Shown here: positions 1 to 64,000 of the stretch, piece after piece | How the letters are laid out: every line of letters starts with the position of its first letter | Numbering within the stretch: the stretch's first letter is position 1 | Translations under genes and position numbers: made by a program | The notes under the pieces: model-generated | Told to the model about the DNA's origin: nothing | The model's database searches: none | Seen by the model: only the letters and a program-made list of their open reading frames with translations | Source of the DNA: a bacterium | GTDB taxonomy: Bacteria > Myxococcota_A > Bradymonadia > UBA7976 > UBA1532 | Direction of reading: 5' to 3' | NCBI GenBank assembly: GCA_030426085.1 | Contig: JAUHYW010000003.1 | Location: 119,343 to 183,342 of the forward strand | Length of the DNA: 64,000 bases

Positions 1-632
1 GTGACCTCGCCCTCCGGCCCGTACAGCGCCCAGGTCGGGCCGCTGATCTGGTGGGCGTAGCGCAGGCAGGCGTGCGCGGTGAGGTCCTCGGGCGTCTGCG
101 GCACCCCGCGCCGCTCGAGGTAGGCCGGGCTGCCGACGATGCGGGCCCGGGTCCGGGCGAGGCGGCGCACGATGAGGCTGGAGTCGGCCAGCCGGCCGAT
201 GCGCACCACCATGTCGTAGCCCTCGGCGATGACGTCCACCCGGCGGTCGCTGTACGACGCCTCGACCCGCAGCTCGGGCCAGCGGGCCATGAACCCGGCC
301 ACCGCCGGGGCCACGTAGCGCAGGCCGAACGAGACCGGGGCGTTGATGCGCAGGGTGCCCCGGGGCTCGCTCTGCAGGTCGCGCACCGCCCGCTCGGCCT
401 CGTCCAGGTCGGCGAGGATGCGGGTCGCCCGGGTGTGGAGCTCGACCCCGGCGTCGGTGGGGCGCACGGTGCGGGTGGTGCGGTCGAGCAGCCGGGCGCC
501 GAGGCGGTCTTCGAGCGCCTGGATGCGGCGGCTGACGTGCGACTTGGAGACCCCCAGGCGGCGGGCGGCGGCGGTGAAGCCGCCCTCCTGCACGATCGCC
601 ACGAACATCTCCACGTCCGAGAAGCGGTCCAT
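1..632 (-). CDS. LysR-family transcriptional regulator, partial (N-terminal HTH plus substrate-binding domain; C-terminus lies beyond the window edge)
   Basis: Reverse-strand translation from ATG (complement of 630-632) reads MDRFSDVEMFVAIVQEGGFTAAARRLGVSKSHVSRRIQALEDRLGARLLDRTTRTV..., the typical LysR wHTH. GGGGAG RBS upstream. Divergent from the CN-hydrolase gene, the classic LysR arrangement. Not in the ORF track because it runs off the window. Confidence 0.8.
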   Translation of the reverse strand, partial: MDRFSDVEMFVAIVQEGGFTAAARRLGVSKSHVSRRIQALEDRLGARLLDRTTRTVRPTDAGVELHTRATRILADLDEAERAVRDLQSEPRGTLRINAPVSFGLRYVAPAVAGFMARWPELRVEASYSDRRVDVIAEGYDMVVRIGRLADSSLIVRRLARTRARIVGSPAYLERRGVPQTPEDLTAHACLRYAHQISGPTWALYGPEGEV

Positions 633-930
633 CGAGGCTCCCCTGCCGGTGCTGCCGACGCTGCCGGTGCGCGGGGGCAATTTAGCAGGATCCGGGGACA
701 ATGCCTCTGCTGCGCCGAACGAGTCACCGACATCGGCGGCGTTGCTCGCCCTCGACGTGCCACCAGCACGCCTGCGGGCTCGCGCCTTGCCGCTGCCGGC
801 GTCTCGCCCGGCTCGCGACGAGGCTTTTCCCCGGCTCCTGCTACCACGCCCGCCAGCGCCCGGCGGCCCGCTTGCGGGCGGGGCGGCGGCTCTCCACAAT
901 GGCGCCGACTCCATCAGCAGAGGTGCGCCG

Positions 931-1755
931 ATGTTCCTCGCCGCCTGCGTCCAGCTCCGCTGCACCACCGACGTGCAGCGCAACCTCGACACCGCCGAGC
1001 ACCAGATCCGGCGCGCGGCCCGGCTGGGCGCGGCCTTCGTCGCCACGCCGGAGAACACGGGCTTCCTCGGCCCCCAGTTCCACAAGGTCGAGCTCGCCGA
1101 GGGCATCGACGGGCCCATCGCCCGCCGCTTCGCCGCCCTGGCCGACGAGCTGGGCATCCACCTGCTGATCGGCAGCCTCGCCGAGCGGCGCATCCTGCCC
1201 GGCGGCGAGATCGACAAGGCCCGGTGCCACAACACCAGCCTGCTCTTCGGCCCCGACGGGGGGCGCATCGCGGCCTATCGCAAGATGCACCTCTTCGACG
1301 TCGACGTGCCGGGCGGGCTGACCATCCGCGAGTCGGACACCATCGCCCCCGGCGACGAGGTGGTCGTCGCCGAGACCGCCCTGGGCCGCATCGGCATGAG
1401 CATCTGCTACGATCTGCGCTTCCCCGAGCTGTACCGGGCGATGGTCGAGCAGGGGGCCGACATCCTGTGCGTGCCCTCGGCCTTCACCCTGACCACCGGC
1501 AAGGATCACTGGCACACCCTGCTGCGGGCCCGGGCCATCGAGACCGAGTGCCACGTGCTCGCGCCGGCTCAGTGGGGCACCCACGACGCCGGCGGTAAGC
1601 GGCGCAGCTACGGGCACAGCCTCATCGTCGACCCCTGGGGGGTGGTGCTCGCCGACCGGGGTCACGGGGAGGGGCTGTGCCTCGCCGAGATCGATCCCGA
1701 GCGCACCGCCGCGGTCCGCCGCTCGATCCCGGTGCGCGACCACCGGCGGCTGTGA
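931..1755 (+). CDS. carbon-nitrogen hydrolase family protein (Nit/omega-amidase-like)
   Basis: E-K-C catalytic signature (FVATPENTG ... RKMHLFD ... GMSICYDLRFPE). Start taken at the internal ATG of track ORF 343..1755, where the homologous region begins (MFLAACVQL...). Confidence 0.85.
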   Translation: MFLAACVQLRCTTDVQRNLDTAEHQIRRAARLGAAFVATPENTGFLGPQFHKVELAEGIDGPIARRFAALADELGIHLLIGSLAERRILPGGEIDKARCHNTSLLFGPDGGRIAAYRKMHLFDVDVPGGLTIRESDTIAPGDEVVVAETALGRIGMSICYDLRFPELYRAMVEQGADILCVPSAFTLTTGKDHWHTLLRARAIETECHVLAPAQWGTHDAGGKRRSYGHSLIVDPWGVVLADRGHGEGLCLAEIDPERTAAVRRSIPVRDHRRL

Positions 1756-1775
1756 GCCGTCCACTCGGGCGAGGA

Positions 1776-1816
1776 TGATGCGCCCGAGGCCGATCCCGGT
1801 TAGGATCGGCGCATCA
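1776..1816 (+). terminator. stem-loop after the CN-hydrolase gene (imperfect inverted repeat tgatgcgc...gcgcatca with inner ccgatcc/ggatcgg stem)
   Basis: Inverted repeat read directly from the sequence 20 nt after the stop codon. No U-tract, so possibly a processing or regulatory hairpin rather than an intrinsic terminator. Confidence 0.4.
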
Positions 1817-1908
1817 GACGACTCGACCGGCGGGATCGAACGGCGCGGGCCGCCGCCGGCTTCGAGCATCACCTGAGAGAGCGCCCGGCCGGCGCTCGGA
1901 GGACCGCG

Positions 1909-4572
1909 GTGACGTCCCCCCAAGACCCCGACGCCGAGGCCGATCCGCTCATCGGGCGGGCCCTCGGCGGGCGCTACATCATCGAGTCCCCCCTGGCCAG
2001 GGGCACGTTCGGCGCGGTCTATCGAGCCCGCATCGCCGACCGTCAGGTCGCCGTCAAGGTCCTGCACCCCCAGCTCACCGACGCCGAGAGCGCCGAGGCC
2101 AGCCGGGCCCGCTTCATGCGCGAAGCCCGGGTCATGGCCCAGATGGACACCCCCTACGCGGTGCGGCTGCTCGACTGCGGCGAAGAGCCCGACGGCATCG
2201 TGTTCATCGTGCAGGAGCTCATCCACGGGCGCTCGCTGCAGCAGTTCCTCGACGGCGAGGGCGCGGTGACCATCGCCCGGGCCATCGAGCTGTGCACCCA
2301 GATCCTGCAAGCGCTGCAGGACGCCCACGGCCGGGGCATCGTGCACCGGGACATCAACCCGTCGAACATCATGCTGGTGCTCGGCCCCGACGGCCGGGAG
2401 ACGGTGCGGGTGCTCGACTTCGGCATCGCCCGCATCCTCGAAGAAGACGCCCAGGGCAAGCGCATCACCCGCATGGGGCTGACCCTGGGCACGCCGACCT
2501 ACATGGCGCCGGAGCAGATCGACCAGAAGCAGATCGGGCCGGCGACCGACATCTACGCGGTCGGGGTGCTGCTGTTCCGGCTCATCCAGGGGCGGCTGCC
2601 GTTCACCGGCAAGAGCGCCATCGCCATCATGCAGCAGCACCGCGACGCCGCGCCGCCCGACGCCGACGCCGCGCCGGAGGGTTTGCAGGCGGTCATCCAC
2701 AAGGCGCTGGCCAAGTCCCCCGGCGATCGCTACGCCCACGCGGGCGCCATGCGGGCGGCCATCGCCCCGTTCGGGGGCGCCACCAGCGCGCCCATCGTGC
2801 GCCGGGCGGGGGGCGACGACACCCCGGTCTTCGCCACCGCCATCATCAGCAGCGGCGCCCCGGGCGAGGACGAGGCCCCGGCCCCGATCGTCGACCGCGA
2901 GCAGCGCACCAACTGGCTGCTCTTCGGCGCCATCGGGGTGCTGCTCGCCGGCTGCCTGGGCGCGCTGTACGCGATGTTCCTGCGCAGCGAGCCGGCGCCG
3001 GCGCCGACCCCCGGGGTCGAAGCCGGCGTCCAGGTCGAGGGCGACCCGAGCCCGGCTCCGCCCGCCGCGCCGGCCCGGCCCGCGGGCCCGATCGAGCTGA
3101 GCATCGGCTGGACCACCGAGCGGGGCATCCTGCGGGCCTACCCCGAGGGGGAGAGCGCCTCGGCCCTGGCCATCGACCTGACCATCGAGCGGCTGCTGCG
3201 GATCAAACCCGACGGCGAGCCGGCCCCCGGCGCCGTCGCCCGGTGGACCGCCGCCGCCGACGGCCGCTCGGTGGACCTCACGCTGGCCGAGGGGGTGCAG
3301 TTCAACCCCCACCCGTGCCTCGACGGCGCCGGGCGCCCGGCCACCGCGGCCGATCTGGCGTGGTCGGTGACCTACGCCGGCGAGTTCACCCCGGCCCTGG
3401 CCCACACCCCGATCGAGCGGGCCGAGGTGCGCCCCGACGGCGCCGTGCGGGTGATCTTCGAGCGGCCGACCCCCCACGGCGCCCGGCTGCTGAGCGGGGT
3501 CCGGCTGCTGCCGGCCGGCGTCGACGCGTGCGACGACCCCCGCCGCTTCGCCCGCCCGGTGGGCTCCGGCCCCTTCCGCTTCGACGCCGCGCCCCACGAC
3601 GGCCGCTATCGGCTGGTGCGGGCCGAGGCCGGGCGCTGGGCGAAGACCCCCGGGCCGCCGATGATCTACGTCGACCGGGTCGAGGGTGCCGGCGCCGCGC
3701 TGGAGGCGGTCGACGCCGGCCGGCTCGATCTGGCCCGGGTGCCGCTCGACGCCCGGGTCTTCGCCGACCCCCGGGCCGAGGCGCTTCGGCTCGCCGCGAA
3801 GGTCGACGTCACGCCGGCCGCCGAGGTGGACCCCGGCGCGGTGGTGAACTACGGGCTGCTCTTCCTCGGCGACGGCCCCCAGAGCGACCTCGCGGTGCGC
3901 CGGGCCATCGCCGCCGCGCTCGACCGGGCGGCGCTCACCCGCCGGATGCCGATCCGGGTCGAGCCCACCGACCGCATCCTCGAGCCGGGGCTGGCCGGCT
4001 TCGCCGCGCGGCCGGCCACCGCCCACGACCCCCGCGCCGCCCGAAAAGCGATCACCGAGGCCGGCGTCGACCAGCCGCTGCTGCTGGGCACGACCAAGGC
4101 CCACGCCGACGTGGCCGAGGCCGTCGCCGATCAGCTCCGGGCGGTGGGCTTGAAGGTGGTGCTGAGCATCATCGGCCGGGGCCAGCTCGACGACGCGCTG
4201 GCCGATCGCACGCTGGACGCCCTGTTCGTGGAGGTCTCCGGGGCCCGGTTCGCCGCCGATCCGCTGCCCTATCTGCGCGAGGTGGTGCGGCTGGCCCGCC
4301 GGGGCCCGGGTATGGACCCGGCCGACGTCGGGGCGCTGCTCGAGCAGGCCGCCGGCGCGCTCGACGCCAAAGCCCGGGCGGCGCTGTACGCCCGCATCGA
4401 GCAGGCGCTGTCGAGCCACCTGCCCTACGTGCCGGTGGGCCATGTCCCGCCGAGCGCGCCCCGGGCGGCGCTGCTGCTCGGCCCCGACGCGGCCGGGCTG
4501 GCCGGCGCCGACGGTCGGGCGCCGCTCGATGCCATCCGGGCGCTGGCGACCTACGTGCCCTCGGGCGGCTGA
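1909..4572 (+). CDS. Ser/Thr protein kinase fused via one TM helix to an extracytoplasmic solute-binding-protein family 5 (SBP_bac_5-like) domain
   Basis: Hanks kinase motifs ([38 protein letters not shown]). TM segment [24 protein letters not shown]-terminal ~500 aa resemble the peptide/nickel-type SBP5 fold. GTG start with GGAGG RBS 7 nt upstream. Confidence 0.8.
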
Positions 4573-4578
4573 CCCCGC

Positions 4579-5919
4579 TCAGCGCCCGGCCGGCCCCGGC
4601 GCCCCCTGAGCCAGCCACGTCGCGATCATGCGCACCTTCTCCGGCGGCAGCGGCGGCAGGCCCAGGGGCATGCCCGGCCGCTGGGGGTCGGGCCCGGCGG
4701 CGTCGGCCCGGCGCCCGCTGTACGGCGGCCGCACGTCGCGCCCGGCCTCGGCGTGGCGCCGCAGCAGCGCCGCGAGCAGCAGCGGCGGCTCACCTGGCCG
4801 GGGCGGCTCGACGATCGACACCCGCCTGCCGTCGCGCACCAGCCCCCGCTTCACCCCGGCGTAGGTCTCGAGGTCGAGCTGCAGCCCGGCGAAGCCCAGC
4901 CCGCCGGTGTTGCCCGCGCCCCCGTCGCCGTCATTGCTCTCCGGGTTCATGTGGCAGTGCACGCAGATCAGACCCAGGACCTCTTCGAAGACCTCGTCCC
5001 AGGTGACCTGACGGCTCAGCGGCTTCGCCTCGTCGATGGCCACCTGCGGCGCCGGGCCGTCCTTCACCGGCGCGTGCAGCAGGAAGTCGGCGATCTGCCC
5101 CGCCCGCTCGGGGCTCACCCCCAGCGGCGGCATCGTGGAGCGGGGGTCGACCGCGGTCGGCTGCACGATGAACCGCACCAGCGTCGCCCGCGGGATGCGG
5201 TCACGCACGAAGCGCAGGTCGGGCGCGAGCAGCGCCCGGTCGCCCATCGCCGCGAAGAACGCCGGCCCGTAGCCGGGCACCAGCGGCTCGGCCCCCATGA
5301 CGTGGCACGTCGGGCAGCCGGCGGTGAGGAACGCCTGCCGCCCGGCCTCGATCCGCTCCGGGCCGACCGCCGCCTCCCCCGCCCGGCCCCGCTTCACCGC
5401 TGCGTCGCCGTTGAGGGCGGTCAGGTAGGCCACGACCGCGTCCTTGTCGTCGGCCGACAGCCGCAGCGGGATCATCGACTCGTCGAGGTGCGGCCGCAGG
5501 TCGAACGGGGCGTCGAGGAAGCGCCGCACGAAGGCCGGATCGACCCGCCGGGTGAGCGTGCCCAGGTCGGGCAGCCGGCGGAAGTGCACGATGTTGTCGA
5601 GGTATCGATCCCAGTCGGGGAAGGTCTGCCGCTGGCGGGCGATGGCCGCCGGGTCGCCCTTGGTGCCCAGGATCCACTGGTGGCAGGTGACGCAGTTCAT
5701 CGCCCGCTCGATGGGGGCGATGCCCCGCCCCACGCCGGCGGTCGCCGCGGCGTCGGTGACCCCGTGGCACCGGGTGCACTCGGCGGCCTGCATGATCTGC
5801 CGGCCCTTCTCGGCGAGCGGGTCCAGATCGGGGCTGGCGAAGGCGGGGGTGGCGCAGAGCGCGAAGAGCAGGGCGGGGAGCGCGCCCGACCGCGGGCGGG
5901 TGGGCGCGGCGCGATTCAC
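4579..5919 (-). CDS. tetraheme c-type cytochrome, secreted
   Basis: Signal peptide plus four CxxCH motifs (CTRCH, CVTCH, CPTCH, CVHCH). Overlaps the upstream TPR gene by 4 nt. Confidence 0.85.
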   Translation of the reverse strand: MNRAAPTRPRSGALPALLFALCATPAFASPDLDPLAEKGRQIMQAAECTRCHGVTDAAATAGVGRGIAPIERAMNCVTCHQWILGTKGDPAAIARQRQTFPDWDRYLDNIVHFRRLPDLGTLTRRVDPAFVRRFLDAPFDLRPHLDESMIPLRLSADDKDAVVAYLTALNGDAAVKRGRAGEAAVGPERIEAGRQAFLTAGCPTCHVMGAEPLVPGYGPAFFAAMGDRALLAPDLRFVRDRIPRATLVRFIVQPTAVDPRSTMPPLGVSPERAGQIADFLLHAPVKDGPAPQVAIDEAKPLSRQVTWDEVFEEVLGLICVHCHMNPESNDGDGGAGNTGGLGFAGLQLDLETYAGVKRGLVRDGRRVSIVEPPRPGEPPLLLAALLRRHAEAGRDVRPPYSGRRADAAGPDPQRPGMPLGLPPLPPEKVRMIATWLAQGAPGPAGR

Positions 5920-6500
5920 AGGACCGCCACCCCGGCCACCGCGGCGAGGGCCTGCTCGGCGGCCACGACCCGGGCCGGATCGGCGCCGAGGCCCTTGGCG
6001 GTGGTCAGGTAGCGCTCGGCGGCCGCCCGCTGGCCCAGCTTCGCGTGGGCGATGGCCAGCTCGGGGTAGACCGCCGCCGAGAACCGGTCGAGGTCCCGGG
6101 CGGCCTCGAGGTGGGGGATGGCCTTCTGCACGTCGCGCTGCATCAGCATCTGCCCCAGGGCGAAGCGCACGCCGAAGTGCCCGTCGTCGAGGGCCGCGCC
6201 CCGGGTCAGGCGGGCGATGGCCCGCTCGGTGCGGCCGAGCTTGTCGTGCAGGGTGGCGGCCCGCAGAGCGGCGGTGGCCCGCAGGTTGGCCGGGCCGCCA
6301 GCGTTCATGGCCCGCTCGAAGTGGCGGATGGCGCCGCGCAGGTTGCCCTTCTCCTCGGCCTGCTCCCCCTTGCGGAAGTGGGTGTCGGCCACCATCTCGA
6401 TGTCGGGCAGACGGACCTTGCGCATCGCGCAGGCGTCGGCGGCGAGGGGGGTCAGGAGGCCGGCGAAGGCGACGGTGAGAGCGAGGGCGGCGAGCTTCAT
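5916..6500 (-). CDS. TPR-repeat protein with signal peptide
   Basis: Signal peptide MKLAALALTVAFAGLLTPLAADA. TPR-like helices (AIRHFERAMNA..., LGQMLMQRDVQKAIPHLEAA...). 4-nt overlap with the cytochrome gene implies an operon. Confidence 0.75.
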   Translation of the reverse strand: MKLAALALTVAFAGLLTPLAADACAMRKVRLPDIEMVADTHFRKGEQAEEKGNLRGAIRHFERAMNAGGPANLRATAALRAATLHDKLGRTERAIARLTRGAALDDGHFGVRFALGQMLMQRDVQKAIPHLEAARDLDRFSAAVYPELAIAHAKLGQRAAAERYLTTAKGLGADPARVVAAEQALAAVAGVAVL

Positions 6501-6642
6501 GGGGCGTCTCCGGTCGAGGGTTGCGTGGGCTCCGAACGGGTCACCCCGGCCAAAGTTCTGATCGCGGACGATTTTTCTGAATAAAGTTCACAACCGGCCG
6601 GAATCCCTGCCTTTTCCCCGCCCCGAGCGCGCCGCCCGCGGG

Positions 6643-8157
6643 TCAGATCGTCTGATCCTCGCCCCGATCGCCGAGGTAGCGCTCGACGGCCAGCCTGATC
6701 TGGCTGATGCCGTAGCCCTGGCGCACCATCACCCAGTCGACCTCCGAGTCGTTGCACGCGGGCAGCAGGATGTCGGTGACCTTGTGGTTGATGAAGCGGC
6801 CGAGCAGGAGCACGAACTCCACCGCGCCGCTGCGGATGCGCTCGGCGAGGCGCTGCACCGTCCGGATCTCGTAGCCGTTGACCCACTCCAGCTCGGCGAA
6901 GCCCAGCGCCTGCTCGATGGCCGCCCGCCGCTTCTCGCGGGGCTCGCCGCCGACCATCGCCGCCTGCTTGCCTCGGGTGCGGTCGAAGCAGGCCCAGTCC
7001 TCGGGGATCGGGCCGGCCGCCTCGTCGCTGCCGCCCGGATCGTCGTCGTCCTCCGGGACCCGCATCCGGATGGCCCGGCGGACCCGCTTGAGGTTCTTGT
7101 CGCCCCCGATCAACTCCAGGTGCGGCTCGAGCAGCCGGACCAGGCGTGGATCCTCGGGCGCCACCCCCGAGCGCAGCGCGCGGTTGGCCGCCTTCTTGAC
7201 CGCCCGGGCGTCGGGCGCGGACTGGTCGAGCACGCCCCGCAGGTCGTTGAGCGAGACCTCGGGGTTGAGGCTCGCCTTCTGCTGCTCGATGGCCAGGCTG
7301 CCCAGCTCCCGCTGGAGGGTGTTCCACCAGTACTGCGAGTCGCTGAACCAGGAGTCGCTCTCCGGCTTGTGCTGGCGGCTGAGGCCGGTGACCCACCCCG
7401 GCTGGTACTCGCTGCTGAACTGCGTCAGCCGGGCGAAGCCCCGCCGGAGCTGCAGCTCGAGCACGACCCGCACCGCCGAGGGGGTGTCGTCCTGCAGCCG
7501 GCGCATGCGGCAGGCGACCAGCCCCAGCAGCGCCCGCTGGATGGCCCGGGGGAACTGGCCCCAGCGGCCGATGCGGGTCAGCTCGGTGTCGAGCACCGCC
7601 GCCTCGGCCAGCAGCTCGTCGTGGCTCAGGTTGTCCCGCGGGGGCCCGAGCCGGAGGATGATCTCGTGCAGCGTCTCGATGCTGAAGCCGGGGTCGAAGG
7701 TCTCGTGGGACCAGTTGGCGCTGCCGAGCACGAGGCTGTCGATGATCGACAGGTCGACCAGCCCGTCGTCGCTGTCCTCGATGGGGGCGCCGCCGACGAT
7801 CGAGTCGATCGTCCGGCCGATGTCGTCCTCGTCCTCGTCCTCGTGCAGGTCCTCGCCTTCGACGGGCGGCGCCGACGCCGGCGCGGCGGTCTCGTGGGAC
7901 CCGTCGCCCGGGCCCGGCTCGAGCCGGATCGTGCCGCCGACGAAGCGCCAGTCGAGGGCCAGCATCGCCCATCGGATCAGCTTCTCGTCCCGGGCCGCTC
8001 GCAGCTCGTCCAGCTTGCGCTCGTCGTCCATCGAGGGGGACTCCGCCAGCCGGCGGTGCAGCCGGGCCAGCCGCTGCTGCACGGCGAGCAGCTCGGCCCC
8101 GAGCGCGGCGAACGACTCGGGCAGATCGGCCCGGTCGGCGGTGGTCTTGCCGCTCAT
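6643..8157 (-). CDS. hypothetical protein (504 aa) with an acidic low-complexity stretch
   Basis: Real start is an internal ATG of track ORF 6643..8892 (MSGKTTADRADLPE...). Starts 5 nt after the enoyl-CoA hydratase stop. High GC3. No domain I can name. Confidence 0.6.
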   Translation of the reverse strand: MSGKTTADRADLPESFAALGAELLAVQQRLARLHRRLAESPSMDDERKLDELRAARDEKLIRWAMLALDWRFVGGTIRLEPGPGDGSHETAAPASAPPVEGEDLHEDEDEDDIGRTIDSIVGGAPIEDSDDGLVDLSIIDSLVLGSANWSHETFDPGFSIETLHEIILRLGPPRDNLSHDELLAEAAVLDTELTRIGRWGQFPRAIQRALLGLVACRMRRLQDDTPSAVRVVLELQLRRGFARLTQFSSEYQPGWVTGLSRQHKPESDSWFSDSQYWWNTLQRELGSLAIEQQKASLNPEVSLNDLRGVLDQSAPDARAVKKAANRALRSGVAPEDPRLVRLLEPHLELIGGDKNLKRVRRAIRMRVPEDDDDPGGSDEAAGPIPEDWACFDRTRGKQAAMVGGEPREKRRAAIEQALGFAELEWVNGYEIRTVQRLAERIRSGAVEFVLLLGRFINHKVTDILLPACNDSEVDWVMVRQGYGISQIRLAVERYLGDRGEDQTI

Positions 8158-8162
8158 GCCGC

Positions 8163-8969
8163 TCACCGCCCCGAGAATTCCGGCTTCTGCTTCGAGACGA
8201 AGGCGGTCACCGCCACGCCCAGATCCTGGGTGACGAGGTGGGCCGCGTTCCAGGTGGCGACGTACTCCAGGCCCCGGTCGATCTCGGCCCGCACCGCCTC
8301 GTTCATCACCCGCTTGGCGCCCTGCACCGCCAGCGGCGGGTTCTCGGCGATCTCGGCGGCGAGCGCGTCCGCGGCGGCGCGCAGCGCCTCCCGGTCGGGC
8401 AGCACCCGGTTGACCAGCCCGATCCGCTCGGCGTACGCCGCGTCGAAGTCCCGGCCGGTGAAGACCAGCTCCCGGGCGACGCCCGGCCCCACGACGCGGG
8501 GCAGGCGCTGCAAGGTGCCGATGTCGGCCACCATCGCCAGCTTCGTCTCCCGGACTCCGAACACCGCGTCGGCGCTGGCCAGCCGGATGTCGCAGGCGGT
8601 GATCAGGTCGACCCCGCCGCCGAGACAGTAGCCGTGCACCGCCGCGATCACCGGCACCCGGCACCGCTCGAGGCAGGTCACCGCCTGCTGCATGTCGCGG
8701 ATGGTCTGGTGCAGCCGGGCCTGGCGGGCGCCGTCCGGCGGGCCGCCCTGGGCGATGGGCAGCGTGGGCAGCATGTCCATCAGGTCGAGGCCGGCGGTGA
8801 AGGCCCGCCCGGCGCCGTCGACGACGAGGACCCGGACGTCCCGGTCGGCGTCGACCTGCGCCACCGCCTCGGTCATGCCGTCCCAGAACCACGGGCCGAG
8901 CGCGTTGAGCTTATCCGGGTGATTGAGCGTCAGCCGGGCGACCGGCCCCTCGCATTTCAAGTCGATCAC
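8163..8969 (-). CDS. enoyl-CoA hydratase/isomerase (crotonase) family protein
   Basis: Crotonase fold motifs (VVDGAGRAFTAGLDL, CLGGGVDLITACDIRLA, GVRETKLAMV). Start chosen at GTG (complement of 8967-8969) with GAGGGG RBS. The longer track ORF has a non-coding-looking N-terminus. Confidence 0.85.
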   Translation of the reverse strand: MIDLKCEGPVARLTLNHPDKLNALGPWFWDGMTEAVAQVDADRDVRVLVVDGAGRAFTAGLDLMDMLPTLPIAQGGPPDGARQARLHQTIRDMQQAVTCLERCRVPVIAAVHGYCLGGGVDLITACDIRLASADAVFGVRETKLAMVADIGTLQRLPRVVGPGVARELVFTGRDFDAAYAERIGLVNRVLPDREALRAAADALAAEIAENPPLAVQGAKRVMNEAVRAEIDRGLEYVATWNAAHLVTQDLGVAVTAFVSKQKPEFSGR

Positions 8970-9076
8970 GTGCTTCCCCTCGCGGCCGCCGCCGGTTTCC
9001 CCATGCCGGACATGGACAGTCACATTTCTAGCATTCGACGGGCGCGATCGGCACAAAAACCCGGGCCGGGGATCGC

Positions 9077-10207
9077 TCAGGCGCCCGACTGCTCCGACTC
9101 GACCGGCCGCCCGCCCGGCTGGAGGGCCCGATCGGCCAGCCGCCGCAGGCGGGCCGCCCGACCGACCTCGGGCAGGGTGATCACGCCCACCGGGGTGTTG
9201 AAGTCGTCGCGCACGATGACCGGCTTGCGCCGCCAGCGCATCTCGCGCACCAGCGGGCCGAGCGGATCCTCGACGTGGGCCCACAGCGGCTGCCCGTCGA
9301 CCAGATCACCGGCCTCGGCGTCCTCCCGGTCGAGGTCCTCGGGCAGCAGCACCCCGTAGGTCCCGGTGTGATCCCGCACGATGGCCGCCTGGGCGTCGTG
9401 GAAGAGCATGTGCCGGGCGACCGAGGTCACCGGCCGGGCGGGCCCCACGGTGACGACCCGGGTCACCATCGCCTGCCGCGCCGAGAGGTCGTCGAGCGCG
9501 GCCCGGACCTGCACCCGGGACAGCTCGGCCCCCGCCCCGGTGAAGAGGAACAGCGCGATCACCGCCAGGAAGATGTCGCCCCGCATCAGCCCGTAGATCA
9601 GGCCCAGCACCGCCAGCCCCCGCCCGAGGCCCGCCGCGAGCCGGGTCGCCGCCTCCTCGGAGAGCTTGAACTGCAGCGCCGCCTTGAGCATGCGCCCCCC
9701 GTCGAGCGGGAAGGCCGGCAGCAGGTTGAAGACCGCCAGGAAGACGTTGATGAGGCCGAAGAGCAGCAGGAAGGCGTGCAGGTCGACGCCCAGCGGCAGC
9801 CGGGCTGCGGCGAGGCAGATCGCGCCGAGCACCAGGTTGACCAGGGGGCCGGCGAAGGCCATCCACAGCGCCTGGCCGGGGGTCGCGTCGTCGTGATCGA
9901 TCTCGGTGACCCCGCCCAGCACCATCAGGGTGATCGCCCGCACCCGGGCCCCCTGACGCAGCGCCACCAGGGCGTGGGCGAGCTCGTGCAGCAGCACCCC
10001 GACGAAGACCGCCACCGCCAGCAGCACCCCCAGGGCCAGCGGAGGCAGGGTCATGGCGTGCATCGGGATGCCGAGGCGGCCGAGCAGCATCGGGGCCGCC
10101 TCGAAGGCCACCCCGACGCTGATCAGGGGCAGGATGAACAGCAGCGAGACGTGCAGCCGGAGGGGCACCCCCCGCAGGTGGGCGAAGGTCCAGGCGGTGC
10201 GGAACAC
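9077..10207 (-). CDS. site-2 protease family (M50) zinc metalloprotease with C-terminal CBS-like domain
   Basis: HELAHA (HExxH) within a TM helix, LPAFPLDGG (LDG motif), polytopic N-terminus, CBS-like C-terminus. Confidence 0.85.
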   Translation of the reverse strand: MFRTAWTFAHLRGVPLRLHVSLLFILPLISVGVAFEAAPMLLGRLGIPMHAMTLPPLALGVLLAVAVFVGVLLHELAHALVALRQGARVRAITLMVLGGVTEIDHDDATPGQALWMAFAGPLVNLVLGAICLAAARLPLGVDLHAFLLLFGLINVFLAVFNLLPAFPLDGGRMLKAALQFKLSEEAATRLAAGLGRGLAVLGLIYGLMRGDIFLAVIALFLFTGAGAELSRVQVRAALDDLSARQAMVTRVVTVGPARPVTSVARHMLFHDAQAAIVRDHTGTYGVLLPEDLDREDAEAGDLVDGQPLWAHVEDPLGPLVREMRWRRKPVIVRDDFNTPVGVITLPEVGRAARLRRLADRALQPGGRPVESEQSGA

Positions 10208-10306
10208 GGGTCACCTCCGGTCGGTCGCGGGCCGGGGCGGCGCGACGGCGACCGCGCCCGGTTCTGTGGGAGGCCGCGCGCCCCCGCCCGGTTGCGGTGG
10301 CCGCGC

Positions 10307-11857
10307 TCAGTCCCGCAGCAGGCCTTCGATCTCGGTGACCGCGTCCCCGATCGAGATCCGCCGCTGAGCCATGCTATCGCGATCACGGATGGTGATCGTA
10401 TCGTTCTCCAGCGTCTCGCCGTCGATCGTCAGGCACCACGGGGTCCCGATCTCGTCGTGCCGCCGGTAGCGCTTCCCGATGGCGTGCTGCTCGTCGTACT
10501 TGGCGTTGATGCCCCGCTCGAAGAACGCCTCGACCACCGCCCGGGCCTTCTCGGGCATGCCGTTCTTCTTGACGAGCGGCAGCACCGCGACCTTGATCGG
10601 GGCGAGCTGGGGGTGCAGCTTGAGCACCACCCGGGTGTCGGTGCCCTTGGCCCCCTCGACCTGCTCCTCGCGGTAGGCGTCGATCAGGTAGACCAGCACC
10701 CCCCGGGTCGCACCGGCGGCGGGCTCGATGACGAACGGCGTGTACCGCTGGCGCTTGACCGGGTCGAAGTACTCCAGCTTCGAGCCGCTGCTCTCGGCGT
10801 GCTTCTTGAGGTCGTAGTCGGTGCGGTTGGCGATGCCCTCGAGCTCGCCCCAGCCCCAGGGGTAGAGGTACTCGATATCGTAGCAGCCCTTGGCGTAGTG
10901 GGCCAGCTCGTCGGGCTCGTGGGGCCGCAGGCGGAAGCGGTCGGGCTCGTTGGCGTAGCGGGTCCACCAGCCCATGCGCTGCTGGCACCAGTACTCCAGC
11001 CACTCGGCGTCGGTGCCCGGCTCGCAGAAGAACTCCATCTCCATCTGCTCGAACTCGCACGAGCGGAAGATGAAGTGCTCGACGGTGATCTCGTTGCGGA
11101 ACGACTTGCCCATCTGGGCGATGCCGAACGGCACCTTCATCGCCATCGACTGCTGCACGTTCTGGAACTGCACGAACATCGCCTGAGCCGTCTCCGGCCG
11201 CAGGTAGACCGCGCTGTCCTTCGTCAGCCCGTCGAGCTTCTGGCGCAGCTCGGCCCCCGACAGCCCGGCGAACTCGCCCGACTCGATGGCGTTGGCCACC
11301 GCGCCCATCGGGTCGACCGCGCCCAGGCTGGTGCGGAACATCAGGTTGAACTGCCGCTCCTCGCTGAGGAACGGCGAGCCGCACACCGGGCAGACGTAGC
11401 CCCGGTCGCCGGCCACCGCCCCGATCAGGGTCTTGCCCCGTCGGTCGAGCTCGCGGCCGAACTGCTCGGCGATGAGCGCCTGGGCCACCTTGGCCCGGCC
11501 CTTGTCGGCGAAGGCGAGGGTCAGCGCCTCGCCCGGCGCGGCCCGGGTGGCCTTGTCGGCCCGGAAGCGCTCCTTGCACACCTTGCAGTCGACGAGCGGG
11601 TCGCTGAAGCCGGCGAGGTGGCCCGAGGCCTGCCACACCCGGGGGTGCATGATGATCGAGGCGTCGAGCCCGACCACGTCCTCCCGGCTGTGCACCATGT
11701 CCCGCCACCAGCGGTTCATCAGGTTGCGCTTGAGCTCGACGCCGAGCGGGCCGTAGTCGTAGGCGCTGCGCAGGCCGCCGTAGATCTCCGACGACTGGAA
11801 GACGAAGCCCCGCCGCTTGCACAGCGAGATCACTTTCTGCATCAGGTCGCTGGACAT
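10307..11857 (-). CDS. glyQS: glycine--tRNA ligase (class II, alpha2 type)
   Basis: Full-length match to the GlyQS architecture (MSSDLMQKVISLCKRRGFVFQSSEIYGG..., class II motifs, C-terminal anticodon-binding domain). Confidence 0.95.
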   Translation of the reverse strand: MSSDLMQKVISLCKRRGFVFQSSEIYGGLRSAYDYGPLGVELKRNLMNRWWRDMVHSREDVVGLDASIIMHPRVWQASGHLAGFSDPLVDCKVCKERFRADKATRAAPGEALTLAFADKGRAKVAQALIAEQFGRELDRRGKTLIGAVAGDRGYVCPVCGSPFLSEERQFNLMFRTSLGAVDPMGAVANAIESGEFAGLSGAELRQKLDGLTKDSAVYLRPETAQAMFVQFQNVQQSMAMKVPFGIAQMGKSFRNEITVEHFIFRSCEFEQMEMEFFCEPGTDAEWLEYWCQQRMGWWTRYANEPDRFRLRPHEPDELAHYAKGCYDIEYLYPWGWGELEGIANRTDYDLKKHAESSGSKLEYFDPVKRQRYTPFVIEPAAGATRGVLVYLIDAYREEQVEGAKGTDTRVVLKLHPQLAPIKVAVLPLVKKNGMPEKARAVVEAFFERGINAKYDEQHAIGKRYRRHDEIGTPWCLTIDGETLENDTITIRDRDSMAQRRISIGDAVTEIEGLLRD

Positions 11858-11945
11858 GCCGCTCCCCCGGAGGTGGTCGTGAAGGGCGGCATCGTACAGG
11901 CCGCCCGGGGCGGCGGCAAGGTGGGGGGCGGGGCAGGGCGGCGGG

Positions 11946-14033
11946 CTACTTCACGTCCCGCAGGAAGCCGACCCGGCTCTTGATGACCTCGAGCTGGGGG
12001 TGGGGCGGAGTCAGGTAGCGGACCTGATCGAGCCACTGCTCGTAGTACTTCAGCGCGGTGTCGTAGTCCCGGACCTCCATCGCCTTGCGGCCCCGGTTGA
12101 GCAGCCCCCGCAGCTTCTTGTCGCTGGGGCGGGGCTCGACGTCCCGGGGCTCGTCGGCCCGCTTGCGCCGGGTGCGCTTGCGGCGCCGCTTGCGCTCCGG
12201 CTCCGGATCGGTGACGGCCGGCGCGGCGTCGACCACGGCCTGATCGGGCTGGATCACGTGGGCCACCACCGGCTCGGGCACCGGCGGCGCCGGCTGGGGG
12301 GTGCCGACGGTCAGCCGGCTGGCCTCGCCGTCGGGCTCGACCGTCGCCCCGTCGTCGCCGCCGACGAGCATCCACACCACCCACCCGGTCGCGATCGCGA
12401 TCACCGGCAGCAGCAGCAGCAGCCACGGGCGGCGGCGGCGCGCGGGCGGTTCGACGACCGGGGCCGCCGGCTCCTCGAGGCGGAAGCCGGACCCGATGAG
12501 CATCATCGGCGGCATGTCGGCCTTGGTCGGCTCCTCCTCGTCGAGGTCGACCCGCGAGATGCGGGTCTCGGCGAGCTGGGCGGCGAGGTGGGCCATGCCG
12601 GTGCGCCGCCCGAGCGGCTCCACCTGGGTCGGGGCCATGTCCTCCGAGTCGTCGACGAAGCCCTCGATCGCCGTCGGCATCTCGGCCTGGGAGTCGTCGA
12701 GCAGCCCGTCGAAGCTCTGCAACAGCTCGACGTTGGCCTCGGTGTCCCCCGCCTCGTCGTCCACCTCGAACGGCAGCTCGCCGGTCGGCGGCCGGCTGCG
12801 CTGCGCCTGCCGGGCCCGGGCCATCGCCGCCGCGGAGCGCTCGGGGGGCATCATCTCGGTGTCCGCCGGCAGCCCCACCTGCCCGTCGCCCGCCTGGGGG
12901 ATCAGGGCCGCAAAACCCCCGGTGCGCTGCCGCCCCCGGTGGCCGGGCACGACCATCACCGGCCACGACCCCTGGATGGCCGGCCCCATCGCGATCTCGT
13001 CGAGCCGGTCGATGAACGCCTGGGAGTCCGCCGGCCGCTTGTCGGGGTCGCGGGCCATCGTGTCGTAGATGAGCTGCTCGAGCCCCGGCAGCAGCTTGAC
13101 CGCCGGGTCGACCCCCGACAGGGGCAGCGGATCCTTGGTGCAGGCCCAGATGATGATCTGGGTGTTCGAGCCATCGGGGTAGGGCGAGACCCCGGCGATC
13201 ATCTCGTAGAACAGCACCCCGAGCGCGTAGAGGTCGGCCCGGGCGTCGACGACCTGCTTCTCCTTGCCCGACATCGCGCCCACGCCCGACAGCACCCACG
13301 AGGGCACTTGCTCCGGGGCGAGGTAGCCCGGGGTGCCCCGCAGCGCCATCGGGTGGGTCGAGGCCTTGCCCCCGTGCCCCGAGACGTCCTTGACCAGCCC
13401 CAGGTCGACGAGGGTCAGCCGCCCGTCGCCCCGGGGGTCGAGGATGACGTTGGCCGGCTTGAGGTCGCGGTGCACCAGCCGCCGCTCGTGGAAGGCGCCG
13501 AGCGCGTCGGCGATCTGGCGGGCGATGTTGATCGCCTCGGCCACCTCGAACCGCCCCCGCTCGGCGAGCATCTGCAAGAGCGAGGGCCCCGGCACGTAGT
13601 CCATGACCAGGAACGGCATCTTCTCGTAGATGCCGAAGTCGCTGACCCGCACCACCGACTCGTGGCGGATGACCGAGGCCACCCGCGCCTCGCGCATGAA
13701 GTCGCGGGAGTACTCCTCTTTCTGGTCGCGGCCCACGTCGAGGCCGACCGTCTCCAGGTCGAGGAACTTGACCGCGAAGAGCTGCTCGAGGTGCAGGTGC
13801 TGGGCGAGGTACACCGTGCCCAGGCCGCCCTGGCCCAGCCCGCCGATCAGATGATACCGGTCACCGACTACTTTGCCGAGCAGCGGATAGCGCGACTTGA
13901 CCTGGTGCGCCTGCACCTCGGCCAGCGGCGCGTCGTCTCGATCGCACTGCTTGCGCGGCTTCTTGTAGAGGGTGCGGCATTCGGGACAGATCCACACGGG
14001 GGGCAGCTTATTACTGATCGAGTGCCGTTGCAT
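11946..14033 (-). CDS. Ser/Thr protein kinase with N-terminal zinc-ribbon and C-terminal TM plus TPR-like tail
   Basis: Start ATG (complement of 14031-14033) with GAGAGGAAAG RBS. N-terminal WICPECRTLYKKPRKQC zinc ribbon. Kinase motifs (GQGGLGTVYLAQH, AVKFL, HRDLKPANVIL, DLGLVK, GTPGYLAPE). Long disordered linker, TM helix, C-terminal TPR-like helices. The track ORF extends further upstream as an artefact. Confidence 0.85.
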   Translation of the reverse strand: MQRHSISNKLPPVWICPECRTLYKKPRKQCDRDDAPLAEVQAHQVKSRYPLLGKVVGDRYHLIGGLGQGGLGTVYLAQHLHLEQLFAVKFLDLETVGLDVGRDQKEEYSRDFMREARVASVIRHESVVRVSDFGIYEKMPFLVMDYVPGPSLLQMLAERGRFEVAEAINIARQIADALGAFHERRLVHRDLKPANVILDPRGDGRLTLVDLGLVKDVSGHGGKASTHPMALRGTPGYLAPEQVPSWVLSGVGAMSGKEKQVVDARADLYALGVLFYEMIAGVSPYPDGSNTQIIIWACTKDPLPLSGVDPAVKLLPGLEQLIYDTMARDPDKRPADSQAFIDRLDEIAMGPAIQGSWPVMVVPGHRGRQRTGGFAALIPQAGDGQVGLPADTEMMPPERSAAAMARARQAQRSRPPTGELPFEVDDEAGDTEANVELLQSFDGLLDDSQAEMPTAIEGFVDDSEDMAPTQVEPLGRRTGMAHLAAQLAETRISRVDLDEEEPTKADMPPMMLIGSGFRLEEPAAPVVEPPARRRRPWLLLLLPVIAIATGWVVWMLVGGDDGATVEPDGEASRLTVGTPQPAPPVPEPVVAHVIQPDQAVVDAAPAVTDPEPERKRRRKRTRRKRADEPRDVEPRPSDKKLRGLLNRGRKAMEVRDYDTALKYYEQWLDQVRYLTPPHPQLEVIKSRVGFLRDVK

Positions 14034-15356
14034 CTTTCCTCTCGACCCGATCCTGGGGCATCGTCGGGTGCCGACCCCCGCACCGGGAGGCCACCGCTGC
14101 CCATCGACCGCTCCCGCACGATCCGCGGGCGCCTGCTGTGCCCCGCCGCCGACCGGCGCTCGGTCGCCGTGCTCGCCGACGCCCTGCTCGAGATCGACCC
14201 CCGGGGGTACATCGCCGCGGTGGGCCCCACCCCGCCCGGATGCCCGCTGCCCGAGAGCCGCCCCGGCGCGGTCTGGATGCCCGGCTTCGTCGACGCCCAC
14301 GTGCACTTCCCCCAGACCCGGGTCGTGGGCAGCGCCACCGGGCCGCTGCTCGAGTGGCTCGCGCGCACCGTCTTCCCCGAGGAGGCCCGGTTCCGCGAGC
14401 GGGCCTATGCCGAGGCGGTCGCCGACGAGTTCTGCGCCGCCCTCGCCCGGGCCGGCACCACCACCGCCTCGATCTTCAGCGCGAGCGACCCCGGAGCGAC
14501 CGACGCGCTCTTCGCCGCGCTCGACCGGTGGGGCCTGCGGGCCCGGGCCGGGCTGACGCTGATGGACCGGGGCGCGCCGCCGACGGTCTGCGTGCCCGCC
14601 GGGCGAGCGCTCGACGCCGCCGAGGCCCTCATCGCGCGGTGGCACGGCCGCGACGACCGCCTCTGGTTCTGCGTCACCCCCCGCTTCGCGCTGAGCTGCA
14701 CCCCCGCCCTGCTCGCCGGAGCCGCCGCGCTCGCCGAGCGCCACGACCTGTGGATCCAGACCCACCTCTCGGAGAACCGGGCCGAGATCGAGGCCACCCG
14801 GGCCGCGTTCCCGGGGCACGCCGACTACCTCGCGGTCTACGCCGACCACGGCCTCGCCGGCCGGCGCAGCCTCTTCGCCCACTGCATCTGGCTGGACGAC
14901 GGCGGCTGGGACCGCCTCGCCGACCGGGGCTGCGCGGTGGCCCACTGCCCCGACAGCAACTTCTTCCTCGGCAGCGGGCAGATGCCGCTCGCCCGAGCCC
15001 TCGAGCGCGACGTCCGGGTCGGGCTGGGCACGGACGTCGGCGCCGGGCGCAGCTTCTCGATCCCCCGCATCGCCGCGGCGGCCTACGACACCGCCCGCCT
15101 GCTCGACGCGCCGCAGACCGCCGAGGCGCTGCTGTGGCACGCGACCGCCGGCGGCGCGGCCGCGCTGGGGCTCGCCGACCGGATCGGCCGGCTCGAAGCG
15201 GGGATGGAGGCCGACCTGGTGGCGATCGACGTGCCGCCCTACGCGCTCGACAGCCCGGCCCGCCTGTTCGACGCGCTGGTCTTCCGGCATGACGCCGGGC
15301 CGGTGGGTGAGGTGTACGTGAGGGGGCGGCCGGTGGGGCGGGTGAAGAGCCGCTGA
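14022..15356 (+). CDS. guaD: guanine deaminase (amidohydrolase superfamily)
   Basis: PGFVDAHVHFPQ, HLSEN, AHCPDSNFFLGSG, GTDVGAG motifs. The start is uncertain. No ATG/GTG/TTG lies between the conserved RTIRGRLL region and the divergent kinase start. In-frame candidates are GTG 14022 and TTG 14028 (both overlapping the kinase start codon region), CTG 14097, or GTG 14169 (which would truncate the conserved N-terminus). Confidence 0.8.
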   Translation: MPLHLSSRPDPGASSGADPRTGRPPLPIDRSRTIRGRLLCPAADRRSVAVLADALLEIDPRGYIAAVGPTPPGCPLPESRPGAVWMPGFVDAHVHFPQTRVVGSATGPLLEWLARTVFPEEARFRERAYAEAVADEFCAALARAGTTTASIFSASDPGATDALFAALDRWGLRARAGLTLMDRGAPPTVCVPAGRALDAAEALIARWHGRDDRLWFCVTPRFALSCTPALLAGAAALAERHDLWIQTHLSENRAEIEATRAAFPGHADYLAVYADHGLAGRRSLFAHCIWLDDGGWDRLADRGCAVAHCPDSNFFLGSGQMPLARALERDVRVGLGTDVGAGRSFSIPRIAAAAYDTARLLDAPQTAEALLWHATAGGAAALGLADRIGRLEAGMEADLVAIDVPPYALDSPARLFDALVFRHDAGPVGEVYVRGRPVGRVKSR

Positions 15357-15374
15357 GGCGGCCCTCCGGCGGGC

Positions 15375-15674
15375 TCAGTGCGCCGCGTCGTCGCGGTGCT
15401 TGACCGTCTCGGGGTCGACGGTCCGGATCTGCTCGTCGACGGTGGGCGCGCGATCCTCGGCCAGCGGGCGCACCTCGCGGTGGGACGCCTCGGCCTCGGT
15501 CTCGTCGTCTTTGCTGAACGACTTTCGGAAGTTGCGGATGCCCTTGCCGAGCGCCTCGCCGAGCTGGGGGATGCGGTTGTGGCCGAAGACCACCAGCACG
15601 ATGAGCAGGATCAGCAGCAGCTCACCACCGCCGGGCATCGTGATGCCGAGCAGGAACAGATCACCGGAAATCAT
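15375..15674 (-). CDS. tatA: twin-arginine translocase subunit TatA/E
   Basis: Single TM helix followed by an amphipathic helix ([36 protein letters not shown]) and an acidic tail. Start chosen at the ATG with GGAG RBS. An internal ATG at 15638 is an alternative. Confidence 0.8.
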
Positions 15675-15888
15675 GGTCGCTCCAGGGGCCGGCAGGCCGT
15701 CTCGTGCCGTCGGACTATAGCTCAAACGGTGCGCGACGTCGCGTCGAGCCGCGCCTCTCGACGGCGGCGGACCCTACCCCACGGCGCCGGGGTCCGGCAA
15801 GCTCACCGCCGGGGCCGCCCCGCCACTTGCTCGCCGTCAGCGGCCGTGCTAACCCAATGACCTGTTCATATCGCGGAGTCGGGCGGCG

Positions 15889-16902
15889 ATGGCCTACGCG
15901 CTGCGCTTCATTGCCGGAAGGTTCAAAGGCGGCGAGTTCCCGCTCAAGTCGAATCGCGAGATCGTGATCGGCCGGGGTTCGGAGTTCGACATGGTGCTCG
16001 ACGAGGACATGGTCTCGCGGCGCCACGCCAAGATCGCGACCTTTCACGGCCAGATCGTGCTGCAGGACCTCAAGAGCACCAACGGCACGTTCGTCAACGG
16101 CGAGCGCACCTCGGTGGCCCGGCTCAAGCCGGGGGACAAGGTGCTGGTGGGCACCTCGGTCATGGAGCTCATCCGCACCGACGAGGCCGCCGCGTCGGGC
16201 GAGAGCCGGCGCACGTCGTCCAAGCCGGTGAGCATGGGCACCCCGCCCAAGTCGGGGCCGGCGGGGGTGCCGCCGCCGCCGTCGTCGATCATGGAGACCC
16301 AGCACGCGATGCGGGTCACCGTCGACCGCTCGCGGGGCATGTCGGGGCGCATCTCGGAGAACGACGTCACCGTGCCCGACCTCGTCGAGCTGTTCAACGC
16401 GAACCGCCGCACCGGGGTGCTGGTGCTCACCGACCCCGATGAGGTCGAGGGGCGCATCTTCTTCCGGGACGGCGCGGTGTACTACGCGACCCTCGCCCGG
16501 CCGAACCAGAAGCAGGAGGCGCCCATCCCGCCGCTGAAGTGCTTCTTCCGGCTGCTGACCTGGACCGCGGGCAACTTCCGGATGGACACCCTCAACCCCG
16601 CGCCGTCGTTCGACACCGAGATCGAAGGCGAGACCCGCAACCTGATGCTCGAGGGCATGCGGCAGTTCGACGAGCTGAAGCTCTACGTCGAGCACCTGCC
16701 CGGCCGGCGGGCCCGGCTCAAGGTCACCCACCCCCTGCGGTCGAAGCTCTCCGCGCTCAGCCCCGAGGCGCTCGACACGCTGCAGCTCGTGCTCAACCAC
16801 GGCGAGGTGGGCAAGGTGCTCGACTACAGCGAGGCCAACGACCTCGAGACGTGCCAGGATCTGCTCTACCTCGTGCAGAACGACTACCTGACGACCGAGT
16901 GA
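15889..16902 (+). CDS. FHA domain protein with C-terminal DUF4388-like domain
   Basis: N-terminal FHA signature (GRGSEFDMVLDEDMVSRRHAKI...LKSTNGTFVNGER). The C-terminal region (DLVELFNANRRTGVLVLTD...GRIFFRDGAVYYA) matches the myxobacterial DUF4388 type of domain. Confidence 0.8.
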   Translation: MAYALRFIAGRFKGGEFPLKSNREIVIGRGSEFDMVLDEDMVSRRHAKIATFHGQIVLQDLKSTNGTFVNGERTSVARLKPGDKVLVGTSVMELIRTDEAAASGESRRTSSKPVSMGTPPKSGPAGVPPPPSSIMETQHAMRVTVDRSRGMSGRISENDVTVPDLVELFNANRRTGVLVLTDPDEVEGRIFFRDGAVYYATLARPNQKQEAPIPPLKCFFRLLTWTAGNFRMDTLNPAPSFDTEIEGETRNLMLEGMRQFDELKLYVEHLPGRRARLKVTHPLRSKLSALSPEALDTLQLVLNHGEVGKVLDYSEANDLETCQDLLYLVQNDYLTTE

Positions 16903-16996
16903 GCCCGGCCGCCCCGCACCGGCATCCCGCCGGGGCGCGCGGCGGAGCCGGGCCCGTGCCAACCCCTCGAAATTCAAGGCGCTCCCCGACTGAGAT

Positions 16997-17025
16997 TTGA
17001 CTTCGCCACGTCTCGCCGCTAGCGT
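16997..17025 (+). promoter_or_regulatory. candidate sigma70-type promoter (TTGACT - 17 nt - TAGCGT) upstream of the 17128 gene
   Basis: Hexamers read directly from the sequence with canonical 17-nt spacing, about 100 nt upstream of the ATG. Confidence 0.35.
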
Positions 17026-17127
17026 GGTGCGCCTTTGACTCGGACCCGAATCAATCGAGCATGATCGCAGGCGGCTGCGCCGCCATCGGCGCTGCGCGAC
17101 CGCCGGATGCGATCCACGCGGAGGACC

Positions 17128-18099
17128 ATGGAGTTCTACGTCGTCGATCCCAAGGACAGCGACTACCAGGGCTGGGCCAGCAGAATCCGAACCTTCCTCG
17201 CCGAACAGCAGTTCGACTACACCGAGGGCGTCGGAGAGCTGTACTACCTCGGTGACGATATCGCCGCCCCCTGGGACGAGCAATCCATCCTGTTCACCAT
17301 CGAGGGCGACGAGGGCGGGGTCATCGAACTCCGCGACACCGACCGCCACTTCTACGCGTTTGCCGACGACCTCGACCTCTTCGACGCCCGCGAGGTGCGC
17401 GAGGCGGTGGGCTACAGCGGCGACCGCCAGGTCGGCGCGGTCTACGGCTTCGAGTGGAACAACGCCAAGGGCTGCCGATTCCACCTCGGCCCGTGGAAGA
17501 GCGGCGGCGAAGAGGCGAAGGACAAGAGCAAGAACAAGGACGACAACACCCTCGAGAGCGAGGGGTGCAGCTTCTTCACCGACGCGAGCACCGGCGACTA
17601 CCCGCCGGTGCTGCTCCTCGAAGACGTCTGGGCGTTGTTCTTCCGGTCCATCTACTGGCTGGGCAACAACACCTCGCGGCTGCAGGACCTCAAGAACATC
17701 AACGTCGACAAGGTCTACATGGACTTCGTCGCCGAGGTGGAGTTCGCCCACCCCGCCTCGCTCGACGGGCTCAACGAGCTGCTCGCCGAAGAAGAGGGCT
17801 ACGAGCGCACCCGGGCCGGCCTGCGGGCGACGTTCCGCGACCGGGACCTCGCCTGGATCCAGCGCTTCGTCAGCCTGCTGCCGACCGAAGAAGAGGACTT
17901 CGACAAGGCCCTGTTCCGCGCCGTGTGGCGCGGTGCGTGCCAGGGGGAAGAGCGGGAGGTGTTCTACGTCGGCGTGGAGCGGCGCAACCTGCGCCCGTTC
18001 ATCCAGCTGCCGTACCACCGCACCAGCAAGGGCCTGCTCGAGCGGTTCCGGACCCACTTCAAGGGGCACCGGATCGACCGCCAGGAATACAACATCTAG
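17128..18099 (+). CDS. hypothetical acidic protein (323 aa)
   Basis: ATG with GGAGG RBS 7 nt upstream. Long ORF with slightly lower GC than its neighbours. No recognisable domain. Lies immediately upstream of dnaG. Confidence 0.65.
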   Translation: MEFYVVDPKDSDYQGWASRIRTFLAEQQFDYTEGVGELYYLGDDIAAPWDEQSILFTIEGDEGGVIELRDTDRHFYAFADDLDLFDAREVREAVGYSGDRQVGAVYGFEWNNAKGCRFHLGPWKSGGEEAKDKSKNKDDNTLESEGCSFFTDASTGDYPPVLLLEDVWALFFRSIYWLGNNTSRLQDLKNINVDKVYMDFVAEVEFAHPASLDGLNELLAEEEGYERTRAGLRATFRDRDLAWIQRFVSLLPTEEEDFDKALFRAVWRGACQGEEREVFYVGVERRNLRPFIQLPYHRTSKGLLERFRTHFKGHRIDRQEYNI

Positions 18100-18175
18100 G
18101 ACGGCCGCCGTCGGCGGTCGGACCCGGTCGTGCGCGATCGGCCCCCGTCGGCGATCGGTCACGATCGGCGCAGCT

Positions 18176-20263
18176 TTGATCCCCGAGACCACCATCAACG
18201 AGGTGCGGGAACGCATCGACATCGTCGCCCTCGTCGGGCGGCACGTCGACCTCAAGAAGGCGGGGACCATCTACAAGGGGCTGTGCCCGTTCCACGACGA
18301 GAAGACCCCCTCGTTCACCGTCTCCCCCACCCGCCAGACCTACCACTGCTTCGGCTGCGGGGTGCACGGGGACTGCTTCCGGTTCCTCGTCGAGTCCCAG
18401 GGGCGCACCTTCCCCGAGGCGGTGCGCGAGCTCGCCGCCCAGGCGGGGGTCGACGTACCCGAAGAGCGCCCGGTCTCCCCGGCGCAGAAGGCCGAGCGCC
18501 AGCGGCAGAAGGACACCGCCCGCCGCCTGCTCGACGTGCAGGACAAGCTCGCGGCCTACTACACCAACCAGCTCTTCTCCGACCGGGGGCGGCCGGCCCA
18601 GCGCTACCTCATGGACCGGGGCCTCGACCGCCGGGCGGCCGAGGCGTTCCGGCTCGGCTACGCCTCGGGGGACAAGATCCCGTTCCAGGCGTGGCTCGAA
18701 GAGCACGACATCGACCGGGACGACCTCGTCGCGCTCGGGGTGCTCGTGCGGCCCGAAGAGGGGTGGAGCGTCGGCCAGCGGCTGTGGGGCGGCTACCTGC
18801 GCTTCCGGGAGCGGGTGATGTTCCCCGTCGTCGACCTGCGGGGCGAGGTCACCGGCTTCAGCGGGCGCATCCTCGACCCCGACAAGAAGGCGGCCAAGTA
18901 CGTCAACAGCCCCGAGACGCCGGTCTTCACCAAGGGCGAGCAGCTCTACGGGGCCTACACCGCCCGGACCGCCGCCCGCCGGGCGGGCCGGGTGGTGCTC
19001 GTCGAGGGCAACGTCGACGTCGTGATGCTGTGGCAGGCGGGGCTCGAGGGCACCGTCGCCCCGATGGGCACCGCCATCACCGACACCCAGGTCCGGCTCG
19101 TGCGGCGCATCGCCGACCGCGTCGTCTGCGTGATGGACGGCGACGCGGCGGGCCAGAAGGCGGCCTTCGCCAGCCTCGAGCCGTTCCTCGCCGAGGGCGT
19201 GCAGCCCCGGGCGGTGATGCTGCCCGAGGGCGACGACCCCGACAGCTTCGTGCGGCGGGAGGGCATCGAGGCGTTCGAAGCCGAGCTCGCCGACGCCGCG
19301 CCGCTGCTCGACCTCTTCATCGAGAAGGTCGCCGAATCGCACCCGGTCGACCCTCAGGGGCAGGCCGCCGCGCTGCGCGAGATCGCGCCGGCCCTCGGCC
19401 TGCTCGACGACGCGCTGGCCCTCGAGCTGTACCGCACCACCGTGCAGAAGCGGCTCGACGTGCCGCTGACGCTCGTCGACCGGGCCATCGCCGAGGCCAC
19501 CGACCGCCGGGAGAGCGCCCGCAGCCGACGGGGCCCGCCCGACCGGGGCGAACCCCCGCGGCCGGGGCCGGCATCGTTCGAGGGCCCGTCGTTCGGCGGG
19601 CCCGAACCGGACTTCGGCCCGCCGCCGAGCGAGCCGTTCCGGCCGCCGCCGGATGCGGTGTTCGGCCCGGCCCCGTTCGGCCCGCCGCCGGAGGCCGACT
19701 TCGGCCCCCCGGCCGATCCGGGCGTCGTCGGACGGCGACCGCTGTTCACCGAGACCGCCGGAGCAGCGCCCGTCGCGCTCCGGCTGCCGGGGTACACCCG
19801 CAAACTCTTCGAGTTTCTGGTGCAGTACCCCGAACTGGTCGAGACGCTGTCGACCCGGATGACGGCGCTGGCACAAAACGGCCACGCGCTCTTGACGCAT
19901 GACAGCCTGACTGCTTTTGTTCACAATCTTCACCAAGAGGTCAGCCGCACCCCGACCCCCAATCTGGACCGTCTGTTGAGCAAGCTCGACCAGGAAGGTC
20001 ACCGGGAGACCGTCGCGTTCTTGCGGGCCTGTCAGGCCCGCCGACCCGACCAGACCCGGGAGACCATCGCCCAGGCCTTTGCCGAGGCGCTCGCCCGCTG
20101 CGAGTACCACTGCTGGAAGAGCGAGCTGAACCGGCTCCAGGAAGCGCTGCGCACCGCCCTCAAGTCGGACCCCGAGCGGGGTCGGGCTCTCAACATCGAG
20201 GTGCGCGCGCTCAAGCTGAGGTTGGTCGAGCTCGACCGAAGAATCGCCGAGGGAGCACACTAG
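18176..20263 (+). CDS. dnaG: DNA primase
   Basis: Zinc-binding CHC2 region (CPFHDEKTPSFTVSPTRQTYHCFGCGVHGD), TOPRIM domain, C-terminal helicase-interaction region. First canonical start in frame is TTG 18176, aligning with E. coli DnaG MAGRIPRVFINDLL. FGPP-repeat low-complexity insertion present. Confidence 0.9.
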   Translation: MIPETTINEVRERIDIVALVGRHVDLKKAGTIYKGLCPFHDEKTPSFTVSPTRQTYHCFGCGVHGDCFRFLVESQGRTFPEAVRELAAQAGVDVPEERPVSPAQKAERQRQKDTARRLLDVQDKLAAYYTNQLFSDRGRPAQRYLMDRGLDRRAAEAFRLGYASGDKIPFQAWLEEHDIDRDDLVALGVLVRPEEGWSVGQRLWGGYLRFRERVMFPVVDLRGEVTGFSGRILDPDKKAAKYVNSPETPVFTKGEQLYGAYTARTAARRAGRVVLVEGNVDVVMLWQAGLEGTVAPMGTAITDTQVRLVRRIADRVVCVMDGDAAGQKAAFASLEPFLAEGVQPRAVMLPEGDDPDSFVRREGIEAFEAELADAAPLLDLFIEKVAESHPVDPQGQAAALREIAPALGLLDDALALELYRTTVQKRLDVPLTLVDRAIAEATDRRESARSRRGPPDRGEPPRPGPASFEGPSFGGPEPDFGPPPSEPFRPPPDAVFGPAPFGPPPEADFGPPADPGVVGRRPLFTETAGAAPVALRLPGYTRKLFEFLVQYPELVETLSTRMTALAQNGHALLTHDSLTAFVHNLHQEVSRTPTPNLDRLLSKLDQEGHRETVAFLRACQARRPDQTRETIAQAFAEALARCEYHCWKSELNRLQEALRTALKSDPERGRALNIEVRALKLRLVELDRRIAEGAH

Positions 20264-22000
<1,737 letters not shown>

Positions 22001-22007
22001 CCGGCTT

Positions 22008-22027
22008 CGGGCCGCCCGGCGCGGCCC
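22008..22027 (+). terminator. GC-rich hairpin (gggccgc ccggc gcggccc) after rpoD
   Basis: Perfect 7-bp inverted repeat 8 nt after the rpoD stop, directly before the tRNA gene. Confidence 0.4.
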
Positions 22028-22031
22028 GCGT

Positions 22032-22104
22032 GGGCCTATAGCTCAGCGGTTAGAGCTGCCGCCTCATAAGCGGTTGGTCCCAGGTTCGAATCCTGGTGGG
22101 CCCA
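22032..22104 (+). tRNA. tRNA with CAT anticodon (tRNA-Met elongator type, or tRNA-Ile2 if lysidine-modified)
   Basis: Cloverleaf folded by hand: acceptor GGGCCTA/TGGGCCC, D-arm GCTC...GAGC, anticodon stem GCCGC/GCGGT with loop CTCATAA, T-arm CCAGG TTCGAAT CCTGG. G1-C72 pairs, so not an initiator. No encoded CCA. Confidence 0.9.
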
Positions 22105-22179
22105 CCCGTCGCCCGGCGCGACGCGCCGGGCTCGAGATTTTGCCCGAGGCGGACGCGTCCGCCCGACCGGGGAGGCAAG

Positions 22180-22929
22180 GTGAAAGAGACGCTGGCCCAT
22201 CTCATGGAGCTCCAGGCCATCGAAGACGAGCTGCGCGACCTGCGGCAGACGAAGAACCGGCTCGAGGCGTTGACCAAGGACAACGCCGAGACCCGCACGA
22301 TCTTCGAAGAGATGCTCGCCGAGCGGGCGGCCCAGATCGAAGAGGTGCGCGCCTTCTGTGCCGAGAAGGAAGAGGGCATCAAGGAGGCCGAGGAGAATAC
22401 CCGCCGGGCTCGCAGCCGGCTGTCGACGATCACCTCCCAGCGGGAGCTGACCGCGCTCAACAAAGAGCTCGACGTCGCCCGCCGCCAGAACAGCCAGCGC
22501 AGCGAAGAGCTGCTCAAGCTCATGGAGCAGCTCGAGGCGGCCCAGGCGGACTACGAGAAGAAGCAGGCCGAGTTCGAGGCGCTCAAGCAGCAGATGGCCG
22601 AAGTGGAGGGCGAGCTCGTCGAGCGCATCGCCAGCCGCGAGGCGGGCATCACCGCCCAGCGGGCCCGCCAGCAGGAGCTGCGCAAGGCGCTCGACCCGGG
22701 CCTGTTCTCGCGCTTCAACCGCACGGTCAAGGCCCGCAAGGGCGTGGCGGTGGTGCCCATGAGCCAGGACGGGACCTGCACCGGCTGCCGGATGCAGATC
22801 CCGCCGCAGCAGGCCATCCGCATCCAGCGCATGGCGAGCATCGAATACTGTCAGCACTGTCGGCGCATCCTGGTCTACACCGAAGGGCTCGAAGGCTCTT
22901 CGGTCGAGGCCGAGGCCGCCGAGGGCTGA
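22180..22929 (+). CDS. C4 zinc-ribbon domain protein (COG1579/DUF164-like) with long coiled-coil
   Basis: GTG start with GGAGG RBS. Coiled-coil N-terminus. C-terminal CTGCRMQIPPQQ...CQHCRRILV zinc ribbon. Confidence 0.8.
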   Translation: MKETLAHLMELQAIEDELRDLRQTKNRLEALTKDNAETRTIFEEMLAERAAQIEEVRAFCAEKEEGIKEAEENTRRARSRLSTITSQRELTALNKELDVARRQNSQRSEELLKLMEQLEAAQADYEKKQAEFEALKQQMAEVEGELVERIASREAGITAQRARQQELRKALDPGLFSRFNRTVKARKGVAVVPMSQDGTCTGCRMQIPPQQAIRIQRMASIEYCQHCRRILVYTEGLEGSSVEAEAAEG

Positions 22930-22957
22930 CCGGAGAGACACGACACTGACGATTCTT

Positions 22958-23356
<399 letters not shown>

Positions 23357-23408
23357 TCTCCTCTCTCACCCTGACCCAACGGTCGCCCGGCGACCGCGGA
23401 GGGGGCCG

Positions 23409-23864
23409 ATGGCGGCCCGCGGCAAAGACATCGTGACCGTCGCCCGCAACCGGCGGGCGAAGCACGACTACGAGATCGTCGACACCTACGAGGCCGGGCT
23501 GCAGCTCACCGGCACCGAGGTCAAGAGCCTGCGCGAAGGCCACGCGACCATCGCCGAGGGCTACGTGCAGATCAAAGGCCGCGAAGCGTGGCTGGTGGGG
23601 GCGTACATCCCCGAATACCGCTACGGCAACATCAACAACCACCCGCCCCGGCGGGACCGCAAGCTGCTGCTGCACCGCCACCAGATCGACCGCGTCGCGG
23701 GCAAGCTCAAAGAGCAGGGCTTCACCGCCGTGCCGATGGCGATCTACTTCAAGCAGGGCAAGGCCAAGCTCGAGTTCGGGCTCGGCAAGGGCAAGAAGAA
23801 GTACGACAAGCGCCACGCCGAGCGGGAGAAGAGCGCCCGCCGGGCCATGCGCGACGCCTACTGA
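23409..23864 (+). CDS. smpB: SsrA-binding protein
   Basis: Full-length SmpB similarity (IVTVARNRRAKHDYEIVDTYEAGLQLTGTEVKSLREGHATI...). GGAGGGGG RBS. Confidence 0.95.
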   Translation: MAARGKDIVTVARNRRAKHDYEIVDTYEAGLQLTGTEVKSLREGHATIAEGYVQIKGREAWLVGAYIPEYRYGNINNHPPRRDRKLLLHRHQIDRVAGKLKEQGFTAVPMAIYFKQGKAKLEFGLGKGKKKYDKRHAEREKSARRAMRDAY

Positions 23865-23983
23865 CCCCCGAAGCGGCCGGAATCGACCGCCGGGGTTTGA
23901 CACGAACCGGGCCCGTGCCTACCGTGCGGGCCGCGACGGTCGAGGCCGTCGGGGCATCCCACCGGGTGCCACTCTTTGAAAAT

Positions 23984-24344
23984 GGGGGCGATTGGTTTCG
24001 ACGGGGATGCTGAAACCCTGTCCGCGTGTCGCGCTTCTCGGTCAGCGCGTTAAAAAGGTCGAACGGCTATAACTGCCAACGATGATATGGAGATTGCTCT
24101 CGCCGCGTAAGTGAGCGTGAGTCGTCCTGCCAACCCTCGCCCATGGGGTTGAACGGGGCGTCACATCAGTGGGCTGGCCGAAGAGCGGTGCTCGTAACGC
24201 TCCGAGGCGAGATCAAATCGAGCTCCCCCGAACGGAAGCCCGCCCGTGGGCGACCGCCGGGGTAAAACAGAACGCGGGATACACACGTAGACGGCAGCGG
24301 CGGACGATTTCCGGACCCGGGTTCGACTCCCGGCGCCTCCACCA
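23984..24344 (+). ncRNA. ssrA: tmRNA (transfer-messenger RNA)
   Basis: 5' GGGGGCGATTGGTTTCGACGGGG and 3' GGACCCGGGTTCGACTCCCGGCGCCTCCACCA tRNA-like ends. Internal tag ORF gcc aac gat gat atg gag att gct ctc gcc gcg taa (24075-24110) gives ANDDMEIALAA. Confidence 0.9.
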
Positions 24345-24373
24345 CCCAAGCACTCACGATCAAAGAGCTTTCT

Positions 24374-24400
24374 CGTGGGGACCTCGCTGAGGTCCCCACG
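24374..24400. terminator. perfect 11-bp stem hairpin (cgtggggacct cgctg aggtccccacg) between convergent ssrA and the SET gene
   Basis: Read directly from the sequence. Lies between two convergent transcription units, so likely a bidirectional terminator. Confidence 0.6.
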
Positions 24401-24403
24401 AGT

Positions 24404-24985
24404 TCACCACACCTGCGCCTTCTCGCCGGGGCTTGCCGACCTGGCTTCGCCCGACGCCGTCTCGGCCATCAGGTCGGCCATCAGCAGGCACGAGCGCCGC
24501 AGCGATTCACGCCAGGGCCACCCCTTCACCTCGCGCCCGGTGCGCGTATCGACCATGGGCGCCCACAGCTCGGACATCCAGAAGCGGTAGTCGACGAAGA
24601 GTTCGTCGCCCACCGCGATGTCGCGCACCGCGAAGTAGTGGCCGATGTGGCAGTGGATGCTGGGCTCGAACGCGTGGTTCATCAGATCGGTCGGCGCCCG
24701 AAAAGCAGGGTTGGGCGCGAAGCAGGCGTCCTCGACGTAGCGCCACGAGAACCGCCGGTACAGCGGAGGCTGGGCGGCGATCTCTTCGGCCGTGCGGAGC
24801 GAGCGCGGATGGGGGAAGTCCTGGCCGAGGTAGGCGCCTCGCTCGGCGGCGGCCAGGGCGAAGACCCCGAGGCCGCCCTCGGGGATGGTCGATGGCCGCA
24901 CCTCGGTGGGCAGTCGGAACCAGGGCGCGGGCTCGAAGATCTGGCCCGCTCGGCCCTGGTCGAAGGTGTCGTCTTCGCGATTCAT
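24404..24985 (-). CDS. SET-domain protein (putative protein-lysine methyltransferase)
   Basis: GLGVFA, NHAFEPS (NHSCxPN-like) and ELFVDY motifs in SET-domain order. 193 aa. Confidence 0.7.
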   Translation of the reverse strand: MNREDDTFDQGRAGQIFEPAPWFRLPTEVRPSTIPEGGLGVFALAAAERGAYLGQDFPHPRSLRTAEEIAAQPPLYRRFSWRYVEDACFAPNPAFRAPTDLMNHAFEPSIHCHIGHYFAVRDIAVGDELFVDYRFWMSELWAPMVDTRTGREVKGWPWRESLRRSCLLMADLMAETASGEARSASPGEKAQVW

Positions 24986-25044
24986 CGTCTGTCCCAGCGA
25001 GGCTCTGCGAGCGGCTCGTCTAGTGTGTGCGTCCCCGAGCGGGG

Positions 25045-25818
25045 CTAACCGGCCTCTCGCGGCCCGACCAGCTCGACGCCGCGCTCGGCGGCCAGCGCTT
25101 CGAGCGGGGCGAGGGCGGCGGCGAGGGCTTCGGGCTCGGCGCCGCGGGCGTGCTGACGCACGGCGCGCAGGGCGGCCTCGATCGTGGCGACGTCGTGGGC
25201 CCGCTCCCGGTCGAGCTGGGCGGCGAGCTCCTGCACCCGCTCGAACAGCGCCTGGAACTCGTCGCCCTTGCGCAGCGGGCGGAAGCGCACCGGCTCGCCG
25301 GCGATGATGCGGCCCAGGTAGCGGTCGACGACGTACAGCGGCCCCACGATGCGGTGGGTCACCAGGATGCCGAGCAGGAACAGCATCACCACCAGCACCG
25401 CCCAGCAGATGACGAGCCGGGTGAGCAGGCGGGTGTCGCCCTCGGCGAGCCGCTGCTCGAGCTCGTCCTCGAAGGCGGCCGGGCGCCCCTCGGGCGTGGG
25501 GTCGGTCGGAGGCGGCGCGTCGTCGCCGATGACCTCGATGGGTTCGCTCTCGACCCGGAAGCCGCTGGGCGCGGGGGCCGGCTTCGGCTTCTCGGCCGCG
25601 GGCGCGGCGGGCGCCGGCCGGGGCGCGGCGCGCCCGGCGAGGCGGTCGATGGCGGCGATCTCGGTGCTCACCCGGACCTGCCCGTAGAACAGGGCCCCCA
25701 TCACCCCGAACAAGAGCCCGCCGGTCAGCGCGATGAGCGCGGCGTACTTGAGCTGGAAGCGGGGGTCGAGCAGGAAGTTGCGCAGGCGGCGCTTGCGCAC
25801 CGGGGAATCATCGCTCAT
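25045..25818 (-). CDS. hypothetical membrane protein (2 TM, Pro/Ala-rich linker, C-terminal coiled-coil)
   Basis: Internal ATG of track ORF 25045..26724 with GGAGG RBS. Product MSDDSPVRKRRLRNFLLDPRFQLKYAALIALTGGLLFGV... Upstream in-frame part of the track ORF overlaps the HEAT gene out of frame. Confidence 0.6.
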   Translation of the reverse strand: MSDDSPVRKRRLRNFLLDPRFQLKYAALIALTGGLLFGVMGALFYGQVRVSTEIAAIDRLAGRAAPRPAPAAPAAEKPKPAPAPSGFRVESEPIEVIGDDAPPPTDPTPEGRPAAFEDELEQRLAEGDTRLLTRLVICWAVLVVMLFLLGILVTHRIVGPLYVVDRYLGRIIAGEPVRFRPLRKGDEFQALFERVQELAAQLDRERAHDVATIEAALRAVRQHARGAEPEALAAALAPLEALAAERGVELVGPREAG

Positions 25819-25844
25819 CGGGTCGGGCCTCCAATCGCGGCGGC

Positions 25845-26624
25845 TCAGCGGCGGCTGCGGGCGAGGAAGTCGGCCATGCCGCGGTGCACCACCGGCGAGA
25901 GGGCATCCATACACGCTCCGATCTGGTCCGTCACCACCGAATCGGGGGTCTTGGGCCCCAGGCTCAGCGAGCCCCGCTGGGTCGCCGAGCCGCGCAGCGA
26001 GCGCTGGCGCAGGTCGAAGATCGACTGGGTGATGACGCAGCGCACCGCGACCTCGCTGTCGGAGCGCTCGATCTCCCGCTCGAGCCGCAGCTTGAGCTCG
26101 TAGCCCCGCACCCGGCCGCTGGTCACCGTCGCGGGCACCCTCTCGGTCAGCTTCACCGCCGGGTCGTCGGCGAAGAGCCCGGCGACCGCCTCGCGCACCC
26201 GCTTCTGCATCTCGGCGGTGTCGCCGGTGATCTCGAGCCGCAGCCACGCCGGGCAGCCGCCGGTGCCGCCGAAGCCCTCGAGCGCCCGGGTCGCGGTGCG
26301 CCGCACGAAGTCGTCCGTGTCGCCGAGCAGGGCGCACAGCGCGGCGATGCTGGCGCCGCTGGGGTGCTTGCGCAGGCTGTTGGCCGCCGCCGCCCGCACG
26401 AGGGCGTGCTCGTCGTCGGTGGCCGCGGCGAGCAGGGCGCTGCGGGCGGCGGGGGTGGCCACCCGGGCCAGCTTCTTGGCGGCCTTGATGCGGACCTTGT
26501 GGCTCTGGTGGGTGAGCAGGGCGTCGGCCACCGGATCGGGCGCATCGGCCCGGGCGGGCAAGCCACCGAGCAGGGCGATCAGGCTCAGGCAGGCGGCGGC
26601 GATCAGGGCTCTCACGTATCCCAC
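25845..26624 (-). CDS. secreted HEAT/PBS-lyase-like repeat protein
   Basis: Signal peptide plus repeated (R/K)xAAxxALxxxxD HEAT-like units. 26 nt upstream of the 25818 gene, so a likely operon. Confidence 0.6.
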   Translation of the reverse strand: MGYVRALIAAACLSLIALLGGLPARADAPDPVADALLTHQSHKVRIKAAKKLARVATPAARSALLAAATDDEHALVRAAAANSLRKHPSGASIAALCALLGDTDDFVRRTATRALEGFGGTGGCPAWLRLEITGDTAEMQKRVREAVAGLFADDPAVKLTERVPATVTSGRVRGYELKLRLEREIERSDSEVAVRCVITQSIFDLRQRSLRGSATQRGSLSLGPKTPDSVVTDQIGACMDALSPVVHRGMADFLARSRR

Positions 26625-26798
26625 GATGGAGGCTCTCTCGGCCGATGAAAAGGAAAAAGCCCCCGCGGTCCATCGGGGGCCTCCCCGCGCCGTCGACGGC
26701 GGATCGCGCCGACCTCGTATTCACCGATGCGCTGGCGGCCCGCGAAGAAACATGAAGCCCGCCTTGACGCCCCCCACCCCGGGCTCCACCTTCGCCCC

Positions 26799-28529
26799 AT
26801 GCACGATGTCACCGCCTTCAAGCGCATCTTCGCCCTCGCCCGTCCTCAGCTCGGGCGGCTGGCGCTGGCGACGCTGGCCCTGGTCGGCACCTCGACGCTG
26901 ACCCTGATCTACCCCCAGCTCATCAAGGAGATCGTCGACGGGGTGCTCGAGGGCGGCGGCCGGGACGCGGTCGACCGGTGGGCCGGGCTGCTGCTGGTGC
27001 TCTTCGCGCTGACCGCCGCGCTCACCGCGGTGCGCATGTACCTGTTCACCGTGGCCGGCGAGCGCATCGTCGCCGACCTGCGCACCCGCCTGTACCGCAA
27101 CCTGGTGCGCCAGGAGATCGGGTTCTTCGACGCCCACCGCACCGGCGAGCTGACCAACCGCCTCGCCGCCGACACCACCGTGGTGCAGAACGCGGCGACG
27201 GTGAACATCTCGATGCTGCTGCGCTACCTGCTCACCAGCCTGGGCGCGATCGGCATCCTGGCGTGGACCTCGTGGCGGCTGACCCTGGTGATGCTGGCCC
27301 TGGTGCCGGTGGCGGTCATCGGCGCGCTGTTCTACGGCCGCTGGGTGCGCAAGCTGTCGCGCAAGGTGCAGGACGCCCTCGCCCGGGCGACCGAGGTCAG
27401 CGAGGAGACGCTGGGCGGCATCCGCACCGTGCGGGCCTTCGCCCGGGAGGAGGCCGAGTCCGAGCGCTACGACGCGCGGGTCGAGGAGAGCTTCGGCCTC
27501 GCCCGCACCCGGGCCCGGGTCAACGCGGTCTTCGGGGCCATCGCGGCCTTCGCCGGCTACGGGGCCATCAGCGGGGTGCTGTGGTACGGCGGGGTCCTGC
27601 TCGCCGAGGGCGCGCTGACGATGGGCGAGCTCACGTCTTTTCTGCTCTACACCTTCACCGTCGCCTTCGGCATCGGCGCGCTCGGCGGGCTGTGGCAGGA
27701 CTTTCAGCGGGCCATCGGCGCCAGCGAGCGGGTGTTCGAGCTGATCGAGCGGCGCCCCACGGTCGAGGGCGGCGCGCAGACGCTGCCCGCGGTGCGGGGC
27801 GCGGTGCGCTTCGAGGCGGTCGACTTCGCCTACCCCACCCGGGCCGACGTGCCGGTGCTCGAGGCGGTCGATCTGCGCATCGACCCCGGCGAGGTCGTCG
27901 CGCTCGTCGGGCCGTCGGGCGGGGGCAAGTCGACCATCGCCGCGCTGCTCAGCCGGTTCTACGACCCGGTCGCCGGGCGGGTGCGGCTGGACGGCTCCGA
28001 CCTGCGCGCGCTGGACGCCGACTGGCTGCGGCGGCAGGTGGGGGTGGTGGCCCAGGAGCCGGTGCTGTTCGCCGCGTCCATCGCCGAGAACATCCGCTAC
28101 GGGCGGCCGACGGCCACCGACGACGAGGTGCGCCGGGCGGCCGAGGCGGCCAACGCGGCGGGCTTCGTCGAGGCGCTGCCCGAGGGCTACGAGACCGAGG
28201 TCGGCGAGCGCGGGGTGCGCCTGTCGGGCGGACAGAAGCAGCGGATCGCGATCGCCCGGGCGCTGCTCGAAGACCCCCCCATCCTGGTGCTCGACGAGGC
28301 CACCAGCGCGCTCGACGCCGAGTCGGAGCACCTGGTGCAGGAGGCCCTCAAGCGGCTGATGAAGGGCCGCACCACGCTGGTGATCGCCCACCGGCTGTCG
28401 ACGGTGAAGTCGGCCGACCGCATCGTGGTCGTCGAGGCGGGGCGGGTGGTGCAGCAGGGCAGCCACGGGGCGCTGATCGACGAGGGCGGGCTGTATCGCC
28501 AGCTCGTGGAGCGGCAGCTCGCGGCGTGA
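26799..28529 (+). CDS. ABC transporter, fused permease/ATP-binding (MsbA-like exporter)
   Basis: Six-TM domain followed by Walker A GPSGGGKST, signature LSGGQKQRIAIARAL, Walker B ILVLDEATSALD. Start at the in-frame ATG where coding-like codon usage begins. Confidence 0.9.
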   Translation: MHDVTAFKRIFALARPQLGRLALATLALVGTSTLTLIYPQLIKEIVDGVLEGGGRDAVDRWAGLLLVLFALTAALTAVRMYLFTVAGERIVADLRTRLYRNLVRQEIGFFDAHRTGELTNRLAADTTVVQNAATVNISMLLRYLLTSLGAIGILAWTSWRLTLVMLALVPVAVIGALFYGRWVRKLSRKVQDALARATEVSEETLGGIRTVRAFAREEAESERYDARVEESFGLARTRARVNAVFGAIAAFAGYGAISGVLWYGGVLLAEGALTMGELTSFLLYTFTVAFGIGALGGLWQDFQRAIGASERVFELIERRPTVEGGAQTLPAVRGAVRFEAVDFAYPTRADVPVLEAVDLRIDPGEVVALVGPSGGGKSTIAALLSRFYDPVAGRVRLDGSDLRALDADWLRRQVGVVAQEPVLFAASIAENIRYGRPTATDDEVRRAAEAANAAGFVEALPEGYETEVGERGVRLSGGQKQRIAIARALLEDPPILVLDEATSALDAESEHLVQEALKRLMKGRTTLVIAHRLSTVKSADRIVVVEAGRVVQQGSHGALIDEGGLYRQLVERQLAA

Positions 28530-28532
28530 TCC

Positions 28533-29459
28533 TCAGCTGACGCGCGCGGGCAGCGGGCGGGCGCAGACGAAGACGGTGTGCTGGCCGGTGATCATGACCC
28601 GGAAGCGGTGGCGGGCGAGGTAGCGTCGGTAGTAGGCCGCGTCCCGCACCAGCACCGACAGCTCGGGGTGGGAGAAGCCCTTGACCCGGGCGCCGAAGCG
28701 CAGGGTGTGGTCGACATAGCGCACGTTGGGCAGGCCGACGATCACCGCGCCGGCCGGGGTCAGGTGCTCCGCCACCAGCCGGCGCAGGACCGCCTTGCCG
28801 TCGAGGCTGGGGCTGTGCAGCACGTTGAGCGCCAGCAGCAGGTCGTAGCGGCCGCCGAGGTCGCCGGGCGCGTTGAGGTCGCCCACCGCGAACGCCATGC
28901 CCGGGTGGCGCGCGCGGGCCTCGGCGATGGCGCTCGGCGAGTGATCGAGGCCGTGCAGCGCGAGGCCGGCGTCCGGGCGCAGCCGGGCCAGCGCGTCCAG
29001 CTCGTCGCCCCGGTTGCAGCCCACCGCCAGCACCCGGGCCCCGGGCCCCGGGTCGATGAAGCGCACTGCGTCGCGGAAGCCGCAGAGGAAGGCCGGCTCT
29101 TCGAACTTGCGCACCCGGGCGAAGCCCGAGCCGACGCCGTACTTCTCGGGGTCGCCCGACGGCGCGGCCCGGGTCTGCCACGAGGCGCCGCGATCGAGCG
29201 CGCGCAGGCCCAGCGCCACGAAGCCGTCGTCGGCGTCGCGGGGGCGCAGCAGCACCGCGCCGAGCTGCTCGGCCAGCGCGGTCCAGCCGGCGAGGCTGCG
29301 GTGCCGCCGGCCGTCGAGCAGCTCGCCGTCGTAGCGGTCGAAGGCCCGGTCGGGGTCGGGCGCCTCGAAGCGCAGGATCTGCCCCGGCGCGAGGGCCTCG
29401 ACCCGCGGCTCGAGGGCGGCGAGCACGGCGAACAGGTCGTGGTCGGTGAAGCGCAGCAT
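28533..29459 (-). CDS. class I SAM-dependent methyltransferase
   Basis: Motif I-like RVLAVGCNRGDE. Post-I acidic residue. LLLALNVLH. Start ATG at 29459, with an alternative at 29477. Confidence 0.7.
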   Translation of the reverse strand: MLRFTDHDLFAVLAALEPRVEALAPGQILRFEAPDPDRAFDRYDGELLDGRRHRSLAGWTALAEQLGAVLLRPRDADDGFVALGLRALDRGASWQTRAAPSGDPEKYGVGSGFARVRKFEEPAFLCGFRDAVRFIDPGPGARVLAVGCNRGDELDALARLRPDAGLALHGLDHSPSAIAEARARHPGMAFAVGDLNAPGDLGGRYDLLLALNVLHSPSLDGKAVLRRLVAEHLTPAGAVIVGLPNVRYVDHTLRFGARVKGFSHPELSVLVRDAAYYRRYLARHRFRVMITGQHTVFVCARPLPARVS

Positions 29460-29547
29460 GGCCCGTCGATACCCCATCGGCGGCCGCGGCGCACCCCTCG
29501 AACGGTCGCTGCGCGCGACGCGGGGCGCGGCTCGGCATCGGTCTCTC

Positions 29548-30552
29548 GTGCGCACCCGCCCGGTCATCGCCCTCCTGCCGCTCGCCCTGGCGACGCTGCT
29601 GCTCGCCTGCGACGCCCGCCGCCGCCTGCCTCGACCGCTGGCGGACTACCTCGAGGCCGTCGAGGGCCACACCCGCGCGGTCGACGACGGCCCGGCGGTG
29701 CTCGACGGCCTGCCCCGCCCCCGGGCCCGCCGGATCGACATCCCCGACGGGCCCACGCTCGACGTGCGGGGCTTCCTCGGCATCCACGCCTGCGGGCTCT
29801 CGGAGGTGGTCGGCAACCGCAACAGCGCCCTGGGGCGGGTGATGACCTACAGCCAGCGGGCCCTGTACACGCTGCGCTTCATGGCGGTCGCCGAGCGCTG
29901 CGTGCCCCAGGTCGAGCCGCCACTGCGCGAGACCTTGCAGGCGGCGCTGGCCCACAAGGCGCGGCACCTGCCGGCGGACGTCTTCAACGCGGTCTGGGCC
30001 GGCCCCGAGATGGCGGTGCTGTTCTCGGCGGCGGACGGGCCCTATGACCCCGCCGCCGCGGCCCGGGCCCGGCGCTCGCTCGGGGCGCTGACCGACGCCG
30101 CCGAGGCCCTGCGCGCCCGCCGCCCGGCCGATCTCGAGGGCGCGCTCGGCCCGCTGCACGGCCTGCGGGTCGCCGGGGCCGCCCTGCGCCGGATGGCCCA
30201 CGCCCGCTACGTGCTCGCCTCGGTCACCGACCGCCTCGAATCGGTCGACGCCGCCGACTGCCCGACGGCGGGGGCCGCGCTGCGGGCCGTCTTCGAGGCG
30301 CACTACGTGAAGCGGGTGCAGCCGCTGCTCGCCGAGAACGATCGGAGCATCCGCCCGCTGCTCGCCAGCCTCGAGCGGCTGTATCGGGTGACGGCCGTCG
30401 GGGTCGAGACGCCGCCGGCGCTGGCCGGATTCCGGGCGACGTATCTGGCCGAGGGCGGCCTGCGGGCGCGTTACGTCGCGGCGCTGAGGGCCCACGCCGC
30501 CGCCTGGAAGACGCTGTTCGCCCGGTGCGGGCAGCCGGCGCCCGGCGGGTGA
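29548..30552 (+). CDS. hypothetical lipoprotein
   Basis: GTG start. Signal plus lipobox PLALATLLLAC|D. Mostly helical. Divergent from the methyltransferase gene. Confidence 0.55.
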   Translation: MRTRPVIALLPLALATLLLACDARRRLPRPLADYLEAVEGHTRAVDDGPAVLDGLPRPRARRIDIPDGPTLDVRGFLGIHACGLSEVVGNRNSALGRVMTYSQRALYTLRFMAVAERCVPQVEPPLRETLQAALAHKARHLPADVFNAVWAGPEMAVLFSAADGPYDPAAAARARRSLGALTDAAEALRARRPADLEGALGPLHGLRVAGAALRRMAHARYVLASVTDRLESVDAADCPTAGAALRAVFEAHYVKRVQPLLAENDRSIRPLLASLERLYRVTAVGVETPPALAGFRATYLAEGGLRARYVAALRAHAAAWKTLFARCGQPAPGG

Positions 30553-30568
30553 GCCGCCGGCCCGGACG

Positions 30569-31876
30569 TCAATCCAGCGGGGCCACCAGCGAGGCGCTGC
30601 TCTCGTCCTCGTTGGCGGTCACGATCAGCCCCGAGTCGTGGGCCGAGATGCCCTCGGTGCCCAGGGTGCTCTCCTCGGCCTTCGACGCCTCTTCGCCGGC
30701 CCCCACCTTGACCATGCTGACCGGGTAGATCGCGGCCGGGTCGCTCAGATCCCAGACCCCGACCGCGCCGCTGTGCTTGAGCGAGATGGCGGCGTAGGGC
30801 GCCCCGTCATAGGTGAAGGTCGACACCGAGTCGGGGCGGAACGCCGCCGGGGACGCGGCCCGGGGGAAGCCCTCGGGCACCACCTCGGGGGTGATCGCGG
30901 CGGTGCCCAGCAGGGTCCCGTCGAGGGCGAGCGTATAGAGCAGGTCGTTGTACTCGCCGGTGACGATCAGCCGCTCGACGCCGCCGGCGTCGGTGAAGAC
31001 GTCGACGCCATCGGGCCACGGCTCGTGGCCGCCGTCGGCGTCGGGCAGGCGCACCACGGTCAGATCGGCGGCCGACACCTCGGCCACGTCGTCGCCGGCC
31101 CCGGCCAGCAGGGCGGCGCGGGAGAAGATGAGCACCTCGTGGCTGTCCTGCAGGGTCGCGGCGACGGTGTCGTTGTCCTCGGCGAAGATGATCTGCTCCG
31201 GCTCGCGGCGGGCCTCGTCGGCGCCGGTGGTCATGTCGACCCGGGCCCGGATCCGGGCCGCGGCGGGGTCGGCCCCGGGCAGCTCGATGAGCGAGATCGA
31301 GGCCTCGACCCCCTCGACGGCGCACTTCTCGTCGAAGTCCTTCTCGTCGGCGGTCACCACCCAGCCGTCGTCGGGGCTGATGTCGACCGCGTCGGGCATC
31401 GGGCCCACCGGCAGCTCGGCGAGCACCGCGCCGAACGCGTCGCTGTCGGAGACGTCCACGAAGACCAGCGACCCCTGACAGTCGACCAGCGCGCCGGCCC
31501 CGTCGGTGATCGGGCGGGTGCGGGTCACCGCGGCGAAGCGGGCCTGCGAGTCGAAGTCGATGTGGGTGAACTCGCTCTCCGAGGTGTCATCGGCGAAGAG
31601 GTTCGCCGAGCGCAGCTCGGTCAGCCCGCCCGCCGAGACATCGAGCAGCGTCACCTTGCGGGTCTTGCTCGCCACCAGCACCGCCCGGGTGCCATCGGGC
31701 AGCAGCTTGATGACCTCGCTGTTGTCGCCCGACCCGAACTCGAGCGTCGTGACGTGCCGGCCCTGATAGACCGGCTCGGCGGGGATGGCATCTTCGCTGC
31801 TCTCGCAGCCGGCGAGGCATACCATCGAGATGACACCGAACAGGGTGATGGGATGCGCGCGATGGGTGGGGGGCAT
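30569..31876 (-). CDS. lipoprotein, probable beta-propeller fold
   Basis: Lipobox LAGC|ES. Repeated beta-rich segments. 10 nt downstream of the OMP gene, so a likely operon. Confidence 0.6.
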   Translation of the reverse strand: MPPTHRAHPITLFGVISMVCLAGCESSEDAIPAEPVYQGRHVTTLEFGSGDNSEVIKLLPDGTRAVLVASKTRKVTLLDVSAGGLTELRSANLFADDTSESEFTHIDFDSQARFAAVTRTRPITDGAGALVDCQGSLVFVDVSDSDAFGAVLAELPVGPMPDAVDISPDDGWVVTADEKDFDEKCAVEGVEASISLIELPGADPAAARIRARVDMTTGADEARREPEQIIFAEDNDTVAATLQDSHEVLIFSRAALLAGAGDDVAEVSAADLTVVRLPDADGGHEPWPDGVDVFTDAGGVERLIVTGEYNDLLYTLALDGTLLGTAAITPEVVPEGFPRAASPAAFRPDSVSTFTYDGAPYAAISLKHSGAVGVWDLSDPAAIYPVSMVKVGAGEEASKAEESTLGTEGISAHDSGLIVTANEDESSASLVAPLD

Positions 31877-31886
31877 GGGTCCTCCG

Positions 31887-33161
31887 TCAGAAGCGCAGTT
31901 CGAACTGCGCGGTGAGCTCGTCGTTGTCGAAGTGATCGCTGCCCAGGCCGGCCAGCGGGGGGTCGCCGTCGCCCTCGACGATCTCGCCGACGACGCTGTA
32001 TTCGAGGTGCAGGGTCACGATGTCGCGATAGATCGCCAGCTCGACCGCCGCGGTGGCGATGTCCCAGTCCCAGGTCAGCGCCTTGCCCGCCGACTGCGCC
32101 CGCAGCCGGGCGCCGTCGACGATGCGATAGGTCTCCAGCCGGACGCGGGGCGCGATGAGCGTCAGCCAGTCATCGGAGAGCGCCGGCCGGATGCGATAGC
32201 CGAGCTGGGTGTAGGCGGTCCACCGCCGCAGCAGGCTCTCGGCGCCGGTGATGGCTTCGACCCTCAGCTCGGCCCCGGCGAGGTCGAGGTCGAGGCGGCC
32301 GCCGACCCAATAGTAGGTCGAGTCGGCCTCGAGCGCGTCCCGCCGGGCCCGGGGGGTGTAGTACGGGATGTTGTTGGCCAGCTCGGCGGTGCCCGCCTCC
32401 CGGGACAGCGCGCCGAGGTGGGCGAAGCCCTCCAGCGAGAGCGCCTCGTCGAGCGCCGAGACCCCGCCCCGCGCGCCGAAGACCGGCTGCACCCCGGAGA
32501 ACGCGTCGGCCGGGCCGTTGTGCAGCACCGCCACGGTCCCCCCGCCCCCGCCGGCGTCGTTGACCGGGGTCGTGCCCAGCGGGCGCATCATCGCCCCGCT
32601 CACCCCCAGCCAGGCCTTCACCGGCCCCAGCGGCGCGCTGACCTCGACGGCGGCGTGCATCTCGGGTTGATCCCAGTAGATGCGCTCGGCGAGCGGCTTG
32701 CGCACGGTGCGCCGGTCGGTGGCCGCCAGGGGCGCGTGCAGGCCCAGCTCGCCGTGCAGCGCCAGCCCGCCGGCGAACGCGTGGCGCGCGTCGAGCCAGG
32801 CCCCCTCGACGAAGGCCCGCTCGGGGGTGAACCGGAGCTGGCTGTAGAACGCCAGCGGGCCGGGGGTCTCGAGGCGGAAGGCCAGCCGGGCCCGGTCGAG
32901 CGCGGCGTAGGCCGAGCGGGTGCCGATGGTGGCGGTGTCGGTGGCGCTGTCGGTGCCGGCGCCGCCCGCGCCCTCCAGATCGTAGAGCCCGACCCGGGTG
33001 TCGCCCTTGACGACCAGCCGCAGGCCGTCTTCGGAGACCAGCGCGAAGCGGGCCGGGGCCCGGGTGTCGTCGAACGCGTCGTAGGCGTGGGCCGGGCCGG
33101 CGAGGATCGGCAGCAGGAGCAGCGGCAGGGCGCGGGGGGGCATGGGCGCTCCCCGGATCAC
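31887..33161 (-). CDS. outer-membrane beta-barrel protein (porin-like)
   Basis: Signal peptide MPPRALPLLLLPILAGPAHA. Alternating amphipathic beta-strands. C-terminal ...FELRF aromatic terminus typical of OMPs. Second ATG at 33143 is an alternative start. Confidence 0.65.
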   Translation of the reverse strand: MIRGAPMPPRALPLLLLPILAGPAHAYDAFDDTRAPARFALVSEDGLRLVVKGDTRVGLYDLEGAGGAGTDSATDTATIGTRSAYAALDRARLAFRLETPGPLAFYSQLRFTPERAFVEGAWLDARHAFAGGLALHGELGLHAPLAATDRRTVRKPLAERIYWDQPEMHAAVEVSAPLGPVKAWLGVSGAMMRPLGTTPVNDAGGGGGTVAVLHNGPADAFSGVQPVFGARGGVSALDEALSLEGFAHLGALSREAGTAELANNIPYYTPRARRDALEADSTYYWVGGRLDLDLAGAELRVEAITGAESLLRRWTAYTQLGYRIRPALSDDWLTLIAPRVRLETYRIVDGARLRAQSAGKALTWDWDIATAAVELAIYRDIVTLHLEYSVVGEIVEGDGDPPLAGLGSDHFDNDELTAQFELRF

Positions 33162-33323
33162 CGGCGGGATCGGGCGGGGCCGATCGCGCGTCGCATCCCT
33201 CCGCCGGCATGATCCGGATCAGGTTCTGCGGATATCTCTCAGCCCCCGGCCATCGAGGGCACTCCGAGCGACGCGGGCGGACTGTGGACCACCGGGTCGG
33301 CCGGGGTCAAGGGGGGCCCGAGG

Positions 33324-34553
33324 TCAGTCGTGCAGCGGGGCCGCGTCGACCGCGCCCTCGACCCGGGTGTGGGTGCGCCACGGCCGGGCGACATCGACCA
33401 CCGTCTCTTCGACCCCGCCGTCGGGCAGCGGGCGGCTCGAGTAGCGATAGTGGGCCAGCGCGTCGGGCTGGGCGACGAGCAGCGCCTCGCGGTCCACCCG
33501 GCCGACCCGCCACGCGAGCAGGTCGAGCTCGAGCCGCTCGAGCCCCTGCATCGCGGCCAGCTCGGCGAAGTCGCCCCCGTCGAGCGCGCAGTCGCGCAGG
33601 TCGAGCCGGGTGATGCCCAGGCCCCGGAGGTGGGTCAGGCCGCCGCTGACGGCGACCCCCCGCAGCGCCAGCGCGCGGGGGGCGGTCGCGGTGTGGAACA
33701 CCATCAGATCGGTCGGCACCAGCGCCGGGCTGTGGGAGACGTCCAGCGCGGCCAGCGCGGGCAGCCCCACCGTCAGGGTCAGCGCCCCGCCGTCGAAGGC
33801 GGCGCAGCCCTCGAGCCGCAGCCGGGTGAGGCGCCGCAGGCGGGCCAGGGCGATCGGATCGGGCCCCGGGCCGCCGATGATCTCCAGCGTGCGCAGCCCG
33901 CGCAGGGCGCCCAGGCCGGGCAGCGGGCCGGCGGGCTCGACGATCAGGGCCTCCAGCCCGGTGAGCGCCTTCAGCGGGGCGGCGTCGAGCGGGGCCGATC
34001 CGAAGATCCGCAGGCGGCGGAGGACCGGGCCGGCGAAGCGGTCGGCGAGCGCGCCGGTCGCGGTCGGGCCGCGCACCGTCAGGTCGCTCACCGCCACCGG
34101 GTCGATCGCCGCCAGCCACGGATCGGGGTCGGGCGCCTCCAGCCGGAAGCGGCTCGGGGCGGGCCAGCCGGACAGCGCCGGGCGGGCCTCGGGAGGCGGC
34201 TCGACAAGGCCCAGCCCCTCGAGGCCATGGTCGGCGGGGGCCTTCAGGTCGGCCGCGGTCAGCCGGGTCGGGCGCACGAGGTCGATCGAGCGCAGCCCGG
34301 GGAACGCCACCGCCAGCGCCGGCCAGCGCCCGGCGAGCCCCGCGGTCCGCACCAACTCCAGCCGGCGCACCGAGGGCAGCGGCGGGCCGGCGAGCGCCGC
34401 CGGGTCGTCGAGCATGAGCCTCAGCGCGCGCAGGGCGGGCAGGTTGCGGGCGATGCGGTCGAGCGCGCCCGGCTGGAGCAGCCCCGCGTCCAGGGCGGCG
34501 GTGTCCCGGGGCAGGTCGGGCAGGTGCTGGAGGGTGGGGGTCTCGCCGCGCAT
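33324..34553 (-). CDS. leucine-rich repeat (LRR) protein
   Basis: Repeated LxxLxxLxLxx units (LRALRLMLDD, LRRLRIF, LTGLEALIVE, LRGLRTLEI, LTRLRLEG, LRGLGITRLDLRDC). Start at the internal ATG with GGGAGG RBS. The upstream track ORF portion is non-coding-like. Confidence 0.7.
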   Translation of the reverse strand: MRGETPTLQHLPDLPRDTAALDAGLLQPGALDRIARNLPALRALRLMLDDPAALAGPPLPSVRRLELVRTAGLAGRWPALAVAFPGLRSIDLVRPTRLTAADLKAPADHGLEGLGLVEPPPEARPALSGWPAPSRFRLEAPDPDPWLAAIDPVAVSDLTVRGPTATGALADRFAGPVLRRLRIFGSAPLDAAPLKALTGLEALIVEPAGPLPGLGALRGLRTLEIIGGPGPDPIALARLRRLTRLRLEGCAAFDGGALTLTVGLPALAALDVSHSPALVPTDLMVFHTATAPRALALRGVAVSGGLTHLRGLGITRLDLRDCALDGGDFAELAAMQGLERLELDLLAWRVGRVDREALLVAQPDALAHYRYSSRPLPDGGVEETVVDVARPWRTHTRVEGAVDAAPLHD

Positions 34554-34615
34554 CGCGCCTCCCGGTGAGGGGACATCATCCCCCGGATGGGGGCGCGAGT
34601 ACACCGGGTGCGCGA

Positions 34616-35074
34616 TCAGAGGCCGCCCAGGATGGGGCCCCGGGCCTGTTCGAGCATCGCGGCGGTCGCCTTGCGCACGCTCTCGTCGCTCTGCCCGTTG
34701 GCCCAGTTGCTGTGCGAGCCGATCGAGTGCTGAGGCCCGGTCTTGCCGGTGAGGATGAGCACGCCCTGCTTGATGTAGGCGAAGCCCGAGACGACGTCCG
34801 ACTTCTTGGTGGTGGGCTTCTTGACCAGGCACAGGTACGCCTGGAGCATCTGGCTGACGATCTCCTTGCGGACCTTCGCCGCGCTCTGTCCCCGGGCCCA
34901 GCCGGTGTGTGAGCCGATGGAGTGCTGTGCGCCCTGGTTGGCGCAGAGGAAGAGCTGGCCGTGCTTGACGTGGGCGAAGCCGTCATCGAGGGCCTGCTTG
35001 CTCTGGGCCGAGGCCGAGGCGGCGAAGCAGAGGGTGAGCAGCAGCGCGGCGAGCGGCGCGAGGGTGCGGGTCAT
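34616..35074 (-). CDS. secreted protein made of two tandem ~50-aa repeats
   Basis: Signal peptide MTRTLAPLAALLLTLCFAASASA. Repeat 1 FAHVKHGQLFLCANQGAQHSIGSHTGWARGQS...; repeat 2 FAYIKQGVLILTGKTGPQHSIGSHSNWANGQS... Start placed by frame arithmetic from the track ORF, about 1 nt uncertain. Confidence 0.6.
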   Translation of the reverse strand: MTRTLAPLAALLLTLCFAASASAQSKQALDDGFAHVKHGQLFLCANQGAQHSIGSHTGWARGQSAAKVRKEIVSQMLQAYLCLVKKPTTKKSDVVSGFAYIKQGVLILTGKTGPQHSIGSHSNWANGQSDESVRKATAAMLEQARGPILGGL

Positions 35075-35150
35075 GGGGCGGGCTCCTGGATGTGCGGGTC
35101 GGGGTGACGCCTGTGACGGCACATCACAGTAGGTTGGGGGCACCCGTCCG

Positions 35151-36272
35151 TCAATCCGGGGATCGGGGCTCCGCCTCGGGCCAGCGGTCGAGCGCGCGCA
35201 GCAGCAGCGAGGGGTATTCGCTCTGGAGGATGTGGGCCCCCTCGGCGTAGCGCGCCCGGTAGAGGTCGAGGTCGCCCCGGAACAGCGCGGCGCCGTCCTC
35301 GCCGAAGGCGTTGGCGAAGACCTTCGAGCCGGCGGCCCGGATCGCGGGGGCCATCTCGGGCACGCGCGCGCCGGGGATCTCGACGACCTCCGGCGGGCGG
35401 TCGAAGAGGGCCAGCGCCTCGGCGTACTCCTCGGGGGTGTCGGGGCGGATCTGGATCCGGATCTCGGGGGCCAGCGCCCGGGCCCGGGCGGCGCGCTCGG
35501 GGCTGCTGACCGAGATGAAGACCTCGTCGATCAGATCGGCGGCCCGGATGGCCTCGACGACGAGGTCGACCCGGCTGGTCTTGGTGTCGAGGTCGATGAA
35601 CAGCCGGCCCCGGGTCAGGGCGAACGCCTCCTCGAGCGTGGGCACCGTCTCGCAGCCGAAGTCGCCGGGGATGTCGTCCCGGGTGAACGGCAGAAGCGGC
35701 ACCTCGACCAGCTCGGCGGCGGTGAAGTCGTCCACGGCGCCGTCGAGGCCGGTGGTCCGGGCGAGCGAGCTGTCGTGCATCAGGACGAGCCGGTCGTCGG
35801 ATGTGTGGCGCACGTCGAGCTCGACGCCGTCGAGGCCCATCACCCGCGCGGCCCGGATGGCGGCGAGGCTGTTCTCGGGGGCCACGGTGCCGAGCTGGCC
35901 CCCGGCGCCCCGGTGGCCCACGACCATCGAGGCGTCGCAGTCGGGGTCGAGCACGCAGCCGAGCGGCACCGGGGAGATCCGGCCGGGGTCGACGAAGTCG
36001 GCGGTGCAGTCGAAGGTCTCCGGCGGGGGGCCCTCGGCCCGGGGCAGCGGCGGCAGATCGGGCGGTCGGGGGGCCGCGTCGGGGTCGGCGTCGGGTCGGG
36101 AGGCCGCGTCGGGGGTGGTGTCGGGCCCGGCGTCGGCCGGCGCGGGCGCCGCGTCGGGTCCGGCGTCGATGGCCGCCGGGGCGGCGTCGGGCCCGGCCTC
36201 GACGGCCTCTTCGCCGCAGGCCACCAGCGCCCCGGCGAGCGCGGCGAAGGCGAGCAGGGCCCGGATCGGCAT
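35151..36272 (-). CDS. glycerophosphodiester phosphodiesterase (GDPD family) lipoprotein
   Basis: Lipobox LVAC|G. Pro/Asp/Ala-rich linker. GDPD motifs HRGAGG, ENSLAAIRAA, GVELDVRHTSDDRLVLMHD. ATG overlaps the upstream stop (TGATG). Confidence 0.8.
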   Translation of the reverse strand: MPIRALLAFAALAGALVACGEEAVEAGPDAAPAAIDAGPDAAPAPADAGPDTTPDAASRPDADPDAAPRPPDLPPLPRAEGPPPETFDCTADFVDPGRISPVPLGCVLDPDCDASMVVGHRGAGGQLGTVAPENSLAAIRAARVMGLDGVELDVRHTSDDRLVLMHDSSLARTTGLDGAVDDFTAAELVEVPLLPFTRDDIPGDFGCETVPTLEEAFALTRGRLFIDLDTKTSRVDLVVEAIRAADLIDEVFISVSSPERAARARALAPEIRIQIRPDTPEEYAEALALFDRPPEVVEIPGARVPEMAPAIRAAGSKVFANAFGEDGAALFRGDLDLYRARYAEGAHILQSEYPSLLLRALDRWPEAEPRSPD

Positions 36273-37174
36273 CAGGCCCCGTCGCAGTCGACCCGGAAGT
36301 CGGGGCTCGCCGCCCGGCTCAGGTCGATGGTCGGTCCGCAGGTGGTCTGGCTGCACACGGTGGCCGACAGCGCCGCGTTCTCGGCGCAGCGGTCGAGGCA
36401 GTTGCCCTCGACCCGCGCCCGGGCGGCCGGCTCCAGCGCGGGGCAGAAGTCGGCCGAGACCGCGCAGTCGGTGAAGTAGGCGCAGGCCGCCACGCAGCGG
36501 GCGTCGCCGTCGCCGTCGGGGCACATCGGGCCGTCGGTGGGGGCCGGCTCGGGCGCGTCGCCGCCGCAGGGGGGGCAGACGGTCACCAGGGGCAGCCCCT
36601 CGAGCGGGCCGTCGACGGCGGTCGTGCCCCAGGTGCTGCCGCTGATGTCGAACATGACCGGCTGCTCCAGGGCGCCGAGCAGCTCGCCGCACAGCCCGCC
36701 GGCCCGTCGGATCTGGCCGTGCAGTTCGAAGTCGACGGCGATGGGCACCCCCGAGATGGCGTTGGCCTCGCCCGGCGCGCTGCGCAGGCCATAGGGCAGC
36801 GCGAAGGTGCCGTCCTCGGCGACGGGCACCGGATCGTTCGTCCACGGCGCGCCCGCCGGAGCCCGGGTGACCGCGTCGAGCGGCTGGAGGTCGATGTCGA
36901 TGGTCGAGCCGTCGGCGGGCGTGGTCACCGTGGCCAGGAAGACGAGCGGCCGGCTGGCGTCGAGCACCGTCGCCACCCCGATGAGCCACTGCCCGCTGCG
37001 GTCGGCGGGCCCGGTGCAGCCCTCGACGACGACCCCCATGTCGGGGGGCGGCGGGCGATCACCGATGAAACGGCGGGTGGCGGCGTCCGGATCGGGGCAG
37101 CCGGTCAGCGTCCAGACCATGGCGCCCGCGATATACGTGACGGGCCACCATTTTGACAGTCTGGACGGGAGCAT
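36272..37174 (-). CDS. Cys-rich lipoprotein
   Basis: Signal plus lipobox MVWTLTGC|PD. About 20 Cys in the C-terminal half (CPPCGGD, CPDGDGDARCVAACAYFTDC...). TGATG-coupled to the GDPD gene. Confidence 0.6.
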   Translation of the reverse strand: MLPSRLSKWWPVTYIAGAMVWTLTGCPDPDAATRRFIGDRPPPPDMGVVVEGCTGPADRSGQWLIGVATVLDASRPLVFLATVTTPADGSTIDIDLQPLDAVTRAPAGAPWTNDPVPVAEDGTFALPYGLRSAPGEANAISGVPIAVDFELHGQIRRAGGLCGELLGALEQPVMFDISGSTWGTTAVDGPLEGLPLVTVCPPCGGDAPEPAPTDGPMCPDGDGDARCVAACAYFTDCAVSADFCPALEPAARARVEGNCLDRCAENAALSATVCSQTTCGPTIDLSRAASPDFRVDCDGA

Positions 37175-37275
37175 GATACCGGCCTTGAATGGGGCTGACG
37201 GGGGTCGGGAGCCCCCCGGGAGTCTGCGACGCCCGCCCGCATCCTGTCAATCTCGCCCACCGGGGGGGTCTCGCC

Positions 37276-38721
37276 GTGTCCCGCGCGTCGGCCATCGTCG
37301 CCCTGCTGCTCTCGGTGTCGCTGGCGTCCCCCGCCGCGGCCGGCGGCTTCCTCGTGGCCCGCTTCGGCGGCGAGCACGGGCACGTCACCACCGACAACCC
37401 CACCGCGCTGTATTACAACCCCGCCGCGCTGACCCTGGTCGGCGGCTCCCGGCTCTACATCGACGGCACCATCGCCTGGCGCAGCCTGGTCTTCGAGCGT
37501 GATCCGGCGGCGATCGACAACCCGCTCGAGCCGGGGGAGCGGGCGGCGGGCACCCCGGCCGATCTGGTCGCGGCCAACAGCGGCGAGGGGCGGCTGTCGG
37601 CCGTGGGCGCGGCGCCGTTCATCGGCTTCGCCAGCGACCTGGGCGTCGAGGGGCTGGCGGTCGGCCTGGGCTACTACGTGCCGTTCGGCGGCGGCTCCAC
37701 CTGGGAGCAGGCCGATCCGATCCCCGGCCACCCGGGCGCGGTCGACGGGCCCCAGCGGTGGTGGGCCATCGCCGGCAGCGTGCGCACCTCGTACCTGACC
37801 GCCGCCAGCGCGTTCCACATGCCCGACCTGCGGCTGTCGCTGGGCATGGCGTTCAACCTGACCCAGAGCATCGTGCACACCACCCGGGCCCGCAACGCCT
37901 CGGGCCACGACCACATGGTCGACGTCAACGGCAACTTGCAGGAGGGCCGGGCGCTCGTCGAGGCCGAAGGCTGGGAGCCGGCCCTGGGGCTGGGGCTCTT
38001 GTGGGAGCCGACGCCGGGCCGGATCTGGGTCGGCCTGAGCTATCAAAGCCAGCCCAACTTCGGCCCCAGCGAGCTGGAGGGCGAGGCCCTCATCGTGCAG
38101 GCGCTCGCCCCGCCCCAGACCTCGGTGGTCAAGCTGTTCCACGAGTACCCCGACGTGTGGCGCCTGGGCCTGCGTTGGCGGGCCTCGGCCCACAGCGAGC
38201 TGCGGCTCGAGGCGAGCTATCAGCGGTGGAGCGTGCTCGATACCCAGTGCGTCATCGACGTCGAGGCGGGCCAGAAGTGCGACGGCAGCACGGCGGTGGT
38301 CGCGCTGCTGCCCCGCTACTGGGAGGACACCATCAACCTGCGCCTCGGCGGCTCGTACTGGCCCACCGAGCACCTCGAGGCGACCTTCGGCCTCGGCTTC
38401 GACGAGAGCGCGGTGCCCGATCACACCCTCGAGCCGGGTCTGTACGACGCCGACAAGGTCACCGCGACGCTGGGGGCCAAGGTGATGCTGCTCGACGATG
38501 CGCTGGGGCTCACGTTGATGTATACCCAGGTGCTCAACTTCCCGCGCACGATCGCCCCCCGGGGGCGGGTCGTCGACCGGGCCGGCGGCGACGGCGAGGC
38601 GGTCACCGAGACCGACATCGCCGCCGTCGGCCTCGAGCGGGCCGAGCGCAACCCCGACGCGGCGGGTCGCTACGACTCGACGACCGGGGCGTTCAACGTG
38701 AGCCTGGAGTACCGCTTCTGA
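37276..38721 (+). CDS. outer-membrane transport protein of the FadL/OmpP1/TodX family
   Basis: Signal peptide. N-terminal hatch motif GGFLVARFGGEHGHVTTDNPTALYYNPAALT. C-terminal EYRF. GTG start chosen just upstream of the signal peptide. Confidence 0.8.
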   Translation: MSRASAIVALLLSVSLASPAAAGGFLVARFGGEHGHVTTDNPTALYYNPAALTLVGGSRLYIDGTIAWRSLVFERDPAAIDNPLEPGERAAGTPADLVAANSGEGRLSAVGAAPFIGFASDLGVEGLAVGLGYYVPFGGGSTWEQADPIPGHPGAVDGPQRWWAIAGSVRTSYLTAASAFHMPDLRLSLGMAFNLTQSIVHTTRARNASGHDHMVDVNGNLQEGRALVEAEGWEPALGLGLLWEPTPGRIWVGLSYQSQPNFGPSELEGEALIVQALAPPQTSVVKLFHEYPDVWRLGLRWRASAHSELRLEASYQRWSVLDTQCVIDVEAGQKCDGSTAVVALLPRYWEDTINLRLGGSYWPTEHLEATFGLGFDESAVPDHTLEPGLYDADKVTATLGAKVMLLDDALGLTLMYTQVLNFPRTIAPRGRVVDRAGGDGEAVTETDIAAVGLERAERNPDAAGRYDSTTGAFNVSLEYRF

Positions 38722-38758
38722 TCGCCGCCCGCCCGAACCGCCGCGCCCGGTCGCTCCG

Positions 38759-39787
38759 ATGCCGCTGAGCGCCGTCGAGGGCCAGCCCCGGGCGCTCGAG
38801 GCGCTTCGCCGGGCCCTGCAGCACCAGCGGCTGCACCACGCCTACCTGTTCGCCGGGCCCGAGGGGGTCGGCAAGGGGCTCGCCGCCCAGGGGCTGGCCG
38901 AGGCGCTGCTGTGCACCGCGCCGCTCGAAGACGGCGACGCGTGCGGAGCGTGCAGCGCGTGCCGGCGCTCGGCCGGGCGTCAGCACCCCGACCTGCACGT
39001 CGTCGAGCGGCGCACCAAGGGCAACACCGACGAGCGCGAGCGGCAGATCAAGATCGATCAGGTGCGGGCGCTGCAGCGGGCGCTGAGCTTCAAGAGCTAC
39101 GAGGGCGCCCGGCGGGTGGTCCTGATCATCGAGCCGGAGAAGATGAACCCGGCGACGGCCAACGCGCTGCTCAAGACCCTCGAGGAGCCGGGGCCCGACA
39201 CCCACTTCGTGCTGGTCACCGCCGAGCCCCACCGGCTGCTGCCGACGGTGATCAGCCGCTGCCAGCGGGTGCGCTTCCAGCCGCTCGACCGGGCGCTGGT
39301 GGCCCGCAAGCTGGCCGAGCTGGCCGATCTGGAGCCGGGGGCGGCCCACCTGCTCGCCGGGCTGGCCGAGGGCTCGATCGGCAAGGGGCTGACGCTTCAG
39401 GGCAGCGCGCTGCTCGAGCAGCGGCAGGGCATCATCGGCCGCATCGACGACCCCGACGGGCCCCGCCGGGTGCCGCAGCTCCTCGACTACGCCGAGACGC
39501 TCGCCCGCCCCGACCGCCGGGCCGGGCTGCCGCTGGTGTTCCACCTGCTGCGCACCTGGTACCGCGACATCCTGCTGGTGCAGGAGGGCTTCGGCGACGA
39601 GGCGCTCGTGCACCGCGACCTGGCCGAGCAGATCCGCCGGCGGGCGCCCGCGCTCTCGGGGCCGGCGGTGCTCGACCGGCTGACGCTGCTCAACGAGACC
39701 GAGTACGCGATCTTCGAGCGCATGGCCAACGCCCGGCTGTCGATGGAGAGCCTGGTACTGCGGCTGGCCGGCGCGGTGGAGGGATAG
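38759..39787 (+). CDS. holB: DNA polymerase III subunit delta'
   Basis: HAYLFAGPEGVGK Walker-like loop. Zinc module CGACSACRR. SRC motif (TVISRCQRVRF). Confidence 0.85.
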   Translation: MPLSAVEGQPRALEALRRALQHQRLHHAYLFAGPEGVGKGLAAQGLAEALLCTAPLEDGDACGACSACRRSAGRQHPDLHVVERRTKGNTDERERQIKIDQVRALQRALSFKSYEGARRVVLIIEPEKMNPATANALLKTLEEPGPDTHFVLVTAEPHRLLPTVISRCQRVRFQPLDRALVARKLAELADLEPGAAHLLAGLAEGSIGKGLTLQGSALLEQRQGIIGRIDDPDGPRRVPQLLDYAETLARPDRRAGLPLVFHLLRTWYRDILLVQEGFGDEALVHRDLAEQIRRRAPALSGPAVLDRLTLLNETEYAIFERMANARLSMESLVLRLAGAVEG

Positions 39788-39791
39788 GCCG

Positions 39792-40493
39792 ATGAGCGCC
39801 CCCGACGACGAGGTCCTGTTCGGCGAGCTGGTCGACGCGATGCTGCTGCCCGACGGGGCCCTGACCCCCACCGAGCAGGCGCTGGCCGAGGCCGAGGCCG
39901 CCCGGGCGGCGCGCATCGCCGAGGCGCTCACCGAGGCCCGGGCCGAAGCCGAGCGGCGGGCCGAGGCCGAGGCCGCCGCCGCCCGCGAGGCCGAGAAGCG
40001 GGCCGACGAGGCCCACGCCCGCCGCCGCAGCCGGGTGGCCGGCGCCCGGGGGGACGACCCCCGCGACGGGGAGGCCGACGCCGAACCCCGCCGGGGCCGC
40101 AGCGGCAGCCGCCGCCGTCGCAGCGGGCGCCGGAGCGGCCGCAGCAGCGGGCAGAGCGGGCAGAGCGGGCAGCAGGGGCGCCGCCGCAGCGGCGGGCAGG
40201 GCGAGCGGAGCGGTCAGGGCGCCGAGGGCAGCCAGAGCGGCGAGCAGGGCGGCAGCCGGCGCCGTCGACGCCGGCGGGGCGGCGCGCGCAAGAGCGGGGG
40301 GCAGCCGGGCGGCGGGCAGGCTCAGAAGGCCGGCGGCCGGCAGCGCGGCGGGCAGGGCCAGCAAAGCGGCGGGCCGGGCCAGCAAGGCGGCGGGCCGGGC
40401 CAGAAGGGCGGCGGACGGCGCCGTCGGCGGGGGTCACGGCAGGGTGGCCAGGGCGGCGGCGCGCGTGCTAAGGACTCCGGCCCGAAGGACTGA
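39792..40493 (+). CDS. hypothetical Arg/Gly/Ser/Gln-rich intrinsically disordered basic protein
   Basis: Starts 4 nt after holB. 20 nt upstream of the metG RBS. Strong GC3 bias in frame. N-terminal ~70 aa helical and acidic, then RRRSGRRSGRSSGQSGQSGQQGRRR... with tandem DNA repeats (e.g. cagcaaRgcggcgggccgggc x2). Confidence 0.5.
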   Translation: MSAPDDEVLFGELVDAMLLPDGALTPTEQALAEAEAARAARIAEALTEARAEAERRAEAEAAAAREAEKRADEAHARRRSRVAGARGDDPRDGEADAEPRRGRSGSRRRRSGRRSGRSSGQSGQSGQQGRRRSGGQGERSGQGAEGSQSGEQGGSRRRRRRRGGARKSGGQPGGGQAQKAGGRQRGGQGQQSGGPGQQGGGPGQKGGGRRRRRGSRQGGQGGGARAKDSGPKD

Positions 40494-40516
40494 TCCTCGA
40501 AGCCAGGAGCGCCGGC

Positions 40517-42478
40517 ATGTCGCGCACCGTCTACGTCACCAGCCCGATCTACTACGTCAACGCCGCGCCGCACATCGGCCACGCCTACACCAGCCTCGCC
40601 GCCGACAGCCTCGTCCGGTGGCACGCGCTGTGCGGGGCCGATACGTTCCTGCTGACCGGCACCGACGAGCACGGCCTCAAGATCGCCCAGGCGGCCCGCA
40701 AAGCGGGGGTCACCCCCCAGGCCCACGCCGATCGCTACTCCAAGCCGTTCCGCGACATGTGCGACCGGCTCGACGTGGCCTACGACGACTTCATCCGCAC
40801 CACCCAGGACCGCCACAAGGCCGTCGTCGCCGAGATGTGGCGCCGCATGAAGGCCGCCGGCGACATCTACGAGTCGGTCTACGAGGGCTGGTACAGCGTC
40901 GGCGACGAGGCGTACTTCACCGAGGACGAGCTGGTCGACGGCAAGGCCCCCAGCGGGCACACGGTCGAGTGGGTCGAGGAGCCGAGCTACTTCTTCCGGC
41001 TGTCGAAGTACGGCCCGAAGCTGCTGGCCCACCTCGACGCCCACCCGGCGTTCGTGCAGCCCCAGAGCCGGTCGAACGAGGTGCGCCGCTTCATCGAGCA
41101 GGGGCTCAACGACATCTCGATCAGCCGGGCCAACTTCGACTGGGGGGTGCCCATCCCCGACGCCGAGGGGCACGTCGCCTACGTGTGGCTCGACGCGCTG
41201 ACCAACTACATCAGCGCCCTCGGCGGCCCCGTCGGCGAGCGCTTCGCCCGCTACTGGCCCACCGCCGCGGCGGACGACGTCGGCGTCGAGCACCACGCGG
41301 TGCACCTCATCGGCAAGGACATCCTGCGGTTCCACGCGATCTACTGGCCGGCGTTCCTGATGAGCGCCGGGCTGCCGCTGCCGTCCCAGGTCTTCGCCCA
41401 CGGCTGGTGGACCAACGAAGACGCCAAGATGAGCAAGACCGCGGGCAACGTGATCGACCCGTTCGACATGGCCGACCGCTACGGAGCCGACGCCTTCCGC
41501 TACTTCCTGCTGCGGGAGATCACGTTCGGCACCGACGGCGCCTTCAGCGAGACCGCGCTGCGCAACCGCATCAACGGCGATCTGGCCAACGACTACGGCA
41601 ACCTCGTCAACCGCACGCTGGGCATGCTGATGCGCTACCGCAAAGGCGTGGTGCCGGCGCGGGGCACCTCCGACAAGGAGCACGACGCCATCCTGCTCGC
41701 CGCCGCGTCCCAAGCCCGGGCCGGGGCCGAGCAGGCGATGGGTGATCTGGCGTTCAACCAGGCGCTGGCGGCGATCTGGGGGCTGGTCTCGGCGGCCAAC
41801 AAGTACGTCGACAGCACCGCCCCCTGGAAGCTGGACAAGTCCGGCGACGACGGGCGGCTGGACGAGGCGCTCTACAATCAGGTCGAGGCGCTGCGGGTCA
41901 TCGGCATCCTGACCCGGCCGTTCCTGCCGCAGAAGGCCGACCTGCTGCTCGACTGGCTGGGGGTCGACCCCGCCGAGCGCACCTTCGAGGCGACCGCCCG
42001 CTGGGGCGGCATGCCCTCGGGGGCGAAGGTGAAGAAGGGCAAGGCGCTCTTCCCCCGCATCGATCCGCCCAAGGCCGCCCCGGCGGCCCCGGCGCCCGCG
42101 CCGGCCGAGAAGAAGAAGGAGGCCCCGGTGAGCGCGAAGGCCGAAGAGAGCGGCGTCATCGAGTTCGGTGACTTCACCAAGGTCGAGCTGCGGGTGGCGA
42201 AGGTGATCGCCGCCGAGGCCCACCCCAACGCCGACCGCCTGCTCAAGCTGACCCTCGACGCCGGCGAGGCCGAGCCGCGCACCGTCTGCGCCGGCATCGC
42301 CGCGGCCTACGCCCCGGCCGATCTGGTCGGTCGCACCGTGGCCCTCGTCGCCAACCTCGCCCCGCGCAAGCTGCGGGGGGTGATGAGCCAGGGCATGCTG
42401 CTCGCCGCCGGCGAAGGGGCCGACGTGCAGCTCGTGACGGTGCCCGGTGACATCGCCCCCGGTACGCGCATCTCTTGA
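40517..42478 (+). CDS. metG: methionine--tRNA ligase with C-terminal EMAP/Trbp111-type tRNA-binding domain
   Basis: HIGH motif (APHIGHAYT). KMSKS motif (KMSKTAGN). Anticodon-binding helices. C-terminal OB-fold (VELRVAKVIAAEAHPNADRLLKLTLD). Confidence 0.95.
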   Translation: MSRTVYVTSPIYYVNAAPHIGHAYTSLAADSLVRWHALCGADTFLLTGTDEHGLKIAQAARKAGVTPQAHADRYSKPFRDMCDRLDVAYDDFIRTTQDRHKAVVAEMWRRMKAAGDIYESVYEGWYSVGDEAYFTEDELVDGKAPSGHTVEWVEEPSYFFRLSKYGPKLLAHLDAHPAFVQPQSRSNEVRRFIEQGLNDISISRANFDWGVPIPDAEGHVAYVWLDALTNYISALGGPVGERFARYWPTAAADDVGVEHHAVHLIGKDILRFHAIYWPAFLMSAGLPLPSQVFAHGWWTNEDAKMSKTAGNVIDPFDMADRYGADAFRYFLLREITFGTDGAFSETALRNRINGDLANDYGNLVNRTLGMLMRYRKGVVPARGTSDKEHDAILLAAASQARAGAEQAMGDLAFNQALAAIWGLVSAANKYVDSTAPWKLDKSGDDGRLDEALYNQVEALRVIGILTRPFLPQKADLLLDWLGVDPAERTFEATARWGGMPSGAKVKKGKALFPRIDPPKAAPAAPAPAPAEKKKEAPVSAKAEESGVIEFGDFTKVELRVAKVIAAEAHPNADRLLKLTLDAGEAEPRTVCAGIAAAYAPADLVGRTVALVANLAPRKLRGVMSQGMLLAAGEGADVQLVTVPGDIAPGTRIS

Positions 42479-42482
42479 CCGC

Positions 42483-42504
42483 GCGGGGCACGCGGCCCCG
42501 CTTT
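42483..42504 (+). terminator. hairpin gcggggc-acgcg-gccccgc followed by TTT, 5 nt after the metG stop
   Basis: Read from the sequence. Sits about 20 nt before the dps start codon, so the dps promoter must lie inside the metG 3' end, or this is a partial terminator. Confidence 0.5.
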
Positions 42505-42524
42505 GGACCGCAAGGAGCAGCCAT

Positions 42525-42995
42525 ATGAAGCCAAACATCGGGATTGCCGAGGACGCCCGCGCCGAGATCGTGCAGGGCCTGAGCCGGGTGCTGGCCGACA
42601 GCTACACCCTGATGCTCAAGACCCTCAACTTCCACTGGAACGTCAAGGGGCCGATGTTCCGCACGCTGCACCTCATGTTCGAGGAGCAGTACAACGAGCT
42701 GCTGCCGGCGGTGGACCAGGTCGCCGAGCGCATCCTGGTGCTGGGCCACCCGGCTCCGGCGAGCTATCGGCAGTTCGCCGAGCTGGCCTCGATCGAGGAA
42801 GAGGAGGGGGTGCCGGCGGCCCTCGACATGGTGCGCGCGCTCAAGGACGGGCACGAGGCGGTCGCCCGCACCGCTCGCGGGGCGCTCGGCGCCGCCGAGA
42901 AGGCCGAGGACGAGGCCACCGTCGACCTGCTCGTTCAGCGCATGCAGACCCACGAGAAGACCGCCTGGATGCTGCGGGCCCTGCTCGAAGGCTGA
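42525..42995 (+). CDS. dps: Dps (DNA-binding ferritin-like protein from starved cells)
   Basis: Ferritin-like helices with ferroxidase residues (HWNVKGPMFRTLHLMFEEQYNEL...D...E). AGGAG RBS 9 nt upstream. Confidence 0.9.
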   Translation: MKPNIGIAEDARAEIVQGLSRVLADSYTLMLKTLNFHWNVKGPMFRTLHLMFEEQYNELLPAVDQVAERILVLGHPAPASYRQFAELASIEEEEGVPAALDMVRALKDGHEAVARTARGALGAAEKAEDEATVDLLVQRMQTHEKTAWMLRALLEG

Positions 42996-43018
42996 CGCCG
43001 GCCGCGGCTTTCGAAACG

Positions 43019-43044
43019 AGGACGGGGCCCCGCGGGGCCCCGTT
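43019..43044. terminator. perfect 10-bp stem hairpin (acggggcccc gcg ggggccccgt) between convergent dps and the Cys-rich lipoprotein gene
   Basis: Read from the sequence. Followed by tctgcgttcg on the + strand. Confidence 0.6.
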
Positions 43045-43083
43045 CTGCGTTCGAATGCGCCCGGCGGGCGCGCTCGGGTCCGA

Positions 43084-43998
43084 TCAGAAGTAGCAGACGC
43101 TGTCGGCGGCGCAGTACCAGCCCGAGGGGCAGTGGGCGTCGACGTCGCAGTACTGCGCGGCGTAGCACAGCCCGTCGCCCCCGCAGATGCTGTCCCCCGG
43201 GCAGTCGCCGTCGTAGTCGCACAGCAGCGCGTCGGCGTAGCACTCGCCGTCGCCGGCGCAGACCGCCCCGGCGGGGCACTCCCAGTCGGCCCGGCACTCG
43301 GCGAGCGCCTCGCACAGCCCGTCGATCCGGCAGAAGTAGCCGTCGGCGCAGTCGAAGTCGTCCCGGCAGCCGGGGATCTCCTCGCAGGCGCCGTCGCCCC
43401 GGCAGAAGAAGCCCGGCGCGCAGTCGCGGTCGGCGCGGCAGCCCACGAACTCCTCGCAGACCCCGTCGGCCCGGCAGAAGTAGCCGTTGGCGCAGTCCCG
43501 GTCGGAGCGGCATCCGGGGATCTCTTCGCAGGCGCCGTCACCCCGGCAGGTGTAGCCCGCCGCGCAGTCCCGATCGGAGCGGCAGCCGGGCACCGGCAGG
43601 CAGGCCCCGGCGTCGCAGTACTCGCCGGCGCCGCAGTGGCTGTTGTCCCAACAGTCGGGCAGGGAGACGCAGGCCCCGGCGTCGCAGAAGCCGTCGGGCC
43701 CGCACTCGCGGTCGACGGTGCAGCCGCGCACGTCCTCGCAGCGGCCGCGGTCGCAGATGGCGCCGGGGCCGCACTCGGCGTCGCCGATGCAGCCGGCCTC
43801 GGCGTAGCACAGGCCGTCTTCGGAGCAGAACTCGGTGTCGAAGCACTCGTCGTCGAGCAGGCAGCCGCCGGGTGCGGCGCGGCCGGAGGGTTCGTAGTCG
43901 ATGTCGTCGCCGTGCAGGTGGCAGCCGGCCATGAAGAGGGAGAGGCCGATGGCGAGGAGGGGCAGGGTGGTCGCGGCGCGGGTATCGGAGCGGTTCAT
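43084..43998 (-). CDS. lipoprotein composed of ~10 tandem Cys-rich ~21-aa repeats (resembles the Myxococcus cysteine-rich repeat)
   Basis: Signal plus lipobox LSLFMAGC|H. Repeats of the form GCRSDRDC(A/P)xG(Y/F)(T/F)CRxDGxCEEIP. Start at an internal ATG of the track ORF. Confidence 0.75.
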   Translation of the reverse strand: MNRSDTRAATTLPLLAIGLSLFMAGCHLHGDDIDYEPSGRAAPGGCLLDDECFDTEFCSEDGLCYAEAGCIGDAECGPGAICDRGRCEDVRGCTVDRECGPDGFCDAGACVSLPDCWDNSHCGAGEYCDAGACLPVPGCRSDRDCAAGYTCRGDGACEEIPGCRSDRDCANGYFCRADGVCEEFVGCRADRDCAPGFFCRGDGACEEIPGCRDDFDCADGYFCRIDGLCEALAECRADWECPAGAVCAGDGECYADALLCDYDGDCPGDSICGGDGLCYAAQYCDVDAHCPSGWYCAADSVCYF

Positions 43999-44125
43999 GG
44001 GAATGCCTCGGTGAGTGAGTTTCGATGACGGCCGGGCCGACGGGGCCCCCCCGGGAATATTCGGGCCCCTTCGAAAAACACCGCCCGGCGGCGCGCCGAA
44101 GGCCCGCGCGACGGATTGTTTGTTG

Positions 44126-44154
44126 TTGGTCACCGAAGTGGGGTGGCCTATACT
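44126..44154 (+). promoter_or_regulatory. candidate sigma70-type promoter (TTGGTC - 17 nt - TATACT)
   Basis: AT-richer patch ggattgtttgttgttggtcacc...ggcctatact about 95 nt upstream of the 44245 GTG. Confidence 0.35.
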
Positions 44155-44244
44155 CGCTGCGGGCCGCGCGCGCACGGCCGTAGGGGGAGGTCGCGCGGTC
44201 GTCCAGGCTGATTTGCCGGGGCACGCCGGCGGGGAGGACAGCGC

Positions 44245-46734
44245 GTGGCCGACGATCAGCGGCCCCAGATGTCAGGCGCGATACCGGTCGCCCGGCTCGA
44301 TGACCGCTACGCCTTGACCGATCGCACCGGGCACAAGCTCGGCGAGGTCCCGCTCGCGACGATCGTGGGGCTGATCAAGCAGGGGCGCCTCTTCCGCACC
44401 GATCAGGTCAGCAAGAACGGCGCGCCGGTGCAGCCCCTCGGCGAGCTGCCCGAGTTCGAGGAGCTCTTCAGCCAGCTCCTGCCCCAGGCGTTCCACGTCG
44501 ACGGCACCAACCTGCGCCCGGCCCCCGAGCTGTCGGGGCAGGCCGACCCCCTCACGATCGCCCGCCTCTTCGGCACGCTGTACCGCGAGCGGCGCACCGG
44601 GCGGCTGTTCCTGTGCGAGGCCGATCGCAAGCGGGAGAAGGTCATCTCGTTTCGCCAGGGCACCCCGATCAGCGCCAACTCGAACACCGAGGAGGAGTGG
44701 ATCGGCGAGCTGCTCATCGGCCAGGGGATCATCGACCGCGAGGCGTTCGACGAGGCGGTCGAGCACGCCCGCAACCACGGCAAGCGCATCGGCTCGGCCC
44801 TGATCTACCTCGAGAAGCTCTCCCCCCGCGAGCTGAAGCGGGCGCTGTCGGTGCAGGCGATGGAGCGGCTGCTCAACGCCTTCCGCATGACCGGCGGCAC
44901 CTATCAGTTCATCGCCGACGCGTCGGCCGCCGAGGACGAGATCCTGCTGCTCGCCTCGCCCCGGGACATCATCGAGACCGGGCTGTCGGCGGCGCTCGAA
45001 GGCCGCGAGATCAACGAGATCCTCGCCGGCTACGGCGACCCGATCTTCCGGGTCGAGGTGCCCGACGAGATCGCCGGTGACCTGCACGACGGCGACCAGG
45101 CGATGCTGCGCCAGCTCTCCCGGGGGCAGCCGCTCAGCCAGTGCATCGAGCGGGCGGCCAAGGCGGCCCGGCTGACCCCGGCCGAGGGCAAGCTGCGGGT
45201 GCTGACCCTGATCAAGATCGGGGTGCTCAAGGTCGGCGGGGCCGAGGTCGAGGCGCTCGAAAGCGTCGTGCACGAGCTCGAGAGCACCGACTTCTACCGC
45301 ATGCTCGACGTGCGGCGGGCGGCCTCGCTCGACGAGATCCGGACCGCCTTCGAGAAGAAGCGCGCCGAGTACAAGGGCGTCGAGCAGCCGGGGGACACCG
45401 CGGCGGTCACCCGGATGCGGGATACGATCACCAACCGGCTCGACCAGGCCCGGCAGACCCTGAGCGACCCCGAGGAGCGGGCGCTGTACGAGCGGGCGCT
45501 GCAGCTCGGGCTCGACTTCCACCAGCCCGAGGTGCGCCAGCGGCTCGAGCACGAGCAGCTCCTGCAGCGAGGGCGCTCGCTGCTGCGCCAGCAGAAGTAT
45601 GCCGAGGCGTTCGAGGCGTTCAGCCGGGCGGGCAGCCTCATCCCCGACGACCCCCAGATCTACATCGAGCTGGGCTGGGCCCGGTTCCTGGCCTCGGATC
45701 ACGGCCCGGAGGCCGCCCGGGAGGCCATCGCCGACGTCGAGCGGGCGCTGCGCCTGTCGAGCGAGTTCGACGACGCCTACGTGACCATCGGCAAGATCCA
45801 CCGCCTGCGGGGTGAGCTGGAGCAGGCCGAGGCCCAGCTCCGGCGGGCGATCGAGATCAACCCCCACAACAACGAGGCCCAGAGCGAGCTGCGGCTGCTG
45901 TTCACCCGCGAGCTCAAGTCGGGGCCCAAGCTCAACATCTCGTTCAAGGGCGGCGGCTCGCTGCTGCCGACCCTCGGGCTGGCCCTGGTCACCCTCATCG
46001 GGCTCTACATCGGGGCCAACGTGATCGGCGGCGGGGCCGAGACGTGGCCCGACGTGGCCAGCGCCCGGGCCGAGGCGATGGCCGGCGGCCCCGGCGGCAG
46101 CGACGCCGAGCGCGAGCTGACCCGGGCGGTCATGGAGCGGCTGCAAGGCGAGGTCGACCTGACCGTGCCCCCCGACGAGCGGGTGCTGGGCAACGTCGAG
46201 TACTACTACCTCGCCGACGACGGGTGGTGGTGGATCCGGCGGGGTGCGCTGTTGCTGATGGGCCTCATCGGCATCTTCGCGGTGCGCCGGGAGCGCTTCG
46301 AGGACCTCGCCCTCTTCGGCGAGAAGCCGGCCTGGATCATGGCCGCGCTGCCGTATGGCCTGCTGCTCGGCTTCCTGACCCCGACCCCCGACACCCCGAC
46401 CGCCGTCGGCCCGGCGATGGGCATGGCCGCGATGCACATACTGGCCGAGGTGGTGTTCTTCATCGCCTTCCTCGGCCGGGCGCTGCTCGACGAGCTCGAG
46501 GAGCCGGCGATCGCGATCGTGGTGCTGGTGGTCTTCTACGGCCTGTACCGGGCCACCTTCTTCGCCACGCTCCAGGCCCCGGGCACGCTGATGGTGTCCG
46601 ACATCCTCCAGTCGGCGGCCTTCGTCGGCGGGGTGTACGGGATCCTGCTGTGGCGCAGCGGCGGCCTCTTCGCGCCCTTGTTGGCCCATCTGCTGCTCAT
46701 CGGCATGATGATGGTGCGGGCGACGGTGCTCTGA
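44245..46734 (+). CDS. multidomain membrane protein: N-terminal domain + DUF4388-like + degenerate J-domain + TPR + C-terminal 6-7 TM domain
   Basis: GTG with GGAGG RBS. DUF4388-like region (LFGTLYRERRTGRLFLCEADRKREKVISFRQGTPISANS). J-like helix bundle lacking HPD (TDFYRMLDVRRAASLDEIRTAFEKKRAEYK...LSDPEERALYE). TPR helices (YAEAFEAFSRAGSLIPDDPQIYIELGWARF...). C-terminal polytopic membrane domain. Confidence 0.75.
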   Translation: MADDQRPQMSGAIPVARLDDRYALTDRTGHKLGEVPLATIVGLIKQGRLFRTDQVSKNGAPVQPLGELPEFEELFSQLLPQAFHVDGTNLRPAPELSGQADPLTIARLFGTLYRERRTGRLFLCEADRKREKVISFRQGTPISANSNTEEEWIGELLIGQGIIDREAFDEAVEHARNHGKRIGSALIYLEKLSPRELKRALSVQAMERLLNAFRMTGGTYQFIADASAAEDEILLLASPRDIIETGLSAALEGREINEILAGYGDPIFRVEVPDEIAGDLHDGDQAMLRQLSRGQPLSQCIERAAKAARLTPAEGKLRVLTLIKIGVLKVGGAEVEALESVVHELESTDFYRMLDVRRAASLDEIRTAFEKKRAEYKGVEQPGDTAAVTRMRDTITNRLDQARQTLSDPEERALYERALQLGLDFHQPEVRQRLEHEQLLQRGRSLLRQQKYAEAFEAFSRAGSLIPDDPQIYIELGWARFLASDHGPEAAREAIADVERALRLSSEFDDAYVTIGKIHRLRGELEQAEAQLRRAIEINPHNNEAQSELRLLFTRELKSGPKLNISFKGGGSLLPTLGLALVTLIGLYIGANVIGGGAETWPDVASARAEAMAGGPGGSDAERELTRAVMERLQGEVDLTVPPDERVLGNVEYYYLADDGWWWIRRGALLLMGLIGIFAVRRERFEDLALFGEKPAWIMAALPYGLLLGFLTPTPDTPTAVGPAMGMAAMHILAEVVFFIAFLGRALLDELEEPAIAIVVLVVFYGLYRATFFATLQAPGTLMVSDILQSAAFVGGVYGILLWRSGGLFAPLLAHLLLIGMMMVRATVL

Positions 46735-46750
46735 CGGACCCGACGGAGGA

Positions 46751-47188
46751 GTGAGCGACGTGGCGAGAGAGCGAATCCTGGTCGGTCAGGACGAGGCGAT
46801 CGTCGAGGCGGCCAGGCCCCTGGTCGCGCGGATCGACGCCGAGATCGACCTGGTCGCGGTCGGCGACGGGGCCCGGTGCATCGTGGCCTTCACCAAGCTC
46901 ATCCGGGCCGGCAAGCCGCCGCTGCTCGTGGTGCTCGACGATACGCTCGCCCGCATCGACGGCGAGGGCTGCGCCCGGTCGATACGAGCGATCGAGCGGG
47001 CCTTCGAGGCCGAGCCGGTCGCGATCCTGTTCTACGCCGACGAGGCGGCCGACGAGACCCGCAAGGGGCTGCTGGCGACGCTGGGCCGGGCGGTGCACTT
47101 GCAGCGGCGGGCCGAGCCCACCGACCAGCAGGCGCTGCGGCTCGCCAAGGCGCTCGCCCGGCTGCTCAAGCAGGTCAGGGGTCAGTGA
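46751..47188 (+). CDS. receiver (REC)-like single-domain protein
   Basis: (beta/alpha)5-like pattern with candidate phospho-Asp in LLVVLDDTLARIDGEG. Stop overlaps the next start (GTGATGG). Confidence 0.55.
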   Translation: MSDVARERILVGQDEAIVEAARPLVARIDAEIDLVAVGDGARCIVAFTKLIRAGKPPLLVVLDDTLARIDGEGCARSIRAIERAFEAEPVAILFYADEAADETRKGLLATLGRAVHLQRRAEPTDQQALRLAKALARLLKQVRGQ

Positions 47189-47952
47189 TGGACACCAAGT
47201 ACTGCCCGTCGTGCGGCCAGGAAGTGCCTCTGGAGCGCACGCTGCAGGGCAACTACCTGATGATCGCGTGCCGCAACTGCGGCCTGGGTCTGGGGGTGAA
47301 GCTGGCCAGCGCCGACGAGCTGCGCAAGCTGTCGACCCCCGAGCAGCCCTCGCTGGCCCGGGTCGAGGTCGTCAAGCGCCAGCGCACCATCTCGGCCGCG
47401 GTCGAGAAGCCGGCCCCGCCCGACCCCCGCTCGGCGGCGCCCCGCGAGGCGCCGCCCCCACCGGCCCCGGCCCCGGCCCCGGCCGACATCGAGGCGATGA
47501 AGCGGGCCACCGAGGGCGGCCCGGTGCGCCAGATGGGGCAGGTCATGCTGGCCGAGGACTCGCAGTTCCTGCGCCAGATCACCCGCGACCTGCTGCTCTC
47601 GCAGCAGCTCGCCCGGGAGGTCGTCGACTGCGAGGACGGGGTCGCCTTCGTCGAGGCCTACACCCGGGCGCTCGCCGCCGGCGACCGGCCCGACCTGGTG
47701 GTGCTCGACGTGCGCATGCCCGGGCTCGACGGCCAGCAGGCGGCGTTCGCGATGCGGGCGGTCGAGACCGCGATGGGCCAGAAGCGGACCCCGATCCTGT
47801 TCTTCTCGGCGGTGCTGTGCGACGAGAAGTTCAAGGGCATCCTGCAGGAGCTGGGCAACGCCCGGTACATCCGCAAGAGCGAGGACGGCGACGCCCAGCA
47901 GCTCGGCAACCGCATCGTCTCGGTGCTCGGGCGGCTGGTCGGGGCGCGTTGA
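47188..47952 (+). CDS. response regulator with N-terminal zinc-ribbon and C-terminal receiver domain, no output domain
   Basis: CPSCGQEV...CRNCGLGL ribbon. Pro-rich linker. REC motifs (MLAEDSQF, LVVLDVRMPGLDG, ILFFSA...K). Confidence 0.7.
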   Translation: MDTKYCPSCGQEVPLERTLQGNYLMIACRNCGLGLGVKLASADELRKLSTPEQPSLARVEVVKRQRTISAAVEKPAPPDPRSAAPREAPPPPAPAPAPADIEAMKRATEGGPVRQMGQVMLAEDSQFLRQITRDLLLSQQLAREVVDCEDGVAFVEAYTRALAAGDRPDLVVLDVRMPGLDGQQAAFAMRAVETAMGQKRTPILFFSAVLCDEKFKGILQELGNARYIRKSEDGDAQQLGNRIVSVLGRLVGAR

Positions 47953-48065
47953 TTTTTTTCAGTATTGGTGAAACTCGACACAAATACAGGAATACGGAGC
48001 TTGCGTCGACGCCCCCCGATCCCTACACTGGGCTCACCGTCGACACGCACCGCCAGGAGGAGCCG
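47953..48065 (+). promoter_or_regulatory. AT-rich intergenic element (ttgatttttttcagtattggtgaaactcgacacaaatacaggaatacgg) upstream of the mini-protein/exosortase genes
   Basis: A roughly 45% GC island in a ~70% GC background, immediately after the receiver gene and before an AGGAGG RBS. Candidate internal promoter or regulator binding site. Confidence 0.35.
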
Positions 48066-48287
48066 ATGAACCGCCTGTGGACCGCCGCCTACGTCAACCT
48101 GGCCAGCCTGCTGGTCGCATTCGCCGCCTTCGCCGGCTCGTCGCGCACCCCGCCCGGCGGTGACCAGGGCAGCTCGGGCTCCGAGCCGGCCCTGTTCGCG
48201 CTGCTGCTCTTCGCCGCGGTGCCCGGCGTGCTCTTCGTGCGCAAGGCGCTCGCCGCCCAGCGGGCCGACGAGGATCAGCCCCTCTGA
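48066..48287 (+). CDS. mini membrane protein (74 aa) with PEP-CTERM-like arrangement (SEP - TM helix - RK)
   Basis: AGGAGG RBS. MNRLWTAAYVNLASLLVAFAAFAG (signal-like helix)...GSEPALFALLLFAAVPGVLFVRKAL plus an 11-aa tail. High GC3. Confidence 0.45.
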   Translation: MNRLWTAAYVNLASLLVAFAAFAGSSRTPPGGDQGSSGSEPALFALLLFAAVPGVLFVRKALAAQRADEDQPL

Positions 48288-48394
48288 CGACCGCGCCCGC
48301 CGCCGCGCCCGCCGCGCGGGCCGCCGATCGACCCCCCTCCCCTCGCCCTCCGACCGACCGCCGCTGGCCCGGGGCCTACGCCGCGCTGCTCGCC

Positions 48395-49291
48395 GTGGGC
48401 CTCGCCCTGCTCGCGCTTCCGATCCCGTTCTGGGCGGTGGAGCGCTGGCTGGGCGGCATGCTCGGCGGCGCGGCGGCGGGGCTGCTGACGGTCCCCATCT
48501 GCCTCGTGCTGGCGTGGCTCGCCACCCGCCACCCGGCGTGGGATCGGCTCTCGACGCTGCCCGATCGGCCGGGGGCCACCGCGGCGCTCGGGGTGATCGT
48601 GGCGGCCCAGATCGGGGTGCTCGCCCTCGCCGCGCCGTGGGGCGGCGACCGGTGGGACGCGCTGCTGCTCGGGGGCGTCCTGGCCATCGCGGGCGTCTGG
48701 ATCTGGCTGTGGGGCGCGCTGGGCTACGGCCGGGCCCGAGGCCTCGTCTTCCCGGTGGCCTTCGCCGGCTTCGCCCTGCCCTGGGAGCACTTCCTGCGGG
48801 GCGCGATCGACACCCCGCTGCAAGCCTGGACCGCCGACATCGCCCTGCGCGGGCTGCGCCTCGCCGGCTACCCGATGCGGTATTGGAACAGCTACACCAT
48901 CTACTCGCCGGACTACTTCATCATCGTCAACGAGACCTGCTCGGGCATGAACATGCTGGTGACCCTCGGCATGTACACCCTCATCTTCGAGTGGCTGGTG
49001 CAGCCCCGGATGCGCAACCGGCTGCTGGTCCTGGCGCTGGCCTTCCCCCTGGCGATGCTGGCCAACGGGGCCCGGGTGGCGGTCATCTACCTGCTGGGCC
49101 ACTACGGCGGAGTGCCGGCGGCGGAGGGCTTCTGGCACACCGGCAGCGCCTACGTGATCTTCGTGCCGGTGTTCTGGTTCATCTTCGTCGTCGACCGGGC
49201 GCTGACCCGCCGCGACCGCAGGGCGAGGGCCGCCGCCAGCAGCAGCAGCGCGCCGCAGAGCCCCATCCACCAGTCGCCCCAGCGCACGTAG
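48395..49291 (+). CDS. exosortase family protein (EpsH/Xrt-like)
   Basis: Eight predicted TM helices. Conserved active-site region VNETCSGMNMLVTLGMY (Cys). LANGARVAVIYLLGH (Arg). First canonical in-frame start is GTG 48395. C-terminal tail overlaps the convergent lnt by about 140 nt. Confidence 0.8.
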   Translation: MGLALLALPIPFWAVERWLGGMLGGAAAGLLTVPICLVLAWLATRHPAWDRLSTLPDRPGATAALGVIVAAQIGVLALAAPWGGDRWDALLLGGVLAIAGVWIWLWGALGYGRARGLVFPVAFAGFALPWEHFLRGAIDTPLQAWTADIALRGLRLAGYPMRYWNSYTIYSPDYFIIVNETCSGMNMLVTLGMYTLIFEWLVQPRMRNRLLVLALAFPLAMLANGARVAVIYLLGHYGGVPAAEGFWHTGSAYVIFVPVFWFIFVVDRALTRRDRRARAAASSSSAPQSPIHQSPQRT

Positions 49292-50670
49292 AGCGTCGGG
49301 TCGCTGCGCAGCCGGGCCTCGCCCCGCAGCACGCCCGGTTCGAAGAGCCCCAGGGCGCCGTGCGCCCGACCGCGGGGGTCGATGAGCGTCGTGATGCCCG
49401 CCTGCCCCACCCGCAGCAGCCAGCGGCCGGTCTCCACCGCCCGGATCGCCGCCCGGCGGGTCATGTGATCGGTGATCGGAGAGCGCCCGAAGCCGGCGTC
49501 GTTGCTCATCACGACCAGCAGCTCGGCGCCGCGGGCCGCCAGCGCCCGGGCCCCGATGGGATAGACCGACTCCAGGCAGATGAGGGCCCCGATCCGGCCG
49601 GCGGGGGTCGCGATGGGGCGCCACGCGGGCCCCGGGGTGAAGTGGGCCTCGACCCCCGGCACCAGCCGCACCTTGGCCTGACGCCCGATCTCGTCGCCGC
49701 CGGGCGCGATGGCCACCGCGAGGTTGTAGCCCCGCCCCTCGGCGTCGCGGGCGACGAGCCCCGCGATCAGCGTGCTGGTATCGTCGGCCCGGGGGAAGAG
49801 CCGGGCCCGCAGCGCCGCCGTCTCGAGCACCGGCGCCCGGACCGCCGTCTCGGGCCACACCACCAGATCGGGCCGGGCCGCGAGCGCCTGCCGGGTGAGC
49901 GCCTCGTAGGTGGCGACGACGTCCCGCATCGCCGCCGGATCGGCCTGCGCCGCCCGGTACTGGGCGTTGGCCAGCCCGCCCTGCACCCCGGCCACGGTGA
50001 TCGTGCGCTCGCCCAGCGGCGGCGGCGCGACGACCCCGGCGACGCCGACCAGCCCGATGAACCCCGCCGCGCCCAGCGCCGCCGGCCGGTGCGAGCGGCC
50101 GACGAAGGCGAGGTGCCACACGACGCTGCCGCAGAGCGCCAGGAGCGTGCTGACCCCCAGCCCGCCGGTGTGCGGGGCCAGGGCCAGCCACGGCCGCAGC
50201 CACCCGACGTCGGCGATCCCGCCCACGTAGCTCGCCGGCATCGACAGCGGCCCGATCGTCCGGATCCACTCGGTCAGGGCCCAGACCAGCGCCGGCAGCG
50301 CCACGTCGATGGCCTTGCCCGCCGGGCCGGCGACGCGGCCCCACAAGAGGCGCATCAGCAGGCCGTAGATGACCATCTGGCTGCCGGTGTATAGGCTGAA
50401 CGCCACCAGGATCCAGGCGCCGTAGTCGAGGATGCCGTAGATGTGGGCCCCGCCGAGCACGCCCACGAGGCCCCCGAGCAGCGCCGCCTGCGTCGCCGAG
50501 CGGGCGCCCCACAGCGCGCACAGCAGCGGCACGTTGGCCACCAGCGCCAGCGGGCCGAAGTAGATGAACGCCGCGCCGTTGAGCAGGCCGGAGAGCGCCG
50601 CCAGCGCCCAGCGGGCCTCGGCGCAGAGGGCCGGCGCCCAGCGGCCGGCGTGGGTGGGGGCGACGATCAT
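49150..50670 (-). CDS. lnt: apolipoprotein N-acyltransferase
   Basis: N-terminal polytopic domain plus CN-hydrolase domain with E/K/C triad (VVWPETA ... K ... LICLESVYP). C-terminal TM helix. Confidence 0.85.
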   Translation of the reverse strand: MIVAPTHAGRWAPALCAEARWALAALSGLLNGAAFIYFGPLALVANVPLLCALWGARSATQAALLGGLVGVLGGAHIYGILDYGAWILVAFSLYTGSQMVIYGLLMRLLWGRVAGPAGKAIDVALPALVWALTEWIRTIGPLSMPASYVGGIADVGWLRPWLALAPHTGGLGVSTLLALCGSVVWHLAFVGRSHRPAALGAAGFIGLVGVAGVVAPPPLGERTITVAGVQGGLANAQYRAAQADPAAMRDVVATYEALTRQALAARPDLVVWPETAVRAPVLETAALRARLFPRADDTSTLIAGLVARDAEGRGYNLAVAIAPGGDEIGRQAKVRLVPGVEAHFTPGPAWRPIATPAGRIGALICLESVYPIGARALAARGAELLVVMSNDAGFGRSPITDHMTRRAAIRAVETGRWLLRVGQAGITTLIDPRGRAHGALGLFEPGVLRGEARLRSDPTLYVRWGDWWMGLCGALLLLAAALALRSRRVSARSTTKMNQNTGTKIT

Positions 50671-50674
50671 GGGG

Positions 50675-51184
50675 TCACCACGGGGGCTCCCGGGCGCCGA
50701 TCAGGGCCAGATCGACCGCCGCCGGGGGCAGCGCGCCCTCGGGGATGCGCACCACGCCCACGCCGGGGACCAGCGCCACCGGATCCACGCCGAAGAGCCC
50801 GATCAGGAGCTGAGGTCCGTCGGCGGTGAGCCGCAGCCGGGGCGGGGCGCCGGTCCAGCGGTCGGCGGTGTGCGGCCGGGTCTCGAGGCCCAGGCCGTCG
50901 AGCAGCGCGGTCCAGCCGGCGGCGTCGGCGGGCGCCGGGCCGCGCGGCGGCGGGTGATCGGGCGCGTAGCGGGCGTGGATCTCGGCGGGCAGGCTCAGCG
51001 CGGGGCGGGGGTCGACCACCGCCCCCAGGGGCGCGGCGTAGGGGCTGTGATAGCTGCGGTACAGGCCCTCGACGGTGTAGTCGTCGGTCAGCTCGCTGTG
51101 GGCCCGCACCGCCACGGCGCCGACCCAGAGCAGCATCAGCGGCCACAGGATCCGGGCCGTCCGCCGGCCCGTGGCCCGGCTCAC
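50675..51184 (-). CDS. hypothetical small signal-anchored protein (169 aa)
   Basis: GTG start overlapping the kinase stop (GTGA). Signal-anchor [19 protein letters not shown]. Ends 4 nt before lnt. High GC3. The upstream track ORF part is antisense junk. Confidence 0.5.
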
Positions 51185-54100
51185 GGGTCGCGGGCCAGCC
51201 GGAAGCCCACCGAGACCGACACCGCGTTGGGCGCCATCGCGTGGCGCGAAGCGGCCCGGGCGTGCAGGTCGAGGTGGTTCCAGCTCCCGCCCCGGCAGAT
51301 GCGGTCGGCGTTCTCCCCCTCGGCCCCCGCCGGGCTGACCGTCCAATCGCTCACGCTGCCGGCCAGATCCATCACCCCGTACGGGCTGCGGTCGGTGGGG
51401 AAGCTGCCGCACGGCTCGAGGTGGGCCGCCCCGGGGCGGGCGTGAGCCGACTTGCAGTAGGTCGGCTCCCAGGTGTTGCCCCACGGGAAGTGGCGCAGGT
51501 CAGCGCCCCGGGCGGCGACCTCCCACTCGATCTCGGTCGGCAGGCGGTAGCGGGCGTGGTCCAGCGCGCTGCGCCAGCGGCAGTAGGCCAGCGCGTCGTC
51601 GAAGGCCACCCCGAACACCGGCCAGTTGGGGTCCCACGGGATGCCGTTGGGGTCCCGCTCGGGGATTTCGAACCGGCCGCCCGCCTCGCGGAAGAGCATG
51701 CCCCCGCCGGTGAACAGCCGCGGCGCCCGCCGCCGGGCCTGCTCGATGTCATCGGCGGCAAGCCCGTTGAGGAAGTCGAGGTACTGCCGCCCGCTGACCG
51801 GCAGCCGGGAGAGGCAGAAGTCGGCCACCTCGACGGTCTGCCGGGGCAGGCCCCACGAGGCGAGGCGGTCGCCGCCGATGGTCTTCGGGCCGCCCGGGAT
51901 GTAGACGAAGCCGGCCCCCAGCGCGGCCTCGGTGCGCATGCGCACCGTCACCTCGGCCTCGCCCAGCCGCTCGATGCGCACCGGCACCTGGGTGTCGCGC
52001 AGGCCGGGGGCCCGCAGCACGAGCAGGTAGTTGCCCATCGGCAGCGGGTCGACGACCACCGGGGTCCGCCCCAGGTCGCGCCCGTTCTGGGGGGTGAGGA
52101 TCTTGTCGATCTCGACGTAGTCGAACAGCACCGCCCGGGCGCCGGGGGGGTCGGTCTCGACCTGAAGCCGCCCGTCGCCCCGCAGCAGCTCGGCGTAGTG
52201 CCCGGTGTCGACCCCCCGCAGCACGGTCTCGTACTGCACCATCGCCGGCCGGTCGTCCTCGTGCTCGGCTTGCAGGAACCCGCCCCAGTAGAGCTGGCAC
52301 AGCCCCTCGCGGGCCTCGGCGTCGTCCGGGTCGCAGACCAGCGCCTGGCGGAAGCTCTGGCCGGCGCGGGTGAAGCTCTCCACCCGCTCCCGGCGGGCGT
52401 GGTCGAGGTGCTGCTGCGCGTCCCACAGCGGCCGCCGCTTCTCGGCCCCGGCCCACGGGGCCAGCCGCAGCCGCTGGTTCTCGACCTCGGCCATGAGCCG
52501 CTCGACCGCCCGGGTGTGGGCCCGGTAGTCGTCGACGTGGCCCTTGGCGGTGGTCGTGTGGCGCCGGGCCTCCTTGCGCTGCCGCTCCAGCTCCATCGCG
52601 CCCTCGAGGAAGCGCTGCAAGTCGGCGTGCACGTCGAGCACCGAGCGGTAGCGCTGCTCGATGTCCTTGGCCAGGCAGCGCATCGCGATGGCCTCGAGCT
52701 CGGCCGGGATCTCGCGGGCCGGGGCCCGCTTGCGGGGGGGGATGACCCGCTCGCGCAGCATCTTGCGGATGATCGCCCGCGCGTCGCGCCCGGTGTAGGG
52801 CGGCCGCAGGGTCAGGATCTCGTAGAGGATGGCCCCGAGGCTGTAGATGTCGGAGCGCTCGTCGACCTCGTCGAGGTTGCCCAGCGCCAGCTCGGGCGGC
52901 ATGTAGCCCGGGGTGCCGATGACCTCGCCGTGGCGGGTCGCCCACCGGCTCATGCCCGCCCGGTGGCTCTGGATGCCGTCCTCCACCGCCCGCCGGGGCA
53001 GGATCTTGGCCAGCCCCCAGTCCATGACCAGGATCTCGCCGAAGTCGCCGAACATGATGTTGCTCGGCTTGAGGTCGCGGTGCACGACGTGGCGGCTGTG
53101 GGCGTAGGCGATGCCCATGCACACCTGCTGGAAGCTCGTCAGCAGCCGGTTGCGGCCGAACTCGGCCTCGATGTCGGCGTCGCCCCGGCGCAGCCCCTTG
53201 AGCACGTCCCGCAGGGTGACGCCCTGCACCAGCTTCATCGTGAAGTAGAGCTGGCCGTCCTTGTGCCGCCCGAGGTCGTAGACCGGCACGATGTTGGGGT
53301 GCTGGAGCTGGCCGGTGATCTGGGCCTCTTCGGTGAAGCGGAGCTGCAGCCCGAGCTGCTCGTCCTTGCCCTTGATGAGCAGCTTCATGGCCACGGCCCG
53401 GTCGATGTTCTGGTCCCGGGCCTCGATCACCCGGCCCATGCCGCCCTTGGCGATCAGGCCGCCGAGCTCGTAGCGGGTCGCGCTCTGGTGCAGGGTCGGC
53501 AGCACGTCGCTGCGCCGGTCCCGCTCCCGCTCGGCGGTCTTCGGGCGGCGGTCGACGACGTCGAACGGCACCCCCCCGGGGCTCGGCGCGCGCTCGGGCT
53601 CGCCGGACATCTCGTCGACCGGTTCGAAGTCGGCCGAGGAGCCGAAGCCCGACCCCAGGTCGGAGACCGAGCGCTCCTGCTTGGAGACGTGGTCCGAGAC
53701 GAGCAGGTCGCCCCCGTCGGCCGGCCTCTCGATCTGGGGCAGCGCGCCCGACTGGGGCCGGATCCGACCCACCGGCAGCGCGTCGGGCAGCTCGTCGAAG
53801 CCGTCGTCGGTGCCGAACGCCCGGTAGGCGGCGAAGGGGTCGTCCGCCGAGTCGAGCCCGTCGGTCGCCGCGCTCTCGGCGGCGGCCCCCTCGAACAGGA
53901 AGTGCCCGTCGCCCACGTCGAGCAGCGCCTCGAGGTCGTCGTCGAGCGCCGGACTGCCCGCCGCCGAGGGCCCCTGGGAGACGTGGAACGGCAGATCGGC
54001 CGCCGGCGGGGGCCCGGTGTCGGCCATCGGCGCGCCGTCGTCCCACGGCAGGTCGGGCTCGGTGACCCGGCGGGCGGCGGGCATGAGGGTCGGGCTGTCG

Positions 54101-54915
54101 CTGTCCGGCTCGGGGCGCCCGGTCGGCTCGTCCGAGTCGTCGGGGCCCACGCTGTCGAAGACGTCGGCGTCCGTCGGCCCATCGAGCGGCTCGAGCGGCG
54201 CGTCGGAGTCGGCGAGCGAGACCACCCGGAACGGGTTCGCGCCCCGGGAGTCGAGGCCGTCGGCGGGCAGCGAGTCGTACTCGAAGGTGTTCATCGAGTC
54301 GAACGGTGATCCGAGCGAGTCGAGGCCGTCGTCCGACAGATCGGCCACCGGGGTGGTCTCGGCGCTGTCGAGGCGGTCGGGCGGGCGCGGCTCGGCGGGG
54401 GGCAGGATGTCCCGGCCGAAGGGCGCGGTGGCGGGTGGGGTGCCGGTCGGGGGGTCGCGATCGACCGGACGGCCGAAGGGTGTGGCCACCGCGGCCACCG
54501 GGCGCCGATCGGGGGGCGCGATGCCGGGGGTTGTCGGGCGGGCGGTCGGGCGGGCCACGCCGGGCGTCGTGGGCCGGGCCGGCGGGGCCTGGACCGCCGG
54601 CTCGGAGCGGCGGCCGGGCGGCGGCGAGACCGGCGTCGAGCCGGAGCTGTCGGGCCGGGGCCGGGGCGGCGCCGGGCGCAGGGCGACCCGGCCCGGCGGC
54701 GCCGACGAACCGCGCCGGTGACGGGGCGGCTCGTCGTCCTGGGCGATGAGCGAGGCGAGCTGGTCGTGGGAGGTCAACCCCATCTCGATGATGAGGTCGA
54801 CGAACGGGCGCCCGTTGGCCTCGGCGAGCTTGCGGAACTGATTGAGCAGGGGCTCGGGCACACCCAGCTTGTCACGCACCAGCGCGACGAGTCGGGTGTC
54901 GTCCAGGCCGTGCAT
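51181..54915 (-). CDS. Ser/Thr protein kinase with N-terminal T2SS-E N-terminal-like (MshEN-type) domain and C-terminal FGE-sulfatase (SUMF1-like) domain
   Basis: N-terminus [51 protein letters not shown]. About 380-aa Pro/Asp-rich disordered region. Kinase motifs ([42 protein letters not shown]). C-terminal FGE-sulfatase motifs ([14 protein letters not shown]...PWGN..., RGGSW). Confidence 0.85.
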
Positions 54916-54942
54916 CCCCGCCCCCCTCCGTGCGTGCGCCCG

Positions 54943-56187
54943 TCAGCCGGGCCAGGTCTCGATCAGGCGGTGCACCTCGGCGTCGGCCAGGACCCGGTTG
55001 CGGGCCTTGGCCTCGCCGAGGATGTAGGCCGACAGGCCCTCCCGGCGCTCGACGCCGTGCACCTCCAGCCAGAAGTCGACGTTCGACAGGCCGCTCATGT
55101 GGCCCACCTCGATGCGCTGCTGCTTGCCGAACTCACCGGCCGGCACCCCGCTGTAGATGCGGTCGGCCAGCCAGTGATCGCCCTTGCGCTGGGCCTTGAT
55201 CACCGCCGCGGCGTGCACCCCGGTCGCGGTGCGGAAGGCGTCGTCGCCCATCACCGGATAGTTCAGCGGGATGGGCCAGCGGCAGGCCTCGCTGACCGTC
55301 TGACACCACTCGACCAGCCGGGTCAGGTCGTTGTCGATCTCGCCCATCAGCTTGAAGTTGATCAGGATCTGATCGAGCGCGGCGTTGCCCACCCGCTCGC
55401 CGATGCCCAGCGCGGTGCCGTGGATGCGATCGGCCCCGAACTCGGCGGCGAAGATCGAGTTGCACACCGCCAGCCCGCGGTCGTTGTGCCCGTGCCAGTC
55501 GATGCCGATCTCCTCGCCGGTGCCCTCGATGAGGTTGCGGGTCCACCAGATGAGGTTGCGCACCCCGTCGGGCGTCGCGTGGCCCACGGTGTCGCACAGG
55601 CACAGCCGGGTGGCGCCCTTGTCGATGGCGTTGAGGAAGAGCGGCTGCAGCGTCTCGGGGCGGCTGCGCACGGTGTCCTCGGTCACGAAGGTGACCGGGA
55701 GGTTCTCCTTCACCGCGAACTCGATGGCGCTGCCGCTCAGCTCGAGCAGCCGGTCGAGGTCCCAGTTCTCGGCGTACTGCCGGATGGGGCTCGTGCCCAG
55801 GAACGCCATCACCTCGATCTCGAGGCCGGTCTTCTGGCTGATCTCGGCGATGGGCCGGATGTCGTTGATGTGGGTCCGCGCGGCGCAGCTCGGGCGGATC
55901 TGCATCCCGTTGGCGACGTGGTGCTCGGCCAGCGCGGTGACATCGGCCACCGCCCGGGGCCCGGCGCCGGGCAGCCCGAGGTCGATGGCGTCGATGCCCA
56001 GCGCCTCTTCGAGCTCGAGGATCTTGAGCTTGGCCGCCAGCGGAGGGTCGGTGATCGAGGGCCCCTGGATGCCGTCGCGCAGGGTCTCGTCGTAGAACAG
56101 CACCGTCGGGGCCAGCGCCGCCCGGCGGCCCTTGAGGTTCCAGTTGTAGATCAGCTCGGCTTCCGCCGGTCGGCGCTTCTGCTTCAT
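54943..56187 (-). CDS. HMGL-like family protein (2-isopropylmalate/homocitrate synthase-like aldolase domain, no LeuA regulatory domain)
   Basis: DETLRDGIQ and WHGHNDRGLAVCNS metal-binding motifs of the DRE-TIM metallolyase fold. 414 aa. ATG overlaps the thiolase stop (TGATG). Confidence 0.8.
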   Translation of the reverse strand: MKQKRRPAEAELIYNWNLKGRRAALAPTVLFYDETLRDGIQGPSITDPPLAAKLKILELEEALGIDAIDLGLPGAGPRAVADVTALAEHHVANGMQIRPSCAARTHINDIRPIAEISQKTGLEIEVMAFLGTSPIRQYAENWDLDRLLELSGSAIEFAVKENLPVTFVTEDTVRSRPETLQPLFLNAIDKGATRLCLCDTVGHATPDGVRNLIWWTRNLIEGTGEEIGIDWHGHNDRGLAVCNSIFAAEFGADRIHGTALGIGERVGNAALDQILINFKLMGEIDNDLTRLVEWCQTVSEACRWPIPLNYPVMGDDAFRTATGVHAAAVIKAQRKGDHWLADRIYSGVPAGEFGKQQRIEVGHMSGLSNVDFWLEVHGVERREGLSAYILGEAKARNRVLADAEVHRLIETWPG

Positions 56188-57383
56188 CACACAGCCTCCA
56201 CGATGACCGCGATGCCCTGCCCCCCGCCGATGCAGGCGGTGCCCAGCGCGAAGCGGCCGCCCCGCTGCTTCAGGGCGTAGAGCAGGTGGGTCACGATGCG
56301 GGCGCCGGTGGCCCCGAGGGGGTGCCCCAGGGCGATGGCGCCGCCGTCGACGTTGGTCCGATCGCGGGGCAGGCCGAGGGCCTTCTCCACCGCCAGATAC
56401 TGCGGGGCGAAGGCCTCGTTGACCTCGATGACGTCCATCTGGTCGACGGTCATGCCGGCCCGCTCGAGCGCGATGCGGCTCGCCGGCACCGGTCCGATGC
56501 CCATGATGCTCGGGTCGCAGCCGCTCACCCCCCACTGCACCAGCCGGCCGAGCGGCGCGAGGCCCTTCTCGGCGGCGTAGGCCGCGGTGCTCATCACCAG
56601 CGCGGCGGCGCCGTCGCAGATGCCGCTGGCGTTGCCCGCGGTCACCGTGCCGTCCTGCTTGAACACCGGCCGCAGCTTCGCCAGCCCGGCGGCGTCGCTC
56701 TGGGGGCGGGGGTGCTCGTCGACCTCGAAGGTGACGCTGCCCTTGCGCGACTTCAGCTCGATGGGCGCGATCTCGTCGGCGAAGCGCCCCGCCGCCTGCG
56801 CCTCGGCCCAGGTGCGCTGGCTGCGCAGGGCGTAGGCGTCGCACGCCTCGCGGTCGATGGCGTACTGCTCGGCGAGGTTCTCGGCGGTGATCGCCATCGG
56901 CATGCCGGTGTAGCTGTCGGTCAGGCAGGTCCACAGGCTGTCTTCCAGCTCGGGGCTCTTGCCGAACCGCAGGCCCTTGCGGCCCCCCCGCAGGACGTGC
57001 GGGGCCTGGCTCATCGACTCGGTGCCCCCGACCAGCACCGCCCGGGCGTCGCCGACCAGGATCTCACGGGCCCCGCCGGTGATCGCCTCGAAGCCCGACC
57101 CGCACAGCCGGTTGACGGTGACCGCCGGCACCCGCTGGGGCACCCCGCTCTTCAGGCCGACGTGGCGGGCGAGATAGATCGCGTCCTTGCTGGTCTGGAG
57201 CACGTTGCCGAAGACGACGTGGTCGATGTCCTCGGCGGGCACGCCGCTCTGGGCCAGGGCGGCCCGGGCGGCGTGCACCCCCAGGTCGGTGGCCGAGAGG
57301 CCGTCGAGGGCGCCGTTGAAGGTGCCGAACGCGGTGCGCCGGGCGCCCAGGAACACGATCTCGGTGGACAGGGGCCTGCTCAT
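56187..57383 (-). CDS. acetyl-CoA C-acetyltransferase (thiolase II)
   Basis: Active-site Cys region VNRLCGSGFEAI. C-terminal GHPLGATGARI...CIGGGQGIA. Start chosen at the ATG giving MSRPLSTEIVFLGARRTA. The track start 57422 is an alternative. Confidence 0.9.
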   Translation of the reverse strand: MSRPLSTEIVFLGARRTAFGTFNGALDGLSATDLGVHAARAALAQSGVPAEDIDHVVFGNVLQTSKDAIYLARHVGLKSGVPQRVPAVTVNRLCGSGFEAITGGAREILVGDARAVLVGGTESMSQAPHVLRGGRKGLRFGKSPELEDSLWTCLTDSYTGMPMAITAENLAEQYAIDREACDAYALRSQRTWAEAQAAGRFADEIAPIELKSRKGSVTFEVDEHPRPQSDAAGLAKLRPVFKQDGTVTAGNASGICDGAAALVMSTAAYAAEKGLAPLGRLVQWGVSGCDPSIMGIGPVPASRIALERAGMTVDQMDVIEVNEAFAPQYLAVEKALGLPRDRTNVDGGAIALGHPLGATGARIVTHLLYALKQRGGRFALGTACIGGGQGIAVIVEAV

Positions 57384-57454
57384 CTCGGGGTCTCTCTCCT
57401 CGCTGGGACTCGATTGTAACAAATCGCCGCCGTTCGGATGGCGTCAGCGGCACT

Positions 57455-58528
57455 TCACGCGGCGGGCGGCGGCGCGTGCACGAACCGCACGAGCGCATCA
57501 CCCACCGCCCGGGTGCCCAGTTCACCACCCAGGTCGCGGGTCACCCGGTGCTCGCGCAGGGCCTGGACCACCGCCGCCTCGACCGCCATCGCCGCCTCGC
57601 CGTGCCCCAGGAACTCCAGCATCTGGGCCCCGGTGAGCACCATCGCCAGCGGGTTGGCGATGTCCTTGCCGGCCAGCGGCGGCGCGCTGCCGTGCACCGG
57701 CTCGAACAGGCTGACCCGCCCGGGGTGGATGTTGCCGCTCGGGGCCAGCCCCAGCCCGCCGACGAGCTGGGCCGACAGGTCGCTGAGCACGTCGCCGAGC
57801 AGGTTGCCGGTGACGATGACGTCGAAGTCCTCCGGGGCCCGCACCAGCTCCATCGCCAGCACGTCGGCGTAGAGGTGGCGGGCGGCGATGTCGGGGTACT
57901 CTTCGGCCACCTCGACGAAGACGTCCTGCCACAGCCCGTGGGCGTCGCGCAGCACGTTGGCCTTGTCGGCCATGCACACCCGCTTGCGCTCGTTCTCCAC
58001 CGCCCACTCGAACGCCGCCCGCACGATGCGCTCGACGCCCTTGCGGGTCTGCACCATCTCGTTGATCGCGATCTCGTCCGGCGTGCCCTGCTTGAAGCGG
58101 CCGCCGATGCCCACATACAGGCCCTCGGTGTTCTCCCGCAGGATCACGAAGTCGAGGTCGTCGGGGGTCTTGTTCTTGAGCGGGGTCAGCGCCGGGTGCA
58201 GCAGCCGGGCCGGGCGCAGGTTGACGTAGAGGTCGAGGCGGAAGCGCAGCCCGAGCAGGATGTCCTTGGCGTGGGCCATGTCGGGCACCCGGGGGTCGCC
58301 GAGCGCGCCGAGGTAGATCGCGTCGTAGTTGTCGCGGAAGTCCTCGAAGGCCGACTGGGGCAGGGTCACCCCCTCGGCGAGGTACTTCTCGGCGCCGAAG
58401 TCGAACCAGGTGAACTCCAGCGGCAGGTCGTGCAGCTCGGCGACGGCCTCGAGCACCTGCACCCCGACGGCGGCCACCTCGGGGCCGATGCCGTCTCCGG
58501 GGATGACCGCGATCTTCTGGACGCTCAT
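57455..58528 (-). CDS. isocitrate/3-isopropylmalate dehydrogenase family protein (tartrate/IPM dehydrogenase-like)
   Basis: IAVIPGDGIGPEV N-terminus. LRENTEGLY. GNLLGDVLSDL. Overlaps the upstream kinase gene stop by 4 nt (ATGA). Confidence 0.85.
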   Translation of the reverse strand: MSVQKIAVIPGDGIGPEVAAVGVQVLEAVAELHDLPLEFTWFDFGAEKYLAEGVTLPQSAFEDFRDNYDAIYLGALGDPRVPDMAHAKDILLGLRFRLDLYVNLRPARLLHPALTPLKNKTPDDLDFVILRENTEGLYVGIGGRFKQGTPDEIAINEMVQTRKGVERIVRAAFEWAVENERKRVCMADKANVLRDAHGLWQDVFVEVAEEYPDIAARHLYADVLAMELVRAPEDFDVIVTGNLLGDVLSDLSAQLVGGLGLAPSGNIHPGRVSLFEPVHGSAPPLAGKDIANPLAMVLTGAQMLEFLGHGEAAMAVEAAVVQALREHRVTRDLGGELGTRAVGDALVRFVHAPPPAA

Positions 58529-60276
58529 CGTGCCTCCTCTACGGGGGGTCCCGTCTCGTCCGGCCCGCGCTTGAGCGCGCCGGCGTACTTCAACATCAGC
58601 CGCAGCGCGGCCCGCTCGAAGGCCCGAGCGGACGCCCGCAGGCCGTCGGCGGCCACCGCCGCCTGCTGCTCGTAGCGCACCCCGTCCTCCTGCTCTTCGA
58701 GCTCGAGCTCGGCGAGGTCGCGCTGCAAGTCGGCCCGCTGACCCCGAGCCTCGGCCAGCCGCTCGGCCGCCTCCCGCTCGTCCTCCCGGGCGTCGGCCAG
58801 GGATTCGAGCAGGCCCTCGCGCTCTTCGAGCACCGCGTCGACCCGCCGCCGGTGGTGCTCGAGCATCGGCAGCGAGGTGTCGGCCACCGTGCGCCCGGCG
58901 ACCATGCGCAGCGCCGCGAGCACCCGGCCGTACTTGTCGTCGGCCCGGGCCACCGCCGAGACCGCCCGGTCGAGCGCGCCCGCCGCCTCGCTGGCCCGGC
59001 CCTCGGCCAGCATCAGCCCCTGCCGCAGCCGGCGCAGCTTGCGCTGGAGCGCCTCCCGCCCCGCGATGCGGATGCGGGCCGCGTCGTCGGCCTCCTCCCG
59101 CTTGCGGTCGGCCTCGCCCTGGGCCAGATCGAGCGCCTTGCGGGCCCGCTTGAGCAGCCCCCCGGCCCGCAGGACCTCGGGCGGCGGCGAGGGCTGCCAG
59201 ATGTTGGCCACCAGGTGCTCGAGGTTCTCGGCGAACAGCCGCCAGTCGCCGGTGTGGCCCGGGCCGGGCACCTCGGGCAGCGGCGCCTGACGGGCGGTGG
59301 CCCCCTGGGCGAAGCTGCCCGCCAGCTCGCGGATGGAGCGGTCGAGCGCGGCGATGACCGCCTCGGCGCTGCCCGGCCGGTCGTCGGGGCGCTTCTCGAG
59401 GCAGTTGTGGATCAGGGCCACCAGGGTGCGGGGCAGGCCGGGCACCAGCCCGTCGATGCGGGGCGGGACCTCTTGCACATGGGCCGCCACCACCCGGGTC
59501 GGGTCGTCGTGGGGGAACGGCGGGCGCCCCGCGATCAGATGGTAGAGCACCCCGCCGACGGCGTAGAGGTCGGTGCGGGCGTCGGGCGGCTCGCCGACCG
59601 CCTGCTCGGGGGCCAGATACAGCGGGGTGCCCATGATGAACAGCCCGGTCGGCTCATGGGCCCGCTCGGGGTCGTCGGCCGGCAGCGCCAGGATGCCCAG
59701 GTCGATGAGCTTGACGTGGTCGACGAAGCGCCCGTCGGCCGTCAGGAAGATGTTCTCCGGCTTGACGTCGCGGTGCACCGCGCCCCGCCGGTGCAGCACC
59801 GCGAGCGCCTCGCACACCTGGCGCATGATGTGGATCGCGCGCACCGGCGGCAGCCGCAGGCGCTCCTCGAGCTCGTCGAAGAGGTCGCGGCCCCGGAGCA
59901 GCTCCATGGCGAGCCACGCCCGCCCGTCGGAGAAGTGGCCCCCGTCGAGGATGCTGACCAGGTGCGGGTGGCGCAGGCCGCGACCCACGTTCCACTCGGT
60001 CTCCATGCGGGCGACCACCGCCGGGGCCTCGGGGATGTCGTCCCGGCTGACCTTCACCGCCAGCCGCCGGTTCGAGGCGTTGTGCCGCACCTCGAACACC
60101 TCGGCGGTGCTGCCGTCGGCCAGCCGCCGGAGCAGCGTGTAGCCGAAGCGCAACAGCTCGATGGGGATGTCGGCCCGGGGCTGGCCCGGCTGGGGCAGGT
60201 CGCTCAACGTTCCTCGGGGCGGTCGGTTCGCGCCGCGCGCGCGGGCGATCAACGGGTGATCGTTAGCACATCGCAC
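58525..60276 (-). CDS. Ser/Thr protein kinase with long C-terminal coiled-coil
   Basis: Kinase motifs (AVKV, HRDVKPENIFL, DLGIL, GTPLYLAPE) then about 250 aa of Arg/Glu-rich coiled coil. Track start is GTG at 60276. An ATG three codons downstream (60269-60271) is an alternative; the exact start is unresolved. Confidence 0.8.
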   Translation of the reverse strand: MRCANDHPLIARARGANRPPRGTLSDLPQPGQPRADIPIELLRFGYTLLRRLADGSTAEVFEVRHNASNRRLAVKVSRDDIPEAPAVVARMETEWNVGRGLRHPHLVSILDGGHFSDGRAWLAMELLRGRDLFDELEERLRLPPVRAIHIMRQVCEALAVLHRRGAVHRDVKPENIFLTADGRFVDHVKLIDLGILALPADDPERAHEPTGLFIMGTPLYLAPEQAVGEPPDARTDLYAVGGVLYHLIAGRPPFPHDDPTRVVAAHVQEVPPRIDGLVPGLPRTLVALIHNCLEKRPDDRPGSAEAVIAALDRSIRELAGSFAQGATARQAPLPEVPGPGHTGDWRLFAENLEHLVANIWQPSPPPEVLRAGGLLKRARKALDLAQGEADRKREEADDAARIRIAGREALQRKLRRLRQGLMLAEGRASEAAGALDRAVSAVARADDKYGRVLAALRMVAGRTVADTSLPMLEHHRRRVDAVLEEREGLLESLADAREDEREAAERLAEARGQRADLQRDLAELELEEQEDGVRYEQQAAVAADGLRASARAFERAALRLMLKYAGALKRGPDETGPPVEEAR

Positions 60277-60356
60277 CGTCGACGGCGATCTTCGCCGCCG
60301 ACCGGCGGGTCTCGGGTATCCTGCCCGCCGACCGCACCCGATACGAGGAGAATCCG

Positions 60357-62744
60357 ATGCCCCGGATCCGATGGCGGCCGCTGGTGTGGATCGCCGCAGC
60401 CCTGGTCTGCGCCGCCTGTGACGACGACGAGCCGGCCGCCCCGACCGACATGTCGCTGCCCGACGCCGCGCCCGACGCCGCGCTCGACGCCACCCCCGAC
60501 CCGGTCGACATGCTGCCCCCCGACGCGGCGCCCACGGGCACCCTCAGCGCCGCCGAGGCCCGGGTCGAGTTCGGCCTCGTCGCGGTCGGCGGCTCGGGCA
60601 CCGCCGATCTGCTGCTGCGCAACGCCGGCCCCGGCCCGGTGACCGTCACCGCGTTCGAGGGCCTCGATCCGCCGTTCTCCACCAACCGCTCGCTGCCGCT
60701 GACCGTGCCCCCCGAGGCCGAGCGCACGGTCGTGCTGACCTTCGCCCCCGAGGCGGTCGGCCCGGCCGAGGCGACGATCACCGTGGCCGCCGACGGCGCG
60801 GGCCCCCCGGTCGAGGTGACCCTGGCCGGCGAGGCGGCGCTGCCCGAGGGCGAGCTGGTCGGCGACGGCCTCGACTTCGGCACCGTCGCCCCCGGCGAGC
60901 CGGCGGCCGACTTCATCGAGATCCGCAACACCAGCCCCGCGCTGCCGCTCGACGTCTACGACGTGGTCGGGGTCGAGCCCCCGTTCGCGATCCCCCAGGG
61001 GCAGGTGCCGGTGACCGCCGACGCCGGCCAGAGCGCCCGGGTGCTGGTGCAGTTCGAGCCCGAGGGCGACGGCGAGTGGTCGATCCCGGTGACCGTGCGC
61101 ACCGCCGCGGGGGACTTCGAAGCCACCCTCAGCGGGCGGGCGCTGACCCCCGGCGAGCTGGTGCTGACCGGGGTCGAGCCCGGCTGGGCCCCGGTGGACG
61201 AGCCGCGGCGGATCGTGGTGCACGGGGGGCCCTTCGCCGCGGCCCCCGAGGGCATCGAGATCGGGGGCGTGGCCCTCGACGAGCTGGAGCGGCTGGACGA
61301 ATGGCGGCTGGCGGGCACCCTGCCGGCCGCGGGCGAGGGTCAGGATCCGACGCTGGGCCCGGTGGACGTGCGGGTCGACCTCGGCGGCGGGTTCGGGGTG
61401 CTCTCGGGGGCCCTCGTCCGGACCCCGCCGGTCGCCGACGGCATGATGCTCGACCTCGCCGACGAGGCGCCCACCGCCGATCCGGCGGGCAACCCGTGGA
61501 CGGTGCTGGGCGATACGCTGCCCGCCGCGTCGACGCTGACGGTGATGCCCGGCGCGGTGCTGCTCTTCGGGGGCGGGGCGCTGACGGTCGAGGGCGCGGT
61601 TCAGGCCGGCGGGCCCGAGGGGCCGGCGGTCTTCTCGGCGGCCGCGTGCGGCGGCTGGCGCGGGCTGGACATCGTCGAGGGCGAGGCGGCGGTGAACCTG
61701 AACCGGGTCCAGATCGAGTGCGCTGCGCCCGACGGGCCCACGGTGCGCATCGCCGGCCGCTCGCCGGGGCTGTCCGAGGTCGCGATCCGGGCCGCGGGCG
61801 GCGGCTGCGTCGACGTGCAGAGCGGCGCGCTGACCCTGGTGACCGCCGAGCTGACCGGCTGCGGCGGGCCGGGCATCGCCCTGGGGCCCGAGGCGGCGGT
61901 GGGCCGGTTGCAGGCCAGCCGCATCCGGGGCGCCGACTGGCCGGTGACCGGCTTCGCCCACACCTTCGGCCGGCTGCCGCTCGGCGCGGGGCACGACTGG
62001 GTGGGCAATACCCACGACGCCATCGGCCTGGGGCCGGGCTTCCTGGGCGACGTGACCCTGGCCAGCCAGCCGCTCGGGGTGCGCTATCGCATCCGGGACG
62101 TGCTGCGGGTCGCCCGGGGCGCCAGCCTGCGCATCAACACCGGCGCGCCGCTGGTCATCGACAACCCGATCGAGGTCGAGGGGTCGCTGACCCTGCCGGG
62201 CCGGACCCGCTTCCAGGCCGAGGCCGCCGGCGGGATCACGGTCCTGGCGGGGGGCACGCTGACCGCCCAGGGCATGGCCGGTGATCCGACGGTGATCGAG
62301 GCCCGCGCGCCGGAGGGCGACCCCGCGCCCGGCGGCTGGGGCGGGGTCGTGATCGAGGCCCCGTCGACCCTCGCCGGGGGCTACCTGACCCTGCGCGACG
62401 GCGGCGCCGACGGCCCCGCGCTGCGCCTCGGCGGGCTGGCGATGCCCTTCGCCGGGCTGACGGTGACCGACAGCGCCGACGTGGGCCTGCGGATCGAGGC
62501 CGACGCCGAGCTGGCCGGGGCGCTGTTCGCCGACAACCCGGGGGGCGTCGTCATCGCCGCCGGCGCCGGCTCGATCACCGGCGAGACGGCCGATCCGGCG
62601 CCGGCGGTGCGCATCGCCGAGGGGGTCGACTGCGGCGGGTGGGACACCGCCGAGCTGCTCGACGGGGCTGGCCTGCCGGCGGCGGTCGAGTGCGGCGGCG
62701 GAGAGGGAGAAGGCGAGGGCGAGGGCGAGCCGCCGATGCCCTGA
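60357..62744 (+). CDS. large secreted/lipoprotein with repeated Ig-like beta-sandwich modules and a probable beta-helix region
   Basis: AGGAG RBS. Signal peptide with Cys-containing cleavage region (LVCAAC|DDDE). Repeated ~100-aa modules (LLLRNAGPGPVTVTAFEG...VVLTFAP ; FIEIRNTSPALPLDVYDV...VLVQFEP). C-terminal GEGEGEGEGE tail. Confidence 0.65.
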   Translation: MPRIRWRPLVWIAAALVCAACDDDEPAAPTDMSLPDAAPDAALDATPDPVDMLPPDAAPTGTLSAAEARVEFGLVAVGGSGTADLLLRNAGPGPVTVTAFEGLDPPFSTNRSLPLTVPPEAERTVVLTFAPEAVGPAEATITVAADGAGPPVEVTLAGEAALPEGELVGDGLDFGTVAPGEPAADFIEIRNTSPALPLDVYDVVGVEPPFAIPQGQVPVTADAGQSARVLVQFEPEGDGEWSIPVTVRTAAGDFEATLSGRALTPGELVLTGVEPGWAPVDEPRRIVVHGGPFAAAPEGIEIGGVALDELERLDEWRLAGTLPAAGEGQDPTLGPVDVRVDLGGGFGVLSGALVRTPPVADGMMLDLADEAPTADPAGNPWTVLGDTLPAASTLTVMPGAVLLFGGGALTVEGAVQAGGPEGPAVFSAAACGGWRGLDIVEGEAAVNLNRVQIECAAPDGPTVRIAGRSPGLSEVAIRAAGGGCVDVQSGALTLVTAELTGCGGPGIALGPEAAVGRLQASRIRGADWPVTGFAHTFGRLPLGAGHDWVGNTHDAIGLGPGFLGDVTLASQPLGVRYRIRDVLRVARGASLRINTGAPLVIDNPIEVEGSLTLPGRTRFQAEAAGGITVLAGGTLTAQGMAGDPTVIEARAPEGDPAPGGWGGVVIEAPSTLAGGYLTLRDGGADGPALRLGGLAMPFAGLTVTDSADVGLRIEADAELAGALFADNPGGVVIAAGAGSITGETADPAPAVRIAEGVDCGGWDTAELLDGAGLPAAVECGGGEGEGEGEGEPPMP

Positions 62745-62763
62745 CGAGCGGCGGCCCTGACGG

Positions 62764-64000
62764 TCAGCCGCCCGGCGCGGCGGCCTTCACCGGCCCCGCC
62801 GAGCGCCCGAAGACCAGCATCACCCCCACCATCGTCACCAGCCCCAGGCCGTAGGCGGCCCACAGCGGCAGCCCGCCCGAGACCCCCACGTAGCCCCACA
62901 GCCCGGCGGCGCCCATCGCCAGCGTGGCGTACGGGATCTGAGTCCGGACGTGCGCCAGGTGGGGGCAGCCCGAGGCCGTCGACGAGAGCACCGTGGTGTC
63001 CGAGATCGGCGAGCAGTGGTCGCCCCAGATGGCCCCGTCGAGCACCGCGCCCAGGCTGGCGAGCACGATCAGCGGGTCGCCGGAGAGCGTCGCCGAGAGC
63101 GGCGCGGCGATGGGCAGCACCAGCGCCATCGTGCCCCACGAGGTGCCGGTGCTGAACGCGATCGCCCCCGACAGCACGAAGACGGTCAGCGGGATCCACA
63201 GCGGCGGCAGCCCGTCGCCGATGAGCGCGATGATCGCCAGCCCGGTGCCCAGGTCGTCGCACACCGCCTTGATGCCCCACGCCGCGATGAGAACCGCCGC
63301 CGCCTCGGCCAGCGTGCGCATGCCGTCGCCGTAGGCCCCGACCGCCTCCCGCAGCCCGAGCAGCCGCTGGGCGACCGCCATCCCGATCGCCAGCACCGAG
63401 CCGCCCAGCGCGGTCACCAGCAGGATGAGCGCGATGTCGCCCCCGGCGTTGTCGAAGACCTGCTTCCAGTCGGTCAGCGACAGCGGTGAGAACCGCGCCA
63501 TCGGGGCGGTGCCCGCGATCAGCAGCCAGGCCAGCGTCGCCCCCAGGACCGCCCCGATGGGCACGATCGCGTTGATCGCCCGGGGGGTGACCCCCGGCTT
63601 CTCGATCGAGGTCGGCTCGCCCTCCACCGCGCCCGCCGGCGAGAGCGGCCCCCCGGCGCGGGCCCGCCGCTCGGCGGCCAGCATCGGCCCCAGGTCGCGG
63701 CCGGTGATCGCGCCGATGAAGACCAGGGCCAGGGCGAAGAGACAGTAGAAGCGCAGGGGCAGCACGCTGAAGAACAGCTCGTAGCCGCTGCCCGGCATGC
63801 CGGGCACCGCCGACAGCGTGCCCAGCAGGTCGTCGAAGAGGCCCACCTCGTAGCCGATCCAGGTCGAGACGATGGCGATGCCGGCCACCGGGGCGCTCGT
63901 CGAGTCGACGATGTAGGCCAGCTTCTCCCGGCTGAGGCGGTGCTCGTCGGTCAGCGAGCGGGCGGTGGTCCCGATCACGACCGTGTTGGCGTAGTCGTCG
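62764..64000 (-). CDS. Na+/H+ antiporter NhaC-family membrane transporter, partial (N-terminus beyond the window)
   Basis: Polytopic membrane protein with NhaC-like segments (AYIVDSTSAPVAGIAIVSTWIGYEV ; GDHCSPISDTTVLSS). Family members are about 470 aa, so the true start probably lies past position 64000. Confidence 0.7.
   Translation of the reverse strand, partial: DDYANTVVIGTTARSLTDEHRLSREKLAYIVDSTSAPVAGIAIVSTWIGYEVGLFDDLLGTLSAVPGMPGSGYELFFSVLPLRFYCLFALALVFIGAITGRDLGPMLAAERRARAGGPLSPAGAVEGEPTSIEKPGVTPRAINAIVPIGAVLGATLAWLLIAGTAPMARFSPLSLTDWKQVFDNAGGDIALILLVTALGGSVLAIGMAVAQRLLGLREAVGAYGDGMRTLAEAAAVLIAAWGIKAVCDDLGTGLAIIALIGDGLPPLWIPLTVFVLSGAIAFSTGTSWGTMALVLPIAAPLSATLSGDPLIVLASLGAVLDGAIWGDHCSPISDTTVLSSTASGCPHLAHVRTQIPYATLAMGAAGLWGYVGVSGGLPLWAAYGLGLVTMVGVMLVFGRSAGPVKAAAPGG

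Follow-up and report, generated by a model that had tools for sequence, protein, structure and literature searches.

This locus raises the question of what a Ser/Thr kinase is doing with a periplasmic domain of the solute-binding-protein (SBP) type: whether the domain is a sensor that governs the kinase, a transport component that carries a kinase along, or something that binds no solute at all. For the majority of bacterial Ser/Thr kinases the signal that controls them is not known, and myxobacteria encode very many such kinases. A kinase with one of the most thoroughly understood ligand-binding folds as its sensor would offer a tractable entry, as the ectodomain could be expressed alone for ligand screening.

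Layout of the locus

The window (the whole 64-kb stretch of DNA that was analysed) encodes three Ser/Thr kinases, together with a ProRS that is 76-81% identical to those of Myxococcota, Myxococcales and Bradymonadia MAGs, which agrees with an origin in Myxococcota. One of the kinase genes is considered here with its upstream neighbours; positions are those of the window.

1-632, minus strand: LysR-family regulator, divergent, cut by the window start, a conserved neighbour (NCBIfam YafC-like, below cutoff)
931-1755, plus strand: Nit1/Nit2-like carbon-nitrogen hydrolase, 274 aa, upstream of the kinase gene with a gap of 153 nt (Pfam CN_hydrolase, E 3.6e-61)
1898-1903, plus strand: ribosome-binding site GGAGGA, 5 nt upstream of the GTG (read from the sequence)
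1909-4572, plus strand: putative receptor Ser/Thr kinase with SBP5 ectodomain, whole gene, 887 aa, GTG start, stop included
1984-2742, plus strand: cytoplasmic Hanks-type kinase domain, residues 26-278 (Pfam Pkinase, E 7.3e-44)
2344-2367, plus strand: catalytic loop HRDINPSN, residues 146-153, with Asn150 in place of the usual Lys (ortholog comparison)
2764-2910, plus strand: juxtamembrane segment, residues 286-334, containing a conserved motif (ortholog conservation)
2911-2982, plus strand: single transmembrane helix, residues ~335-358 (hydropathy highest at 337-355, where the mean KD is 2.16)
2983-3090, plus strand: periplasmic linker, Pro/Ala-rich and poorly conserved, residues 359-394
3091-4569, plus strand: periplasmic SBP5 (cluster-C solute-binding-protein) domain, residues 395-887
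3316-3318, plus strand: Cys470, in a clade-specific F-x-x-H-P-C insertion (here F-N-P-H-P-C; clade consensus F-H-x-H-P-C)
3529-3531, plus strand: Cys541, in the motif D-x-C-D-D-P-R-R-F, which presumably pairs with Cys470 in a disulfide

The three-part arrangement of cytoplasmic Hanks kinase, one transmembrane (TM) helix and periplasmic SBP-like domain is exactly that given in the preliminary description; Pfam matches and hydropathy bear it out, with a PF00069 score of 150.6 bits (cutoff 31.7) for the kinase. The protein has no N-terminal signal peptide, because the SBP5 domain comes after the kinase and the TM anchor. The conserved juxtamembrane motif might serve as an autophosphorylation or FHA-docking site; an FHA-domain protein is encoded not far off, at 15889-16902. 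Mis-assembly or artefactual fusion was considered and ruled out, because the same kinase-TM-SBP5 architecture recurs across independent assemblies. The ORF is intact in seven orthologous clusters, and the 887-aa protein itself is identical to P0008 and is also present on Logan contig L004.

The upstream hydrolase finds NitFhit (3.8e-57) and Nit2 (4.8e-52) in the PDB, and adjoins the kinase gene in L001, L002, L004, L005 and L006; the LysR gene is complete in L004, L001, L005 and L006. A functional tie between the Nit-like amidase and the kinase is possible, with the linkage of the two genes confined to a narrow ortholog group. A scan of positions 600-4900 for promoters found no sigma-70-like sites, as expected for such GC-rich DNA, and a terminator scan of the same interval gave a single terminator-like match, within chance.

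An SBP5 domain joined to signalling outputs

The family of the ectodomain is clear: SBP_bac_5 (PF00496) scores 100.3 bits, where the cutoff is 32.4, with E 1.7e-28 and a match over profile positions 1-354 of 368. AlphaFold2 (AF2) given only four ortholog ectodomains returned a pLDDT of 66; the model was replaced by one from a 36-sequence alignment, in which the domain adopts a bilobed cluster-C fold at very high confidence (pLDDT 94). The preliminary description had likened the domain to peptide/nickel SBPs, and here the family and the fold stand, whereas the peptide/nickel label lacks support, because the ligand anchors of both DppA and NikA are missing. In L-INS-i and hhalign alignments, which at ~17% identity deserve moderate confidence, the place of DppA D408, the Asp that holds the alpha-amino group of the peptide, is taken by A779 (orthologs have P, G or A there), and DppA R355, the Arg that contacts the C-terminal carboxylate, stands opposite L726 or a gap; the DppA numbering was confirmed on the E. 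coli sequence. In E. coli NikA, R137 presumably has a role in binding the nickel chelate. NikA H416, which the title of PDB entry 3qim calls essential, and R137 both lie in loops that are missing from 64-65 of 65 fused-clade domains, and both are opposite gaps in hhalign. The nikA model TIGR02294, whose cutoff is 393, gives the window protein 16.7 bits. With these anchors absent, a classical pocket cannot be assumed. To judge from the alignments, the ligand is probably neither a peptide bound in the manner of DppA nor a nickel chelate bound in the manner of NikA. Reading a ligand from the closest solved SBP5 structures was also tried and rejected: binders of peptides, Ni chelates, opines, glutathione, sialic acid and HEHEAA are all equally similar to the ectodomain (13-21% identity).

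What distinguishes the domain is the company it keeps. The search covered 1.84 billion representative proteins; among the best 56 matches (E<1e-30), 46 have one TM helix ahead of the SBP5 domain. Of these, 25 have a Ser/Thr kinase as N-terminal partner and 21 have a class III nucleotide cyclase; the matches outside the 46 are mostly N-terminally truncated fragments. In a neighbour-joining tree (computed without support values), the fused SBP5 domains lie apart from stand-alone SBPs, with kinase-linked and cyclase-linked domains intermixed. The two kinds share H468-P469-C470, C541, R476, D482, S486, R689, D770 and E831, the last six of which are 85-100% conserved across fused domains that are otherwise ~30% identical. 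Fused-clade domains conserve Cys470 at 97% and Cys541 at 95%; in stand-alone SBPs the first position is a gap in 94% and the second is unconserved. The two cysteines presumably form a disulfide.

The clade is defined by this analysis, as an output domain, one TM helix and a C-terminal SBP5 domain with the signature residues, and corresponds to no curated family. The window protein has all of these residues and groups with the kinase- and cyclase-fused domains. Its SBP5 subclade is almost exclusively fused to signalling outputs and is atypical as a transporter SBP; the labels 'ABC transporter substrate-binding protein' or 'peptide/nickel transport' that some databases attach to clade proteins are probably wrong. 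The distribution of the clade is poorly quantified: a motif scan of GTDB species representatives with the ortholog ectodomains found no relatives, a metagenome contig scan found only three loci (24% identity), and a protein homology search with the broad clade alignment added no further fused members. Only a few protein clusters could be given an organism name, and these were a Myxococcales MAG, a Deltaproteobacteria MAG and Actinomadura.

Proposed sensing, phosphotransfer and dimerisation

One way to understand such a protein is as a 'transceptor': a membrane-tethered SBP that feeds an ABC importer encoded elsewhere, with the kinase reporting on occupancy of the transporter. Fold and Pfam family are indeed those of ABC-importer SBPs, and SBPs with dual roles in transport and signalling exist, such as DppA-Tap and CBP-ChiS (reviewed in PMC8050422). 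However, genes for an ABC permease or ATPase are missing from the surroundings of the kinase gene in all six distinct contexts inspected (the window, L001, L005/L006, L008, L092 and L093), the ectodomain clade is separate from stand-alone SBPs, and fusion of the same SBP5 domain to cyclases points to a pure sensor module; we consider the transport account highly improbable. Another perspective supposes that the SBP5 domain has no ligand, and serves in localisation, in envelope or protein binding, or in constitutive dimerisation, the kinase being regulated in some other way; the SBP5-fold lipoprotein LpqW, with its non-transport role, would be a precedent. This is unlikely, though less so. The domain is predicted to keep its two lobes, the six residues from R476 to E831 are held across kinase- and cyclase-linked domains alike, and in the closest ortholog pair (L001/L003) its dN/dS is 0.18, which indicates purifying selection.

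A different objection concerns the other end of the molecule, where the Lys of the catalytic loop (HRDxKxxN) is missing. Position 150 is Asn in seven of seven orthologs (HRDINPSN in six, HRDINPTN in one), whose loop holds no Arg that could compensate, and Ser in the nearest relatives; of 47 fused kinases scanned, 35 have Lys. The substitution may lower or alter kinase activity. If the effect were severe, the domain would be an impaired pseudokinase or scaffold that signals by binding partners instead of by phosphotransfer. We think this improbable: the VAIK Lys (VAVK-Lys50 here), HRD-Asp148, the HRDxxxxN Asn (Asn153) and DFG-Asp170 are all present, and invariant in the orthologs; an activation loop with GTPxYMAPE is conserved; and the kinase domain is 95-97% identical among the closest orthologs, a sign of strong constraint, though a scaffold could be constrained as well. 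The three residues that separate kinases from pseudokinases in bioRxiv 10.1101/2025.01.12.632604, from which the criteria for kinase residues were taken, are all intact, and the bacterial 'RF' C-helix motif described there is found.

The fusion pattern of the clade, the Cys pair, the absent anchors and the lack of ABC genes lead us, therefore, to read the protein as a receptor kinase under ligand control, with dimerisation as the probable switch. The preliminary description had already proposed a sensor; that proposal is strengthened, because the SBP5 subclade is nearly always fused to signalling outputs and is never beside ABC genes in the contexts inspected, and from this we infer the sensing of a ligand. 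In this scenario a periplasmic ligand would bind in the cleft between the lobes and close the ectodomain; closure would change self-association, bringing two cytoplasmic domains together; the paired kinases would trans-autophosphorylate their activation loops, become active and phosphorylate cytoplasmic targets. Dimerisation activates Hanks receptor kinases, PknB and PknD among them, and it is obligatory in class III cyclases, whose active sites form across the dimer; control by dimerisation would suit both outputs. It also fits the flexible, poorly conserved linker of ~36 residues, which makes a rigid piston or rotation signal unlikely. The whole account, of a single-pass, N-in/C-out receptor Ser/Thr kinase from an uncultured Myxococcota, with a sensor from an SBP5 clade that has left ABC transport and a ligand-driven dimerisation switch, seems to us rather likelier than its denial.

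Rates of change differ sharply along the locus, and the ectodomain is its fastest-evolving part. Between the window protein and L005, identity is 58% in the ectodomain and 95% in the kinase; the adjacent hydrolase reaches 92% and LysR 78%. Among close orthologs the TM helix is 87-93% identical; the linker of the window protein is 24-43% identical to theirs. Within the window/L005/L006 group, dN/dS of the ectodomain is ~0.5-0.75. Such fast evolution could be relaxed constraint. A bolder scenario, which we put forward tentatively, as possible and somewhat doubtful, is that the clade is an undescribed one devoted to signalling, with a signature disulfide and lost anchor loops, acting as a dimerisation-driven sensor for Ser/Thr kinases and class III cyclases in myxobacterial and 'deltaproteobacterial' MAGs; it would be a counterpart of animal Venus-flytrap receptors, and the fast evolution would reflect diversifying selection for variable, possibly biotic, ligands (prey, kin or host-derived).

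Relation to known systems

The SBP folds include classes smaller than family 5, among them the Glu/Gln-type family 3 and the ANF/Leu-Ile-Val-type folds. It is with these other families that kinase-SBP fusions were reported in 2005, and co-occurrence of Pkinase and SBP_bac_3 in Actinomycetes is listed in PMC13293324; neither report includes experimental characterisation. The principle is the same, a Hanks kinase with an extracytoplasmic periplasmic-binding-protein fold; the difference is that the sensor here, ~490 aa long, is of family 5 (cluster C) and comes from a clade given over to signalling. A literature search found no paper on a Pkinase-SBP_bac_5 fusion. The general idea of a kinase-SBP fusion is thus already known, and kinase-SBP5 proteins are already in public databases.

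One of these, WP_103565541.1 (POM22863.1, 918 aa) of Actinomadura rubteroloni, has the same Pfam architecture of Pkinase, TM and SBP_bac_5, and likewise lacks adjacent ABC transporter genes. It differs in its ectodomain, which is 23% identical and unmatched by the HMM of the ortholog ectodomains; in its canonical HRDFKPGN loop; in its actinomycete host; and in its context, paired with a second kinase gene. It is annotated as 'Serine/threonine-protein kinase AfsK' or as 'ABC transporter substrate-binding protein'. Closer in the sensor are the cyclase-TM-SBP5 proteins (for example P0051, P0058 and P0070 = MCC6746747.1), which share the SBP5 clade, the signature residues and the N-in/one-TM/C-out topology, and differ in output, a class III adenylate/guanylate cyclase (Pfam Guanylate_cyc). 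The solved SBP5 proteins (5u4o, the HEHEAA-binding AapF of 7kz8/7kz9, GsiB/YliB of 1uqw, NikZ, NikA, DppA, AgaA and MoaA) are, unlike the window ectodomain, soluble or lipid-anchored partners of ABC importers, and stand-alone SBPs lack the HPC insertion and Cys pair of its clade.

Among characterised kinases, the PASTA kinases (PknB, PrkC, Stk1) likewise join a Hanks kinase to a juxtamembrane segment, a single TM helix and an extracytoplasmic ligand-binding region. The window protein has an SBP5 sensor instead and belongs to a Gram-negative myxobacterial host: Pfam matches no PASTA repeats in it, and the PASTA-kinase model NF033483 (PknB/Stk1) reaches 247.5 bits against a cutoff of 450, with a match confined to the kinase domain (residues 15-288). 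GlnH-GlnX-PknG, the only characterised SBP-stimulated Ser/Thr kinase according to PMC8050422, also places a kinase under SBP control; it does so with three proteins, a family 3 SBP and a signal relayed through the membrane protein GlnX, whereas here all is in one polypeptide.

In animals, Venus kinase receptors and the natriuretic-peptide receptor guanylyl cyclases have a bilobed binding-protein domain outside the cell and a kinase, a cyclase or both inside, joined by a single TM helix, and are activated as dimers. Their ectodomains are N-terminal and of type I (ANF/LIVBP-like) fold, and their kinase parts are Tyr-kinase or kinase-homology domains; the likeness is one of analogy only, the whole architecture not being homologous. 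Kinases and class III cyclases that carry the same SBP5 sensor clade suggest a portable module and a shared route for the signal through the membrane, based on dimerisation, and in this the bacterial proteins parallel the receptor kinases and receptor guanylyl cyclases of animals.

Architecture and setting of the receptor kinase gene

A mechanical ORF finder gave the gene as a stop-free translation of 887 residues. The surrounding DNA is roughly 71–79% GC, so that spurious long ORFs are frequent in it; this frame (GC3 97%, GC2 53%) has the pattern of a genuine gene for such a genome, and a GGAGGA motif lies 5 nt ahead of its GTG start. The gene, its upstream neighbors and the parts of its product are:

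1-632, minus strand: LysR regulator, divergent, upstream of the amidase
931-1755, plus strand: Nit1/Nit2-like amidase (CN hydrolase), 274 aa, directly upstream of the kinase gene and on its strand
1909-4572, plus strand: receptor kinase gene
Residues 26-278: protein kinase domain (Pfam, E 7.3e-44)
Between the kinase and SBP_bac_5 domains: one strongly hydrophobic 24-residue stretch (hydropathy peak 337-355)
Directly after that stretch: Pro/Ala-rich linker, ~36 residues
Residues 437-784: SBP_bac_5 domain (Pfam, E 1.7e-28, 100 bits against a curated cutoff of 32)

The preliminary description, a kinase joined through a single transmembrane (TM) helix to a family 5 solute-binding (SBP5) ectodomain, is borne out by Pfam, by hydropathy and by six orthologous clusters (861-892 aa) with the same architecture. 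An assembly artefact as the source of the fusion was rejected: besides these clusters, NCBI and Logan assemblies both contain the identical protein (P0008; locus L004).

The window’s ProRS is 76-81% identical to those of MAGs labelled Myxococcota, Myxococcales, Bradymonadia or Nannocystaceae; the closest non-orthologous relative of the kinase (P0046, MCA9538276.1) comes from a Myxococcales MAG, and one fusion of SBP5 to a cyclase from a ‘Deltaproteobacteria’ MAG. These identities and labels make the host a Gram-negative myxobacterium and the ectodomain, accordingly, periplasmic.

The amidase adjoins the kinase gene, on its strand, in each of the five ortholog loci whose flanks are long enough (L001, L002, L004, L005 and L006), and the LysR gene is present in the four of these that extend far enough to show it; amidase-kinase gaps across ortholog loci are 76-163 nt, and the genes downstream vary. 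The more distant fused kinases examined (P0046, P0048 and P0037) lack this trio. A functional link of amidase and LysR to the receptor is possible. Convergent with the kinase gene, with 6 nt between stop codons, is a gene for a 446-aa protein that carries a cytochrome c motif near its N-terminus (4579-5919, minus strand), followed by a TPR protein gene (5916-6500, minus strand), a pairing restricted to the window’s own genome. The 504-aa gene at 6643-8157 (minus strand), as called in the matching Logan contig L004, has no Pfam family on record; an ORF overlapping it in a different frame (6500-7972) had no match in its own scan.

An SBP5 clade and the classical ligand anchors

With four sequences AF2 modelled the ectodomain poorly (pLDDT 66); with a 36-sequence alignment it gave pLDDT 94.1 and pTM 0.91. 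Foldseek of the ectodomain model against the PDB matched family 5 solute-binding proteins exclusively (best E 1e-28, TM 0.62-0.76), sequence profiles matched the same proteins at E 1e-35 to 1e-45, and hhalign probabilities were 99.8% for E. coli DppA and 99.7% for NikA. With Pfam in agreement, both the SBP5 match and the SBP5 fold proposed at the outset are present.

A profile of the ortholog ectodomains, searched against 1.84 billion representative proteins, gave 9223 matches at E<1e-3 and 56 at E<1e-30. The latter comprise 25 kinase-TM-SBP5 proteins, 21 in which a class III nucleotide cyclase (Pfam Guanylate_cyc) replaces the kinase, six N-terminally truncated fragments, three short-leader stand-alone proteins and one with an unassigned N-terminus; ordinary SBPs of ~510-550 aa with signal peptides predominate solely below about E 1e-21. 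A neighbor-joining tree of 126 domains, without support values, places the fused domains apart from stand-alone SBPs, with kinase- and cyclase-linked domains interleaved. The fused clade carries an insertion, F-H-x-H-P-C, whose C470 is 97% conserved and where 94% of stand-alone SBPs have a gap; a second cysteine, C541, is 95% conserved, and further signature residues are R476, D482 (100%), S486, R689, D770 and E831. The two cysteines would probably form a periplasmic disulfide. Six distinct neighborhoods were inspected (the window, L001, L005/L006 and the distant fused-kinase loci Actinomadura L008, Myxococcales L092 and L093), and none holds a gene for an ABC permease or ATPase. Fusion to signalling outputs, the clade signature and this absence together identify the clade as SBP5 dedicated to signalling; the ectodomain is not a chance-fused transporter component. 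A dedicated sensor clade common to kinases and class III cyclases goes beyond the first reading.

Class III adenylate/guanylate cyclases with one TM helix and SBP5 include P0050-P0052, P0058-P0062, P0069 and P0070 (MCC6746747.1), among others; those named share both the SBP5 clade and its signature residues with the kinase fusions. Two proteins, P0087 (779 aa) and P0115 (673 aa), have a lipoprotein-like leader and an unassigned ~260-aa N-terminal region ahead of an SBP5 domain scoring with the signalling clade, a layout that may be a third architecture.

The ligands of the structural neighbors range over peptides, Ni-histidine chelates, opines, glutathione, sialic acid, EDTA and the signal HEHEAA. 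With every neighbor at 13-21% identity to the ectodomain, the nearest one is uninformative on specificity. Anchors were mapped from the E. coli dppA and nikA sequences, on which residue numbering was confirmed, in two independent ways: L-INS-i with the 126 domains, and hhalign with the clade profile. Both methods pair DppA D408, which anchors the amino end of a bound peptide, with A779, where orthologs have P, G or A; DppA R355 falls opposite a gap or L726; NikA R137 and H416 lie in loops missing from 64-65 of 65 fused-clade domains. In alignments only ~17-19% identical, the classical anchors appear, with moderate confidence, to have been lost, which adds interest. ‘Peptide/nickel’ is thus a family name: the likeness first described stands for family and fold, not for a supported specificity.

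Conservation, catalysis and a proposed switch

Between the window and L005, identity is 95% in the kinase domain (dN 0.03), 92% in the CN hydrolase, 78% in LysR and 58% in the ectodomain (dN 0.36), the fastest-evolving segment of the entire locus. In 30-residue sliding windows against L005 and L006, identity is 87-100% up to the TM helix; within the kinase most windows are at 93-100%, with lower values, 77-90%, at its two ends only. Farther along (2911-4569) the linker is at 24-43% and the ectodomain at 33-87%. The break falls exactly at the membrane, a steep drop of interest beyond the first reading. For the ectodomain, dN/dS comes to 0.47-0.73 among the window, L005 and L006 and to 0.18 for the L001/L003 pair; because dS is compressed at 97% GC3, the ratio does not separate diversifying selection from relaxed constraint. 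An ORF intact everywhere and a retained clade signature argue against decay.

The kinase has the VAIK lysine (K50), HRD aspartate (D148), Asn153 and DFG aspartate (D170), a GTPxYMAPE activation segment and the bacterial ‘RF’ motif in its C-helix. Judged from its residues, it counts as canonical under the catalytic-triad criterion of 10.1101/2025.01.12.632604, which also describes the RF motif. The catalytic loop (2344-2367, plus strand) reads HRDINPSN, with Asn for the usual Lys of HRDxKxxN: Asn in 7/7 orthologs, Ser in the nearest relatives (P0046, P0067, P0071 and P0082), Lys in 35 of 47 fused kinases scanned. This change too adds interest. A 19-residue juxtamembrane motif is conserved within the ortholog group; that it is an autophosphorylation or FHA-docking site is speculation.

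Elsewhere in the window, an FHA and DUF4388 protein 11 kb from the receptor (15889-16902, plus strand) is a candidate phosphothreonine reader. A second Hanks kinase (11946-15290, minus strand; 1114 aa, kinase domain at residues 479-757) has no Pfam match in the ~478 aa N-terminal to that domain, and a third kinase-like ORF (58525-60276, minus strand; start near 59775) has the motifs HRDVKPEN...DLG.

On balance we favor a ligand-regulated receptor kinase switched by ectodomain-driven dimerization, a reading built on the architecture and fold, on a catalytic core that is intact, on a sensor clade confined to signalling and on the lack of transporter partners. Ligand would bind the ectodomain, which would close and drive dimerization, and the paired kinase domains would then trans-autophosphorylate. 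A dimerization switch is suggested by a long linker, rich in proline and without conservation, and by the fused outputs, since Hanks kinases and class III cyclases alike must dimerize to be active.

Among other accounts, an ectodomain that acts independently of ligand is considered unlikely; the conserved signature residues and the confidently predicted fold speak against it. That the kinase domain is a pseudokinase or scaffold, the substituted catalytic loop set beside a complete triad, is more doubtful still, and an SBP tethered to the membrane and coupled to a transporter, its SBP5 fold set against neighborhoods without ABC genes, is the least probable.

Comparison with known systems

Fusions of kinases to periplasmic binding proteins were catalogued in 2005 (PMC1262709), with a Glu/Gln-type SBP in S. 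coelicolor and an ANF receptor in Nostoc, where the window protein has a family 5 SBP. Co-occurrence of Pkinase and SBP_bac_3 has been noted (PMC13293324), and SBP Pfam domains are recognized sensor domains of receptors generally (PMC9602780). Full-text searches covering few subscription journals, and so weak evidence, returned no paper on the family 5 kinase fusion or its sharing with cyclases; Pkinase plus SBP_bac_5 proteins are already in public databases under automatic names, such as WP_103565541.1, ‘AfsK’. The only characterized SBP-stimulated Ser/Thr kinase system, GlnH/GlnX/PknG (PMC8050422), is unfused, whereas the window protein holds kinase and SBP5 in one chain. The fusion is a variant of a known design, not a new category.

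Follow-up and report, generated by a model that had tools for sequence, protein, structure and literature searches.

The open reading frame (ORF) between holB and metG in the window, the 64,000-nucleotide stretch of DNA analyzed here, is a genuine protein-coding gene and not an intergenic repeat. It is a member of a family, not described before, of small proteins with almost no ordered structure, here called minis, in one little-sampled clade of Myxococcota. Its slot is the one that ricT (yaaT) occupies in one sister group of the clade and in Nitrospirota. On balance, this gene of a new clade family is probably a RicT derivative that lost the folded core and acts as a disordered adaptor. The features of the locus are listed in Table 1.

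Table 1 Features of the holB-metG region (positions in the window; aa, residues of the 233-aa protein)
Feature	Position	Strand	Basis and remarks
FadL/TodX-type outer-membrane transporter gene	37189-38721	+	PF03349 Toluene_X, 1.8e-19
holB (DNA polymerase III delta' subunit)	38759-39787	+	PF13177 DNA_pol3_delta2, 1e-50
Shine-Dalgarno-like GGAGGG	39778-39783	+	Within the last holB codons, 8 nt 5' of the ORF ATG; read from the sequence
Gene for disordered 233-aa protein (mini; putatively core-less RicT-like)	39792-40493	+	ORF, ATG to TGA
N-terminal amphipathic motif, aa 5-21 (DDEVLFGELVDAMLLPD)	39804-39854	+	Motif HMM; AF2 helix 6-17, low pLDDT
Ala/Glu/Arg-rich long single helix, aa 26-87	39867-40052	+	AF2, pLDDT >90
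Block AHARRRSRVAGARGDDPRDGE, aa 74-94	40011-40073	+	100% identity with L004 (alignment)
tRNA-Pro(CGG), predicted	40036-40132	-	ARAGORN; rejected as a false positive
Disordered Arg/Gly/Ser/Gln tail of in-frame tandem repeats, aa 88-233	40053-40490	+	pLDDT ~50, without secondary structure; TRF
21 bp x 2.8 tandem repeat	40088-40145		TRF
9 bp x 3.4 tandem repeat	40141-40172		TRF
Internal R7 run, aa 156-162	40257-40277	+	Equivalent RRRRRRR in L004
21 bp x 3.3 tandem repeat	40345-40414		TRF, 91% matches, score 112; the cagcaaRgcggcgggccgggc unit of the earlier note
C-terminal poly-Arg run R5, aa 209-213, then Gly-rich polar end	40416-40430	+	20 aa from the end; second family signature
metG (methionyl-tRNA synthetase)	40517-42478	+	Pfam: tRNA-synt_1g 8e-107, plus anticodon and tRNA_bind domains

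At 73% GC, many long shadow ORFs overlap one another in this region, and ORF length alone is weak evidence of coding. The case for a gene is made because GC3, conservation, in-frame indels and conserved start coupling agree, and not because the ORF is long. GC by codon position is 0.86/0.69/0.93 over the whole frame and 0.875/0.56/0.99 over the first 80 codons, compared with 0.79/0.46/0.97 in holB, and GC3 agrees with this frame and not with the ORFs on the opposite strand. A total of 17 minis were found, as positional homologs, in Myxococcota MAGs and metagenomes in which holB is 45-99% identical and GC ranges from 56 to 73%. Of 16 relatives, 13 have a mini start codon that overlaps the holB stop or directly adjoins it, as ATGA or GTGA in 12 of them; elsewhere the start follows the stop by 1 nt (L034), 14 nt (L042) or 26 nt (L046), and by 4 nt in the window. 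The ortholog in the next species (L004) is 65% identical to the window protein and is likewise preceded by GGAGGG.

The earlier note on this DNA had predicted translation from the strong GC3 bias and the tight spacing of the genes. Both the bias and the 4-nt gap after holB hold, while the gap before metG, put at 20 nt, measures 23 nt. That note had also named the lack of an orthologous ORF in relatives, along with no evidence of translation, as what would point to an expanded repeat; 17 related loci have such an ORF. These orthologs and positional homologs are under purifying selection, and translation of the ORF is very likely. Selection on the mini is nevertheless relaxed relative to its neighbor, with an omega about 2.2 times that of holB in both pairs that were compared (0.18 versus 0.084 in the lower-GC pair L048/L053). 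Between the window and L004 omega is 0.72 (0.80 in the tail), although these values of 0.6-0.8 are crude Nei-Gojobori estimates for a genome with extreme GC3.

A frame that stays open in 17 lineages, including genomes of 56-64% GC (L040, L041, L048 and L053) in which chance ORFs are unlikely, is hard to reconcile with a functionless stretch, be it a decaying remnant of a ricT pseudogene or a GC-rich intergenic repeat left open by chance. All nine indels in the two independent pairs are in frame (six between the window and L004; 9, 3 and 3 nt between L048 and L053), omega in the second pair is low, and GC3 favors the ORF frame over those on the opposite strand. Conservation also extends to the way the gene starts at the holB stop, to the N-terminal motif and to the poly-Arg run near the C-terminus. 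Against this stand the high omega of the window/L004 pair, the very fast turnover of length and composition, the abundance of long shadow ORFs and the fact that annotators left the gene uncalled in L039 and L040; the functionless reading is largely refuted and, in our judgment, very improbable. Next to no credence can be given to the idea that the region is an RNA element, either a tRNA-Pro(CGG) or a metG leader, instead of or besides a protein gene. The tRNA predicted by ARAGORN coincides with a 97-nt stretch that folds strongly (-74 kcal/mol, z = -2.9), but the minimum-energy fold is a long hairpin and not a cloverleaf, a length of 97 nt exceeds that of a tRNA-Pro, no tRNA is predicted at eight orthologous loci, and a search of both strands of 39500-40800 against Rfam, with its tRNA model included, gives nothing at E ≤1. 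These results rule out the tRNA; no covariation support was seen for a conserved structured leader.

The protein encoded by this gene is dominated by a few residues (G 51, R 44, A 35, Q 21, S 19 and E 19) and has a net charge of +20. Its pI of 11.6 conceals two very different parts, residues 1-75 with a pI of 4.3 and residues 76-233 with a pI of 12.0, and AF2 predicts helices at 6-17 and 26-87 and no structure in the rest. This agrees with the acidic, helical N-terminal part and the basic, disordered tail described in the earlier note. The DNA-level tandem repeats of that note are recovered as well, and TRF resolves them into 21-bp and 9-bp arrays whose periods are each divisible by three. The same note had suggested that repeat copy number may vary between strains. 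The repeat tracts of the window and L004, two species, differ by in-frame indels; no variation was seen between strains, and three Logan contigs encode an identical protein. Neither the helical part, whose conservation the note had proposed to check, nor the strongly basic RG/SG/QG tail is a conserved portion: the 26-87 helix is specific to the subclade of the window, L004 and L034 and is missing from shorter minis, and the basic tail is likewise confined to the subclade. Across the family, length ranges from 65 to 263 aa and pI from 4.7 to 11.6, the repeats vary freely, and repeat tracts alter length between species, always in frame.

Comparison of the sequences shows two elements, and only two, that persist in the minis: the N-terminal amphipathic motif and a C-terminal run of five to nine arginines (R5-R9). 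Neither the 17-aa motif nor the poly-Arg run had been singled out in the earlier note. The motif has the signature [DE]xxφFxxLφ[DE]A[LM]LxP and lies within the first ~30 aa. A motif HMM scores the family at 16.6-23.8 bits and the window at 19.6 bits; among 13,608 six-frame background ORFs the best score is 12.8 bits, an off-frame artefact in L055, and all others are at or below 7.2 bits. Leave-one-out and prospective held-out tests of the motif were partly positive: the window is the first non-training match (16.3 bits, E=3.5e-3) when left out, and with an earlier HMM four of six minis fetched later rank 12-16. The motif tests fail for L035, L039, L040, L041 and L046, which are family members mainly by position and architecture. 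Of 10 complete minis, 8 have a run of at least five Arg or Lys ([RK]5+) no more than 30 aa from the C-terminus, a feature of ~1% of background ORFs; an HMM of the C-terminal module was unstable owing to low complexity. The window protein has the motif, the C-terminal [RK]5 run, and a start near the holB stop without a folded domain.

Of particular interest is the slot itself. RicT (YaaT) is the PSP1-domain, Fe-S subunit of the RicAFT 'Y-complex' of Bacillus subtilis, which is the specificity complex for RNase Y and is handed to that enzyme. Its gene, like the mini, directly follows holB in B. subtilis (as a STRING group in PMC3814617) and in six of the loci collected here. In the Nitrospirota loci L006 and L007 the order is holB-PSP1-metG (PF04468, 108-117 bits). 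In Myxococcota the slot gene is RicT in L033 (NF041131, 155 bits against a cutoff of 70; PF04468, 57 bits), in L038 (tblastn, 64% identity to the L033 core, 1.4e-108), and in L050 and L062 (288-294 bits with an in-house RicT-core HMM, and tblastn to L038). Mini and RicT were never seen together in the slot. The four Myxococcota RicT genes and the 17 minis all begin no more than 26 nt from the holB stop, most of them overlapping it; the two Nitrospirota RicT genes begin ~110-220 nt after holB. The earlier note did not recognize this as a ricT slot, and a literature search found neither RicT/PSP1 in Myxococcota nor a core-less form.

The RicT core is absent from the window protein. It has no PSP1 domain (no PF04468 or NF041131 match), no folded core of any kind and no cysteine, and all 17 minis have 0-1 Cys, whereas RicT ligates its Fe-S clusters through the motif CX4CCX30CX4CC (PMC6751060). 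The canonical six cysteines are present in the RicT of the Nitrospirota locus L007, and the full-length Myxococcota proteins have a reduced form, CX4C-X30-CX5C. Since domain, cysteine motif and folded core are all missing, the window protein is unable to hold an Fe-S cluster or to do what RicT does. A search of every reading frame of the window, the slot DNA of each mini and 202.5 kb of mini-bearing loci revealed no PSP1/RicT remnant, and its positive controls worked.

What the minis and RicT may have in common lies at their ends. The slot RicT proteins of both phyla carry disordered C-terminal tails with an [RK]5+ run (within 30 aa of the end in all four of those counted), and repeats of the types RP[DE]RP and Q[RK]QG are common to mini tails and full-length RicT tails. 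At the other end, some mini N-termini align with those of the clade's RicT proteins. In Smith-Waterman comparisons against shuffles, 6 of 68 mini-RicT pairs exceed z = 3, compared with none of 136 control pairs (z 3.2-5.7 for the minis L042, L035, L036 and L041; controls ≤2.93). The first 60 aa of the L042 mini are collinear with the RicT N-termini of L038 (z 5.7), L062 (z 5.0) and L050 (z 3.65), the alignment spans the first core strand, RPVRLA.R.E.RP, and its score is reached by 0/1000, 0/1000 and 3/1000 shuffles, respectively. The window protein itself is not above the controls in this comparison, and its tail is no more like RicT tails than shuffled controls are (z 2.7 and -0.3). BLAST with composition statistics gave no matches between mini and RicT, and the mini-motif HMM scores the N-termini of the four full-length RicT proteins below 3.5 bits in a larger search (L033 and L038 at ~1 bit or less). 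The link between the window protein and RicT is transitive, through L042 and a few other minis.

Descent of the mini from RicT is, on these alignments and positions, somewhat better than an even bet. A real but clearly smaller chance, perhaps best called possible though unlikely, attaches to an unrelated lineage-specific small disordered protein, of de novo or other origin, that displaced ricT and resembles RicT tails through convergent low complexity. Poly-Arg runs and RG/QG/RP repeats form readily in DNA of 70% GC, the window protein lacks significant similarity to any RicT, and the slot is open to takeover, as by a 690-aa secreted protein in L031. Convergence does not readily explain, however, why mini and RicT exclude each other although both start at precisely one place on the holB stop, why a poly-Arg run so close to the end, rare in background ORFs, is shared by RicT even in another phylum, or why the L042, L035 and L036 minis beat all 136 controls against RicT N-termini. 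The phylogeny speaks to both sides. The loci with full-length RicT form one holB group (L033 and L038 joined with 97.5% bootstrap; 60-78% identity) and are thus compatible with a single loss, while the mini-bearing L039 and L040 branch basally in a neighbor-joining holB tree whose backbone support is 0.5-37%; there may have been several losses of the core, or replacement instead of deletion.

If the mini does derive from RicT, its most likely origin would be an internal deletion of the folded core, fusing a clade-specific N-terminal extension to the disordered tail already present at the RicT C-terminus in these phyla. Whatever its origin, the ORF is very likely translated right behind holB, with a Shine-Dalgarno site of its own in the last codons of holB. 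The N-terminal acidic amphipathic helix, with F, L, φ, L and L on one face and a terminal Pro, has the appearance of a docking motif that may fold on binding a folded partner, and the C-terminal poly-Arg run would bind a polyanion, RNA or DNA being the likeliest. RG/SG/QG repeats lengthen this region greatly in the subclade of the window. The mini could in this way act as a flexible link that joins a partner protein to nucleic acid and is produced along with the delta' subunit of the clamp loader. Nucleic-acid binding or condensate formation by the window protein, as had been proposed for it, may be regarded as a reasonable suggestion.

Two known systems offer analogies. The Arg/Gly-rich disordered tails of DEAD-box helicases such as RhlE, and of the RNase E C-terminal half, bind nucleic acids; they share with the window protein a low-complexity, strongly basic, RG-rich disorder from which non-specific RNA binding would be expected. 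Their tails are joined to catalytic domains, whereas the window protein is nearly all tail plus a 17-aa docking-type motif, and homology searches detected no sequence relationship to them. The second is Psi (HolD) of Escherichia coli, which reportedly docks on the collar of the gamma complex through an N-terminal peptide. Psi, like the mini, is a small protein with an N-terminal amphipathic peptide, and the mini is encoded with a clamp-loader subunit in a lineage that is not known to have chi or psi; Psi is folded, binds chi and has no sequence similarity to the mini. That the mini might bind delta' or the clamp loader is no more than conjecture. A broader proposal, which we rate as improbable though worth stating, is that the RicT termini are an autonomous module, a docking helix plus poly-Arg tether, that was kept long after deletion of the Fe-S/PSP1 core; the invariant coupling to holB, kept even at loci from which metG has moved away, would then reflect a physical or functional link to delta'. 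The mini would in that case resemble psi as an accessory protein, fastening to nucleic acid either the clamp loader or an RNA-processing partner associated with replication.

If descent from RicT is correct, these bacteria provide a natural dissection of the protein, in which a whole clade dropped the Fe-S/PSP1 core and kept the disordered ends. The ends would then be useful on their own, and the function of the core either dispensable or supplied elsewhere. The adjacency of holB and ricT is conserved across phyla and unexplained, and in this clade the gene stays linked to holB after the RicT core is gone and where metG is no longer its neighbor; should the RicT termini prove to be a module, they would give a first mechanistic handle on this widespread linkage. 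The importance of the finding is bounded by the facts that lineage-specific small disordered proteins are common, the organisms are uncultured and function is inferred only.

Low-complexity genes such as the minis are found only through synteny-anchored comparison. Neither Pfam nor NCBIfam detects the family, word-indexed searches and even exhaustive HMMER miss it too, and annotators sometimes omit its genes or place them on the wrong strand. Homology searches with the full ORF and with an alignment of N-termini returned no match, not even the query itself; low-complexity words saturated the index of 8000 candidates. With phmmer, the N-terminal 100 aa had 0 matches among 1.84 billion representatives, and Pfam, NCBIfam and PDB sequence searches with the window protein gave noise only (E >0.006, scores far under the cutoffs).

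The neighboring genes are conserved to different degrees. At E ≤1e-40 HolB matches 673 homologs, of which the nearest with names come from Myxococcales, Bradymonadia and Myxococcota MAGs; most 'holB' loci of a genome scan were dnaX-ybaB-recR and were discarded. The earlier note had tied the ORF to both replication and translation genes. The linkage to holB is conserved, but that to metG is not, as L039, L040, L048 and L053 lack metG behind the mini, which still sits at the holB stop. The metG gene does lie 3' of the slot gene in L004, L030, L032, L033, L035, L036, L038, L046 and L050, and in L037 a metG-sized 657-aa gene, with no Pfam match on record, follows the mini. On the other side, the FadL/TodX-type transporter gene, which served as the anchor for the metagenome scan, is the syntenic neighbor 5' of holB across the clade and is also found there in L004, L030, L031, L033-L036, L038 and L039.

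The open reading frame (ORF) between holB and metG is present as the earlier note had claimed, running from ATG to TGA at 4 nt from holB; the gap to metG measures 23 nt rather than the 20 nt given there. The GC content of the window is 73.2%. GC at codon positions 1/2/3 is 0.86/0.69/0.93 over all codons of the ORF and 0.875/0.56/0.99 over codons 1-80, compared with 0.79/0.46/0.97 in holB and 0.68/0.47/0.97 in metG, while two opposite-strand shadow ORFs reach a third-position GC of only 0.80 and 0.75. The product had also been described accurately: it is rich in Gly (22%), Arg (19%) and Ala (15%), and its pI of 11.6 is divided between 4.3 for residues 1-75 and 12.0 for residues 76-233. The single-sequence AlphaFold2 model contains a low-confidence short helix (residues 6-17), a confident long helix (26-87, pLDDT > 90) and no structure past residue 88. 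The tandem repeats form three arrays, every period of which is a multiple of three.

Features of the window and of the compared loci (handles beginning with L)
Feature	Sequence	Position	Strand	Remarks
holB	window	38759-39787		upstream of ORF; PF13177 match at 1e-50
Shine-Dalgarno-like GGAGGG	window	8 nt 5' of ORF ATG		within final holB codons
ORF under study	window	39792-40493	+	233 codons
Block aa 74-94	window	40011-40073		AHARRRSRVAGARGDDPRDGE
tRNA-Pro(CGG) call, rejected	window	40036-40132	-	97 nt, ARAGORN
Tandem array	window	40088-40145		21 bp x 2.8 (TRF)
Tandem array	window	40141-40172		9 bp x 3.4 (TRF)
Tandem array, unit quoted in earlier note	window	40345-40414		21 bp x 3.3, 91% matches (TRF)
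metG	window	40517-42478		downstream of ORF; class-I MetRS catalytic, anticodon and tRNA_bind domains
Dps/ferritin-like gene	window	42447-42995	+	PF00210, 2e-27; directly 3' of metG
363-aa ORF	window	43084-44175	-	repeated Cys-rich units C..D.DC..G..C...G.CE...GC
Stable-RNA gene cluster	window	22031-24344	+
tRNA-Met(CAT)	window	22031-22107	+	stable-RNA cluster
RNase P RNA class A	window	22970-23348	+	246 bits
tmRNA	window	23984-24344	+	tag peptide ANDDMEIALAA
TPP riboswitch	window	33179-33276	-	RF00059, 63.8 bits (gathering score 54.3)
Mini	L039	4531-4743		uncalled by NCBI
Mini	L040	4586-5062		uncalled by NCBI
84-aa ORF	L040	4496-4750		called by NCBI, strand opposite to mini
Full-length ricT	L033	5546-7105
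Full-length ricT	L038	3415-4902
Full-length ricT	L050	7057-8559
Full-length ricT	L062	2344-3585
690-aa protein	L031	5571-7643		slot protein

At 73% GC the length of an ORF proves nothing, and relatives were therefore sought. Two word-indexed searches, one with the full ORF and one with an N-terminal alignment, gave zero matches and did not recover the query itself, because low-complexity words saturated the candidate list. An exhaustive phmmer search of residues 1-100 against 1.84 billion representatives gave none either, and the ORF had no match in Pfam, NCBIfam, PDB or Rfam. Both types of sequence search missed the query's own cluster; for such low-complexity genes, a lack of matches is not evidence against homologs. 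Three short Logan contigs encode exactly this protein beside the same neighbors. Synteny was anchored on holB in genome contigs, on a graded series of holB homologs followed by contig look-ups and, in metagenomes, on a FadL-like gene that is specific to the clade and lies upstream of holB. This provided 22 related loci with sequence past holB, and 17 of these, the window counted, carry a small ORF without a detectable domain at the holB stop (hereafter the mini). The earlier note would have doubted the gene if relatives had no orthologous ORF; minis are found at 16 related loci.

Minis at loci related to the window; holB identities of the first ten loci (L004 to L040) are from homolog searches, approximate ones from a pairwise matrix
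Locus	holB identity to window	Mini
L004	87%	228 aa
L034	77%	263 aa
L030	72%	84 aa
L035	67%	219 aa
L005	64%	partial
L036	63%	65 aa
L032	61%	170 aa
L037	59%	75 aa
L039	49%	70 aa
L040	45%	158 aa
L041	about 59-60%	148 aa
L042	about 58%	259 aa
L046	about 59%	220 aa
L048	about 61%	122 aa
L052	not computed	partial
L053	about 58%	123 aa

Among the 16 relatives, 13 have a mini start that overlaps or adjoins the holB stop (as ATGA or GTGA in 12); in L034, L042 and L046 it lies 1, 14 and 26 nt past the stop. The genomes of L040, L041, L048 and L053 have a GC content of just 56-64%, at which long ORFs by chance are improbable. Between the window and L004 the minis are 65% identical (holB 87%), all six indels are in frame (6, 6, 6, 3, 12 and 6 nt), and omega is 0.72 for the mini (head 0.60, tail 0.80), 0.33 for holB and 0.39 for metG. 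An independent pair, L048 and L053, gives 58% identity for the mini and 84% for holB, three of three indels in frame (9, 3 and 3 nt) and omega values of 0.18 and 0.084, respectively. Mini omega is thus about 2.2 times that of holB in both pairs, and the mini is under relaxed yet purifying selection. The frame of the window ORF is very probably translated and selected. Annotation pipelines enter the mini as hypothetical, overlook it (L039) or place a gene on the other strand instead (L040); the missing calls in these two MAG contigs are annotation misses of a low-complexity gene. The block at aa 74-94 shows 100% identity in the window and L004, within an otherwise fast-evolving low-complexity protein.

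The minis range from 65 to 263 aa in length, from 4.7 to 11.6 in pI and from -4 to +21 in net charge. The long A/E-rich helix and RG/SG/QG tail that had been stressed earlier turn out to be confined to the subclade of the window, L004 and L034; other minis have RP[DE]RP repeats (L005, L035, L042), linkers rich in Pro and Glu (L032, L036, L040) or nearly no linker (L030, L037, L039). Two elements are kept: an N-terminal motif, [DE]xxφFxxLφ[DE]A[LM]LxP (aa 5-21 in the window, DDEVLFGELVDAMLLPD), and a C-terminal R/K run. Read as a helix, the motif is amphipathic: F, L, φ, L and L occupy i, i+3, i+4, i+7 and i+8, and a Pro terminates it. An HMM of the 17-aa motif scores its 17 members at 16.6-23.8 bits; since these are the training set, leave-one-out was done on the first 11. 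The background of 13,608 six-frame ORFs peaks at 12.8 bits (L055, an off-frame artefact), the remainder scoring at most 7.2. Leave-one-out recovered the window, L004, L034, L005 and L037 (E 5e-4 to 3.5e-3), ranked L036, L030 and L032 first among non-training matches, weakly, and did not recover L035, L039 and L040. When an earlier HMM was applied prospectively to six later-fetched minis, four ranked 12th-16th of 13,608, with one false match interleaved, and two were missed. These results indicate that the motif is real for the family core and merely architectural for the most distant members. A run of at least five R/K no more than 30 aa from the C-terminus, with a polar, Gly-rich stretch after it, is found in 8 of 10 complete minis and in about 1% of background ORFs; the window protein has RRRRR at aa 209-213 and an extra R7 at aa 156-162.

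At other loci this position belongs to ricT. In both Nitrospirota loci (L006 and L007) the gene order is holB, a PSP1-domain protein (PF04468, 108-117 bits) and metG, and four loci of the Myxococcota clade (L033, L038, L050 and L062) encode a 495-519-aa protein in place of the mini at the holB stop. The L033 protein belongs to the RicT/YaaT family (NF041131, 155 bits, cutoff 70; PF04468, 57 bits), those of L050 and L062 score 288-294 bits on a RicT-core HMM built in this analysis, and that of L038 shares 64% identity with the L033 core (tblastn, 1.4e-108). In B. subtilis, RicT serves as the Fe-S subunit of the RicAFT complex and is handed to RNase Y (PMC10470536); it is defined by six cysteines with CX4CCX30CX4CC spacing (PMC6751060), and in Bacillus yaaT and holB share one linkage group (PMC3814617). 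The canonical cysteine motif is kept in Nitrospirota L007. In the Myxococcota proteins it is reduced to four cysteines, CX4C-X30-CX5C, which, together with their 200-aa disordered tails, suggests that Fe-S stoichiometry or partner contacts may differ. Mini and RicT never occur together in the slot among the loci compared. The minis have 0-1 cysteines each, and no RicT core is detectable in any reading frame, whether in the window, in the slot DNA or in 202.5 kb of mini-bearing sequence, in a search whose positive controls gave E = 1e-27 across phyla. In L031 (Bradymonadia MAG JBKAGE010000081), which has no metG there, the slot holds an unrelated Asp/Ala-rich protein with an apparent signal peptide and no Pfam match; the slot is therefore evolutionarily labile.

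We consider it reasonably likely that the mini descends from RicT by internal deletion. All six slot RicT proteins, Nitrospirota included, have a long disordered C-terminal extension in which an acidic/polar stretch is followed by basic repeats and then by poly-Arg or poly-Lys 6-16 aa from the end. The repeat vocabulary of the Myxococcota tails is that of the minis (QRQGPGQ in L033; RPDRPD, RPREP and RPERG in L038, L033 and L050). Myxococcota RicT also has a 25-45-aa N-terminal extension, missing from Nitrospirota RicT, whose hydrophobic pattern is akin to the mini motif (MSTFDSLLDLV, MSAGVFEALFGLM, LYDALLDLLVEDDDP). In Smith-Waterman comparisons of the N-terminal 60 aa of minis with those of full-length RicT, scored against shuffles, 6 of 68 pairs exceed z 3, the best being L042-L038 (z 5.7) and L042-L062 (z 5.0), with the observed score reached by 0 of 1000 shuffles each; none of 136 control pairs (minis against holB, metG and FadL N-termini) is above z 2.93. 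The L042 mini is collinear with RicT across the motif and the first core strand (RPVRLADARPEARP in the mini, RPVRLARVRHEGRP in RicT). By holB, the four full-length RicT loci fall into one group (bootstrap of 97.5% for L033+L038, pairwise identity 60-78%), from which the mini lineages are about equally distant, and this grouping is compatible with a single loss of the RicT core.

Several results count against descent. The mini-motif HMM gives about 1 bit or less on the RicT N-termini of L033 and L038, and all four fall under the listing limit of a larger search; composition-corrected BLAST finds nothing; the window protein tail resembles RicT tails no more than shuffled controls do (z = 2.7 and -0.3); and the holB tree has a poorly supported backbone with mini-bearing L039 and L040 basal. 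Replacement of ricT at the slot by an unrelated small gene is less likely in our estimate, and it is improbable that the mini is a non-functional remnant. Two sequence features define RicT, the PSP1/RicT profile and the Fe-S cysteines, and the window protein has neither; it must be kept out of the RicT family. The most fitting description is of a RicT derivative that lacks the core, or of a successor to RicT in position, with a family of its own. The searchable literature holds no account of a core-less RicT form, nor of RicT in Myxococcota. The mini would be a clean case of disordered ends outlasting a conserved folded core, and may offer a way to approach the linkage of holB and ricT, for which there is no explanation; the weight of this is limited by the organisms being uncultured MAGs and by the function being one that we infer.

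Two short linear elements that are kept, joined by a freely evolving disordered spacer, are the signature of a tether or adaptor, and the mini may act as one. Its N-terminal acidic amphipathic helix, predicted by AlphaFold2 at low confidence, would be a fold-on-binding docking motif; the acidic flanks speak against binding to membranes. The poly-Arg run should bind RNA, DNA or some other polyanion, and in the window subclade it is amplified to an RG/SG/QG polycation of about 145 aa with a net charge of +20. As to the docking partner, ancestry would point to the RicT interaction network, and the invariant coupling to holB may point to the clamp loader, because the mini stays after holB even without metG: in L039, L040, L048 and L053, where metG is absent, holB is still followed by the mini as the final gene, and the gene beyond it lies on the opposite strand.

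The tRNA-Pro call inside the ORF is false and results from the GC-rich repeats. The region has no Rfam match at E<=1 and folds into a long hairpin without a cloverleaf (-74 kcal/mol, z = -2.9), its length is wrong for tRNA-Pro, and eight orthologous loci have no corresponding prediction. Elsewhere in the window, the 363-aa ORF has an apparent signal or lipoprotein-like segment at its N-terminus and resembles Cys-rich repeat proteins typical of Myxococcota. The Dps/ferritin-like gene also lies downstream of metG in L004 and L030.

Follow-up and report, generated by a model that had tools for sequence, protein, structure and literature searches.

Positions 44245-49291 of the window, a 64,000-nt stretch of DNA from an uncultured myxobacterial lineage, are filled by five + strand genes that we read, with a probability of about one half, as an exosortase module devoted to a single substrate, with c-di-GMP and phosphorylation probably gating it via a pseudo-protease scaffold. 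The set combines an unclassified exosortase, a 73-residue protein made of little more than an export signal plus a sorting tag, a predicted c-di-GMP-sensing membrane protein whose protease domain is degenerate, and two receiver proteins. An earlier, sequence-only reading of the same DNA did not recognise it as a described type of exosortase system, and such a gene set has indeed not been described for any exosortase system. Because the gene order was found again in more than 20 independent loci, it reflects more than chance, and the observation on this interval is confirmed as real.

Gene organization and probable transcription units

GC3 frame analysis, the ORF list and the sequence itself place five genes (g1 to g5, the last also referred to as xrt) in the interval, and an independent gene caller (Logan) called the same five on identical metagenome contigs, so that the six same-strand genes counted in the sequence-only reading reduce to five. 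The gap between g1 (44245..46734) and g2 (46751..47188) measures 16 nt, one fewer than first stated, and the stop of g2 overlaps the start of g3 (47188..47952) by 1 nt, as had been seen from the string GTGATG, in which TGA and ATG have one base in common. This tight coupling of g1-g2-g3, with overlaps or gaps of at most 40 nt, is found in nearly all loci.

An AT-rich gap of 113 nt separates g3 from g4 and contains a sigma-70-like promoter candidate (48000..48029, + strand: CTTGCG, 18-nt spacer, TACACT), whose putative -10 element at 48024-48029 ends up 36 nt before the g4 ATG. The motif TTTACA-N16-18-TACACT was seen repeatedly 25-45 nt upstream of g4 across loci, with a match of at least 10/12 in 7 of 17 loci versus 0.3% of control windows, the consensus having been taken from these same sequences. 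Moreover, three loci (L016, L019 and L028) have g3 and g4 split by unrelated genes, and in all of them g4 stays with xrt. Given the promoter-like motif and these insertions, the genes probably form two transcription units, g1-g2-g3 (unit 1) and the mini protein-exosortase pair g4-xrt (unit 2), and not the single operon originally proposed.

An unclassified exosortase and its mini protein

The exosortase g5 (48395..49291, + strand; 298 aa counted from GTG 48395) matches PF09721 with 133.4 bits (cut-off 25.7) and TIGR04178 with 57.9 bits (cut-off 23). The Cys (ETCSGMN) and Arg (LANGARVAV) motifs previously reported as intact are both present, and Cys182, Arg227 and His248 do not vary among 26 sequences. 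When the protein was compared with the NCBIfam Xrt subfamily models, as the sequence-only reading had suggested, none reached its cut-off, the best being XrtA with 95.6 bits, far below the required 208; g5 thus belongs to no curated subfamily, and its relatives are labelled by NCBI only as 'exosortase/archaeosortase family protein'. Upstream of GTG 48395 the reading frame continues through the conserved segment RRWPGAYAALLAV and offers no canonical start codon. Since conserved N-terminal residues run beyond this GTG, the start of g5 is uncertain and may be located further upstream.

The preceding gene, g4 (48066..48287, + strand), encodes a mini pre-protein of 73 aa (not 74), and the AGGAGG noted before it lies 6 nt upstream of the ATG. 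It consists of a signal peptide (..AFA|GS), a 14-residue Gly/Pro/Ser linker and a tag composed of SEP, a TM helix (ALFALLLFAAVPGVLFV) and RK. The SEP-TM-RK architecture had been read correctly, and the protein further proved to be a member of a conserved PEP-CTERM-like family, with a signal peptide, a Gly/Pro linker of 12-18 residues and a tag of the form (G/S)(P/S)EP + TM helix + RR/RK, which on its sequence is a divergent PEP-CTERM sorting tag. The AxA-G site, the EP pair and a proline in the TM helix are invariant in the orthologues. TIGR02595 was passed by one orthologue (19.1 bits, cut-off 16) and scored 11-15 bits in three others; it gave no match to the g4 of the window. This tag family is restricted to mini proteins of 46-127 aa: all 92 database relatives of g4 recovered in a search of 5.8 billion proteins are 46-83 aa long, and an exhaustive HMMER scan covering 1.84 billion proteins gave 24 hits, every one of them 56-127 aa in length. 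No other ORF of the window was found to carry a g4-type C-terminus.

From this we infer that g4 represents a conserved, dedicated PEP-CTERM-like substrate family that is cleaved by the adjacent exosortase. It is unlikely that g4 instead serves the exosortase as a subunit or regulator, a small membrane protein of two helices with an uncleaved signal anchor and a C-terminal helix, the real PEP-CTERM cargo being encoded elsewhere in the genome. The lack of a passenger domain and a linker held to 12-18 residues, as expected of a short periplasmic loop, would suit such a subunit, as would the four loci without g4 beside xrt: in 19 of 23 loci xrt is immediately preceded by an orthologue, L006, L011 and L015 have none at xrt, and L004 has a variant form. 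However, neither the signal-peptidase site nor the EP at the edge of the membrane varies, which is a hallmark of cleavage sites, the tripartite tag has the canonical architecture recognised by exosortases, with one orthologue above the TIGR02595 cut-off, and no other tagged protein was found within the ~520 kb of window and loci.

With g4 as a substrate, unit 2 would be expressed from its own promoter and the 73-aa precursor exported, its signal peptide being cut off at AxA|G. The C-terminal tag would then be recognised in the membrane by the exosortase through Cys182/Arg227/His248 and cut at the EP motif. The remaining Gly/Pro-rich peptide of 15-20 residues would probably be moved to an envelope acceptor, for instance a lipid head group or a polymer, by a transfer chemistry proposed by analogy with sortase, archaeosortase and rhombosortase.

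A multidomain membrane protein with a CPBP fold

The first gene, g1, encodes an 829-aa inner-membrane protein (GC3 0.97; Pfam and NCBIfam matches) in which cytoplasmic PATAN/DUF4388, J-like and TPR regions precede a single TM helix, a loop in the periplasm and, at the C-terminus, a CPBP/Rce1-fold domain. We collected 35 full-length orthologues, many of them with PF02517; no homologues were found outside this clade. The DUF4388-like, degenerate J and TPR regions were all rightly anticipated from the sequence: PF14332 matches aa 103-237 (44551..44955) with 40.7 bits (cut-off 25), and an AlphaFold2 model of aa 92-345 reaches a mean pLDDT of 88.5; PF00226 matches aa 349-416 (45289..45492) with 26.3 bits, below its cut-off of 27.8, and no HPD motif occurs in this domain in the alignment of 21 orthologues; TPR_2, TPR_11, TPR_1 and TPR_14 all match aa 438-549 (45556..45891) above cut-off.

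Within the PATAN domain, aa 151-204 (44695..44856) form an MshEN-type tandem motif of the c-di-GMP-binding kind, in which a spacer of 5 residues separates two 24-residue repeats, WIGELLIGQGIIDREAFDEAVEHA and RIGSALIYLEKLSPRELKRALSVQ. The assignment is backed by HMM, by a profile search against solved structures and by the fold. The repeat length and spacer are shared with the c-di-GMP receptors MshE, PilF, PilB and NfrB, in which the motif sits at the N-terminus of a secretion ATPase or glycosyltransferase, whereas in g1 it occupies a helical insert of the PATAN domain of a membrane protein. Unlike in those receptors, the canonical leading Arg and trailing Gln are missing from the first repeat, which counts against c-di-GMP recognition. 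The motif suggests that g1 binds c-di-GMP, and control by this messenger is therefore predicted in addition to control by phosphorelay.

The C-terminal region (~aa 655-829; 46207..46731) had been described as an anchor of 6-7 TM helices. It is indeed a membrane domain, but more than an anchor: it has the fold of a CPBP/Rce1 intramembrane protease and is catalytically degenerate in the window copy, where Glu735 of motif 1 is kept, the His of motif 2 is replaced by Arg769 and motif 3 reads His815...Ile819 instead of HxxxN. Exosortase-CPBP fusion proteins are already known, and these EpsH-CAAX protease fusions provide a precedent for a CPBP partner of an exosortase (Haft 2006, PMC1569441). Where orthologues have kept the motifs, at least, the domain could be a working glutamic endopeptidase that acts in sequence with the exosortase on g4, the window copy having decayed; we consider such a two-protease maturation very improbable. 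It would fit the invariant catalytic Glu, the motif 3 His kept in 19 of 21 orthologues and the full set (Glu, His, His, Asn) in 7 of them. Yet the motif 2 His is gone from 11 of the 21 and the motif 3 Asn from 10 while the rest of g1 is well conserved, so the conserved function cannot depend on catalysis. Furthermore, g4 is devoid of Cys, in which it differs from the known substrates of CPBP-family sorting enzymes, and among structures the domain is best matched by SpdC, an inactive scaffold.

With catalytic residues lost in most orthologues, the domain is therefore most likely a scaffold or gate that binds TM helices. SpdC (LyrA), which acts with SagB in Staphylococcus aureus, offers a model, with reservations: sequence identity is only 13%, its partner is a peptidoglycan hydrolase in a different pathway, and it lacks the PATAN, J-like and TPR regions of g1. 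The myxosortases MrtX, MrtC and MrtP, CPBP proteases for MYXO-CTERM in the same phylum, resemble g1 in having CPBP-family membrane domains behind lineage-specific N-terminal domains and in being linked to C-terminal sorting signals. In contrast, most g1 copies have degenerate catalytic motifs, MYXO-CTERM-type tags require an invariant Cys that g4 does not have, and the myxosortase NCBIfam models matched neither g1 nor its orthologues.

Receiver proteins and the proposed regulatory input

Two receivers, one with a zinc ribbon, had been reported, and this holds for g3 and only in amended form for g2. The 254-aa g3 (+ strand) has a C4 zinc ribbon at its N-terminus, joined through a linker rich in Pro and Ala to a receiver domain (PF00072, 42.9 bits, cut-off 30.2); its CxxC..CxxC motif and the receiver Asp, Ser and Lys are kept in nearly all 17 orthologues. 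The 145-aa g2 (142 aa in the Logan call, which starts 9 nt later) matched no Pfam or NCBIfam family and is a paralogue of the g3 receiver domain (BLASTP, 37% identity, E 5e-16). Its phospho-acceptor position is variable (D, E or another residue) and the protein lacks the conserved T/S and K, which makes it a pseudo-receiver.

We propose that unit 1 is the regulatory input, in which g1 would sense c-di-GMP through its MshEN-type insert, and g3 and g2 would contribute a phosphorylation signal, the kinase behind it having its gene elsewhere. The output would come from the CPBP-fold domain, which, in the manner of SpdC with SagB, would regulate the exosortase itself or the admission of the g4 tag to it.

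Conservation and proposed coupling of the two units

The gene set is kept in more than 20 MAG loci of Myxococcota/Bradymonadia with exosortases 39-80% identical and a GC content of 49-75%, and the upstream genes, whose synteny the sequence-only reading had proposed to examine, are conserved beside the exosortase in deeply diverged relatives. Every locus with enough sequence has g1-g2-g3 upstream of g4-xrt except L019. About 12 genes are nevertheless syntenic in the clade, including those for Lnt, a Ser/Thr kinase and a Cys-rich lipoprotein, so adjacency alone does not prove that g1-g3 act on g4-xrt. A tentative and somewhat doubtful alternative is that g1-g2-g3 constitute an independent c-di-GMP/phosphorelay module, serving for example motility, polarity or development like other PATAN proteins, and lie beside g4-xrt through vertical inheritance of the neighbourhood. 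The promoter-like motif of g4-xrt and the three insertions after g3 speak for such independence, as are L019, where g2-g3 and g4-xrt are kept with g1 absent nearby, and the equal synteny of plainly unrelated flanking genes (kinase, Cys-rich lipoprotein). Against this, CPBP-exosortase fusions exist elsewhere (PMC1569441) and g1 homologues appear confined to this clade. In addition, g3 directly abuts xrt in L006, L011 and L015, and the adjacency outlasts divergence to 39-43% exosortase identity over the whole GC range. We infer from these features that the two units are functionally coupled.

Comparison with known exosortase systems

The XrtE/VPEID-CTERM system of alphaproteobacteria, reportedly described by Haft and colleagues in 2012, is said to be a 'dedicated' exosortase system with a single adjacent target gene in place of a large PEP-CTERM cohort. 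Like this system and the EpsH-CAAX fusions, the present set pairs an exosortase with a CPBP/CAAX-family domain and a single adjacent target gene. Here, however, the CPBP domain is mostly degenerate and belongs to a separate protein of 829 aa, in which it follows PATAN/MshEN, J-like and TPR domains; moreover, the g4 tag is of the G(P/S)EP and not the VPEID type, the target lacks a passenger domain, g5 was matched by no XrtE model, and two receiver proteins are present.

With XrtA/PEP-CTERM (EpsH, PrsK/PrsR/PrsT), its best-scoring subfamily, g5 has in common the catalytic Cys/Arg/His and a tag of PEP-like motif, TM helix and basic residues, and both systems have TPR and response-regulator partners. 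In contrast, EPS biosynthesis genes, the PrsK histidine kinase and the sigma-54 activator PrsR are absent from the conserved neighbours here, g2 and g3 have no output domain, and one mini substrate takes the place of many cargo proteins.

Flanking genes

The exosortase gene is convergent with that of the apolipoprotein N-acyltransferase Lnt (49150..50670, - strand; TIGR00546, 148.5 bits, cut-off 132.9), and their 3' ends overlap by 142 nt. Lnt adjoins xrt in ~20 loci; L019 has an inverted Lnt gene, which there follows xrt in the same orientation. Between Lnt and the kinase lies n169 (50675..51184, - strand), a 169-aa secreted protein conserved in ~18 loci, for which no family match was found. 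The Ser/Thr kinase, with PEGA and FGE-sulfatase domains (51181..54915, - strand; Pfam/NCBIfam matches, synteny), is the first gene of this convergent operon. On the other side, divergent from g1, the Cys-rich-repeat lipoprotein (43084..44175, - strand; TIGR04201 repeats, 54.6 bits; lipobox LFMAGC) is present in at least 10 loci.

Gene content and order of the exosortase locus

The interval 44245-49291 encodes an exosortase of an unclassified subfamily, together with what looks like its dedicated mini-substrate and a set of partner genes that has not previously been described. The sequence-only reading, which had proposed an exosortase-centred operon here, made a real observation, and its interpretation is supported with five amendments.

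The GC content of the window is about 73%, and its ORF lists are therefore crowded with spurious frames. Analysis of GC3 by frame, ORF translations and inspection of the sequence indicate that the interval is filled by five consecutive genes on the + strand, referred to here as g1 (44245-46734, 829 aa), g2 (46751-47188, 145 aa), g3 (47188-47952, 254 aa), g4 (48066-48287, 73 aa) and g5, the exosortase gene xrt (48395-49291, 298 aa). Gene calls made independently on identical contigs from metagenomes gave the same five products; these calls and the GC3 analysis rule out that g1-g5 are spurious ORFs of high-GC DNA. Six genes, a 17-nt gap after g1 and a mini protein (g4) of 74 aa had been described from the sequence alone; we count five genes, a gap of 16 nt and 73 aa, and the remainder of that description of genes and motifs is borne out by the translations and the sequence. 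One base is common to the TGA stop of g2 and the ATG of g3, and the ATG of g4 is preceded by AGGAGG, 6 nt upstream.

A scan restricted to one genome per species yielded 22 related loci, all from metagenome-assembled genomes, which were compared with the proteins of the window by tblastn. The order g1-g2-g3-(g4)-xrt is kept in every locus with enough upstream sequence except one, L019, which is without g1, and it recurs in one further locus reached through a distant g1 orthologue. Among the metagenome-assembled genomes with this exosortase are JAUHXC01, JACKDL01, JACKDN01, JACKDP01 and CAUJDF01. Exosortase identity across the loci ranges from 39 to 80%, and locus GC from 49 to 75%. The sequence-only reading had made its proposal depend on the upstream genes being conserved beside the exosortase in relatives, and this is the arrangement that the comparison revealed.

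The exosortase

The exosortase matches PF09721 with 133.4 bits (cut-off 25.7) over profile positions 3-253 of 254, and carries the TIGR04178 signature at 57.9 bits (cut-off 23). Cys182 (ETCSGMN), Arg227 (ANGxRV) and His248 (WHTGSAY) are invariant in an alignment of 26 sequences. In a scan of the NCBIfam Xrt subfamilies it fell below the cut-offs of XrtA, B, C, D, J, K, N, O, T, V and W and of the cyanoexosortases, the best scores being those for XrtA (95.6 bits, cut-off 208), XrtV (94.2, cut-off 313), XrtW (85.2, cut-off 425) and XrtD (85.2, cut-off 400). A clean fit to a known subfamily, for which the earlier reading had left room, is rejected, since every curated NCBIfam cut-off of an Xrt subfamily was missed. 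A database search recovered 75 relatives, all from uncultured Myxococcota/Bradymonadia, and the names of these proteins, where the source gives any, are those of a generic exosortase only.

A conserved stretch at the N-terminus of the exosortase, RRWPGAYAALLAV, runs on in frame upstream of the GTG at 48395. Within 48290-48394 the conserved residues ..DRRWPGAYAALLAV are encoded in frame, and no ATG, GTG or TTG follows the preceding stop, so that the annotated start is uncertain. The missing start codon may reflect a sequence error, a first TM helix that is truncated, or initiation at a non-canonical codon.

The mini protein g4

An ORF of 64-74 aa lies directly upstream of the exosortase gene in 19 of 23 loci. 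All copies of the encoded mini protein share a signal peptide ending AxA-G, a Gly/Pro-rich linker of 12-18 residues and a C-terminal tag, which consists of a (G/S)(P/S/A)EP motif, a proline-bearing TM helix and RR or RK. Judged from its sequence, this tag is a divergent form of the tripartite PEP-CTERM architecture. Against TIGR02595 (cut-off 16 bits) the orthologue in L018 scores 19.1 bits and three others 11-14.7, and the window copy gives no match.

With a g4 profile, 92 relatives were retrieved from 5.8 billion proteins, all of 46-83 aa and with the range from E 1e-10 to E 1 empty; HMMER, run exhaustively over 1.84 billion representatives, gave 24 matches, all of 56-127 aa. In neither protein set did these searches find the tag on a protein longer than 127 aa, and no second g4-type tag was found on other ORFs of the window or in about 520 kb of the related loci. 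Since the tag is restricted to mini proteins and its design is conserved, g4 looks like a dedicated mini-substrate. The remnant after both cleavages, as predicted from the sequence, would be a peptide of 15-20 residues.

Two distant mini proteins from other metagenomes, P0215 (contig L029, 4521-4787) and P0212 (contig L030, 254-487), have a design like that of g4, with a signal peptide, a Gly run, GPEP, a TM helix and an Arg cluster. Both adjoin an HMGL/isopropylmalate-synthase-like gene and not an exosortase; as their contigs are short, they have no bearing either way on the g4 model.

The receiver proteins and the multidomain protein g1

The g3 product combines a zinc ribbon with a receiver domain (PF00072, 42.9 bits, cut-off 30.2) in which the acidic pocket, the phospho-acceptor Asp, the Ser and the Lys are conserved. 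The g2 product has no family match and is paralogous to the g3 receiver (37% identity, E 5e-16). It lacks the Ser/Thr and Lys, and the residue at its acceptor position is variable; by these features it is classed as a pseudo-receiver. The gene set conserved across the loci includes no histidine kinase.

In g1, a PATAN/DUF4388 domain is followed by a J-like domain and TPRs; a single TM helix and a periplasmic loop then lead to a polytopic domain at the C-terminus. DUF4388 scores above its cut-off. The J-domain model PF00226 reaches 26.3 bits against a cut-off of 27.8, and HPD is present in 0 of 21 orthologues.

The C-terminal domain has a CPBP/Rce1 fold. Its best structural match is SpdC, an inactive scaffold; a sequence profile of the domain gave zero matches to solved structures. 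The C-terminus of the window copy, scanned alone, scores 19.7 bits against PF02517 (cut-off 22.4), a family carried by many g1 orthologues, and NCBIfam CPBP models match 12 of the 21. Where the catalytic motifs EExxxR, FxxxH and HxxxN are expected, the window copy reads AEVVFF, YGLYR and HLLLI. The motif 1 Glu is invariant in the orthologues, the motif 2 His occurs in 10 of 21 (Arg in the window) and the motif 3 Asn in 11 of 21 (Ile in the window). The complete catalytic set (Glu/His/His/Asn) is found in only 7 of 21, so the conserved role of the g1 family cannot depend on proteolysis; the domain is a candidate pseudo-protease regulator like SpdC.

Within the PATAN domain, residues 151-204 of g1 consist of two repeats of 24 residues each, separated by a spacer of 5 residues. 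The NCBIfam model of an MshE-related c-di-GMP motif matches all 21 orthologues, and a profile of the repeat region retrieved the solved c-di-GMP-binding domains of MshE and PilF. The MshEN-type module is recognised by model and by fold, with the canonical Arg and Gln missing from the first repeat, and the PATAN domain is predicted to hold a c-di-GMP-binding module.

The periplasmic loop that precedes the CPBP core (46030-46240, g1 aa ~596-665) ends with a strikingly conserved GNxEYYYLxDDxWWWxRRG, in which E652, D659, W663, R665 and R666 are invariant and which has no family assignment.

Comparison with known systems and a proposed model

The nearest precedent is the XrtE/VPEID-CTERM system, in which an exosortase fused to a CAAX-protease domain has a single dedicated target. 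The window system differs from it in several respects: the tag is another one, the CPBP domain is part of a distinct multidomain protein, a predicted sensor, and has lost catalytic residues, receiver proteins are included, and the putative substrate has no passenger domain. The fusion of an exosortase to a CAAX-protease domain was called a "Rosetta stone" by Haft et al. 2006 (PMC1569441). The XrtA/PEP-CTERM system is found in an EPS locus with PrsK/PrsR/PrsT partners, whereas the conserved neighbours of the exosortase gene here are g1-g4 and the genes for Lnt (apolipoprotein N-acyltransferase), a 169-aa secreted protein (n169), a Ser/Thr kinase and a Cys-rich lipoprotein; the PrsT match at the window locus is a generic TPR hit (30.9 bits, cut-off 312). 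Myxosortases, which occur in the same phylum, are CPBP enzymes acting on Cys-containing tags. A myxosortase identity for g1 was considered and rejected: g4 has no Cys, none of the NCBIfam models MrtX, MrtC and MrtP matches g1, and no myxosortase model is among the 25 most frequent of the 35 families matched by the 21 orthologues.

We propose that the exosortase cleaves g4 under the control of g1, which would bind c-di-GMP and contribute a CPBP gate, and we give this model a probability of about one half. Within it we infer that g4 is cleaved and transferred to an acceptor, that c-di-GMP is bound and that the CPBP domain acts as a gate. The exosortase would mature one dedicated mini-precursor and not sort cargo proteins, its control by c-di-GMP and phosphorylation would pass through the CPBP pseudo-protease gate, and the 15-20 residue Gly/Pro-rich peptide would be coupled to an envelope lipid or polymer; that all of these steps hold jointly seems to us rather unlikely. 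The coupled peptide could be a small lipopeptide, a primer or an adaptor. By analogy with pentaglycine, the acceptor nucleophile for sortase A, its free oligo-Gly N-terminus could even serve as acceptor nucleophile for further transpeptidation.

If g4 is indeed such a mini-precursor, the exosortase fold would be put to a novel use here, and no smaller natural substrate would be available for working on exosortase chemistry. Exosortases are widespread, and we know of no account of their chemistry that settles to what partner the cleaved protein is attached and whether this takes place by one-step transpeptidation. In g4 the putative substrate is naturally minimal (signal peptide, ~15 residues and tag); as it is encoded beside its presumed enzyme and found nowhere else, the two would lend themselves well to reconstitution and mass spectrometry. 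A predicted, PATAN-embedded MshEN-type c-di-GMP sensor, orphan receivers and a mostly non-catalytic CPBP-fold domain have not previously been reported together with an exosortase. Were their coupling to it real, it would amount to second-messenger control of C-terminal protein sorting and would assign a role to one among the numerous PATAN/DUF4388 proteins that Myxococcota encode. As the lineage is uncultured, any test needs heterologous expression.

Transcription units and flanking genes

The region had been read as one operon and is best described as two linked units. The genes g1, g2 and g3 overlap or are separated by short gaps in nearly all loci. Comparison of the loci revealed a promoter-like motif, TTTACA-N16-18-TACACT, found repeatedly 25-45 nt ahead of the ATG of g4; in the window its candidate -10 element is at 48024-48029. 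It scores at least 10/12 in 7 of 17 loci against 0.3% of control windows, a statistic that is somewhat circular because the consensus was drawn from the same loci. In L016, L019 and L028 unrelated genes separate g3 from g4, with g4 staying beside xrt; L006, L011 and L015 have no g4, and their g3 lies directly against xrt. A generic sigma-70 scan placed its sole site upstream of g1 and none in the g3-g4 gap, where inspection by eye gave no GG-N10-GC match to a sigma-54 promoter. An Rfam search at gathering thresholds for an RNA element or riboswitch (e.g. for c-di-GMP) in this gap gave no hit anywhere in 44-49 kb.

Convergent to the exosortase gene, the - strand of 49150-54915 encodes a Ser/Thr kinase with PEGA and FGE-sulfatase domains, n169, which is without family assignment, and Lnt. 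These genes abut or overlap by 4 nt and hence look like one operon, and about 20 loci keep the block next to the exosortase gene. Divergent from g1, a Cys-rich-repeat lipoprotein with TIGR04201 repeats and the lipobox LFMAGC is encoded on the - strand at 43084-44175 and is present in at least 10 loci. The main rival to our model is that g1-g3 are merely syntenic with the g4-exosortase pair. As synteny extends to the kinase, n169, Lnt and the Cys-rich lipoprotein, adjacency alone is weak evidence of function, and g4 and xrt stay together where other genes separate them from g3; the model of a g1-controlled exosortase is in keeping with the order g1-g2-g3-(g4)-xrt retained at exosortase identities down to 39%.

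Over 142 nt (49150-49291) the exosortase gene and the convergent gene for Lnt overlap at their 3' ends, with third codon positions in common; related loci again show overlaps of 40-150 nt. The n169-Lnt block of L019 (10001-12653) is inverted and lies directly downstream of the exosortase gene on the same strand, a single case that may hint at a functional link with the exosortase. The same locus carries a 1332-aa helicase-like ORF between g3 and g4. A c-di-GMP motif suspected by eye at the N-terminus of the neighbouring kinase receives no support from NCBIfam. Elsewhere in the window, Rfam identified a tRNA (22032-22104), RNase P RNA (22970-23348) and tmRNA (23984-24344), as well as a TPP riboswitch on the - strand at 33179-33276.

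Follow-up and report, generated by a model that had tools for sequence, protein, structure and literature searches.

Results

A short gene precedes an exosortase gene in a conserved block

The window, by which we mean the whole 64,000-nt stretch of DNA analyzed here, carries a run of plus-strand genes that opens with an 829-aa protein, proceeds through a conserved 142-aa protein and a response regulator, and continues into a short open reading frame and an exosortase gene. We refer to the short frame as the mini gene and to its product as the mini-protein. On the minus strand, convergent with the exosortase, lie an apolipoprotein N-acyltransferase (Lnt) homolog, a conserved 169-aa protein and a Ser/Thr kinase. 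The features of this block, including the parts into which the mini-protein can be divided, are collected in Table 1.

Table 1. Genes and sequence features of the mini gene–exosortase block, with positions numbered along the window
Feature	Position	Strand	Basis or remarks
829-aa protein, first gene of the conserved plus-strand run	44245–46734	+	DUF4388/PatA_N, MshE-like c-di-GMP motif, J-domain, TPR, C-terminal CPBP (Rce1-like)
Conserved 142-aa protein	46760–47188	+	Synteny; no Pfam or NCBIfam family
Zinc-ribbon and receiver response regulator	47188–47952	+	PF00072, 42.9 bits
Possible promoter	48001–48029	+	TTGCGT, 17-nt spacer, TACACT; weakly suggested by sequence
Shine-Dalgarno AGGAGG	48055–48060	+	5 nt before the ATG of the mini gene; read from sequence
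Mini gene	48066–48287	+	ATG 48066, TGA 48285–48287; 73 aa plus stop; codon-position GC, homologous clusters
Predicted Sec signal peptide, aa 1–23	48066–48134	+	MNR, hydrophobic core, A-F-A
Gly/Ser/Pro linker, aa 24–38, GSSRTPPGGDQGSSG	48135–48179	+	Family composition
S-E-P motif, aa 39–41, counterpart of PEP	48180–48188	+	Invariant E-P
Transmembrane helix, aa 42–58, ALFALLLFAAVPGVLFV	48189–48239	+	Hydrophobic 17-mer, uncharged
Basic pair RK, then juxtamembrane A-L-x-A-Q and variable tail	48240–48284 (RK 48240–48245)	+	
Exosortase	48338–49291	+	PF09721, 1.2e-38; annotated from GTG 48395; homology from 48338 or earlier
Lnt (apolipoprotein N-acyltransferase) homolog	49150–50670	−	TIGR00546, 148.5 bits versus 132.9; convergent with exosortase
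Conserved 169-aa protein	50675–51184	−	Synteny; no family match
Ser/Thr kinase with FGE-sulfatase domain	51181–54915	−	Synteny; conserved neighbor beyond Lnt

The downstream gene encodes a genuine exosortase, as the initial annotation had held. It exceeds the cutoffs of both PF09721 (133.4 bits versus 25.7) and TIGR04178 (57.9 versus 23), and Cys182 (ETCSG), Arg227 (NGxR) and His248 (WH) are invariant in an alignment of 19 homologs that share 41–83% identity. The cutoff of no named Xrt subtype, XrtW and XrtD included, was reached, the best score being that for XrtA (95.6 versus 208) and the second that for XrtV (94.2 versus 313), and NCBI names the homologs only "exosortase/archaeosortase family protein." The enzyme defines an unnamed subfamily that is spread across Myxococcota.

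The 829-aa protein has an unusual architecture. Its MshE-like c-di-GMP-binding motif scores 40.7 bits against an NCBIfam cutoff of 38, and its CPBP/Rce1-like domain, an intramembrane protease domain, is sub-threshold in the window (16.1 versus 22.4), weak in locus L014 and matched in loci L015 and L016; no myxosortase model matched this domain. The response regulator starts with a zinc ribbon, which a Pro/Ala-rich linker connects to a receiver domain; an output domain is not recognizable. In the loci for which we inspected gene calls, its gene directly precedes the mini gene; the L016 counterpart has no Response_reg match. The Lnt homolog occupies the same position in all loci with available downstream DNA, and its tail-to-tail pairing with the exosortase is kept from Polyangia-like MAGs to Bradymonadia, the 3′ ends overlapping by 142 nt in the window (49150–49291) and by ~60–140 nt elsewhere (L001–L016, L037). 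Genes for EPS biosynthesis were not seen in the conserved block, and a literature search returned nothing on the mini gene–exosortase cluster or on a link between exosortases and Lnt.

The mini gene is real and constrained at the protein level

The mini gene translates to MNRLWTAAYVNLASLLVAFAAFAGSSRTPPGGDQGSSGSEPALFALLLFAAVPGVLFVRKALAAQRADEDQPL, a product of 73 residues; the length of 74 first reported for it had counted the stop codon. The strong AGGAGG ribosome-binding site ascribed to it is present (Table 1), and purine-rich GGAG-type sites occupy the equivalent position in eight orthologous loci. GC content by codon position in the mini gene (0.73/0.54/0.95) follows the same pattern as in the flanking real genes, in contrast to the 113-nt intergenic stretch immediately upstream, which gives 0.47/0.66/0.57. 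Comparisons between the window and its orthologs revealed conserved residues with synonymous codon changes; relative to L016, the window has 20 synonymous and 33 non-synonymous codon differences. The frame was called as a gene in independent assemblies. Translated in six frames, the window yields 539 ORFs of 50 aa or more, and only the mini gene matches [SPAT]EP followed by an uncharged hydrophobic 14–20-mer and two basic residues near the C terminus. The mini gene is thus real, and its sequence is under constraint at the level of the protein.

With a GC content of ~72%, the window is rich in long spurious ORFs. Very long open frames (358–748 aa) overlap real genes at 47211–48287 (+), 48160–50394 (+) and 48275–50521 (−), the first of them sharing the mini gene's own frame. 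These are high-GC artifacts and could mislead ORF-based annotation of the region.

GC content falls to ~57% in the intergenic stretch before the mini gene (47953–48065), which contains a T-rich run (47953–47990). A consensus scan around the mini gene returned neither a sigma-70 site nor a terminator-like site. Because a TAnnnT hexamer recurs 30–50 nt upstream of the mini gene's ATG in eight orthologous loci compared by eye, the sequences nevertheless suggest that the mini gene may have a promoter of its own inside the plus-strand gene run, for which a candidate is listed in Table 1. A riboswitch or attenuator in this region was rejected on the terminator result together with two others: Rfam gave no match around the mini gene at E up to 1, and the spacer at 48270–48400 folds no better than shuffled sequence (z = +2.1).

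The arrangement of the two frames suggests translational coupling

A gap of 107 nt had been noted between the mini gene and the exosortase. The figure is correct as measured to the annotated GTG at 48395, but exosortase homology already begins at 48338, and the true gap is shorter or absent. The annotated start cuts into conserved N-terminal exosortase sequence (RRWPGAYAALLAV...), and the enzyme of the window probably starts well before it. Past the upstream stop, a CTG at 48284 is the sole in-frame candidate for a start; it overlaps the stop codon of the mini gene as CTGA. An annotated start that is late relative to the homology is shared by the window and its near-identical relatives. In locus L022, the exosortase is without a canonical start and its frame runs on directly past the stop codon of the mini gene.

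Across the loci, the two frames often overlap or are separated by <40 nt. Stop and start overlap by 4 nt in L015 and by 14 nt in L012 and L013, and in other lineages they lie 0–100 nt apart. Since no canonical start precedes the exosortase homology in the window, we considered a programmed frameshift or readthrough that would fuse the mini gene to the exosortase. We rejected this as a general mechanism, because the relative reading frame of the two genes varies among loci (0, 1 or 2) and ordinary starts are present in most of them. A frame relation that is not conserved suggests termination–reinitiation coupling rather than frameshift fusion as the reading of these sequences.

Mini-proteins form a family built around an invariant E-P

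A search with the mini-protein of the window recovered five clusters at 62–100% identity. A profile that included more distant copies from syntenic loci, run against a word-indexed database of 5.8 billion proteins, extended this to 35 clusters of 56–83 aa, unnamed or annotated "hypothetical." HMMER, run exhaustively over 1.84 billion representatives, yielded 23 matches at E up to 0.001, all of 56–109 aa except two non-members, P0138 and P0139. The former is without the EP motif and unrelated in its N-terminal portion; the latter is a repeat protein in which GSEP is internal. As assembled, the family comprises ~50 sequence clusters, all of 56–109 aa and all from Myxococcota MAGs and metagenomes; sources identified by name are Myxococcota, including Myxococcales-type MAGs and Bradymonadia.

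Neither the 5.8-billion-protein search nor the HMMER search found a larger protein bearing the mini-protein's tail. When the six-frame ORFs of the window and 37 loci (~260 kb) were scanned with an HMM and a regular expression, the tail was again found in mini-proteins only. On these database and six-frame searches we rejected a sorting signal shared with larger proteins.

The architecture originally proposed for the window protein, a signal helix followed by SEP, a transmembrane helix and a basic pair, is present there and kept across the family. Its first 20 residues are variable among members (mean entropy 2.36 bits) and always open with one or two basic residues and then a hydrophobic core. 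Beyond them, A21 is found in at least 90% of the family, and A23 and G24 are invariant. AxA↓G reads as a classical signal peptidase I site, at which the precursor would be cleaved; the signal peptide and its cleavage site were judged by eye from sequence features. The 15-aa linker that follows is of near-constant length and 81% Gly/Ser/Pro (48% G, 22% S, 11% P), with P30 and G35 invariant. Its sequence shifts wholesale between lineages, reading SSRTPPGGDQGSSG in the window and GGGGGGGGPAPGGGGG in Bradymonadia, while xEP stays fixed.

This xEP is the lowest-entropy segment of the mini-protein (0.34 bits). E40 and P41 are invariant. At position 39, 30 sequences have S, 16 have P, 4 have A and 1 has T; about one-third of the members carry a true PEP. 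The distance from EP to the first basic residue is 17 residues in 41 of 48 family sequences. The intervening second helix is conserved (ALxLFSLxPGxxF), with A45, L46, S50 and F57 present in at least 90% of members and P53 and G54 invariant. So are R59 and A61, and the basic pair is RK or RR in 42 of the 48 sequences. A semi-conserved A-[LM]-x-A-[QR] comes next and then a tail that varies in both length and sequence (0–27 aa across the family, 2.75 bits); the acidic tail to which the initial annotation drew attention is therefore not a conserved feature. The window protein has 13 residues after RK and most members have 8–16; in a few, such as P0137 and P0140, little or nothing follows the basic cluster.

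The mini gene accompanies the exosortase across Myxococcota

DNA upstream of the orthologous exosortase was available for 31 loci, drawn from the window, one GTDB genome, Logan/ENA/NCBI contigs and JGI metagenomes. The mini gene is the immediate upstream neighbor of the exosortase in 28 of these, which represent 17 of 20 distinct lineages and range from Polyangia-like MAGs to Bradymonadia. The exceptions with no adjacent mini gene are L014, L019 and L024, in which a response-regulator gene abuts the exosortase (L014 5001–5891, L019 1638–2462, L024 1165–2097); in L014 and L024 the stop of the former overlaps the start of the latter, and L019 has a gap of ~100 nt before the first canonical start. 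Because these three loci form one clade in a neighbor-joining tree of the exosortases, their lack of the gene suggests one event in which it was lost or relocated. The clade has kept its exosortase, which appears to be active. As for loss of the ORF or its tail in relatives, which had been named as the observation that would speak against a sorting-signal cassette, the ORF and xEP-TM-R[RK] are kept in every related lineage except this one clade.

The exosortase of L014 and L024 begins MSEP... or MTEP..., which recalls the SEP of the missing mini gene. This is probably a coincidence.

Some orthologs of the window protein qualify as PEP-CTERM domains

The window protein itself matched no PEP-CTERM model (NCBIfam at E up to 10, Pfam at E up to 1), and it has Ser-Glu-Pro where the signature would be Pro-Glu-Pro. 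It does show other hallmarks of PEP-CTERM proteins, namely a helix straight after the motif with a basic cluster behind it (17 residues, RK), a predicted N-terminal signal peptide (MNR, hydrophobic core, A-F-A↓G) and co-occurrence with an exosortase, here as the direct adjacency described above.

Relatives of the window protein do reach the models, for which the cutoffs are 16 bits (TIGR02595; curated, NCBIfam) and 20.7 bits (PF07589). Syntenic orthologs with a true PEP pass TIGR02595, P0113 (from an L015-type locus, Bradymonadia form) with 17.6 bits and P0131 (L037) with 17.2; the P0131 locus has the same gene order as the window, namely mini gene, exosortase, convergent Lnt, 169-aa gene and kinase. 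The more distant P0140, whose C terminus reads VPEPSTLLL...RKFRKK, passes both models (29.1 bits for TIGR02595 and 24.7 for PF07589); no exosortase was seen on its 2-kb contig, and it serves only as a sequence bridge. Because orthologs with a true PEP pass the TIGR02595 cutoff, the SEP helix of the window is, by sequence, a divergent representative of a family in which other members count formally as PEP-CTERM domains. With E-P invariant throughout, the suggestion of a PEP-CTERM-like cassette has held up.

Bradymonadia-type orthologs read PEPETWA and give weak matches to PEPxxWA-CTERM (15.6–18.4 bits versus a cutoff of 35). Neither the window protein nor six homologs matched EpsI or other exosortase accessory families (NCBIfam, E up to 10). 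We therefore rejected membership of the mini-protein in named sorting-signal or accessory families, for all of which scores were below cutoff or absent.

Discussion

Minimal substrate, decoy and specificity partner were the roles originally suggested for the mini-protein. The reading we favor, and consider somewhat better than an even proposition, is that the mini-protein is a dedicated, passenger-less PEP-CTERM-type substrate, a pre-pro-peptide that serves the downstream exosortase one to one. Most likely it would be that exosortase's own minimal substrate, and with it a simple natural model for exosortase action. Several features argue for this. Conservation peaks at xEP and remains good in the second helix; it is low in the tail and in the N-terminal helix, the latter closing with an invariant AxA↓G. 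The geometry of PEP-CTERM signals is kept in the 17-residue spacing between EP and the basic residues, and the mini gene adjoins the orthologous exosortase in nearly all loci (28/31). Since the tail is found only in mini-proteins, the pattern is that of one enzyme and one target.

As a substrate, the mini-protein would be translated from its own strong ribosome-binding site, with the exosortase translationally coupled behind it. Its N-terminal 23 residues would act as a Sec signal peptide and be removed by signal peptidase I at A-F-A↓G. The remainder would be held in the inner membrane by the C-terminal helix, with RK and the tail in the cytoplasm and S-E-P at the periplasmic face of the membrane. 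There the exosortase may recognize xEP and the conserved helix, cleave with its Cys182/Arg227/His248 site, and pass an ~18-residue Gly/Ser/Pro-rich peptide (G24–P41) to an acceptor, leaving behind a 32-residue membrane stub. Both cleavages and the transfer are steps that we infer from the sequences.

Other features speak against a substrate. The window protein matches no PEP-CTERM model, it has S where PEP begins with P, and its basic residues number only two, with 13 more residues behind them. The semi-conserved A-[LM]-x-A-[QR] is missing from canonical PEP-CTERM domains, and the "passenger" amounts to ~15 low-complexity residues. The exosortase is not strictly dependent on its small neighbor, since the L014/L019/L024 clade keeps the enzyme alone. 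Finally, tight translational coupling would fit a stoichiometric partner equally well.

Such a partner is the main rival, which we judge unlikely although it deserves serious consideration. The mini-protein would then be a companion that the exosortase does not cleave, perhaps a subunit folded as a two-helix hairpin, perhaps a pseudo-substrate occupying the substrate groove via its xEP helix. It would regulate, stabilize or give specificity to the enzyme, and the true substrates would be encoded elsewhere in the genome. Strict adjacency and frequent overlap of stop and start suggest stoichiometric co-production, there is no meaningful passenger domain, a conserved juxtamembrane segment after the basic pair and an extra tail are atypical of sorting signals, and in one clade the exosortase persists without the mini gene. 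However, the first helix is the least conserved part of the protein apart from the tail and ends in the invariant AxA↓G, which fits a removable signal peptide and not a packing helix. The Gly-rich loop, moreover, changes wholesale (GGGGGGGGPAPGGGGG versus SSRTPPGGDQGSSG) though xEP is fixed, and neither EpsI nor another known family of exosortase accessory proteins resembles the mini-protein.

Within the substrate reading, a more specific version, which we regard as improbable, is that the real product is the excised ~18-residue Gly/Ser/Pro-rich peptide, covalently built into the envelope, a lipopeptide or a polymer. Signal peptidase would set its invariant N-terminal Gly and the exosortase its C terminus. 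The adjacent Lnt homolog, for example, could N-acylate the peptide, and the exosortase could join its C terminus to a lipid or glycan; alternatively, the free N-terminal Gly could act as the exosortase nucleophile and lead to head-to-tail ligation or cyclization. If true, this would make the peptide a ribosomally encoded, exosortase-made lipopeptide or polymer, and the first natural minimal substrate able to reveal exosortase acceptor chemistry.

A signaling device seems quite improbable to us. Here cleavage by the exosortase or the CPBP protein would release or expose the membrane stub and its juxtamembrane tail, to be sensed by the neighboring regulators, namely the receiver protein, the c-di-GMP-binding CPBP protein or the Ser/Thr kinase. 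The leftover C-peptides of sortase substrates provide an analog for such a stub. A conserved block of signaling genes surrounds the mini gene, and the helix and the first residues past the basic pair are more conserved than a generic anchor requires; against this, the distal tail is variable, and the CPBP domain is sub-threshold in the window and has no myxosortase match. The remaining alternative, that the mini-protein is an unrelated small membrane or secreted protein sharing the exosortase operon, or that its frame is spurious, could appeal to the high GC content and many long spurious ORFs of the window and to the lack of any model match for the window protein, but we consider it very improbable, and reject the spurious ORF, given coding-type GC3, a strong ribosome-binding site, synonymous changes at conserved residues, conservation in ~50 clusters of constant length and motif, a place beside the exosortase that is fixed across classes of Myxococcota, and orthologs that pass the PEP-CTERM cutoff.

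Viewed as a substrate and its enzyme, the mini-protein and exosortase invite comparison with several known sorting systems. In common with the PEP-CTERM/exosortase system (XrtA, EpsH; Haft et al. 2006, PMC1569441), they pair a signal peptide at the N terminus with a tripartite signal at the C terminus; in PEP-CTERM proteins the latter is a motif ending in E-P, a helix of ~17–20 residues and then basic residues (PMC1569441). A Gly/Ser-rich stretch precedes the motif in both, and both involve an EpsH-family exosortase with Cys/Arg/His. Unlike that system, which has tens of targets per enzyme, the one described here has a single target, and this target has no passenger domain, only ~15 linker residues. 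The mini family often has S, A or T for the first P, and its two basic residues are followed by 8–16 more residues. The neighbors also differ, being here Lnt, the CPBP/c-di-GMP protein, the receiver protein and the Ser/Thr kinase, with no EPS genes seen; this block hints at an undescribed, regulated pathway of envelope modification.

Dedicated exosortase and archaeosortase systems with a single adjacent target and a variant motif include MSEP-CTERM/XrtK and PEPxxWA-CTERM/XrtV, as given in their NCBIfam/TIGRFAMs descriptions. Dedicated sorting-enzyme systems with variant motifs were reportedly also treated by Haft et al. in 2012. The cassette resembles these systems in its one-to-one pairing of enzyme and target genes and in its variants of PEP, which include SEP, but it scores far below their cutoffs (35 for PEPxxWA-CTERM, 313 for XrtV). 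To our knowledge, the known dedicated targets are large multidomain proteins; going by those descriptions, the mini-protein differs in being essentially the signal alone.

LPXTG/sortase A and PGF-CTERM/archaeosortase A likewise rely on a C-terminal motif, helix and basic tail that are removed by a membrane-associated Cys/Arg/His enzyme, probably through transpeptidation onto a cell-envelope acceptor (10.1101/2023.06.07.544157). Sortase A has a fold unrelated to that of exosortases, and the substrates of both systems are large surface proteins. Their acceptors are known (lipid II and an archaeal lipid), in contrast to those of exosortases, for which the cleavage site, the acceptor and transpeptidase action itself are still unsettled (10.1101/2023.06.07.544157). 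Exosortases are widespread. The proteins on which they normally act are many, large and glycosylated, and following the chemistry on them is difficult. Here, by comparison, a two-gene cassette places a 73-residue substrate-like protein beside its own enzyme, the predicted mature part being a single short peptide, and would thereby offer a minimal natural substrate–enzyme pair with which to resolve exosortase chemistry.
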